Positions 1-64,000 of a DNA stretch of 64,000 bases are shown here, piece after piece. This stretch comes from Raja brachyura (taxonomy: Eukaryota). Made by a program: the position numbers and the translations under genes. The stretch covers positions 21,080,001-21,144,000 of the forward strand of contig OY740785.1 in assembly GCA_963514005.1 (NCBI GenBank). The letters run 5' to 3'. Under the pieces are notes generated by a model. The model saw only the letters and a list, made by a program, of their open reading frames with translations. It was not told the origin of the DNA and did no database searches. The stretch's first letter is position 1, and every line of letters starts with the position of its first letter.

Positions 1-2400
1 CTGTTGTTGGCTTATTAATTATCCTCATCCCTGCTCTGAAATGTCCTGAGACGGATCAGTTCTATTGTCTTCTCCTATTCCCAATTTACAAGCCGCCATT
101 CTTAGGGTGGACAGCAAAACAATATCTTTACTTACTTTTCTTTTAGTGAAGAATATCTTCCACATCTCAATTAACTCATTTGCTTCTTCACTATTCCCAT
201 GTTTTTTTAACGATTGTCTCTATATAGTTTATCCCGGTTAAAGACTTTATTGCCCCCAACGGCCAAAGTTGGTCTTTTAAAATCGCATTTAATTTCCCTG
301 ATAATCCCAGTCTCAGTCCATCCGCTTCATTTGGAAGCTCCCCGCAAATGATCCTATCGGGCTCTCCAATCTGTTTGATCGATCCTTCTCGGAGACATTC
401 CCCATCTTGGAACAATGGACAAAACATAAATTGTAAAATAAAAGTTCCAGACACTAACAGACAAGGTCAATGGAATCTCTCCCACGTAATGGTCAACGAT
501 CTTTCCTTCACACTTACTCTTGCAATCGCTTCCTTTCAACTATCACTCTATCAATTATTCAAACCACTCGCTCCTATTCAGTCTCTCTCCCAACTCTCTT
601 ATCTGTTAAATCACAATCACTGCGTTCAATTCCAAACTTTCAAACAAAGGATCTAACTCCCACTCGCAGTCTCTCAAGCAGCAATCTCTCTCTCACTTAA
701 TGAACTTTAAGTTTGCACAGACAGACAAACCCAAACGACGCTAACAGAACTATAATTTAGAACGAAAATATTCCCCGATTATCAATAACCAAAAACACAC
801 CCCAATATAAACTATAAATATTTAGTAAATCCCACTCTGATTAATCTACCTCATGGTGCGATCAATCAGCGGGATGACTCCTCCCCCGACGCAGCGATCG
901 AAGGAGTACAACCCCTGGTCGAACCACCCCGATTCAGATGCTTACAAACAATCTTAAACAAATACGAATATCTAACTTAAACACACTCTCTCTTCAAGTT
1001 TTAAATCTGTAAACACTCGCACAAACAGCAATACAAATGACGGTCCGCGGACTTAATACGACCTAAATCTTAACTTTTAACTACTCTTAATTTATTTACA
1101 TACATAGAATATTTACAAAATCCGAATCCTATGACAATACAGAAAGCTAGATTTTTACAATTTACAAAATGATTTAAAGCACTAGCGCACAATTCACAAA
1201 CACTCGATCTCGACCTGGCGTCATGCTGTTATCACGCCATGAACCTCTCCCTCCAATACCGTAGATTTTCCCCTTCCTAGTTTACTCTTTGCTGAGGGGT
1301 ACTATTCCTTAAATGATTACTTTTCTTCCCGAACGTTACTATCCCTCTGCTAAGACTGGACTTCTATAGGGGAACCTCTATCTCTCCTCTCTCAGTTCGA
1401 CAGAATTAGGGGTACCCTTTGCTATTCGGATTATTTTTTGTCAAGTAGGGAGGCTCCCATCTTTCAGGTGCTCTTCGCTATCAGGTAATAGTCAACAATC
1501 GACCAGAGGGTAACTATTCAGTGTTGATCAGCCACTATTCAGAATTGATCACGGACATGCACCAACTTCAAAGTTCTATATACAGGAATTTAGAATTCCA
1601 CCTTACGCAGAACTTCAATATGAAATCCAGTATTTGAAAAGTTAGCTGCAAATATAGACGCAGACTCGAACTCGATGTCCTAATTTTTAGTGCGCATCTC
1701 TCTTACTAGGCGGGTTCTCGAATCAGCTAAAATTGCCCAATTAAATTCTTGAACAAACTGGGGTATTCCGGCCAAACTATACCAAGTTTATCCAAGCTCG
1801 GTACCTTCTTGAGGCTCTCCGTCTGTCACTTCAGGGAGAGACTCCGATACGTACACACAGATACACCCTTCTGCTAAGTACCGAGGATCCAGCGCCTAGC
1901 CACTTCGCGCTGTGAATTATCGATGCCGTTTTTCGAAGCGCGCCTTTTCAATTCGCGCTCCCGGCAGTGATCCGATTGAAGGCGAGACCTGTCTTTTAAT
2001 ACTTCACCAATCGGATACCAAGTCTAACCCTGGGCCACTCCTTGTCCGGTGAAGCTCGCTTGGCTCTCTTTAAAGGCAGCTGCAGTCTGCCCAACTACGA
2101 CCAGTTTTGGGCCTCTGATGCAGGAAAAGGCCTCTAACCCAACTCCACCAGGGCCTCTAAACCCAGCCTGGTTTTATGGGCCTCCAACCCAAAAGCGTGC
2201 TAACCACTCCCCCATGCTTGCTAGACTTTTCTAATGATCTCAATTAGACCCTTTCCCAAGCCCACAAATGATCGATTCCCTCCGACTTGCAAAGTGCCAA
2301 AATTCAATGCGAAAACTGCACCGTGGGCCCGATTTCTGCACTCGCGATCGAACCAGCTCAACACCCTTGATCGCAAACTTGTGTTTTGGAGTCTTTTGAG

Positions 2401-2418
2401 ATCCCGGATGAGCCCCCA
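2401..2418 (-). promoter_or_regulatory. Retroviral primer-binding site, tRNA-Pro
   Basis: 18-mer TGGGGGCTCATCCGGGAT one base after the LTR-terminal CA. Confidence 0.85.
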
Positions 2419-2419
2419 A

Positions 2420-3163
2420 TGATAATTGCATGTTTCTAAGCTTCCCCCCAGTCTAGTTTCAGTAAAAACACTGAATCAAGCACTTGAAACAACTAAATTT
2501 TATTATAACAAAATTGCGTCACAGATCAAACACTGGTTTTGATCCTTTTCAAGCCCTCTATGCCCAGCTCAGGCAGAGGTACTCCAGAAATTCATGGAGT
2601 CCTGAGTGCTCTTCCAGAAGATCGAAGCTGAGCCTCGTGATCGCAGACTTTTATATATCCCGGGACCTCGAGGGGCCGAACCACATGGGGGTGGTCTCTC
2701 AATAACCCAATTACAGATATCGATTAACCTCATACATAACAGGTATTCCCCTAACCCAATGATACAACAGCACAATACATTGTATTCAAAACGGACTTCA
2801 AGATGGAGTCAACTTGGAAACATTTACCCTGATTTACAGAAAACCCAGAAAAGGCTCAACACCTCATCCAATCAACACTTGGCAAAGTCAGACTCTGCAA
2901 CATTATTTACAACTATTTACAAGGTGTGTGTCTGGTTTGCAGCCATCCAATCCATTCTATGCATTTTGCACCTAATTGACACAGTTTACAGATCTCCCAT
3001 TCTTTGCTTGCAAATTGTATCAAAGCTCCAGACTCCCTGGCACCTCACTGCAGCTTGTCCTAGCTCTGCAGAGAGTAATTCCAATTTGACCAAATCTCCC
3101 AGCAACCCTGAAACTTGACCCAATTTTGAAGTCCTAGCTGCTCCAATTTAGTCAGGATTAACA
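2420..3163 (-). repeat. ERV 5' LTR (~744 bp)
   Basis: Minus strand starts TGTTAA and ends TTATCA. TATA-like ATATATAAAA at ~2649-2658, AATAAA at ~2499-2504, PBS directly adjacent. Confidence 0.75.
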
Positions 3164-5005
3164 ATACTAAAGTTGGTGATATATTGAACAGTGAAGAAAA
3201 TTATCTATGACTACAACTAGATGTTGACCAATTGTGCCAATGGGCCGAGGAATGACAGGTGGAGTTTAATTCAGATATATGCAAGATGTTGCATTTTGGT
3301 AGACAAACCTGGGCAGGACACATTGTAGGGCCCTGTGAAGTATTGTAGGCAGAGAGACCTAATTGTGCTATTAAATACTCACGAACGGTGGTGACACAGG
3401 TGCACAGGGTGGTGAAGAAGGCATGTGGCATGCATGGCTTCATTAAACACTATACTGAGTATAGGAATTGGGACATCATGTTGCAGGTGTACAAGATGTT
3501 GGTCAGGTGAGTTTTGATTGGCCTGCTATAGGAATGATGCTATTAAACTGGAAATAGTGCAACAATGTTTCCTGGTCTGAAGTTTCCTGGTTTAAGTTTT
3601 TGAGTTATAAGAAGATGGATAGACTTTTTTTTCCCCGCTGGACCATAGGAAGAGGAGGGGTGACTTTTTAGAGGTATATAAAATCATGAGGGACATAGAT
3701 ATGATGAATTGTCGCAGAATATTCCCCAGGGTTGAGCTAAGGACTCACACCCCAAGATTCCTCAGTGCTCTTGTCATCTACATCAGTGCATCATGGCAAT
3801 TTGAGTGGGAAATCGTGTTTCACAAATCTGATAATGAGTTTTTTAAGTAGGCCACCAAGATGATTATTGAGGCAGGACAGTGGGCATTGTCGATACGGAC
3901 ATCAGCAAGACCTTTAACAAAGTCCCGCATGGTAGGCTAGTCTGGAAGGTTAGATTGCATGAAATTCAATGTGAGCTAGCCAAATGGATTCAAAATTGGC
4001 TTGAAAGAAGGAATCAAAGGGTATTTGCGGAGGGTTCATTTTTAATAGTCCTGTGACCAGTGATGTGCCACAAACATTGGTGCTGGGTCCATTGCTGTTT
4101 TTATCTAAATTAATGCGTTGGGTGACATTGTGGTTAACATTGTTAGTAAATTAACAGATGAACCAAAATTTGCGGTAAAGTAGCCTGTGAGGAGGGTTAT
4201 CTAAGTTTAAAATAGGACATAGAACATTTGGGAAGGTGGGCCAAGAAATGCCAAATTGAATATATCGCTGACAAGTGTAAGATGTTGCACTTTAGTAAGT
4301 CAATCCAGAGCAGGACTTGCACAGTAAGTGAGCCTTGGAGATTGTGACAGACTGGAGATATTGCAAAACAGGTGCATGGACTTCCCCAAAGCTGTCGAAA
4401 GAGGGGTTGAGAAGATATTTTATACAATTGCTTTAAATGGGGGCAAAAGTTGGAACATCTTAATGCAACTGTACAAGTTATTGGTTGGACCACCCTTGGA
4501 GTACTGTGTGTAGTCCTGGTCACCCAACTATGGGAAGAATGTCATTAAATTGGAAAGCATGCAGAAGAGATTTACCAGAATGTTACCTGGGCTTGCAGGC
4601 TTGAGTTATAGGGAGAGGTGGGATAGTCTGGGATTTATTCCCCTCAGAGCACAGGAGGCTATGGGATGATCTTTTGAGATGTACAAGGTCATGAGGGGTG
4701 TGGATAAAATGAACGCTCCAAGTGTCTTTGCTAGAGTAGAAGGTTATAAAACTAGAGGGCAAAGGCTTATGGTGAGAGGAGAGAGATTTAAGAGTGACCT
4801 CAGGAGCCACTTTTTCACTCGGGGTAGTCCGTCTTTGGAATGAGCTGCTGAGGAAGCGATAGATGCAGATACAATTACGACTTAAAAAAACATTTGGACA
4901 GATATATGAATAGGAAGGATTTTAAGGGTGTTCGGCCAATTGTGGACAAATGGGATTAGTCCAGTATGCCAATTTGATCGGCATGGACAAGGTGGGCCGA
5001 AGGAC
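3164..5005 (+). mobile_element. Two degraded CR1-clade (HER1-like) LINE ORF2 3' fragments
   Basis: Remnant RT and C-terminal motifs (CKMLHF, LYKLLVGPPLEYCV, GLSYGER) with many stops and a CR1-type 3' UTR. Confidence 0.8.
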
Positions 5006-6794
5006 CATTATATCAGTCGTCTTCAGAGAAGAAGACATTGTTAGTGCCTTAGCAAAGGGAGATGTTATTGTGATTCAGGTTGGTTAAAATTGATAGAGGA
5101 ATTGACAATACTAGAAAGGTCACTTCTTTATTTGGTCAGAACACAAGGACATAACAAACAGGAGTGTGATTCTAGCCCTTGCTGCTCTGTCATTTAGTAA
5201 GATATTCTACCTCAAACATTATTTTCTTTCTCTATACCCATATCCCTGATTTCTCTAATATCTAGAAACGTGTCTATCTGTTTAGAATGACTGAGAATTC
5301 TGAAGATTAACCATCTTTTGACTAAAGAAATGTCTCCTTATTTCATTCATAGATGGTTTACTCCAAATTACTTGCACTTTCAGGCTGATGAATGGTTATC
5401 AACCTGACAAGTTCATTCTTTTTCTCCCTCCACAAATGATATTGTGCTCATTGAGTGTTTTTATTTCAGATATCCAGCTTATGTGATACATTGCTTTGGC
5501 ATTTAGAATCTGTTAATCAGAGATGGAGAAAGAGAAACGGTCAGAGAGGAGAGCATGTGTGCCTGAAACTCTACCATGTTGGGGAATCTAGCAGTTAAGA
5601 AGATAATGTTTTAATGTTTTATTATTATTAATGTTTAGTGTTTTCTGAGTGATTCGTAACTGTCACTGTATGTCATGTTGTTACTTGTGGGCGGGGCACC
5701 AAGGCAAATTCCTTGTATGTGAATACTTGGCCAATAAACATACTTACTTACTTAATTGCCGCTGAAAATTCAACAAAAAGGCCAGTATTATGAAGATCCT
5801 GTGGAGTGACTGGCTGTGATTCAGAACACTCCAGACATTAATATTTCAGCACTAGGCTGGCAACTAGTGGTTGAAACTCACAGATAACAGTTGCAGATCC
5901 ATAGGACATCATTAAATAAAGATCAGCAATTAGCTGAGCCAAGTAACATGGAGTTACCACAGTATCATGCCGACCTTCAAATGTAGGTTTTTGGATGTGA
6001 GAGCAATCAAGGAATGTGGTGTTAGTGCAGGAGAATGAGAGTGTGGAATGCAAATCGGCCATAATCTTATGAATGGGCGGACTGGGGCAGAACTGCTTCC
6101 CTGATATAATTCTATTCTTTGTTGTGTGAAACTGAACTAAAGGTCCAGAGGAGGAATTCAGTGGATAATTGCTGTCCACAAATTTGACCCTGAGGCTGGT
6201 AGAATGTTGTGAAAATCCATTTAAGTGGCTGTGTAAATCTGTGTGTAGATTACAGCTTTGTTAATGGCTGTGTAGTTTCTCAAGTGATCAACTAAATCAA
6301 TAAATTAAAGGACAGTTCTGAGTCTAGCTTTATAAATATGTACCACGTAGTGTTTATTTATGTTAGTGTGTATATCACACTTTTTTGATTTTCAGGATAA
6401 ATTCAATCTGGCTAGTCATGCAGTAGTCCACTCTGAATCATCGGTAAAGCAAGGGAATCTGTCACCGATTGTGCATTCAGGTAGCACTTACACACTAATA
6501 ACCTGCTCACTGAAACTAGGTTTGGGTTTCACCAGGACCTCTTTGCAGCCTGCGTCCAAACATGAACAAAACAGCTGAATTCTAGAGCTGAGGTGAAAGT
6601 GACTCTCCTTCGCATCAAGGTAGCATTTAATCAACTGTACCATCAAGGAGTCCTGATGGCTGGATACTTTTAAATTAATTTGGGAGATCAATTGCCTCAG
6701 CAATAGGAGTTCCTCAAGGGAACAATCATCTTCAGCTGCTGTCTCCACCTCTTCTTCGTTTCTTCTCCCCCCCCCCCCCCCCCCCACCGCCACA

Positions 6795-6930
6795 TCAGTC
6801 TGAAGAAGGGTCTTGACTCGAAACGTCACCTATTCCTTCGCTCCATAGATGCTTCCTCACCCGCTGAGTTTCTACAGCATTTTTGTCTACCTTCGATTTT
6901 CCAGCATCTGCACTTCTTTCTTAAACAACA
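6795..6930 (+). repeat. Penelope-derived terminal repeat with minimal hammerhead ribozyme core
   Basis: CTGAAGA-A-GGGTC(TT)GACTC-GAAAC-GTC at 6800-6827. The same repeat recurs about 10 times in the window. Confidence 0.65.
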
Positions 6931-7526
6931 CATCTTCAGCTGCTCCATCAACAACTTGCTTTCAAGAATAGAATATAGAACAGTACAGCAAAGGATCAGA
7001 CCCAACTGCCCACCATATCTGTGCAAAACATGATGGCAAATTAAATGTACCCCATCTGCCTGCACAGATCCACATCCATCCATCCGTGAATGTTCAAATG
7101 TCTGTCCAAATGCCCCCCAAAACACTACTATCGTATGTACTTACACCAATAACACCCCCCCCCCCCCCCCCACATCCCCGGTCCCCACTCACCTTAAAGC
7201 TATCTTGTGTTTGACATTTCTATCTTGGGAAAAAAGTCTCTATCTATGCCTCTCATAATTGTTTTAAACTTCTATCACTTTCCCCTTAACCTCCGACACG
7301 CAGAGAAAAAAAAATCCAAGTTTGTCCAATCTATCCATACAGCTAGTATTCCCTAATAGCTAATACTCCATCAGTAAGGCACAACTTAAAAGTGTAATAG
7401 AACATTCTCTGCTTGTTTGCATGACAGCACCAACAAATGTATGTCTGTGTGTGTACGCGTGCCTATCTCTATTTATGCATTGTAATGGGAATGCAGAATG
7501 AGGATTTTAATTTTGCTGCATTTCAG

Positions 7527-7595
7527 ATAATTGCATTTGATGAACTGCGAAAGGATCTCAGGAATCCTGTAGACCAGTGCAACCCACTCCACGCA
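7527..7595 (+). CDS. cnih3: Cornichon homolog 3, coding exon 2
   Basis: tttcag|...|gtgagt; 69 nt; [23 protein letters not shown] matches CNIH3 [23 protein letters not shown]. Confidence 0.93.
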
Positions 7596-8329
7596 GTGAG
7601 TACAGCTCAGACTCCCTGTATTACAAAATAGATGTTTAATTTCGGCTGTATTCCCTCGACGGAGAGAGGAATTTGTTTTCAAGCACGAGAACGGATCAGT
7701 TTGCCTGTTGGTTTCTGCTCTTTAAACAAATTATTGTTTCTGTCACTGTTGGTTCAGCTTCTCCCCACTTTCAGTCCCTGTCCCCTCAGCAACCCCCCCC
7801 CCCCCCATCCCCTCAGTCTCCCTCTGCTAAGCCTCACCCTCACCTTTTCCTCACCCCTAGGCACTCTCGACTAACACTGTCCTAGTTTCTCTCCCTTCAA
7901 ACCTTCCCCAGCCACTCCCTCACAGCCTCCTCCGCAGAGCCCCTCTTCTCCCCTCAGCCCATCTCCCCCAACTCTTCCCCTCAACCCCTCCTATCAGCCC
8001 CTTCCCCTTCGGGCCCCTCGCCCGGTGTCTCTCCCCTCAGCATCCCCCAGTCTCTTCCCTACAGCCCTTTCATCACAGCTCTTTCCCTCCAACCCCTCAG
8101 TCCCTCTTCCCTCAGCTCCTCTCACCCAGGACATGTCCCTCTCCTCCCAAACCCTCAGCTACTCTCCTCTGTCTAACTCGATTCAACCGCCAGACCCTTT
8201 CTCTGAAGCCCCTGAAGAATAATTAGGCCATCCCCCATTTCCCCACGGAGATCCTGCTCGAGGAAACCATTTGACTGTGTTGAATGTCAGGAGATTAATA
8301 TGTTATTTACTCTTTTTTACATTTCCCAG

Positions 8330-8377
8330 CGAGAGAGGTTGAGAAATATCGAGCGGATCTGCTACTTACTGAGAAGA
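8330..8377 (+). CDS. cnih3: Cornichon homolog 3, coding exon 3
   Basis: ttcccag|...|gtaagt; 48 nt; RERLRNIERICYLLRR, the segment found in CNIH2/3 but not CNIH1/4. Confidence 0.93.
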
Positions 8378-9619
8378 GTAAGTGACTTGGTGACTGAGAT
8401 ATTTTGGGGCCCCATGTCTCTATGGAGTGTTAGGATTTTGTGTTACGCGGTGTGTTGGAAGAGAATGTGAGACATGTATCTTAAATCAAGGTATTATCAA
8501 CATCATTGTGCTGAGGACTTTTATCTAACTTTCACTCTCCCAGCCTTGCATTGTGCAGTGTGACCTATATTATGTCTCCAATAATCCACCCACAAACCGC
8601 TCAGTAGCATCCAGTTCTATAGCTTTTGACCAGAAGCAGGAAACCCAGCTGATTTGTCTCCCAAATCTGCTGCTGAAGCAATGTGGAGCAATTCCAAAAC
8701 TCCCCTGGACTGAGAAAGATAATTGGATGCAGGCCAAGAATTCAGGCCAGCGTATCTTAGAACTACATGAGATGATGTAGAATAATGGAGTCATAGAATA
8801 GTCATTAGGTCCATGCTAGCTCCTATTAGAGCAATCCTGTGGCCCCATTGCCTCACTCTCTCCCAGAACTGTGTACATTATTCCCCTCAGGTGCCCATCC
8901 AATTCCCATTTGGCTCTGATTTATTCTGCTACAATCAGTGAGTTCCTGATGGTCACCTCACATCATCCTCAATATTTTGCCCTAAGGTTTACACCTGGTC
9001 CTTGACTAACCCTAATTAAAAACAGCTCCCCTCCACCCTATCTAAATCAGACATGGCCTTGTATACCTCTGCCAAATGCATTCTCAACTTTCTTTGCTCG
9101 AAGGAGTCTCAGTAGTCCCCAGTTCTACACCACAGCTTAAACTCCTCATTTGTTGATGTGTTCCAGGAAATCTTTTCTGCTGCTGCCTAGATCCTTCACA
9201 TCCTCCCCAAAGTGTGGCAATGAAAGTATACACAAATTCAATTTGTGAAGCGACTAGCGGTTTATATTTCTTCCTGCTATTCTCCTTTGAATTGTAATGT
9301 TACAGAAATTGCAGTTGCCATACTATCACGCTCTACCACAAGGATCTGATTATACTATCCGGGTCTTAAGAAGGGTCTCCACTTGAAACATTATCTATTC
9401 CTTTCTCCAGAGATGCTGCCTGACCCGCTGAGTTACTCCAGCATTTTGTGTTTATCTTCGATCTGATTATATCACCTGATGACCCCACTTCCCAGAAGGG
9501 CACTAGCAGTCCTGCTCTCAGGGTCTCTGGTCTCCCTCTAAGCTGCTCCTGAGGTATCCAGTCTCCCTCTGGGCTAAATCCGTTTCACTAGCTCACCCTA
9601 CCAGCCTCTGCTTCCAATG

Positions 9620-10130
9620 CTCATTCTCAGATGTTTCACCACCTTCAATGTGATCCCACCATCAGTCCCATCACTACCTCTTTTCGACTTCCGTTGAAAC
9701 CATTCCCTCAGCCACTTCTTGGTTCACTCATCCCTTCCCACCAAACCCCCACCCATCACCCCCCCCCCCCCTCTCCCCAGGTACTATCCCCGGCCACCAC
9801 AAGAAATGTAACACCAGTCCTTATATCTATTTCTTCCTTCACCTCAATACAGGAACCCCAGAAACCATTTTACGTGAGATAGAGGTTCACAGGCACCTCT
9901 TCAAACCTCATCTTCTGCATTTGGTGCTCCTGATGTATCCCTCTTTACAACGGATAGAACAAGTGAAGATGACACTTCTACTCTCTCTGCCAAGACCTGC
10001 TGGATCTGCCGGTTGCTAGACATTTTAACTCTCCTTCCCATTCCCATATTGACCTTTCTGTCCTGGGCCTCCTCCGTTGCCAGGTGAGGCTACACACAGA
10101 CTGGAGGAACAGCACCTCATATTCCGATTG
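9620..10130 (+). mobile_element. Penelope-like element GIY-YIG endonuclease fragment (degraded), with terminal repeat at ~10495-10600
   Basis: Remnant SIQEPQKPFYVRxRFTGTSSNLIFCIWCS ... EEQHLIFRLG. Confidence 0.7.
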
Positions 10131-10749
10131 GGAATATTCCCCCTACTCCGCTCTCTCTTCCCTGTGCTTCCCCCCACTCCAGTGTGCACTGATTTCTTCC
10201 ACTATCGCCTATCCTCCAGTTAACCTGCTTCTATTCCCTCCTTCGTTCACTCATCTTCCAACCCCAAGTCCTTCATTTCTCTTTCATCTGCCCTCTTTCA
10301 CCTATATCCCTCACTCTGGCTTTACATATCGTTCTTCTTCTCTCCTCATCTGATGGCCTTCATCTCCTTTTCACCTCCAGCCTTTGTCACTTACTCCATG
10401 CATCTGAAAATTAAAACCTGTTTACCTTTGTCCACTGAGCACTTGCCAGGCGTTGTCCTGCCTCCACCCCCCTATTCTTGCTTTCTTCCCCCTATGCCTA
10501 TCAGTCTGAAGAAGGATAACAACTTGAAACATGTCCGTTTCCCCCACAGTTGCTGCCTGACCAACTGAGTCCCTCCAGCACTTTGTGTTTTGCTTCCTTC
10601 AGATTCTCATTCTAAAAGAAAACAACGTAGCTGAACCACTTAGTCTTCATAGCCACAATTTCCCAGTCCTGGTAACTTCTTTTAAAATTTCCAGTACATC
10701 CATACCTTCCCTGTGGCCAGAGCCATAGGCACTACTCAACCTGCAGTCT

Positions 10750-11070
10750 AGGCACTGTGGTACTATAGTACTGGAAATGGAAAACCACTGTCTAACAGGA
10801 CTGAGACCCTCGTTCAGTCCTGACCTCAGGTGCAGTATGTGTGGAGTTTGCATGTTCTCTATGTTACCACGGGAGCTTCCTCCCACTTTTCAAGAATTTA
10901 TAGATTGTAAATTACCCCAAATATAGTGGAAACTTTTTGGGAGAATTTGGGGGGGGGGATTGATGAGATTATGGGGAGAGTAAAAGGTGGGATTAATGTT
11001 AGAGTTGTGTAAATAGGTGCGTGATGGTCAGGAAAGACTGGATGGACTGAAAGGCCTACATCTTTCTATG
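10750..11070 (+). mobile_element. Degraded HE1-like V-SINE
   Basis: Core GTGTGGAGTTTGCATGTTCTC similar to the 13070 copy. Confidence 0.55.
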
Positions 11071-11224
11071 ACTCGAAAAACAATGAGAGCTAGAAATAAG
11101 AGTGAGAGACATGGGAGGGGTACAAACATGGAAAATGAAAGTAAAAGTGAAAAAGTCAGGAGCAAAAGGAAACCTATTGTTCTTGACCTTGTGGTGTTAA
11201 TGCCTGTTATATTTCTAAACATAG

Positions 11225-11337
11225 CTGGTGCTCCCAGAATATTCTATTCATGGCTTGTTCTGTATCATGTTCCTGTGCGCACAAGAATGGCTGACATTGG
11301 GTCTCAATATACCCCTGCTCTTCTACAATCTTTGGAG
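11225..11337 (+). CDS. cnih3: Cornichon homolog 3, coding exon 4
   Basis: catag|...|gtaaga; 113 nt; [37 protein letters not shown](R). The AQEWLT motif is CNIH3-type. Confidence 0.95.
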
Positions 11338-11424
11338 GTAAGATGAAATAGATTTTTAACCAAAGGTGGGGTGAGAGCGGGAAAAAGGTTTTGAGGAAAG
11401 TTGGATCAAACATCGCAAGTCTTA

Positions 11425-12014
11425 TGGGCCTGTCCCACTTAGGCGATTTTTTCAGCGACTGCCGGCGACTATCATAGTCGTAGCAGGTCGCCGAAGACCC
11501 GGCGACTGGATCCCCCTACGACAATGTCTACGACAATGTCTACAACAACCTTCCACTTAGTCAACGTCAAGCTACGGCAAACTACCGACAACCGGCTACC
11601 CATTAGGACGTTCACCTACGACCACACCTATGACAATCTACGTCCACTCCCGACAACCTACGACAAGGTACGACCCTGTCGGCGACAACTGAAAACAACT
11701 GAAGGTAATTCAGTTGCCGGTACCTGTCACCGATTGTTGTAGGTTGACGTAGGTAGTCACCAATGGAATTTACTGAAGTCAGCACCGGCGACAATCTACA
11801 TTGCCTGGTGACAACCTACGCCATCCTGGCGACAACCTACGACACGCCAACTGTCGTCTAAAAGTTTTGAACATTTCAAAATCCGGCGGCGACCAGAAAA
11901 ACGCTACGATTCTTTGGGCGACTGGGGAGACCATATAGGTGGCACCCCAGCGACCATGTGGCGACAGCCTTGTCGCCTGTAGTCGCCTAAAAAATCGCCT
12001 GTGGGACAGGGGCA
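11425..12014. mobile_element. PIF/Harbinger-type MITE with internal CGACAA-like short repeats
   Basis: Imperfect TIRs TGGGCCTGTCCCACTTAGGCGATTTTT / AAAAAATCGCCT..GTGGGACAGGGGCA, flanked by TTA and TAA. Same terminal motif as the 59241 element. Confidence 0.7.
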
Positions 12015-13068
12015 TAATTTATTGGGAAAACAAGGTCTCGAGCTGAACAGCCAACTTCTATTTCTATTTCTTCTATTTGTTACAGATTTGGAGATAAATA
12101 TATCACACCCACCCACCACCTTGATAGATGTAAATAACCAATTAATTAATCTTTAATCGATAAACTGATTTGTTAAATAAACTAAATAGTGCATTATTGA
12201 AACGTAAGCTAACCTAAGTCCTGCAAAAGAGGAATGGTTCAGAGAAGGGAATGGTTGTAAATTTGAAGGTAAATGACCATACCAAAGAACAAAGCAGCAG
12301 CTTGGATAATAATAAGCAGATGGAGTCAGGAAGGCACAAGCCATGTTATAATAATAGAACGTCAATAAAGAAAGTCAATACAAGGAAAAATAATTAAGCT
12401 GAAAAGGTAAAACATTGAATTTGAATGTATAAAGCTTCTGTAAATCAAATAAGAGACCAATGGTAAAAAATGTAACAAATGGGTTTGATCTATTGCTGTT
12501 GTGGTTGCATGGTAACCAAGGTTGAGAATTAAATATTGCAGTATCCTTGATGTTTAGAAAGAGCAGACAAAATGGAAAAGCAGCAAAGGATGGGTAATGG
12601 TGGTGAAATGTGTGATGACAAAGGATTACATATGAGTGCAAGTAAACAATGACTTTAGCTCGTTTGCACAGAAGTCATAATTAATAGTGGTGGAGATGAG
12701 AGATATCAAGAGACAAGAAACACTGGTTAGAGTAGTTCACAGAGCTGCAGAAACATCAATTGAGAGATAAATATTCATAAGAAGATTATACAACAATAAC
12801 GTCATAACCCCAGGAGAACTTAATCTTTATGTGAACTAGGAAAAAAAAAGATGATGGGGGATGCGTTGATAGAACATATTTGGGATCGTTTTCTGGTACA
12901 TATCATGGGACAACTATGAAAGTGGCTTTTGATGACCTTAGCTTATGAAATGAGAAACCAAAGGTCCAATTTTAAACTAACGAACATCATAGCCAAGAAA
13001 ACTCTGGAGATATCAATGGGACTAAAATCCAGAAGAATCCCTGTGACCCACGGGTTTACACCTTCACA

Positions 13069-13380
13069 GGCGGCACAGTGGTGTAGCAGTATGAGCTGCT
13101 GCCTTACAGCGCCAGAGACCCTGACTATGGGTGCTGCCCGTACAGAGTTTGTATGTTCTCCATGTAACCGTGTGGGTTTTCTCCGGGTTCTCTGGTTTCC
13201 TCCCACATTCCAAAGACATGCAGTTTTGTAGGTTAATTTGCTTCTGTAAATTGTTCCCAGTGTGTAGGATAGAACTAGTGTATGGGTGATCGCCCTTTGG
13301 CGCAGACTCGGTGGACCGAAGTGCTGTTTCCACACTGTATCTCTAAACTAAACCAAACCAGACCAAACTAACCTAAACAA
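13069..13380 (+). mobile_element. HE1-like tRNA-derived V-SINE
   Basis: tRNA-like head GGCGGCACAGTGG, central GAGTTTGTATGTTCTCC core, CR1-type tail ending CTGTATCTCTAAACTAAAC. Confidence 0.8.
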
Positions 13381-15754
13381 GGAGGCTGCAGTGAGCGCAG
13401 ATGACCTACCAAAATTCCACAGTTTCAACAGAATGGTTCACAAATAACAAATGTATCATCACTATTTGAAAGAAGGATCTGAAAAATATAGAAAACTACA
13501 CAGTGCAAACATCTGTGCTTGGTAAAATCCAGGAATCCATCAAATATGGTAATAGAGTTTAAAAAAAATCATAAATATGAGTATGCAAAGCATGTTTTTA
13601 TGAGAGGGTAATCATGTTTGACAAATCTAATATAATTTTTGAGGATGTATCAGGATATACTGTATAAAGGAGAATCAATTAATGTAGGATTTTCAAAAGC
13701 CTATGATATCATGCAGAAAGATTGTTGCATTAAATAGAGATGCCCTGGGGCAAGGATAATATCAGCAATGATAGAGGATTGGTGAAAGATTAAATAAACA
13801 AATGTGGGAATGAATGGGTCTTTTTTTATGTTGGCAGATAGATGGAGTGTTCACAGGACCCTCTATTATTCAAAGTAAATGAAATGGATTACATTTTGTA
13901 TTTTCATCTAACTTGGTGATGTTCAAAGTTAAGGACGGCATAATGGTGCACCTGAAAGCCTCACAGCACCAGAGGGACCCAGCACCAGAGGGCTTGTAGT
14001 GTGCAGGGAGTGGATGAGAAAGTGCGCTAACATAGAATTAGTGTAAACAGGTGCTTGATGGTCAGCGTGGAGCAGTGGGCCAAACGCCTGTTTCCATATT
14101 GTATCTCCAAATTAAACAAGTGGGAGAATGCGGTGGAAAGAAGCAAAGAAACTGTTAAGCGCTATATTCAGATGAAATTAGTGTGCAAGATTGTGGTGGA
14201 GTATAATGTGGGAAAATGTGCCTTTCCAGGAGAAGAGGAGAGCAGAGATAATGTGTAGGAAGGAACTGCAGATGCTGGTTTACACCGAAGAAGGGTCTCG
14301 ACCTGAAATGTTACCTATTCCTTTTCTCCAGAGATGCTGCCTGGCTGGCTGAGTTACTCCAGCATTTTGTGTCTATTCTAAGAGCAGAATATCCTTTAAA
14401 TGGTGAGAAACGATTAATTGTCAGTCATAGAGTCCCCATGGCCCAACATGCCAATGCTGATCAAGATGCCCCTTCAACACTAGTCTTGTGCCCTCGGCTT
14501 CTTGGAGCGGCATCCGAACCAGCTGAGTCCCATGCTCCTGCAGGGCCTTCGGTGGCCCACTCCACCAGTGAGGTGCATTGCAGCTCTCGCAGCCGGACCA
14601 TTTATCGGCCCTTTGTTCTTTGCATCCCTCACTGCCGCCGCTATCCTGATTCTCTTCACCCACCTCTCCGGCCTTCAGAGACGAGCAGGGCTCAGTGGCT
14701 TGTCTCTTGGTGACAGGTTTCCCAGCTTTGTGGCGGGCAAGCCAGGCCTACTGCCAGGACTTAGACAAGGTACCATGGTCTGTTGCACAGCACTACGGTC
14801 TCAGCCACCAAATTTCCTCTTGCAAGGAAAAGCATGGGGACTATAGACCAGCGAGCCTAATGTTTATGATGAACAGATTACTTGCAACTCAGATATATGC
14901 ATTTGGATAGACAGGGGTTGATGAGGGATAGTCAACATGGTTTTGTATGTGGGAGATTGTGTCTTACTAATCTGATTTATTTGAAGAAGTAACCAAAAAG
15001 GTTGATGATGGCAGAGCTGTAGACATTGTCTATATGGATTTCAGCAAGGCATTTGATAAGGTTCCACATGGTAGGCTGCTCTGGAAGATTAGATCTCATG
15101 GGAGCTAGAGAGTTAGCACACAGGATAAAAAATTGGCTCCATGGAAAGAAGCAGAGGGTAATGCTGCATGTTTGTTTTTCGGATAGGAAAACTCGTGGTG
15201 TGGCTCAGGGATCATTATTGGGCCCATTATTGTTTGTAGTTTATATCAACGATTTAGATGAGAAGACATGATTAGTTACTGTACAGATGACAACAAAGCG
15301 TGTGGCATTGAAGACAGTGAAGATGGTTATCAAAAATTACAGCAGGATCTTGATCAGTGGTTATGGAGTTTAATGCAGATAAGTGCAAGGTGTTGCACTT
15401 TGGGAAGTCAAACTAGGGCAGGACCTACACAATGAATGGCAGCTCAATGAATGAAGCCCTGGGGAGTGTTGAAGAGCAGAGGGATCCAGGAGTGTAGGTA
15501 CATAGTTCCTTGAAAGCGGTGTCATGGGTAGATAGGGTGGTCAAGAATTATTTTGGCACATTGGCCTACATCAGTCAGAATATTGCGTATAGAAGTTGGG
15601 ATGCTATGTTACAGTTGTACAAGACATTGATGAGGCCACATTTGGAGTACTGTGTTCAGTTTTAGTCACCCTGCCACAAAAAAGGATTTTGTTAAGCTGG
15701 CAAGAGTGCAAATGAGAATTCCAAGGATATTAATCGGACTTGAGGGGCTGAGCT

Positions 15755-16738
15755 AACTGGCGCCTCAAGCTCAGCATGGGTAAGACACCATCTTCAATGT
15801 TCCACCTCGACAACAGGGAAGCGACCCGCGAGATGAACGTCATGGTGGATAACGCCCGGTTACGGTCCCAGCCCATCCCCACGTACCTCGGTGTGAAGTT
15901 CGACAGAACGTTGTCGTTCAAACAACACCTGGAAGGTGCCAAGGCAAAGGCAAGCGCCCATGCCGCACTGATACGTTGCCTAGCCGGCACCACATGGGGA
16001 GCCACGACGAAGACACTGTGCATGTCCACAGTGGCCCTGGTGTTCTCAGCCGCCGAGTACTGCGCCCCGGTCTGGTGCCGTAGCCCTCACACCAAGAAGC
16101 TGGATGCTGCTCTCAACAACACCCTGCGGACTGTCTCCAGATGCCTACGAGACACTCCAGTAAACCAGCTGCCCGTCCTCGCTGGCATCGCCCCAGCCAA
16201 CATCAGACGAGAAGCAGTCACGCTGGCCATCTCTCGAAAGGCACAGACCAGTAAATCCCACCTCCTCCATCAGATTGTCACAGAGACACCACGACGAGTG
16301 CGCCTCAAGTCACGGCACCCCATTGCCACGCAAGACCAAGAGCTGCTCTGCACAACACCGGCTGACGCTTCTAAGGCTGACTGGGTCAAGACGAGATGGA
16401 GAGACCAGTGGAAGTCAGCGGAACCATCTAGGCTACACCATTACACCGATGACCCCATGGACGTCCTTGGCCAGGACCTGCCCCGAAAGTAGTGGACAAC
16501 CCTCAACCACTTGAGGACAGGCATCGGACGCTATGGTGTAGCGATGAAGAGGTGGGGCCTCATGGACAGCGCCTCCTGCGAGTGTGGGGACCCAACACAG
16601 ACAGTGGAGCACATAGTCACCAGTTGCCCCAAACACCAGCCACGGAATGGTGAACGAGGGCTGAGTGACCTGGACGATGACACGTTGGCCTGGCTCGCCT
16701 CAACGGAGCTGCAGGTCTAAAAGACATACGACAGAAGA
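15755..16738 (+). mobile_element. 5'-truncated Vingi/Ingi-type non-LTR retrotransposon
   Basis: TYLGVKFDRTLSF, LAGTTWGA, LVFSAAEYCAPVW, C-terminal CECG..QTVEHIVTSC knuckle; one internal stop at 16490; tail CATACGACAGAAGA; 12-bp TSD AGGGGCTGAGCT (15743-15754 / 16739-16750). Confidence 0.85.
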
Positions 16739-17116
16739 AGGGGCTGAGCTTAAGGAAGAGGCAGGGCAGGCTAGGACATTATTCCTTGCTGCATAGGAGG
16801 CTGATAGGTAATCTTATCAAGGTGCATAAGGTCATGAGGGGAATAAACAGGGTGAATGCACACAGTCTTTTACCCAGAGTAGGGAAATCAAGAACTAAAG
16901 GACATAGGTTTTAGGTCAGAGGGGTAAGATTTAATAGGAACCTAACAGAACACTTTCAGTCAGAGGCTGGTGGTTACATGAAACAAGCTGCCATTGGAGG
17001 TCATTAAGGCAGGAGCTATAACAACTTTTAAAAGATGTTTGGACAGGTATATGGATTGGAAAGGGTTAGATGGACATGGGCTAAATGTGCGCAGGCGGGA
17101 CTAATGTAGATGTCAG

Positions 17117-17197
17117 CATGCGAATGATGGACCATATGGCCTGCATGCGAATGATGGACCATATGGCCTGCATGCGAATGATGGACCATATGGCCTG
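17117..17197. repeat. 27-bp tandem repeat x3
   Basis: GCATGCGAATGATGGACCATATGGCCT three times in the CR1 3' UTR. Confidence 0.9.
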
Positions 17198-17652
17198 TTT
17201 CCATGCTATTTGACTATGACTACACTTTTATTTTCTGCCCCTAAAAGGTCAATGCATATGGTGAAGGAACCTTAGGTCAATATTGTGGTTGAGGGGGTTT
17301 CTTACAAAGATAGAATGGAGCAGGATGGGCCAATACCCACTGGGTTTTGGAAGACTGAGAGGCAATCTCATTAAGATGTTCAACATTTTGAGAGAGACTA
17401 ATAGGCTCGATATTTCTTTTTGAAGATTTGGACATTTCCTCAGGTTAATATGTTGGCTCTTTAGGATTGAGGGGAAGAGAAATCTAGTTATGCAATGTGT
17501 TGGAAATCTTTGGAATTCTCTGCTTCATTCACCAAGAGATTGTTGTTAAGTTAGGCTTTGTGGAGGTGAGGTTGGAGATGGATGGTGTGGGAGGACTTAC
17601 AGAGGATATTTCAGAAATAAAGTCGGGTCTCCCTGTTCTTTGTGTGTTGCAG

Positions 17653-17796
17653 GTACTTCCACAGCCCTGCGGACAGTAATGAGCTGATGTACGATCCAGC
17701 AACAGTGATGAATGATGAGACTCTCAATTACTGCCAGAAAGAAGCCTGGTGCAAGGCATCCTTCTACCTGATGTCCTTTTTCTACTACCTTTACTG
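17653..17796 (+). CDS. cnih3: Cornichon homolog 3, coding exon 5
   Basis: ttgcag|...|gtaaag; 144 nt; [47 protein letters not shown](C). Confidence 0.95.
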
Positions 17797-17899
17797 GTAA
17801 AGGGTCTTTCTCTAAGGAGGAACTGGAATCTTGGTTCAGGCTCACTTGTAAAGCATCACTGGCAGGAACAGAAGGTGGTTGTGATGGGACAGCTGTTTA

Positions 17900-18550
17900 T
17901 GTGGAAACAAAGAACTGCAAATGATGGTTAATATACAAAAGGGGACAAAGTACGGGAGAAACTAGGCAGGTTGAGAGCCCACTTCAGACTGATTGTAGGG
18001 GGGAGAGAAGAAACCTGGAAAAGAGGAGAGGCAGGACAAAGTATGGCAGGTAATAGGTCAACACAGATGACGGGGATTTTTTAACAGGCAGATGGTTGGA
18101 ACAAAGGCTAGAGATGAAAAATGAAGGTGTGAGGTAGCTTTAAAGAATTATGAATGGTGAAGCCAGGGGGGAGGAAAGTAGCAGGAAGGGGAGGGCGTGA
18201 GGGGGGTTGTAGAGGAGAGAAATGGGTAGGAGTCCAGGTGGTGCACATAAGGGAGGGAAGGGTGCGGGAAGGTACAGGAGAGAATGGGGAGGGGGGTTGA
18301 GGGGGTGGGGGAGTTAGTTAGCAGTTACCTAAACTTGGAGAATTCAACGTTCATACCATTTACACCGTTCATATCGTTGGGTTGTAAGCTACCAAGGTGG
18401 AATATGAGGTGCCGTTCCCCCAGTTTGTGTGTGACCTCACACTGGCAATGGAGGATGCCCAGGACAGAAAGGTCAACATGGGAATGGGAAGGCGCATTAA
18501 AATGGTTGGGAGCCAGGAGATCAAGTATGCCTTAACGGACCGAGCACAAC
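17900..18550 (-). mobile_element. Penelope-like element 3' fragment
   Basis: Endonuclease C-terminal remnant (HFNAPSHSHVDLSVLGILHCQ..ERHLIFHLG) followed by the terminal repeat. Confidence 0.65.
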
Positions 18551-19089
18551 GTTGAAGGGCTCGATAGGCTACACTGTCAGAGTGATGTAGCAGAGAAACG
18601 AGTCCTTCAGCCTATCATATTCGTGTTAGCCCATCCATATGTATTCCCTGTTCCAACACTTGATCTGAAACACTCTGTGCCTTCACGATTCAAGTGCTTG
18701 TACATAACTTCCAAAATGTACTGAAAGTCTCTGCCTCTACCAATCCCTCAGACAGCGTGTTCCAGATTTCAGTCACCCCCTGGGTGAAAAAACTCTTCCT
18801 CAGATCCCTGACAAAAATTCTAAACCTATGTCCTCGAGTTTTAGAGACCACAATCATTTGGGGAAAAGTGTCCTATTATTTAATCTGTCCATGACCTTAA
18901 TAATTTTGTATCTCTCTATCAGGTCTCCTTCAGCCTCTTCCACAATAGGAAAAGCTATGCATGCAATTCACACAATCCATGAGTACATCAGATAAGGAAA
19001 AAATAAGTGCGGAATGTAGCTACGGAGCTAAGGGAGAAAGTGTAAAAAAAGATTAAGGCCGCAGTGAGGCAGATTGGAAGATTGGCGAT

Positions 19090-20090
19090 TAATCCCCAGC
19101 CTGTGAAAGGAACGTTCAAGAGACCGATAACATCAGGGAAGAAGCTGCTTTTGAATCTGGTGGGGCATGCTGTCATGCTCTTGTATATTCTGGCCAGATG
19201 GAACAGAGTGGTCAGATGGGAGAGAGTGGAGAAGAGCAAATGAGCAAAGTGCAAATGTATGTTGGCTGCTTTCCTGATGCAATATGATGTATAGATGGAG
19301 TTGATGGGGCAATGGGGAAACACTGCTTTGTGTGATTGACTGAGTTGCATTCACAACTGTCTGCAATTTCTTGTGGTCTTGGGCAAAGCAGTTGCCTTAC
19401 CAATCTTTGATGAATCTGGATAGGATGCTTTTTATGATGCATGTGAAGAAATTGGCAAGAGTCTTGGAGACATGCCAAATTTCCTTAGCTTCTGAGAGGT
19501 AGAGGAGTTGGTGTGGTTTCTTGGCCATTGTGTCAATGTTTAGTTTAGTTTAGAGATACAGCATGGAAACAGGCCCTTCGGCCCACCGAGTCCACACTGG
19601 CCATCGATCACCCGTTCACACTAGTTCTATTATCCCACTTTCTCATCCACTCAATACGCACTAGGGGCAATTTACAGAGGGCTAATTAACCTGCATCCTA
19701 TACGGTCATATGAAGAACGTGCAAACTCCACACAGACAGACCGAGGTTAGGATCGAACCTGTGTCTCTGGCACTGAGAGGTAGAAGCTCTACCAGCTGCG
19801 CCACAGTGTTGCCTCACTCATAGCTGTGAAATAACCACCTACAAGTGGCAAAAATCAATTCTGAGCACCCAAGACCATCAACAAACGAGATCACCACTGG
19901 CCACATTGGAAATCACCAATGTGGTTGGACGAGGAGAAATTGTTGGTGATATTTACATCTAAGAACTTGAAAGACTCGACCGTTTCCACTTCAACACCAT
20001 TGAAACAGACTGGGGCGAGTATTCCACCCGGCTTCTGAAGTCGGTGATCAGCTCCATCATTTTGCTAACATTGAGGGAGAGGTTGTTATC
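19090..20090 (-). mobile_element. Rex1/Babar-type LINE 3' fragment, interrupted by an HE1-like SINE (19538-19812)
   Basis: RIYKSMTACPTRFKSSFFPDVIGLLN C-terminal motif. The SINE reads on the minus strand with a TAAAC tail. Confidence 0.65.
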
Positions 20091-20989
20091 TTGGTACCAT
20101 GGTTCCAAGCTTTCTATTTCTGAGATATGGTTGCAACATGTTTTGGGATGGCTCCAGGGTTACTGGTGCTCCCTGTAGACAGTGAACATAATGCAAGCTA
20201 TTCATTTCCCACCAGGGAACCAATAAAGTCAATGCCACTAATGTCAGAGTCACAGCATCACAGGAAAGAGACACTTCAACAGATAGATGTCAATATGAGC
20301 TTGTGGTGATAGCTTCTGCGCTGGTATTTAAAGGATTTAAGAGCAATATACAAGATTTTCATGCTGGCTGCAAAGGTGGAAATTGAAAATTCAGAGCGCA
20401 ATTTGTACTGTAGGAGTAGATGCCAAGACTCAACAACACTTTGTGTTGAGTGTGGTAAGGTTGGCGATTGTGTGACCAAGGCTCGGTCTAATAAGAGAAC
20501 AAGCCTGCATGAGAGGGTAAATCTGTTAATGAAATAGTATTTGGAAAACAATGTAAGGTTGACATTTTTCATTAACATTTCAAAAGAAATTCCCTTTTCT
20601 TACAAACAGTAGTGACCCAAAGCATATGAGAGGCATATGAGAAATTTGAGGCAAATACAAAAATAAAAAGGACGAGTTCAATAGACAGGAGCATGGCAGG
20701 TAGTGATGGAAGGTGCTGCTGCAAGTAAGAGTTTCATTGTTCCATTTTAGACATATGACAATAAAACACTCTTGACCTTTGAGACTGATGGATTAAGCTG
20801 CATTTATTTCAATATCACAAGGTCACCCATTTGTGCCGCCACAGGAAATAGTTGAGGTGTTAAATGAAAATGTCTAATTTGTATTTACTGCAAAGTAAGA
20901 CATGATGGTAGGTAACTTTGAGAAATTCATAATGATCTCTTAAAGAGAGTCCACTTTACAGAAGAGTACTGAATGTCATAAAACCCATT

Positions 20990-21590
20990 CAGGTACATTA
21001 GATAAATCCCTGGGAAGAAAACCAGGGAAGAAATCGTGGGGCCATTAGCAGAGATATTTTATGTCATCGATAATATTGGGTGGGGTGCCAAAAGACTGGA
21101 TGGTGGCTAATACCGTACCTTTATTTAAGAAAGGGGTGTAAAGAAAAACCTGGGAAATTCTGGTGGGTTATCCCAACCTCAGTAGTGGGTAAGATACTGG
21201 AGGGATTCTGTGAGACAGGATCTATGTGCATTTGGAAGAGGAAGGACTGATTAGTGATAACCATGGCTTTGTGCATGGGAAATTGTGTCTCATGAACTTG
21301 ATTGATTTTTCTTTGAAGAGGTGACCATGAAGATTGATGAGAGCAGTGCTATAGACATTGTCTACATGAACCTTAACAAGACCTTTGGCAAAGTATCGCA
21401 TGACAGGCGATAGTCTGACAGACATGATAGTCTGGAAGGTTAGATCACATGGGATCGAAGGCAAGCTAGCCAATTGGATTTAAAATTGGCTTGAAGGTAG
21501 GAGTGTGGTGGTAAAGGGTTGTTTTTCAAACTGGAGGCTTGCAACAAGTGATGTGTCACAGAGATCGGTGCTAGGTCGACTATTGTTCGT
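20990..21590 (+). mobile_element. CR1 LINE RT fragment
   Basis: KDWMVANTVPLFKKG and HGFVHGKLCLMNL motifs. Confidence 0.75.
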
Positions 21591-21933
21591 TGCAGGTAGT
21601 TCTGTTCTAATGCAATGGTTTAGTTCATGATAAATCTTGTATTACAGAAAATTGCATTGTAAAACAATTGTGACAATGGGGACAATAGGGTTTAGGGCTA
21701 GAGAATTTCAGACTTGCAATAACAGTTATTTTATCCCCGCAGGATTTTCAAAAGTGAAGATTTTCATCACTATAAGATTATTTTTGTTACTGCAAAAATA
21801 CTAATGTTTGTATGTTACATTGTCTAAAGGAGTATCATTTGCCAAGTGGCAATAGAAGCACTCACTTGTAGATTTCAGTAGCCAGCTTGGATTAATGTGG
21901 CAACTAAGTTCTTAAGAACGCTGTCTGATTACT

Positions 21934-22061
21934 TCTTCTTTCGTGTGGTGTGCACAGCCTAAAGTTGTAGGACAACTTGTTCTATTTGATCTTCACAGTG
22001 TTGAGTTGATTGCATTAGTCGAAACAGGGCGGACCACGTGCAGGTTGCAATCTTCCACCCC
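21934..22061 (-). mobile_element. 128-bp non-autonomous retroelement with a 5' HDV-like ribozyme and Vingi-like GAAGA tail
   Basis: 12-bp TSD T(G/A)TCTGATTACT at 21922-21933 / 22062-22073; tail CACACGAAAGAAGA; ribozyme fold occupies the first 54 nt. Confidence 0.8.
22008..22061 (-). ncRNA. Minimal HDV-like self-cleaving ribozyme (predicted)
   Basis: GGGGTGG(P1) AA GATTGCA(P2) ACC(P3) TGCACGT(L3) GGT(P3') CCGCCCT(P1') G TTTCGA C TAA TGCAATC(P2'). All helices pair, with a G1.U wobble and a C at the catalytic position of J4/2. Confidence 0.78.
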
Positions 22062-23370
22062 TATCTGATTACTATGGGGTGGATACACTTTATTTCTATG
22101 CTGTATCTCTAAAAAAAATCTAAAAATGAACTATTTGGCATTTTTTTAGTTCCTGAACAAATTTGTGTTGTGACCGTTCAGGCTTCTGTAATAAAATTGT
22201 GTTCTCTAATTCATCACTAGTGTTGCACCCAATTCACATTTTGGAAACTATCTCTATTTACATTAACAATTTGGATGTGAGTATACGTGGCATGTTGGTA
22301 AGCTTGTGGATGACTACATTTGACATCTAAGTTTACAACGGGATCTCGATTAACTGGGCCAATGAGCCAAAGGATGGCAGATGGAGTAAATGAGAGGTGT
22401 TTCATTTCCGAAAGGCAAATCAGGACAAATCTTGCACATCACATGATAAGGGCTTAGTGAGGGAGACCAAGGGTTGTGATGAATTTTATGTTTTGCATGC
22501 TGGAGGCTTGAGGTGCACCTTTGTTAGACTGGTATCTCATTTTTAGATATGGCTGTCAACAGAGAGACTCTTTAAGTTATAATGCAGTAAAATTATAGTA
22601 AATCTACCATCCCAGCTCCCTTAGGATTTTGGTGGTGCTAGACTGGCATATTTTCCAGACATATAGATATTACTTCTAGTAATGCACTATTTTAAAATAA
22701 TAGTTTACAATAAGTAGAATAAAAAGTTTTCTAGTGAACCCGACGAGTTTAAAGGGAATGTGAGCTTACTGAGTTCTTGACTACACCATATTGGGTGTTT
22801 ATGGGAGAGTATATTGAGTCATGTGACTATTTGTCAAAACTCCTTCTATGGCTTCAGAACACGGTAGTGAAATGCTCCAGGTGAAAGTGAGCCCTTTTGT
22901 TTTTGATATTTGTAAGCAAAATAATGGGCAGATAGTAAGAGATTGGGAAAAGACAAATTGGAATTTTTTACATCCAATATTAGAAACAGGTGGAGTTGAG
23001 ATCCATTATCCTGAGTATTGAAGTTGGGAGGTTATGTTACAGTTGTACAATACATTGGTGAGTCCACATTTGGAGCATTGTGTTCGGTTTAGTTACCCTG
23101 TTATAAGACGGATGTTGTCAAGTAGGAAAGGGTGCAAAGAAGATTTATAAGGATGTTCCTGGGTGTAAAAGGCTCTGAGCTACTGGGAGAGGTTCAGCAG
23201 TCTAGGACTTTATTCCTTGTAATGCAGAAGGATGAAGGGTGATCTTATAGAGGTGTAAATGATCATGAGGGGGAAAGATAGGGTAAATGCCTACTTATTC
23301 CCCATATTTTTTCCCGGTGATGGGGAATCAAGAATCAGAGGATATCATTTCAATGTGAGGTGAAAGCATA

Positions 23371-25807
23371 TCTATATTACTAAAAGTCTGATCTTGACCA
23401 CTTCCTGTTGTTCTGTATATTGATTTTAGAAAAAACGCTGCCATTTCCGGCTGTGATTTTTGGCCATTTACTCAGAGTCCCCCTCTGCTGCGCAGGACAA
23501 GAGGATTTTTCCCATCGATGCAAAATAAAAGAGTTATTAGTGTTTAAAAAATGTTGAGAATCTCTTTCCTGAAGGCCATGCCCCTTCTGGAGGGACTATA
23601 AAACCCGGAAGTGTTGAGTGCCTCAATTAGTCTCTGCAAGATGGGGGAGCGAGAGGGTCACGTCTCTCAGTCTGCCCACTATATAATTAAAAGTCTAATC
23701 TTGACTACTTCCTGTTTGCACCTTATATTGATTTAAGGCTACCACGTACGGCTGTGATTTTTGGCCATCTTACTCAAAGTCCCCCTCCGCTCATCAGTTG
23801 CCGAAGATTTTTCCCATCAATGAAAAATAAAAGAGTTATTAGTGTTTAAAAAAATGTTGAGATTCTCTCACCTGTCAATCACACCATGAAGGCCATGCCC
23901 CTTCTGGTGGGAGGGGGGAGGAACTATAAAACACAGAAGTGTGGGCGTGGCTCAGACTCTGCAAGATGGAGGAGGGAGTGGTCACGACTCGCTGTCTTTA
24001 GTGGCCTTGCACCCTGCTTGAAGTGGTAAGAAACTGCACTTGAATTTGGTGGCCTTGCACCCTGCTTGAAATGGAATTTCAAATAATAGCCCTGAGTGAG
24101 CTGCCAGCACAACAGGCTTGAATGCCCAAGAATCCATTCGGCCCACAATGTCCATACTAGCCCTCTGGAAACCAGTCCCTTCAGCCCACAACACCCATAA
24201 TAGCACTCCAGAAAGCCCCCCCACCCCCCCCCCCCCCCCAGCCACCAATATTGAAATTAGTGGGGAGGTGGTATATTGTGTTGGGGGACCAGCCCTCCCG
24301 TGTGATACTGGGACCCAACCAATCCCACTTAGTCTAGTAACTTATAAAACTCTGATCTTGGGGAGGGGGGGGGGTGTGGGGGGTGTGTGTGTGTGTCTTT
24401 TCATATGTGATTCACATCTCCTCGAAAACCCGAGGTGGTAACAGTGAAATTGTTACATATTCCGGTAGAGATTTACCTCATGATTTCAAAAGTCCCCTCA
24501 TCTGAAAATTTGAATCATTATTTCCCACGTTATTTACTAAAATTGTTCACCAATCTGACATTTTTAAAATCTAACTGCTGAAGCGAGCTGATGACGTCAC
24601 AATGCCTTTGCTCCGCACGGCCAGCTGTGCAGAGTTTTCAACGCGCAGCCATGAGCTGCGAGTTACGTGGCCTAGCCGCCCTCCCCCCCCCCCCCGGCTC
24701 TGGATTGAAGCCGTTGAACACATGATCAAGTCATGCTGCTCGCTCCGCTGGACTCCTTGAAGTTCTACAACATGGCAGCGGCGGTCGTTATCGCAGCGCG
24801 GACGCAGACAAGCGCAGTGGAAAAGTGGCCATGACGGCCATCACAGGGGACGACCTCCTCTCCCCCGCCCGAATGTTTGTCACACTGGTGGGTACGCTTG
24901 CCCTCGCGGAAACCACGATCGGTCAGCCCTCCGCTGCTTTTCAACGTTCTCAGATCGCTCTGGGCCTGGCTCTGGTCTACGCCTGCCGCAGCCTAGTCCG
25001 GGCCTAGCGCCTGATGGGGAGGCCTGCTCTACGACCTGGGTAGGTGATGCCTCTACCCCCCCCCCCCGGGGCAGAGAAAGAGAGAAAGAGGGTGGGGGGG
25101 AGAGGGGGTGGGAGATAGGGGGGTGGGGAAAGAGGGGGGTTGGAGGGAGGAAGGGAGTGGAGAGGGGGGGAGGAGAGGGGGGGAGGAGAGGGGGAGAGGA
25201 GAGGGGGGAGAGGTGGGAGGGGGGTGCAGAGGGGGGAGGAGAGGGGGCCCTCCCTCTCTGCCCCCTCTCCCTATCTGCTCCCCCCTCTCTGCTCCCCACC
25301 CTCTCTGCTCCCCTTGCCTCTCTGCCCCCCCTTCCTCTGCTCTCCTTCCTCTCTGCTCCCCTCCCTCTCTGCCCCCCCCTTTCTCTCTGCCCCCCCCCCC
25401 TCCCTCTCTGCCCCCCCTCCCTCCCTCTTTGCCCCTCCCTCCCTCTCAAGGGAGTAGTGAATATTCGGACGTATGGGTGAGTGGTGGAGTCCCCTGTGCC
25501 CTCTCCTGTGATGCCACAGCCCCCCACCCCTCAATCTCTACCCCCCTCAATCTCTAGACCCCTCCTTCTCCATCTCTACCCCTTCCCCCCCCCTCTCTAG
25601 CTGCGCCTGCACAGTTGGGGGTTTTGCGTGAGTGGATAGGGTGGTGGGTAGGGTAAAAGGAGTGAATGAATAATATTAATATAATATCAGGGGGGGGGGC
25701 TAGTGTGTGTGGGGGGTGGTTAGTGTGTGTTACACCGAAGGTCGCCCACCACCCCCCCGCAACCGCATGTTGAGGGGACGGGACCCAACGGGTCCCACTT
25801 GGTCTAG
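23371..25807 (+). mobile_element. Head-to-tail non-autonomous Helitron cluster inserted in a CR1 LINE
   Basis: A|TCTATATTACTAAAA 5' end; further 5' modules at ~23678 and ~24340; 3' hairpins before CTAG|T at 24334-24337 and 25804-25807 (GGGACCC-AAC-GGGTCCC); no TSD; CR1 on both sides. Confidence 0.8.
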
Positions 25808-26109
25808 TATTTAATAAGAATCTGAGTGATATCTTTCTCACACAAAGGACGGTCGATATATGGAACGAGTTGCCAGTGGACATTGTTGAGGCAGGTATAA
25901 ACACTACATTTAAAAGATATTTGGACAGGTACGTGGTTAGCAAAGGTTTAGAAAGATATGGGCCAAATGCAGGCGGGTGGGACTTGGTTGGTGTGAGCAA
26001 GTTGGGCCGAAGGCCTGTTCCCCTGCTCTCTGACTCTGATTCTATATCTGTTAAGATAGTGAATGACTGGGATTGGAGTCCTGAGGTGGTACTATTCCCA
26101 TGGGTCTAC

Positions 26110-28225
26110 TGAGTCATATTCATAAAGCACGGAAACAAGCCCTTCGATCTAACTCATCCATGCCGACCAAATTGCCTCATCTAAGCTAGACCCATTTGTC
26201 TGCTTTTGGCACATATTCCTCTAAACCTTTTGTATCCATGTACCTGCCCAATTGTCTTTTAAATGATGTTATAATACGTGCCTCAACTAACTCCTTTGGC
26301 ATCTCATTCCATACACTCACAACCCTCTGAGTGAAAAAGTTATCCCTCAGGTTCGTATTAAATCTTGTCTCTCATACCTTAAACCTGTCCTCAGGTATTT
26401 GATTCCTCTACTACGGGTAAAAGACTGTGCATTCAACCTATCTATTCCCCTTATGGCTTTATACACCTAAATGAGACTGACCCTCACCTCCTGCGCTCCA
26501 AGGAATAAAGTCCAAGCCTGCCCCACCTCCCTCTGTAGCTCATCCACTCAAGTCCTGGCAACATCCTCACAAATCTTCACTGCATAGTTTAATGATGTAC
26601 TTCCTGTAGCAGAGTGACCAAAACAGTTGTTTGCAAATTACACTTAAGTGGGTGGATGGAAGAAGGTATTTAGAGGGAAGACGCCCCATCTACACGAATC
26701 CCATCTATAGCTCAAGCTCTCATCCTGCCAAAATAATTGCAATTCTTCTCTGCACTCTTTCCAGCTTAACAACATTCTTCCTATAGCAGGGTGAGCAAAA
26801 CTGAACACAATACTCCAAATATGGCCTCACCAACATCTTGTACTACTGCAATAGAGCATCCCAACCTTTATACTCAAGAACCTGACTGGCGAAGGCCAAT
26901 GTACTAAATGCCTTCTTGACCACGCTATCTATACTATTACATAGAAAAATAGGTGCAGGAGTAGGCCATTCGGCCTTTCGAGCCTGCACCGCCATTCAAT
27001 ATGATCATGGCTGATCATCCAACTCAGTATCCCGTACCTGCCTTCTCTCCATACCCCCTGATCCCTTTAGCCACAAGAGCCACATCCAACTCCCTCTTAA
27101 ATATAGCCAATGAACTGGCCTCAACGACCTTCTGTGGCAGAGAATTCCAGAGACTCACCATTCTCTGTGTAAAGAATGTTTTACTCATCTCGGTCCTAAA
27201 GGAATTCCCCCTTATCCTTAGACTGTGACCCTTTGTCCCCCAACATCGGGAACAATCTTCCTGCATCTAGCTTGTCCAACCCCTTAAGAATTTTGTAAGT
27301 TTCTATAAGATCCCCGTTCAATCTTCTAAATTCCAGTGAGTACAAGCCAAGTCTATCCAGTCTTTCTTCATATGAAAGTCCCGACATCCCAGGAATCAGT
27401 CTGGTTACGAAAAGTCCAATCTTGACCACATCCGGTGTACGTTGATTTTAAATTTGTGCAAATCCTACATCGCTAGGATTTTCCCGCCACCTTACTCACA
27501 TTCTTCTCTGCTCCAAGCGCACCAAGTTTTATTCCGCTCGGTCGAAGATTACAAAAGTTATGAAGGTTGAAAAAATTGTGAGATTAGGAGATTGGTCTTC
27601 TTGCCTGTCAGTCACCATAAAGGTAACGCCCCTTCCAGCACCTGCTGGAGAATAAAACTCCGCAGGCAGGGCTGAGTCCGTGAGCATGTCCAGAAGCACG
27701 TCACCTAACCTTTCCAGCATACCTGCATATTGAAATCCCCCAAGAGCACTGTAACATTGCCTTTCCTGCTGTAATTTGTACGCTACATCCTGGCTGCTAT
27801 TCAGAAGCCTGCATATAAATCCAATCAGGGTCTTTTTACCCTTGCAGTTTATTCATAGAAACATAGAAAATAGATGCAGGAGTAGGCCATTCGGCCCTTC
27901 AAGCCAGTACCGTTATTCAATATGATCATGGCTGATCATCCAAAATCAGTACCCCTTTCCTGCTTTTTCCCCATTTCCCTTGATTATGACTGTTTGGCAA
28001 ATCAAATTCTTTGTATTATTTACATACTTGTTTGTTTACATACTTGGCTAATAAATTCAATTACAATTACAATTCCTATATCCCTAAGAGCTAAATCTAA
28101 CTCTTGAAAACATTCAGTCAATTGGCCTCCACTGCCTTCTGTGGCAGAGAATTCCACAGATCACAACTCTCTGGGTGAAAAACCATTTTCCTCATCTCGG
28201 TCCCAAATGGCCTACCCATTATTCC
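26110..28225 (-). mobile_element. Stack of CR1 LINE 3' fragments with a Helitron fragment at ~27405-27720
   Basis: GLSYEERLDRLGLYSLEFRRL and FFTQRMVSLWNSLPQ motifs; TTTCTATG-type tails. Confidence 0.8.
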
Positions 28226-28234
28226 ATAGCAAGG

Positions 28235-28805
28235 GCTAACTGAAGTTAGAGAAGCCAATGTTCATACCGCTGGGGTGCAAATTACCCAAACGAAATATGG
28301 GGTGCTGTTCTTCCAATTTGACTGGGCCTCACTCTGACGATGGGGGAGGCCCAGGACAGAAAGGTCAGATTAGGAATGGGAGGGTGAGTTGACATGCTGA
28401 GCCACCGGGATATCAGGTAGGTTAAGGAGGACTGAGCGGTGTTCAGTGAAACGATCGCCGAGCCTGCGATGTAGAGAAGTTGACATCTGGAACAGCGGAT
28501 ACAGTAGATGCGTTTGGAGGCGGTGAAAGTGAACCTCTGCCTCACCTGGAAAGACTGTATGGGTCCTTGGATGGAGTCGAGGGGGGAGGTAAAGGGAGAG
28601 TGTTGCATCTCCTGCGGTTGCAGGGGGAAGTACCTGGGGAAGAGGTGGTTTGGGTGGGAAGGGACGAGTTGACCAGGGAGTTTCAGAGGAAATGGTCTCT
28701 GTGGACAGCAGAAAGGGGTGGAGATGGGAAGATGTGGCCAGTACTGGGATCCCGTTGGAGTTGGCGAAAATGTTGGAGGATTACATGCTGTATGCGACGG
28801 CTGGT
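28235..28805 (-). mobile_element. Penelope-like element GIY-YIG endonuclease fragment
   Basis: IQGPIQSFQVRQRFTFTASKRIYCIRCSRCQLLYI. Confidence 0.8.
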
Positions 28806-28998
28806 GGGGGGGGGGGGGGGGGGGGGGGGGGGAGGATAGAGTTGTGCTGTTTTGGCTAGAAGATGAATGGGTGGAGTGGATACCTTGATGTAGGGACTAC
28901 TGGGCGAAATGTGCTACTTGCTTGGAGCGGATGCTGTGCTATGTAAATGTAAACATGAAATGAGGTTCACCTGGTGGGTTTTTGCTCTTCTTCTGCAG

Positions 28999-29026
28999 TA
29001 TGATTGACACGCTGGTCAGCATCTAA
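28999..29026 (+). CDS. cnih3: Cornichon homolog 3, terminal coding exon 6
   Basis: ttcttctgcag|t ATG ATT GAC ACG CTG GTC AGC ATC TAA = (C)MIDTLVSI*. Phase fits exon 5. Exons 2-6 total 402 nt, which with a standard 81-nt exon 1 gives 160 aa. Confidence 0.88.
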
Positions 29027-30541
29027 CCAGGAGGACACAGTGGCAGCGACTGAATCAAACTCAGAAGGAGGCAGAGACAAAAAGACTGGCACATCGCAGA
29101 TACTGCATTTAATCCTTGCCATTTCCACACAAAACCTTGGAGCAACCAGTTTGAATAAGACCTTTGTTTCTGCCTTGTTCACATCAAACCATGGGCAGGG
29201 ATCAGAATCAACCTTTCCCCCCAATCTCTCTTACACCAAACCATGGGGCAGAGACCAGAATCAACCCTTCACCCTCATCTCTTGTTCACCAAGCCATGAA
29301 GCTGTGTCAAAAATGGCCACCTAACCCATACTGTAACACCAAGGTGCTTTCAGCGTATTGTAAAAGCGTTGATTCTTCCATTCATCTATTGATTCACAGA
29401 AGCAGTCTTGCCCATCAGACCCTTTGCTGAAGGAGATATTCACCCTGATCCCTTTTATTTAGTGAGATGTCCACTGAGACCCGTTTCAATGTGGGAATAT
29501 CTCCCTTTCTCAAGAGAGATATCCACTGGGACTCCTTTCACTGAGGGAGATACCTAAAAGGACCTCTTTCACTATGGGAAATATTGATTTAGACCCCTTT
29601 TACTAAGATATCCACTAGGAGTGAAAAACAAACTGCTGGAGTAATTTAATGGGCTAGGCAGCATCTGTGGAGGGAAATGGACAGTTCACATTTTGGGTCA
29701 GAACTGTCCAAGTTCACTGAAAGAGTGGAGAAGTGATAGCTGGTATATATGGATGAAGGGAGTGGAATAAGAGCTGGCAAGCGATAGATGGATCCTGATA
29801 AGGAACAGTGAATTGGTGGATGTAGTCAAGTGAGTAGATAAGTTTGGAGAAAACAACAGAGGCTGGGACATGATTGGTGAAGATAACCATGGGCTGCAGA
29901 TGATGAATCTTGATGGGACCAAATGAGGGAGGTGGAGTGTGGCTAATGTGCAGATGGAGTCGGTGGGGTGTTATTGGGAATGAATATGTATAGGAGGATC
30001 TGGGTAGAGAGGGACTGAGGAGATCAGACTATCTGAAATGAGAGAACTTTATGTTGCTTCCATATCCAGTGGGACCCTTTTCACTGAGGTATATATTCAA
30101 TGGGATCCATTTCAGTGAGGGAGATAATCACCCAAATCTCTTTCAGTGAGGGAAATATCCCTTCAGATTTAATGGGTCTGTTCTTTCCTCAAACTAGTTC
30201 GATTTACAGGAACATTGTTACCATAACAGTACTTTGAAAGCATTCCACACTATACTGAACCTTTCACATTCACATTTAGATCATATTCAATTCTATGGGG
30301 AGCCAAGCATTTTAGTATTGATTTAGAAAGTAGAAGCTCATGCCTGTGAATGAACGTGGGGGTATTCCAAATAATATTTGATGCAATTTGGGTGCATACC
30401 TTTGGGCCCACACCACATCAACATATTTTAAGAGAAAAAATTCACTGTTGATGGTTGTGTCTTAAGGAGCCTACAAGGGTATGATTGAAATAATCATGTC
30501 TTTAATATTTCTTGTACAGGAAACTTGTAATATATTGTGAC

Positions 30542-30547
30542 AATAAA
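30542..30547 (+). terminator. Candidate cnih3 polyadenylation signal
   Basis: AATAAA ~1.5 kb after the stop, with upstream TGTA motifs and downstream GT-rich sequence. Confidence 0.4.
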
Positions 30548-31374
30548 TATTGCATACAGGAGAACTGTTTGGTGACTTAATGTTTTGGTGACCCCCAAAT
30601 TGTGTGTTTATATCGTGATTTAAGTGAAAATATGGATTAGACAAGATTAAACTGACAGTTTGACTTCTACGACACTATCTTCAATGCCGTCAATTGTACT
30701 CCAAACACCTTCAGATTCTGTAATGACCTTCCCTTCGTCAGAAGTTCTGAAGGGGATTGTTTCCTAGTTACAATGTTCATCTCTAAGCCCACATCTTCAG
30801 AAAATCAAGCATGAGGCAGGAACTGGATAACATTCAGACTTGGGTTGATAAGTGTCAAATAACTTTTGCACACCATTAGTGCTAACAAATGTTCATCCCA
30901 AACAAGAAAGAGTCTATCCATCTCCACTTAACAATTATGTCATTACTGTCCCAGGCTGCCACCAACAGCTCCCAGGGGGAGACATCAACCAGACATTCGA
31001 CTGGATCATGTGCAAAAATACTGTTGCTACAAGAACTGATCCTATGATGGGTAATATACAGTGAATGGCTCACCCACTGACTATCAAATAGCATCAGGCA
31101 AAGAAGGCTGGGAAACAAAATGGGGACTGGAACTAGAAATGTCATAGAATCATTTAATGAGAAAATGGATGCAGTGGAAAGTAATTTGGGACATTGTGTG
31201 TGAATTGGTCTAAAAGGAACTACTCAGCCTGTTATCATTTTCCAGCAGTAGATCCACAGTCTTGAAGGTGTCTGCATTTGAACTGCTTGCCCAAGTACAT
31301 AGTAAATGTGATGATATGCTAAATATACACTGGGATTCCCCACGGACAGTAAGATTATTAACTAGGAAAACTCA

Positions 31375-31740
31375 CTGGACAGACAATATTCACTGAAAAT
31401 AATTTTATGTCTCCGAGTATCTACAAAGAATAACCAGTAGTATAGAAATGCCCACTTTGAATATCTGTCGAAGCAAGGATTTAGCTTTGGAAAACAGAAT
31501 ATCTACAATGGCAAGATGTGCATGGGACAACAAAATACTAATGAAATCCATTGGGATATGCAAAATCAAACAGGACAAGGAATTCCCACTGAGAAAACAC
31601 AAAAAATATTTTAATAACTTAGAAAACTTATTAAAAGTACAAAAAATAAACAAAATTATTAGTTATCAACATTTAAAAACAAATAAAAAAACAAATACTC
31701 AGAGACATAAAATTATTTTCAGTGAATATTGTCTGTCCAG
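31375..31740. repeat. 46-bp inverted repeat pair around a 274-bp spacer
   Basis: 31375-31420 versus the reverse complement of 31695-31740: 45/46 identical. Confidence 0.85.
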
Positions 31741-32605
31741 GCTGAGCATTTAAAAACTGCAAATTATCAAATACTTATCTCACAGTTATTCCTCTCCCAT
31801 TACATAAATGGAGTCACAGTTCCCATAGGTCTAAGCCAAATTAAGTTGGTCTCATTGATTCCTCACCAAAGTGCCAGAAAGTCCGATATTTACACATTAT
31901 GTACTAAATACGGTTGGAAAAATTTCACAGCTGCTTTGAAGAAGCCATTTGGTCAATTATGTACACACCAGCTCCTTATAGAGCAATGCAGTCAGTCCCA
32001 CATCTTCCATCTTTCTTCACTGTGTTGATAAATATTTATGACTTTAAATATTTATCTAATGCTCGTTCAAAAGCCACAACTGAATCTGTATAAACTGCAC
32101 GTTCAGTCATTGCATTCAAGTTGTCTCAACTTAATATCTCTAGCAACCCACGTGATCCTTGATGCCTCTGCTAATGGGAACAGTTTCTCTCTATTAGAGC
32201 TAATCGTGTGCATCACTATTAAGTTCACGTTAAGCTTCTTTGCTTCAAGGGGTACACCCCGGGTTCTCCAATTTAATTCTACTGGCTGAACTCCTCATCC
32301 AAAAACGATATATTTTTTCTAGTACCTTCACATCCTTCCAAACTTTATCTAAAAAGTGCCTTGCGAGTGCATTGTGATGTCACTCGGGATTTTTTTCCGA
32401 AATGGGTGAGTTTTTGGGGCTGTTTTTTAAATTTAAAGGATTCACATCGACGGAAATACAGGTGGGAATGCGACGGGAAGATGTTTATTGCCACGACTGG
32501 AAAAATGAGAGTAGGATATGTGAAAATGGGAAGGCTGTGGCCTAACGTTTGGCTGAAGATAGGAAAAGCAGATTGACACATCGTCAGCACAAACACAAAC
32601 AACAA

Positions 32606-33645
32606 TAGCAATGTTACAACATTTTGAGATTTTAAAAATAGTCTGCATTTTATCCCATCAGATAAAGCATAAAAATAAGTTTAATTTGACACCTAATTCA
32701 CTTTCATATTTTAAGTATTAAAAACGTTATGGCCATTTACATACTCAGAAATTAGCATCTTGTTCCCTATTGCTTTTCCATTGACTTAACACAAAAGCTG
32801 TGATCGAGGACAGTCAAAAGCCCATCTTTCTTAAAAATTAAGAGAACTGAATGAAATTTTCAGTTATTATAGATTGAAGCATTCTGAAAGAAATATGAAA
32901 CAATCTTACTTGGATGACCTGAAATTAAAGCATTTAATTAGATAGTTACCTAATTGTAGCCAATTAAAAAATTCAATTACTAGATCTAAACATCCATCCA
33001 TTTCTTAAGAAAAGGTTAACATTTTTAAAAAGCCTAAATGTCCAAATAATATTCACACAAGAATTCACAATAAAACATGATTTTTAAATCTCATTGTCAT
33101 GAATGTATAGGCCAAATTGAAGGAATTTAGTGTTTAATTCCCGTAAATTAATGGCCTTTTAAATCATATTGCGAGTGGGTTTTTGTGGAACGTAATCGCT
33201 TGGAACGTTGCGGTTTGCGGTGAATTTAAACCCCCTATCGGCAGGAAAAATACTGCCAGTTCGTATATTTTCTAAGTCATCTTTTCGCAACATGAAATTT
33301 TGATTAAAGGTATCCTAAGAAGCACGTTTTTATGTGAAAATAAACTGTGCACCTCGTTTTGTCCCCTACGTGAGATCCGTCCCGTTGTCGGCGTTCACGG
33401 CTTCAGAAGATGATTTTTAATTTACTCATGCTAATAAATGATCCAGCGTAGTTTAAAAATAACTCTGTAAAATAAAAGTCGGAGTAATTTCTCTTCAGCA
33501 ACTAAACTCCCTCAGATTAATCAATTTGAATAGTCTGGAGTAAAGAGCATTTTAAACCCGCCCCACTCTCAAAGGCACCAAAGTCGCACACACGGGCAGT
33601 GGCAGAACTGCAGCGCCGCTAAAGGTATGTTTTGTAACATACCTA
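32606..33645 (+). mobile_element. Non-autonomous TIR DNA transposon (TAG..CTA family), copy 1
   Basis: Ends TAGCAATGTTACAA / TTGTAACATACCTA; ACAATAG on both sides (left copy overlaps the terminal TAG); homologous to the 36012 and 57369 copies. Confidence 0.8.
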
Positions 33646-34259
33646 ACAATAGGAAGAGTTTTAGTATTATAGAGATTATCTCTTCTTATTCTATCTGATA
33701 AATTATCAGCTCACACGTCTTTGCTGTTGAATTTCATTTGCTTCTTATATACCCATTCTGCCAATTTATCTGCATCTCTCACAATCCTTTTCCTTTAAAG
33801 AAGGGTCTCTCCAGAGATGCTGCCTGTCCCACTGAGTTTTTCCAATATTTCGTGTCTACCCATTTCCCTCTACCCTAACTTAGAGGTATCTGCCGTATGC
33901 AGGAACATTGGCATTGTGTGGATTCCATTAACCTGCCATAAAGAAAGTTTCAAAATGGGATAACACTAACCGTTAGTGAGGTGTGGATTTATGGCATGTG
34001 AGCCGTTCTTATCTTTCTGTCAGTCACTGCCCTCAGTGAGTCAGTCAGGCTAGTCAGAATGAGGCCCAGCGCAAATTGGAGGAACAGCACCTCATATTTC
34101 GCTTGTGCGGTTTATACCTCAGTGGCATGAATATATGAATATTGACCTACAAATTCAAGTAACTCTTGCTTATCCTTTCCTCATCCCTCCCCCTTCCCAG
34201 TTCTTTGACCTGTCTGACTGTCCCCGATTACATTTTATCTCTGTTTGCTTTATTGTTTA

Positions 34260-34690
34260 ACAGAATTGGGCCTCTACTCGCTGGTTGAAGGTTGAGGGGG
34301 AGACCTCATTGAAACTTACAAAATAATGAAATAATAATAGTTTGCGTGGACATGGAAAGGATGTTTCCACTCGTGGGACTGTCCAGGACCAGAGATCATA
34401 GCCTCAGAATTAAAGGGCGCTCTTTTAGAAAGAAGGTGAGGAGGAACTTCTTTAGTCAGAGGGTAGTTAATCTATGGAACTCATTGCCACAGAGAGCTGT
34501 GGAGGCCAAGTCAGTGGGTATTTCTATGGTAGAGATAGACAATTTCTTGATTAGAACCAGGTGTCAAGGGTTATGGGGAGAAGGCAGGAAAAAGGGATTA
34601 GGATGCAGAGGTCAGCCATGATTGAATGGCAGAGTAGACTCGATGGTCCAAATGGCCTAATTCTACTCCTGTAACTTGTGACCGTGAACC
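34260..34690 (+). mobile_element. CR1 LINE 3' end
   Basis: RMFPLVG..RRNFFSQRVVNLWNSLPQRAVEA. Confidence 0.85.
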
Positions 34691-34944
34691 TGTGTGAACT
34701 TGTCACAATTTCTGAGCTAACAATGATCAATTTCTACATTTTCCCTGAGCTTTATCTCGTTTGATGTCTCGTTATCACATCTTTACCCTTCCTTATCTCT
34801 GTGTCTCCCCCTCTCCCCTTGACTCTCAGTCTGAAGAAAGGGAGTCGACCAGAAATGTCGCCCATTACTTCTCTCCAGAGATGCTGCCTGTCCCGCTGAG
34901 TTATGTGTGTGGTGTGCCTTGGGTGTGAACCAGCATCTGCAGTT

Positions 34945-35345
34945 AGTCAGCGTCGGCCACGCGCCCACGCTGCGCTCTGACCGTTGGTGCACGGGCCGCC
35001 GCCGCGTGCCGTCCTCCCGCTCGCCGGGCGCGCGCCCCGTTGCCTGGCGACGACCTGACGCGGGCGCCGAAGGTTTGCGGGCGGCGGGACGGACTCACGC
35101 CGGTTGGTTTGGGTCGGCTGCTTCGGACGGGGGCGAGGGCTCAGGTCGGGGTCCGACTCACCTCGCCCGCAAGCAGTGGCCGCCCAGAATCGGGCGGTGG
35201 CCTCGCCTGTCCTGTGTCCAGGGTGCTAAAGGTGAGAGGGGGCGGTCCGTCCGTCGACCGTCCCGGGAACGGGCGAGGGACTGAAGGAAAATGGCGACTG
35301 GTGTTGAAGGGGGCACGTTCCAACGCTCAGTGATCCCCGGCCTGA
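34945..35345. promoter_or_regulatory. CpG island, probable promoter / first exon
   Basis: Dense CpG in sequence not repeated elsewhere in the window; X-box GTTGCCTGGCGAC 35039-35051; YY1-like AAAATGGCG ~35288; donor AAG|GTGAGA after 35231. Confidence 0.6.
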
Positions 35346-36011
35346 TGGCATCCCTGTAGAGTGAATAGCCACCTGGTCTTTCCATCTTTTCTTTTCTTAA
35401 CTTTTGTACACCATGGCAAGAACTACACTCAAACAAGGCAACCCATCGCAAGGAGGACCTTAGGACGTAGTGAAAGGGATGTGAATAGTAATATGTTAAT
35501 GCACGTGGTTCTCCAATCGGTGATCACTTTTGGTGTGTGCCTCTTTTGCTCAAGGAGTAATAGTATCAGCCCCACCCCCCACCCCAATCCTGCCAAAATC
35601 CTTGTGAATTGTTTCTGCATCTTCTCTAGCTTAATTACATCCTTCTTACAGTATGGAAACCAGAAATGTACAACATACCATTCTAGGTATGGTCTCACCA
35701 ATGTCTTGTATACAGGGCTCAAAATTAGCGGTTGTCGGGGTGCCAATGACCACCCAAAGTGTCTCCTCCTCCTGCACCCCGCCCGGCGGAAGGAGGCCTC
35801 CCTCTCTCTCCCTCCCCCTTCCTCCCTCGGCGTTTGAGAGGGGTTGTTTTGAAAGCGCAGTTGGTGGATTTGCAGCAATAGCTTTTGATTTGCGGGCAGC
35901 GGCCGCAATAGCCCTGATAACAGCCGCTCCCTGCAAACCCGTTAACGGCGCTCTCAATACAACCACCTACCGCCCTCTGAAGCAGCTACACCAAAGATCC
36001 TATAGCTATAG

Positions 36012-37039
36012 TAGCAATGTTACAAAATTTTGAGATAAAAAAAAATCAAGTCTGCAATTTATCCCATCAGATAAAGCATAAAAAGAAGTTTAATTTGACA
36101 CCTAAATCACTTTCATATCCTCAGTATTAAGAAAGTTATGGTCATTTTCATACTCGGAAATTAGCATCTTGTTCCCATTGCCTTTCAATTGACTTAACTC
36201 AAAAGCTGTGATCTGGAACAGTTAAAAGCCCATAACTTTCTTAAAAATTAAGAGAACTCAATGAAATTTTCAGTTATTATAGATTGAAGCATTCTGAAAG
36301 AAATATGAAACAATCTTACTTGGATTACCTGAAATTAAAGCATATAATTAGTTAGTTATATAATTGTAGCTAATTACAAAATTCAATGAGTAGATCTAAA
36401 CATCTATCCATTTCTTCAGAAAAGATAAACTTTTTTTTAATTGCCTAAGTGTCCAAATAACATTCACACAATAATCCACAATATAACATAATTTTTAAAT
36501 CTCATGAATTTTCATGAATTTCTGGGCCAAATGGAAGGAATTTAGTGTTTAATGCCTGTAAATTAATGGCCATTTAAATCACCTAGCGAGTGGGTTTTAG
36601 TGGAATGCGGTGGATTGGAACGTTGCGGTTAGTGGTGAAGTCGGGAGGAAAAATACTGTTTGTTCATACATTTTTTTGGATCCCATTTTGCAACATGAAA
36701 ATGTTATTAAAGCCTCCCGAAAAACCAACTTTTAATATAAAAATAAACTGTTTACCTTTTTTTCTCCCCTAAGCAAAATCCTTCCGCTCACGGCTTTTGA
36801 AGGTGATTTTTAAATTATTCTAGTTAATAAATAATTTAGAGTAATTTAAAAATGCCTTCATTCATGAAATGTTGGACCGATTTTTCTTCCGCAACGAAAT
36901 CGCCCAACATGGATCGATTTTCCCAGCCTGTGGAAAAACGGCACTTTAAGCCCGCCCCCCTCTGAAAGGCGCCAAAGTCACGCACACGGGGAGCGGCAGA
37001 ACTGCAGCGCTGCTCAAGGTAAGTTTTGTAACATACCTA
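36012..37039 (+). mobile_element. TAG..CTA family DNA transposon, copy 2
   Basis: Same TIRs; 7-bp TSD GCTATAG (36005-36011 / 37040-37046). Confidence 0.85.
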
Positions 37040-37439
37040 GCTATAGGATCTTTGAGCTGCACCGCTCGGCCCCGCACCAAACTGTCGGCTGTCGGAGGAG
37101 GGGAGGCGGTGGCGACGAATTCCCAACCACCTCCCCCTTTGGCGGCGGCACTTTGACGTTGGACAGGGACGGCCAAGGCAACGGGGCAATGTTCTCTGAG
37201 GAGCGCTGACCTTCCTCCCTCCCCACCTCCTCTGCCCCTTCCCCCCCCCTTTCTCTTTCTCTCTTGTACGCCCCCCTCCACCCCTCTTATCCTGGGACCC
37301 CTCCTCTCCATCCCACACTGATCCCCATTCTCTCCTCTATTCAGTCCTCACTGACATCCCCTGAGCTCCCCTCGCCATCTACCCCACCCCCCCCAATCTA
37401 TTCATCACCCTACCCACCTCGCATTGACTCTCCTGCCAC

Positions 37440-37960
37440 CCCCGTCCATCCTACACTGGTCTCCCAATTCATCCTGTACTGACCCCCCTTCTCATCCATC
37501 CTGCACTTCTCCCCCCCCCATTCATACTGCACTGATCCACCCATTCATCCCGTACTGACCCACCTTCCATTTACCCTGCACCAAACCCCCCATCCATCCT
37601 GTAGTGATCTTCCCATTCATCTTTTACTGATCCTCCATTCATCCTGTTCTGATCCCGTCATGCATCCTGTACTGATCCCCTCATTCATCCTGTACTGATC
37701 CCCTCATTCATCTTGTAGTGATCTCCCATTCATCCTGCACAGAACCTCCGATCCACACTGTCCTGACCCCCCCCCAGTCTGAAGAAGGGTCTCGACCCAA
37801 AACGTTGCCTATTTCCTTAGCTCCATAGATGCTGCCTCACCCGCTGAATTTCTCCAGCATTTTTGTCTACCCCCATTCATCCTGTACTGATCCCTCCCAT
37901 TCATCCTGTACTGATCCCCCCCCCATCCATCCCGTACTGATCCCCCATTCAACACCACTG
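37440..37960. repeat. ~21-bp minisatellite (CCCATTCATCCTGTACTGAT) interrupted by a Penelope-end repeat at ~37775-37870
   Basis: More than 12 degenerate units visible. Confidence 0.85.
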
Positions 37961-38708
37961 ACATCCACCGAGCTCTCCCCTCACAATTTTACATACTCCA
38001 ACCAACACGTACTAATTTATCTGCCTCAATCCAACCATTCCGCACCGACTGCCTTCTCAACCCCCCCCCCACCCCCACCCCACCCCGCTTATCCACCCCA
38101 CACCCTATTGTGATTCATGGTCTTCAGAGCGAACATTGACTATGTTTGATTACAGAATGCAATCAAATGTGTTTTAATTCCCAATGTTATTATTTGTTTT
38201 GACACCTTTAAACATATTACCAAAAGAACATTTGCTGCAGTTATGTCCTTTGGCCATCTCTTGTCAGTTAGTGTAATGTTTAACCTGTCAGGAGGGTATA
38301 GTCGGTTTTAACAGTTATTATCATAAAATGCCTTTAGACATTTCCTTGCAAACTGTATATTTTGTTAGGGATAAATTATGTGGGAAGCCAGAGTGTTTCT
38401 GTGCCAATAGCAATAACGACCCATGCTATGGCCGTGTCATGGTAATTTTCAGTCCTTCACAGAAAACATGCTTGCATCAATCTGTAGTGTGCATGGTCCA
38501 AGATTTATTGACACAGGGTGATCATTTGCTGAATAATCCAACCACATTTTTGTTTGGAAGTGGAAAGAAATAATAGAAATTGCTTTGTGTAAAAAGAGTT
38601 GAGATATTGTATTACAATTTTGCTGCATGTCATTGTGGTATATATCATGTCTTGATTGGTGAATATGTTTAGTTTGTGAATTATTTGAAGCAGAAATAAT
38701 ATTTGAAT

Positions 38709-38927
38709 GTAGACAAAAGTGCTGGAGAAACTCAGCGGATGTGGCAGCATCTATGGAGCGAAGGAAATAGGCAGCGTTTCGGGCCGAAACCCTTCTTCAG
38801 ACTGATGGGTTTCGGCCTGAAACGTTGCCTATTTCCTTTGCTCCATAGATGCTGCTGCACCCACTGAGTTTCACCAGCACTTTTGTCTACCTTTGATTTT
38901 CCAGCATCTGCAGTTCCTTCTTGAACA
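38709..38927. repeat. Palindromic pair of Penelope-derived ends
   Basis: 38709-38800 is the reverse complement of 38802-38890. Confidence 0.8.
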
Positions 38928-40610
38928 TAATATGTGAATGCTTCATTGAGCATAATTCTGACTGGTAACTACGCACTTCATCCGAGCACATTATCGCACG
39001 CGTCGTGCAAACCGTCTTAAATGACCACTTAAACTGTCATTTGGCAACTTAAAAAGCTGTCAATGTCCTATACCTGTTGACAGGAGTGAAATGAGAGTGT
39101 GGCCAGTGCAGTGCGGGTCCCAGATGATGCCGTGTCTTATTGAGGCAACAACCTCTGTAGATTGAAGATAGACACAAACTGCTGGCATAAATTAGCGGGA
39201 CAGGCAGCACCTCTGGAGAGAAGGAATAGGTGACGTTTCTGGGTTGAGTGTGTCTACCTTTGGTGTAAACCAGCATCTGCAGTTTCTTCCTACACACGTC
39301 TGTAGATCAGACTGGTATCTGTAAAATGGACCAATAACTTGTCAGTTATAGCTCTCCCTATTGGAATAACCATGTTTTTCTATTTCTGACTGAACCTGAC
39401 CACCAAATGTACATCTGCTCTGTGTCCTATCCCCTTGCCAATTTATTTGAAACTACTCTCAAAAAGAATGAGCAAACCTCCCAGCAAAGATATTGGAGCA
39501 TTCACATTGAGAAGAGTGAATTACAGTGCCCTCCATAATGTTTGGGACAAATCATTGATTTAGTTGCCTCTGTACTCCACAATTTGATATTTGTAATAGA
39601 AAAAAAATCACATGTGCTTTGTGCACATTTTCATATTTTAATAAAGGCCATTTTTATACATTATGATTTCACCATGTATAAATCACAGCAGTAATTATAC
39701 ATAGTCCCCCCATTTCAGGGCACCATAATGTTTGGGACGCAGCAATGTCATGTAAATGTAAGTAGTCATGTTTAATATTTTGTTGCATATCCTTTGCATT
39801 CAATGACTGCGTGAAGTCTGTGATTCATGGACATCACCAGCTGCTGGGTGTCTTCTCTGGTGATGCTCTACCAGGCCTGTATTGCAGCCATCTTCAGTTT
39901 ATGCTTGTTTTGGGAGCTAGTCCCCTTCAGTTTTCACTTCAGCATATAAAAGGCATGCTGAATTGGGGTCAGATCGGGTGATTGACTTGGCCACTCAAGC
40001 ATTGACCATTGTTTAGCTTTGAAAAACGAATTTGTTGCTATAGCAGTATGTTTGGGATCATTGTCATGCTGTCGAATAGTAAGATTAAACGAGAATTTAC
40101 CAGTTTGAAGTTTGATCCTTATTTTATGAGGAGTTACGATGAGGGATTACATGAAGAAGCCCCGCCAGGCGCATGCTTGTCATACTTCAAAGCAGTGGCG
40201 TGAAAGTACAGAAACAAATAGCCGAAGTAACATAGTAAGGCTTTTAGAAGACTAGAACTACCAGATGATCCTTTAGATTATGCGGGTGGGAGCGGAGGGC
40301 ACGTAATCCCCCATCATAACCCCTCATAAAATAAGGATCAAACTTCAAACTAGCAAGTTCTCGTTTAATCTTACCATTTTACTTCGGAGTCACGTGAGTG
40401 ATTACGTGAAGATTTCAAAGCTCTGTGATTTCATGCAGTGGATGCACTTCATACGACACTCTGCTTCGGTTGACACAGTAGTGAATAAATAATATATTGA
40501 ACATTGCTTCGAATTATTCAATAACTATTTTGAATAATAACAAAAAACAGTAATAACCCCTCTGTCCCGGGGGAAATTACAAACAATAATATGAAACAAA
40601 GCAAATGAAA

Positions 40611-41546
40611 TTAAATGCAACCCAAAACAGCATGCCCAAACCGTGGCCCCGTCTGTACAGGTTTGTCATAACATTTTGAAAATGTTGACTCTCTAGACCA
40701 TCCTGCGGCCCCGAGGATTTGATCTAGCGGCACGTCCTGAGCCTTCGCCGCGGATGTTGCTGCCGCCCTGGTGGAGTGAGATTTAAACACATGAGTGTCT
40801 ACTCCAGCATAATGCAGAACCTGTTTCAACCATCTAGAAATCTTTTGTACTGACACTCAGTTATATGTTTTTTTGTGACATTAGTCAGAACCTCTGAGAT
40901 GCTTCGTTAGCTCAATATATTGGCCTAAGTGTTTGACTACACAATTATTTGGTCAACAGGATATGCTTTAAAGATCACCTTGGTTCCAGCCATTCCTGGC
41001 CTGCTTTGCTTGATTAAATCATAGACATAAAATGTAATGTTATCTACAGACAATTACATGCAATCTAGTCGTAACAATTGTAATGTTTGTACCCTTTGCG
41101 CTGAAACAAGTGCCATTAGCATAACCACTTTAAGTGTTAATCTCTGAAAAGATAATGACGTAATTGGAGCCCATTGCCGAAGCAGTGTGAGAACTATACT
41201 GACATCCCAGATTTCTGTATATCTAGGCTTCGGAGGATTTTTTTTTTAACATTCCTCTCATGAAACGGGATACTAACGAATGAGACCCGATAGGTTGTTG
41301 TTGTTCTGAAAAATGCCCTAAATAGGAGGACAAAGCACTCCGAGCACTGTTAATGGCACTATAACTCAAGTGCTCATCAAAATGCAGCATAGCAAGGAAC
41401 TCCAACACATCACATATGCTTGCAGTATGATAAGATATATCTGATTGTACACAGAACATCTCCCATTTCTTTATATGAGACACATATTGTTTCTTAGTAC
41501 TATCTCTCCAAGCTGCAGTTATAACATCCATGGTCCTGTTTGACAA
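40611..41546 (-). pseudogene. DIRS tyrosine recombinase (frameshifted)
   Basis: N-terminal WRDSTKKQY..SARSALS domain plus catalytic HSTR box. Confidence 0.85.
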
Positions 41547-41569
41547 TCCAAGGCATTGGAACGATCTGG

Positions 41570-43250
41570 TCAGAACCTGCAGACCAACAAATTAATACGG
41601 TCATGTAACGGGTGACTTTCCCCTGTAACCGGATGCACCAACAAACTACTGCAGCTGGGAATGGTCATGAATGGCTGCGTCATCATTCTTAGTACTAATG
41701 GGAACCATGGTTGTGTTGGCCAGTCTGGAACCACCAAAACGCCTGTGGCGGAGTCACGCTCTATTTTGGTGAGGCATTGCCTGATCAGACAAAATGGAGG
41801 AAAAGCATAAAAGAATGAATGTTCCCAATGTAGCGAGAATGCATCCACCGCTACTGCTCCTGAATCCGGCTCCCATGAAACATATTTAGGCAACTGAGAA
41901 TTCAATCTGGATGCATACAGATCAATATCTGGCAACCCGAATCGAGAGATAATTGTTTGAAAATTTTGAGGATTTAACATCCATTCTATATTGTCATTGA
42001 ACTTTTTACTTTTGTCTGCCACCACATCGTCTCTACCTGGTAGATAGATGGCTGAAACCCAGATGTTCCTTGAAATACACCAGTGCCACATAAGGTTAGC
42101 CAATTTATCACATGATACTGATCTGGCTCCTTCCATTGATTAATATATGCCACGGCTGTGGTGTTATTGATCTGGAGTTGAATATGTAAATTATTAATTG
42201 TGGAACAATAGGCTTTTAATCCATAAAATGCCCCCAATAACTCCAAATAATTTATCCCGTGTCTGTGGAGAATCAAATCTTCTTGTACATTCCATCTACC
42301 CCCACAGCTAGACTCGCTGTCCGTAGGTCCCCATCTGAGAGCGCTCATATCACTCTGTAAAACCACTGAAGGTTCCTGCACCAAAATGTTTTTGGTAGTT
42401 TGACTAACATTAATAATCCACCATTGTAATTTAGCTAGAGCTGTTGTTGGTAACTGCATAAACCGATCAAAATGGCCTGCATGCTCTTTTAGTGCTTGTT
42501 CTCTGGCTCTTTGCAGACTTTGATAATGCAAAGGTCCGAACTCTACTGCAGGAAAAGCTGCTTCCAATTTCCTAATCACCTTAGCTACTTCTTGGATGGA
42601 GGGATAAAGTTTTTGCACGAGGCAAGTACAGACATTTGTAATATCCACAGCCTTGGCTGTTGGTAATGTTACTGTCATATTAACCGAATCAACGAAAAAC
42701 CCCAAATACTCAATTTTTTGGACTGGCTGTAACTTGGACTTAGTTGGATGGACCAGAAACCCCAATCTTTCAAACAGATTCTTGGTTGCTGAAACTGACT
42801 CTTCTGATGATTCTTTAGTGTTGCTGATAATTAAGATATCATGTAAATAAGCCATTACAAGGTGATTATGGGCCCTTAATAGCCCCAGTACTGGTTTCAA
42901 CAATGTTGTAAACAGCCTAGAGGCTGAGCATAATCAATTAGGCAATGCTTTGTATTGCCACAGCTGTCCCATCCAATTAAATTTCAAGTATCTGTGATAA
43001 TGAGCATGAATTGGTACTGAATAATACGCATCTTGCAGCTCTATAGTTGCCATATAACAGCCCTATGATAACAGCTGTTTAGAAGTAACGAAGGTGTCCA
43101 TTTTAAAATGCCTATTTAGAACATAAGAATTTAAGTGAGTGAATAACTTTCCAACCCCCATCTTTTTTAGGTCTGGGGAATATATTAGACACAAATTGTT
43201 GAGGATGGTTAACCGTCCTCTCAATCACCCCTTTTTGGCATAAATTCTTA
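41570..43250 (-). pseudogene. DIRS RT-RNase H-methyltransferase-like ORF (disrupted)
   Basis: IEYLGF, INYLELLG, INNTTAVAYIN, YAFPPF, DWPTQPWFP. Confidence 0.85.
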
Positions 43251-44856
43251 ATCTATTCTTTTACCTGCTGAGGCTCTGGAGTAGAAAACACCAACACTCT
43301 ATTAGGCTTGTGCTGTTCAGGTGGGTCTATTCCTGAGATAAACTCAATTGTAGAACCTGACACAGTATTTAATATAAACCGATCAGATGTTATGCAGCAC
43401 CATTCATTATAAAACAATTGTAATCTACCTCCAACAGGAGGTTGTACACCAGAAACCTTATCCTTAACAACAATTCCCTGTACCTCCACAGTCGGCCTGT
43501 AAGGTTTCTTTCTGCCCATACTGGGGTTGTTGCTGGTCTGTCCTAGTGGATAAAATCGTTTCCCCACTGGCCTCCCTCTGCTGGGCCCAGCACCTGGATC
43601 CGACCTTCTGTACATCAAACCAGGCTTTTGTAATGGTCTTGAGATGGTTGGTTTCATCAACCCGATTGTTTTTGCCTCATCATCTATATCTCAAATCTGT
43701 TTAATGAGGTCTGCTCCAAATAGATAATCAGGCGGTTGTACATTTGTAGCCCTGCATAAAGCCGCAAATTTCTGATTTAATGTCGGCCGGATGGCGATCT
43801 TCCTAATGCAGTTTACTTCGAAGAATGCATTACAGACAAGGGCCAGCATGTCTTTCTGGGTTGATGTCATTGGCGTCCCTTGGACCGTTTTGCCGAATGC
43901 AGTTATTCCTGCCGCCACCAGTTGGAGGACGCGCTGAAAGCAAACTTCTTGTCCTCTCATAGATGCACTCATGGGTGCCCAGATTGTCGGGTTTACGGTG
44001 GGCACCCTAAGTGAGGCACAATTGATGGGTGTTTTGTATTTTGCCGTGGTTTCTTCCATCCTTAGACCCCTGGCTTATCAGAGTTTGGAGCATTTGTTCC
44101 ATATTTTGAAGTCTCCCCCACATTCTTTTTCTATCCGGAAGAATCTTCTTCTCCGTCAGATAAAACGGGTCTGACAGACTTACGTTTAGCTTTCTGGTGA
44201 GTTGCAGTGGCCTCAGTCTCCTGAGTCACTGGAGCTGGTGTAGATTGTTCAGTTGTCGGTATACCGGCAGCTGGTATCGGAACCGGCGTTACCCGTCTAA
44301 TCTCCCGACCCGATCTGATTTGTGAATCCGCATCTCCGCTGGATCCGCGCTTGGTCCGAACTCTCCTACCTGAACGCTCCATGCCACCGACTCCTACTGA
44401 CTCCACGAGCCAGATTTACGGCTTTTAAATACTTCCAGGAACAAGTTTAAACTCATTTACCTGTGAAGTTTCTACTTACCGCTGGTGGAGCTGCGCTCTC
44501 CAGCCCGTTCAGTGCGACATGCGTGGATGTAATGACGCACATGCGCCTGGCGGGGCTTCTTCACGTAGTCACTCACGTGACTCCGAAGTAAAATAGACCT
44601 TTGGCCATTGAGTTTTAAGGCATTTGTTTGAACTAGGATATGTCTATAGTTTTCAGAATTCATTATGCTACTACCATCAGCAGTTGTATCATCAATGAAG
44701 ATAAGTGAGCCAGATCCTTCAGCAGCCATACATGCACACCATAACTCCCCCACCACCGTGTTTCACAGATGAGGTGGTATGCTTTTGATCTTGGGCTGAT
44801 CCTTCTCTCCTCCATACTTTGCTCTTGCCATCACTCTGATATGTTAATCTTCATCT

Positions 44857-47800
44857 TGAAGCACTTAAAGCGAGTCACTTGTTGTGAACTCCAGAGAAAA
44901 CTTAATTAAATATGAAGGAACTTCAAAACAATAGCGGTGTGGCTGAGCTCAGAATAGCTGCATGGCGCTCTCGAGGCACACACAAAAACTCCCTTTTTAA
45001 TCCCTTATCTCCAACCCCCACCCCTCAGTCAAGCGCTTCTTCTGAGGACAGTCACAGTGGCGCAGTGGTAGAGTTGCTGCATTACAGAAAAATGCAGGGC
45101 CAGAGACCCGGGTCTTCGGTTTCCTCCCACACTCCAAAGACGTACAGGTTTGTAGGTTAATTGACTTGATAAAATGTAAACAATTGTCAGTGCTGAGTGA
45201 TGTTCTACCTAGAGCTTTTCAGCGTACTACATCCAGATCCAGATCCAGGGTTCGATTAAACAATGGCCCGACTATCAGATGGCGCCACATTAACCCCCCC
45301 AGAAACGGAGGAAATAAACGAGCAGGCCGACGAATGCAACGGCCTGATCTCATACCACAGGACCTGCTTTCGGACATCCCGCAGGCACGGAAAATGGGGG
45401 CTGAACTGGCGGATGCCCCCGACGGTGAGGCTGAACCACATGCAACGGCTGGCCAATGTCCACAAGCTGGCTTAAGATGTGTCACCGATCCACTCTCATG
45501 CCTTCCGCCCATGTCGAACACAAAAGTTGAAATGCCGTGCTGCAACACCCGGAATGGACCCTCATACAGGCATTGCAAAGGCGTACGATGAGCATCCCAA
45601 TGCAGGAACACATATGGGCAGTTCTCGAGAGCAGATGGAACATAGGAAAAAGCGACTCTGTGCCGAGGTGTTGGAACGGGAGAAAGCTTGCCCACCAGCT
45701 CCCGAAAATGCAACAGCACAGAGGAGGGCGACTCCTGCTGCTCCCACGCAGCCGGAATGAAATCACCTGGAATCGTGAGCCGTGCTTTCAAGGCATTCTT
45801 GAGACAGCAGTGGAAACACACAACCAACCTGTTAGATTGCAGATGGTAGGCTGTGGTGTTGTGCAGCTAAGCCCCCAACAACCGGGCCATGGCAGACCAC
45901 AATTCAGAGGTGAACTGTACGCCCCTGTCAGATGAGATGTCCACCGACACACCAAAACGAGCGATCCAATGAGCACCGAGGGCACAAGCACACATAGCAG
46001 CAGTGGTATCGGTGATCAGAACAGCCTCCCGCCATCGAGTAAAATGATCAACGATGGTAAACAGATGAGTAACCCCTCTGGATGAGGGCAATGGACCCAA
46101 AATATCCACATAGTTATGGTCAAAACGCCTATGGGGCACAGCAAAACCCTGCACGGGTGCCCTGACATGACGTTGGATTTTAGACATCTGACAGGAGGTA
46201 CACGTTCTCGCCCAGGGAGCGGCCTGATTGCGCAAACTATGTCACACATAATTGGCAGTCACCAACGCAATCGTTGCTCGGCTGAGCCAAGCCATAAACC
46301 AGATCGAAAACCTGGCTAGGCCAAGCTGCAGGAAGGATGGGTCTCGGCTGACCAGTCGACACGTCACAGAGGACCGTGGCACCAGCAGGACCAAAACGCA
46401 CATCCTCCAAAACCAAACCAGAAATAGCAATGCAGTAGGTGAGCACCTCATCATCGTCACGCTGCGCAGCCGGCAGTGCAGTATAATCAATACTCGGAGC
46501 CACCTCATGGACGGCATGGATGGTGGTGCGGGACAACCCATCTGCAACCAGGTCACTCTTCCCCACAATGTGCTGGACGCAAGTTGTGTATTCCGACACT
46601 AAAGCCAAATGGCGCTGTTGCCGTGCTGACCAGGGATCCGAGATCTTTGGAAAAGTGAATGTAAGAGGCTTGTGATCCGTGAAAGCAGTAAACTCCCTGC
46701 CCTCGAGTAAATATCAAAAATGGCGATCGGCCAGGTAAAGTGCAAGGAGCTCCCGATCAAACGCACTGTACTTCCGCTCAGCCGGGCTCAAAAAGGCGAG
46801 AGGTTGCCAGTGCCCATCCATCAACTGCTCGAATACACTCCCAACAGCAATGTCAGAAGCATCAACTGTCCGGGCAATGGAGCATCAACTTGTGGATGGA
46901 CCAACTTCGTCACATTCGCCAGAGCCTCCTTTGTGTCCTCAAACGCAGCCGTGGCGTCATCGTCCCACACGAGGCTACGCTGCTTGCTAGACATGAACCT
47001 AAACAACTGCCGCATAATCCGAGCCGCCGCAGGCACGAAACAATGGTAAAAATTGACCATCCCGACAAACTCCTGCAGGCCACGCACCGTGGATGGTCGA
47101 GGAAAATGCCAAATGGCGTCAACCTTACTCTGGAGCGGCAACGCCCCCTGTGATGTAATACGATGCCCCAGAAAAGTGATAGAACTCAGACCAAACTGAC
47201 ATTTTGCGAGGTTGACGGCTAGTCCATATTCGCTGACACAGCAAACGGATGTGGGCGCAGTGCTCCTGCCGAGAGTGACTGGCGATGAGGTTATCGTTCA
47301 AGTAAATAAATAAAAAGTCCAAACCACGACCTACCATGCCATGAGGCGCTGGAAAACCTGTCCTTAAGACCAAAAGGCATACGTATGAACTCGAACAGCC
47401 CAAAGGGGGTAATGATAGCAGTTTTGGGGACATCAGCCAGATGAACTGGAATCTGATGATAACCTTTCACCAGGTCGATCTTTGAAAAAAGTTTGGTGCC
47501 ATTCAAATGGGCCTTGAAATCCTGGATATGTGGAACAAGATATCGATCAGCCACCGTGACATCATTTAAACGGCGTTAATCCCCACAAGGCCTCCAGCTC
47601 CCATTCGCTTTGGGAGCCATGTGAAGTGGAGAGGCCCACGGGCTATCAGAACGACGCACAATCCCCATCTCCATTTGTAGGAACTCCACCTTGGCAGTGC
47701 GAAGCTTGTCAGGAGGCAAACGGCGTGCCCGCGCATGCAGTGGTGGGCCGGTGATTTTAAAATGATGTAAAACCCCATGTTTGGAAATGACTGACTGAAA

Positions 47801-48960
47801 CTGAGGGGTAAGAATGACAGGGAAGTCCGCCAATATCTGAGCGTATATATTGTCAGCAGCGGAAACTGGGTCGAGGCGAGGCAGAGGAACTGGTGCGGGG
47901 CGAAGGGAAATCGACTCCAAAGTTCCAGAATGTACGAGTCACTGCCCAGCACATCAACTAACAGGGATTGTGCATGAAGAAAATCGGCGCCCAGCAACGG
48001 CTGGGACATGTCGGCCACAGTGAAAGTCCATGTAAAATGGCAGGAGCCGAAAATAAGCGGGACCATACGAAAACCATAGGTACGGATGAGGCTGCCGTTA
48101 ACTGCGGTAAGAGCAGGCCACCGCTTAACTGATCAAGTGTCGACTCCTGCTGGGGGGCAAAACGCTGACCTCGGCACCCGTGTCCACCAGAAACCACCGT
48201 CCCAAATGACGGTCCCGGGCGTAGAGGCGATTCTTCTGGCCAGCCGCAGCATTTCCCGGATACAAGCAGGGCAGACGACATTGGTGGGCGCAGGACCCCA
48301 GCGTTGGTGGTAGTAGCACCACCTACTTCTACCCACGTCACTAAAAACCGGCCTTCTGATGGAACCCTCAATCGAAACCACCGACACCCGACCGATGGAA
48401 AAGGCACCCCGCTGTTTGGCCTCCTACAGCTCATCGGCACATTCAGCCAGCTGCAACGGGTCAGAAAAATCATCACTCGCAAGGAGCAGGCGGATGTTCT
48501 TGGGCATTTGCTCCAGGAATATGTGCTTGAAAAGGAAACGGCTGATTACCGCCCATCAAGGTAAGCATTTCGCTCATCAGAACCGACAGCTTGCAGTCAC
48601 CGATATCACCCATGTTCAGAATCCTCGCAGCCAGCTCACGCTCGCTGGGCCCGAAAGTGCATAAAAGGAGCGCCTTAAGGCCATCAAACATTCCAGAGGC
48701 TGGCGGTTGGCGAAGAAAATGAACAAGATGACCGGCCGTGTCCTGATCCAAGACCCCGACCATGTAATAGAATATTGTGTCATCAGCAGTAATATGCCGA
48801 ATATGAAATTGAGCCACGGCCTGAAACCATACGTGCGGCTGCGGCATCCAAAACACGGGTAATTTTACTGCAACGGCATTCTGCTGATCCAGAGGGCCGG
48901 CGTTCTACTGAGCCAGAGGGCTGACGTTCTACTGAGCCAGAGGGCCGACAGCATCGGGCG
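44857..48960 (-). mobile_element. Degraded Gypsy LTR retrotransposon, 5' LTR missing
   Basis: gag NAVAVKLPVFW..PHVWF; protease FLVDTGAEVS; RT FSKIDLVKGYHQIP, YLNDNL; integrase SDRGVQFTS; G-rich PPT at ~45294-45300 then TG at 45289. Putative 3' LTR ~44857-45289 carries a SINE piece at ~45052-45190. Confidence 0.85.
48890..48948. repeat. 24-bp tandem repeat (~2.5 copies) in the Gypsy gag 5' region
   Basis: CCAGAGGGC(C/T)G(G/A)CGTTCTACTGAG units. Confidence 0.75.
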
Positions 48961-48999
48961 GGCTGTTGGCAGTAATAGGATGGTAAATTATGATTTGTA

Positions 49000-49213
49000 T
49001 AGTATAGGAAGGAACTGCAGATACTGGTTTAAACCGAAGATAGACACAAAATGCTGGAGTAACTCAGCGGACTAGGCAGCATCTCTGAAGTGAAGGAATG
49101 GGTGACTTTTCGGGTCGAACCTTTCTTCAGACCGAAGAAGGGTCTCGACTTGAAACATCACCCATTCCTTCTCTCCAGAGATGATTCCTGTCCCACTGAG
49201 TTACTCCAGCATT
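49000..49213. repeat. Palindromic Penelope-derived end pair
   Basis: AAATGCTGGAGTAACTCAG ... CTGAGTTACTCCAGCATTT arms. Confidence 0.75.
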
Positions 49214-49232
49214 TCATAATAATTATCATAAC

Positions 49233-61926: not shown

Positions 61927-62637
61927 TGATAATATCCTAGTTAACAAGGAAATATTTAATGTATTTTATTAAGTAAAGATTAATATTACTTCTTTGGGTT
62001 TTGAGTAAATTGGGCTTTGTGATTATGCGCTATAGAAGAGCTGGGTGATCAGGAAATTAGAGGCCTGTATTCAAACTGCATCCAAGCTGCTTCCTGTTTT
62101 GCCCAAGCAAAGGATATTGACAATGGTGGGAGAAGATGTGTTTCCTGAGAAGATTTTGCAAACAGAAGCCTTGAGAGAGGATGTGCTTCCTGAAAAGTTG
62201 GAAGTCTCTCTAAACAGAAACGTTTGTGGGTAATTGATAAAGATCCTTATATTGTTTCAGAAGGTACTGCAGGTGATACCTTTGACTAACATCCTGTTGT
62301 ATTGGGGGTTTCATAACTAAAGTTTGTGATCGATATAACCATACCATGAGAAGTATTATGTCAGTGATAAGAATACTTTGAATGGGTAGAGCCTGTGATT
62401 TATTCGTGTTAGCGTCATTGCTGTATAAACATGTGACTACGTTTCCAAAACACTATAAAAGATGTTGGATGTCTTCATTCATTAGAGTGGTGGCCCGGGG
62501 GGGGGGGGGCGTTAAGTATCTGCTGCATACTTGACTTTGTATTCCCTAACACGCTCGCCGGCTAAATGATCAGTAAAGCTTGTGTTGGTTTATCTACCTT
62601 ATTGTGAGTTGTCTGTTTTAAGAAATGAACCTTAACA
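61927..62637 (+). mobile_element. Probable ERV solo LTR inserted in a minus-strand HE1-like SINE
   Basis: TGATAA..TTAACA termini, TATAAAA ~62454, AGTAAA ~62572; SINE text TTTGGAATGTGG / GGGAGGAAACC is split around it; flanks GTGG/ATGG. Confidence 0.6.
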
Positions 62638-64000
62638 ATGGGAGGAAACCTGAACACCATGCGGTCACAGACAGAATGTACAAAGTCTGTACAGATAACA
62701 CCCATAGTCAGGTTCGAATCCGGGCCTCTGGCCCTGCGAGGGTGGGGGGGGGGGGGGTGGTTTAGTATCTGCTGCATACTTGACTTTGTATTCCCTAACA
62801 CTCTCGCCGGCTAAATGATCAGTAAAGCTTCTGTTGGTTTATCTAACTTATTTTGTGTTGTCTGTTTTAAGAAATGAACCTGCCCTGCCTAAATCCTTAG
62901 ATGCGGACTATGTAGGTAAGACCAACTGTATTGAGCTTTTTGCTACTGGGAAAGTAGTTGGTTGGAGGTTTTCCTGCTAGAAAATTAGTTGGTAAGAGAA
63001 TTTGCTACTGGGAAAGTAGTTGGTAAGGTATTTTGCTGCTTGGAGAGTAGTCGGCAATTGGTGTCGCAAACTAAAAAAGTTTGTCATTCACAAAGTAGCT
63101 GGGCTGAGAGAGTCTCGCAGCTATGAGGAATAATCTGGATAAAAGTGATGGGGGAACGCCTGTATTTTGCTGCTAGGAAAGTAGTCGTTGATTAGCAGTA
63201 ATTAAATTCAGCAGTGAGAGAGTTGAACAACGGTGATTAGCAGTAATTTAATTCAGCAGTGAGAGAGTTGAACAATGCAAATGACCAGAGAGACAAAGCA
63301 GCAGATAAATTAAAGAAGATTGGAAAAGAGAAAAAAAGCATGAGAATTGAGGCTGCTCAAGAACTTTAAATCACAAGCCAAACAGTCTGTACGGTTTAAA
63401 ACAAACTTGCCTTTGAACTTTGAATCACAGAGCTCACCTCAGCTGGAGAGAGATAAAGACAGAGAGGAGAGTTTGTGAGCGACCCAATAGTTGTGGGGGT
63501 TACACAAAAAGCTGGAGAAACTCAGCGGGTGCAACAGCATCTAAGGAGCGAAGGAGATAGGCGACATTTCGTGTCGAGACCCTTCTTCCGTGGGGTGTGG
63601 CAACATCCTGAATGACAGGGAGTCTGACCAATCACAATCTGGATCAATGTCCAATCACAGCGCCCAGGATCCTGATTGACATGGAATTGGACCATCCCAT
63701 TGTGAATCATACCAGCCCACTCATTCCTTACAGAGGAAGGCTTTTGTGGGCTTGGTTAATTCTTATTCATTTTAACTCTCTCATTCCAACAAGAAGATTT
63801 TCATAAGTTAAAGACAACGCTGACCACTACACTAGCCTAAGCCTTCCCAGTCCACCTAGCCATTAATAAGTGCAATACCCATATGAGTGGCCATGACAAA
63901 GTCTCCCAGGGGAATGTCCTAGCTTGCGGATTCTGTACATTGGTCCCCACAGAACCAAATATTCTAGTAGACAGAACAGCCTTGTCGGACAAATGAGGGA

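Follow-up and report, generated by a model that had tools for sequence, protein, structure and literature searches.

The 128-bp insert on the minus strand of the analyzed Raja brachyura DNA (assembly GCA_963514005.1, contig OY740785.1, positions 21,080,001-21,144,000 of the forward strand; this 64-kb stretch is termed the window) is one copy of a multi-copy retroposon. From sequence comparisons, we classify it as a bipartite non-autonomous LINE of SIDE type that derives by internal deletion from a Vingi-type LINE. We give a probability of roughly 80% to the whole explanation, namely that the retroposon consists of the two ends of a LINE and that its P4-less HDV-like ribozyme head likely cuts at its own first base. 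The following features of the window bear on it.

22008..22061, minus strand: predicted minimal P4-less HDV-like ribozyme, 54 nt (descriptor and alignment), with the predicted cut 5' of G1 (22061)
22055..22061, minus strand: P1 5' strand, partner 22026-22032, with a G1.U wobble
22046..22052, minus strand: P2 5' strand, partner 22008-22014
22033..22045, minus strand: P3 (3 bp) with the 7-nt L3, in which C22 (22040) can pair with G37 (22025) as P1.1
22015..22018, minus strand: J4/2 strand C-U-A-A, with C44 (22018) as the predicted catalytic cytosine
21981..22061, minus strand: part from the 5' end of the partner LINE, element nt 1 to about 81 (alignment)
21962..21978, minus strand: 7-bp hairpin at the deletion junction (sequence)
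21932..21975, minus strand: part from the 3' end of the partner LINE, element nt 87-130, 39/44 identical to LINE copy L160
21922..21933, plus strand: TSD, tail side (sequence)
22062..22073, plus strand: TSD, head side, adjoining G1 (sequence)
22076..22083, plus strand: flank word; its minus-strand transcript complements element nt 1-8, a pairing predicted to sequester P1 of the window copy
17797..28998, plus strand: last intron of a cornichon-family gene, in which the element lies antisense (exon positions)

Read from 22061 to 22008, the head is composed of GGGGTGG (P1 5' strand), AA (J1/2), GATTGCA (P2 5' strand), ACC (P3), TGCACGT (L3), GGT (P3 3' strand), CCGCCCT (P1 3' strand), G37, TTTCGA, C44-TAA, and TGCAATC (P2 3' strand). 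The 7, 7, and 3 pairs of its helices are all standard, including the wobbles G1.U36 and U5.G32, and form the nested double pseudoknot of HDV-like ribozymes in the right order (P1 of 7 bp, P2, P3 of 3 bp), which bears out the letters and pairing given in a preliminary description of this DNA. The head further has G1.Y, the L3 bases U20, C24, and G25, and the P1.1 pair C22-G37, features described in PMC6326823, and C44 occupies the catalytic-C position as defined in PMC10879173 and PMC6326823. The second P1.1 pair is not C-G; it is U.U in the mini-element family and G.U in the window copy. The earlier view that P4 is reduced to a UUCG loop needs a small correction: the 6 nt between G37 and C44 contain no P4 helix, only one U-A pair would close a UUCG loop, and the loop is different in the other P4-less family. 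By these criteria, the head is predicted to belong to the HDV-like ribozymes.

Our own strict HDV-like descriptor matched the 64-kb window exactly once, at the proposed site (22008-22061), and matched none of 200 dinucleotide shuffles, while a version relaxed by one mismatch each in P1 and P2 gave 12 matches in 100 shuffles. When the catalytic C of the descriptor was replaced, the 63 matches in the examined loci fell to 11 with U and to none with A or G. Rfam returned no ribozyme for the window or for the element at E<=10 (only two chance matches), and none for the heads of loci L009, L140, and L172. Pseudoknot-free folding of the element yields an unremarkable MFE z-score of 0.52, a measure that is uninformative for a pseudoknot fold such as this head.

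A search of the genome with the Rfam model of the CPEB3 ribozyme (RF00622, cut-off 35 bits) gave 59 scored candidates, 32 of them above the cut-off, and four further head types. The sister heads score 35-66 bits on this model, and the window head itself has no match to it. We aligned 16 heads from six types, selected by hand or by the CPEB3 model: 95.5% of the cells are paired and 12 of the 18 pairs are changed on both sides, the P1, P2, and P3 pairing thus being kept across the six types. The covariation score is 0.62, compared with 0.21 for shuffled alignments (0/500) and at most 0.12 for slid partners; two pair-type controls are weaker (6/500 and 260/500), and because the heads are related, the covariation counts as six lineages rather than 16 events. 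Whole helices have been swapped among the head types while the core letters were kept. Two P4-less types both retain G1.U, U20, C22-G37, G25, and the catalytic C, and C-U-A-A in J4/2 recurs in a third type, whose P4 is long. A second P4-less mini family (L052-L060, about 1501-1565) has other helix letters and its own tail; several of its copies have a P1 of 6 rather than 7 bp, with the TSD at G1. A chance resemblance to the HDV fold could appeal to the short helices, the lack of an Rfam match, and the z-score; it is scarcely credible given the shuffles, the start of the fold at the first base of the element, the covariation over six types, and the sister heads above the CPEB3 cut-off.

The origin of the head is indicated by loci in which both ends of the mini element flank coding sequence. 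At L076, the mini-element tail lies behind a zinc-finger-like coding end, and an upstream walk from such loci led to L140, in which the mini head (nt 9-57, 96%) and the tail are about 3.06 kb apart and flank a decayed ORF with Exo_endo_phos_2 and RVT_1 domains and no match to an RNase H domain. L140 is colinear with an intact 1019-aa homologue (55-69% identity), and from this colinearity of decayed copies we infer a single ORF in the partner LINE. The homologues measure 900-1100 aa in 40 of the 120 listed, and those near 1019 aa mostly carry RT and endonuclease domains only. The Vingi clade is defined by a compact single ORF with APE and RT and without RNase H (PMC13708176), a build that the partner LINE appears to fit. 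The Vingi-type label is based on domain build and colinearity, and none of the listed LINE homologues is a protein named Vingi. A protein from Anolis carolinensis with this build, presumably Vingi-1_Acar, matches the partner LINE at 29-45%.

The partner LINE is 3.1 kb long and has its first ~80 and last ~40 bases in common with the mini element: nt 1-81 of the element align with the start of the LINE, and nt 87-130 with its 3' end. The latter part (21932..21975) includes the stop codon, the 3' UTR, and the (GAA)n tail, and is likely the recognition site for the LINE protein. One LINE copy (L176) starts at G1. In mini type B (L169, L172-L175, L184, and others), LINE nt ~1-96 are fused cleanly to the last ~43 nt. 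L063 has a further mini junction, different from the others. The element thus has 5' and 3' parts homologous to one autonomous LINE and no ORF, as in SIDEs, and its head is LINE-derived, not the small-RNA-derived head with A and B boxes of a classical SINE; on the alignments, the predicted ribozyme is the 5' end of the partner LINE itself and not a newly acquired head. The element is short, has no coding sequence, and has a tail common to a LINE, as would also be expected if a ribozyme head had been captured independently and joined to that tail in a true SINE; however, the head is the 5' end of the same LINE, and L140, L176, and the clean type B junction refute an independent head, which we regard as very improbable. 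Of the ribozyme-headed SINE initially proposed, the head with a ribozyme fold and the short retroposon therefore remain, and the SINE with an independent head does not.

The 7-bp hairpin and the GAA tail reported earlier are both present. The hairpin is found in the mini family of the window but in neither the LINE nor mini type B; we place its origin at the junction of this mini family, and given that absence it cannot be essential for mobilization by the LINE. Several LINE copies lack nt 1-7. A LINE devoid of the P1 5' strand was considered and rejected, since L176 and the type B copies have this strand and its loss occurs mostly at 5' inversions. Many LINE copies have the first ~90-200 nt inverted against a 3' ORF piece, usually without nt 1-7 (L170, L178, L188, L193, L196; L131, L132, L151, L152, L158; L197, L199, L200, L203, L204). 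This arrangement resembles twin priming in which the second primer would land immediately past the ribozyme; such copies may be related to the origin of the mini elements. At L149 (391-535), a mini element with a TSD has inserted into 5' coding sequence of the LINE family from which it derives.

A search of the 2.7-Gb genome with the 128-mer gave 1289 first-look candidates, 40 of which were scored, at 90-100%. Exact patterns matched 5,261 tails and 5,295 heads genome-wide (reversed controls, 0), and at least 5,295 copies bear the ribozyme head. Because an exact head match is also present in only 18 of the first 100 listed tail matches (hand count), the family size is roughly estimated to be 20,000-30,000 copies, as these figures suggest. 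Among the 30 best copies, the TSD ends within 2 nt of G1 in 26. In a tail-selected sample, 30 loci reduce to 21 independent insertions after merging of L071/L072 and L082-L090: 16 have the head, four are 5'-truncated, and one is a LINE end. Among the 16 head copies, the P1 5' strand has at most one mismatch in 15 and the TSD is at G1 in 14, hence the 5' ends of copies coincide with G1, as had been proposed. L082-L090 (about 14.57-14.95 Mb of contig C1) represent one insertion multiplied within a larger tandem or segmental repeat.

The family has the marks of target-primed reverse transcription, namely TSDs, the (GAA)n repeat tail, and 5'-truncated copies, which together with the thousands of exact heads substantiates the proposed multi-copy retroposon. 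The TSDs of LINE and mini copies are 8-15 bp long; the 12-bp TSD of the window copy, identical at 11 of 12 positions between its arms, adjoins 22061, as described earlier. In all four public contig sets examined, which come from three organisms, loose contig ends accumulate at 22061 (289, 257, 261, and 34 contigs). An empty site was sought in these sets and none was seen; contigs run into the element from both flanks in two organisms. The upstream flanks of the copies are unrelated to each other, and insertion is not site-specific. Among 64 distinct copies, the base before G1 (position -1) is T in 34, A is mildly enriched at positions -12 and -11, and the other flank positions are nearly mixed. 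The T excess may reflect a preferred target or selection acting at the cleavage site.

Among the first 100 listed head matches (hand count), the predicted catalytic position is C in 97, and the second letter of J4/2 is U in 66, G in 26, and A in 8. A published HDV-like descriptor has J4/2 as C-R-R-A (PMC6326823), a pattern that about a third of these heads have. Differences within the family at the lineage level fall in tolerant places, namely J1/2, the second letter of J4/2, and one P1 pair, which is U-A in the LINE and U.G in the mini family. Head and linker changes between subfamilies are too few for a selection test, and the conservation seen within a single young family is largely due to its youth.

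In the preferred explanation, transcription of a source copy would come from read-through or start at a promoter within or close to the head. The nested pseudoknot would then fold, and C44 would cleave 5' of G1 to create a unit-length 5' end; because a cut at this point keeps the whole ribozyme, all full-length daughters would inherit it. The LINE endonuclease/reverse transcriptase would bind the common 3' end in trans, as LINE biology suggests, and target-primed reverse transcription of the element RNA would generate the TSD and the GAA tail. Folding and cleavage of the head are model predictions, and trans-mobilization by the LINE protein is proposed by analogy. Several observations weigh against this explanation: J4/2 is C-U-A-A in 66 of 100 heads as opposed to the published C-R-R-A (PMC6326823), P1.1 has only one Watson-Crick pair, Rfam gives no match, the U-substituted descriptor still has 11 matches, several LINE copies lack nt 1-7, an internal promoter would likewise give precise 5' ends, and some well-folded trypanosome heads are inactive in vitro (PMC4035085).

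The promoter argument leads to a possible though less probable variant, in which the same bases would act as an internal promoter in DNA and as a ribozyme in RNA, as in L1Tc/Pr77, and read-through would not be required because of this promoter. It is compatible with the preferred explanation and denies only that the ribozyme acts instead of a promoter. The heads of L1Tc and NARTc are described as doing both (PMC3383444, PMC4035085), Vingi is given as the sister clade of Ingi (PMC13708176), and the insertion is not site-specific, all of which favor a dual head. However, the element has no sense-strand A box that we could find and no well-placed B box: the only two B-box-like words each have one mismatch and neither is in register with an A box, and the sister heads differ widely in letters yet keep the fold. 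A tRNA gene scan also found none, and with neither an Rfam small-RNA head nor an A box, the lack of a tRNA, 5S, or 7SL head noted at the outset is upheld.

It is unlikely, in our judgment, that the fold is vestigial, that is, that the ribozyme of the ancestral LINE was active and the P4-less heads no longer cut, the fold now protecting the 5' end or binding protein while a promoter sets the ends. The departure of C-U-A-A from C-R-R-A, the weak P1.1, and the missing P4 would agree with such a loss, and the R2 ribozyme fold is described as also protecting template RNA ends (PMC13708176). Yet P4-less HDV-like ribozymes are reported to be active in vitro (PMC10879173), the two P4-less head types keep the core letters listed above, and the type with a long P4 has C-U-A-A as well.

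The preferred explanation concerns the family, and the window copy is probably impaired as a ribozyme (weak or dead) because of its private L3 G and the pairing of its own flank with nt 1-8. The G at 22041 is T in all of the first 100 listed head matches, and it creates a competing 4-bp hairpin that lowers the P3 probability to 0 from 0.32 in a typical copy; these and the following probabilities are pseudoknot-free estimates. By them, the change is probably harmful, in agreement with the impairment suspected earlier, although the same G could form a G.U pair in P1.1. The flank word lies 14 nt upstream of G1, and the P1 probability is 0.04; among 37 copies, such a flank complement occurs in the window copy alone, and P1 is below 0.1 in 11. 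The complement may have arisen by chance or through the insertion itself.

In the window, exons of a cornichon-family gene are found on the plus strand at about 7527, 8333, 11225-11338, and 17654-17796, and a candidate last exon follows at 28999; the element is therefore antisense in the last intron, and in this orientation would not be expected to cut the host pre-mRNA. The claimed position in intron 5 of cnih3 holds with respect to the antisense orientation; the last intron was found, and the number 5 presupposes a first exon beyond those located. The host gene is probably cnih3 rather than cnih2, from sequence and linkage. A second compact cornichon-family gene lies about 100 kb upstream of the window (contig C5:20982318-20983261), which fits a CNIH4-CNIH3 linkage. 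Compared with orthologues, the gene in the window appears to have a few unusual residues (KASF, MIDT) in otherwise conserved stretches at 17770-17775 and 29000-29023. One antisense insertion says nothing about selection.

The strategy of joining a ribozyme to a LINE tail is already known from NARTc, RIME, and the R2 SIDEs. NARTc (from L1Tc) and RIME (from ingi) are trypanosome elements with the Pr77/L1TcRz HDV-like ribozyme (PMC3383444, PMC4035085). By these accounts, they resemble the family in the window in joining two LINE ends, in the ribozyme cut at element position +1, and in their sister clade; NARTc, however, has 263 nt, a P4, and a poly-A tail, whereas the window family has 128-136 nt, no P4, and a (GAA)n tail. 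The window family also differs in occurring in a vertebrate and in having a parent without RNase H, and its cleavage is a prediction. The R2 SIDEs of Drosophila likewise combine a 5' HDV-like ribozyme with the 3' end of the parent and are moved in trans; as described in PMC3414825, they are rare and site-specific to rDNA, in contrast to the dispersed window family with its thousands of copies and APE-type parent. Bipartite non-autonomous Vingi derivatives exist (e.g., of Vingi-1_EE, as cited in PMC5786205), which are similar in arising by internal deletion of a single-ORF APE and RT element without RNase H. In the available text of the same article (Kojima 2018, PMC5786205), Vingi is named with the clades that make bipartite derivatives, but the clades given as carrying a known ribozyme do not include it.

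Minimal HDV-like and theta ribozymes are reported to come to ~99% from Caudoviricetes phages, next to tRNAs (PMC10879173), and by that description share with the window head the lack of P4, the catalytic C first in J4/2, and G1 at a processing boundary. Unlike the theta ribozymes of phages, with a cut site by a tRNA, the window head lies in a vertebrate intron with no tRNA and is not a theta ribozyme. The CPEB3 ribozyme (RF00622) has the family-typical L3 and G-U after P1 in its Rfam consensus, and its P1.1 is described as similarly weak, with one C-G and U.U (bioRxiv 2022.09.22.508989). The letters of P1, P2, and P3 differ between the two, however, and the window head has no RF00622 match; the CPEB3 ribozyme is also single-copy, intronic, on the sense strand, and P4-containing, unlike the window family.

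A closer link to CPEB3 is provided by the sister heads. L128, a full-length LINE of 3 kb, retains remnants of its ORF and has a TSD, and its first base is G1 of a head that scores 56.3 bits on RF00622. Type D heads adjoin inverted Vingi-type ORF pieces in four of the seven type D loci examined. In L034, a decayed copy, 54 of 67 positions agree with the Rfam consensus (hand count), and the 14 paired P4 letters are all identical to the CPEB3 consensus, although the other types have a different P4 or none. We lean, on these sequence comparisons, towards the view that Vingi-type LINEs as a group start with an HDV-like ribozyme, from 54-nt P4-less to near-CPEB3 forms, and that the CPEB3 ribozyme would descend from the 5' end of such a LINE, inserted in sense orientation into a CPEB3 intron and domesticated there. 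Common descent of the type D/L128 heads and the CPEB3 ribozyme would be the simplest reading, although the CPEB3-like heads were found with the CPEB3 model itself and convergence on a small fold is an alternative. Our literature search, which covered listings, abstracts, and article passages, found no prior report of a Vingi ribozyme or of a retrotransposon origin of the CPEB3 ribozyme. Three points look new: a predicted ribozyme that lacks P4 yet occurs outside phages, the occurrence of a ribozyme at the head of Vingi-type elements, and the sister heads that pass the Rfam cut-off of the mammalian CPEB3 ribozyme, one of them at the exact start of a full-length LINE.

Taken alone, the element is a compact new example of the known ribozyme-plus-LINE-tail logic. 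If the explanation is true, P4-less HDV-like ribozymes, reported almost only from gut phages, would be present by the thousands in a vertebrate genome, and with a function. Current work to engineer Vingi elements for gene insertion keeps the native 5' UTR (PMC13708176); a 5' ribozyme, if true, would explain the role of this 5' UTR, and the 130-nt natural cargo shows the smallest cis signals. A descent of the mammalian CPEB3 ribozyme, for whose origin the literature we examined has no agreed account, from a Vingi-type LINE is directly testable.
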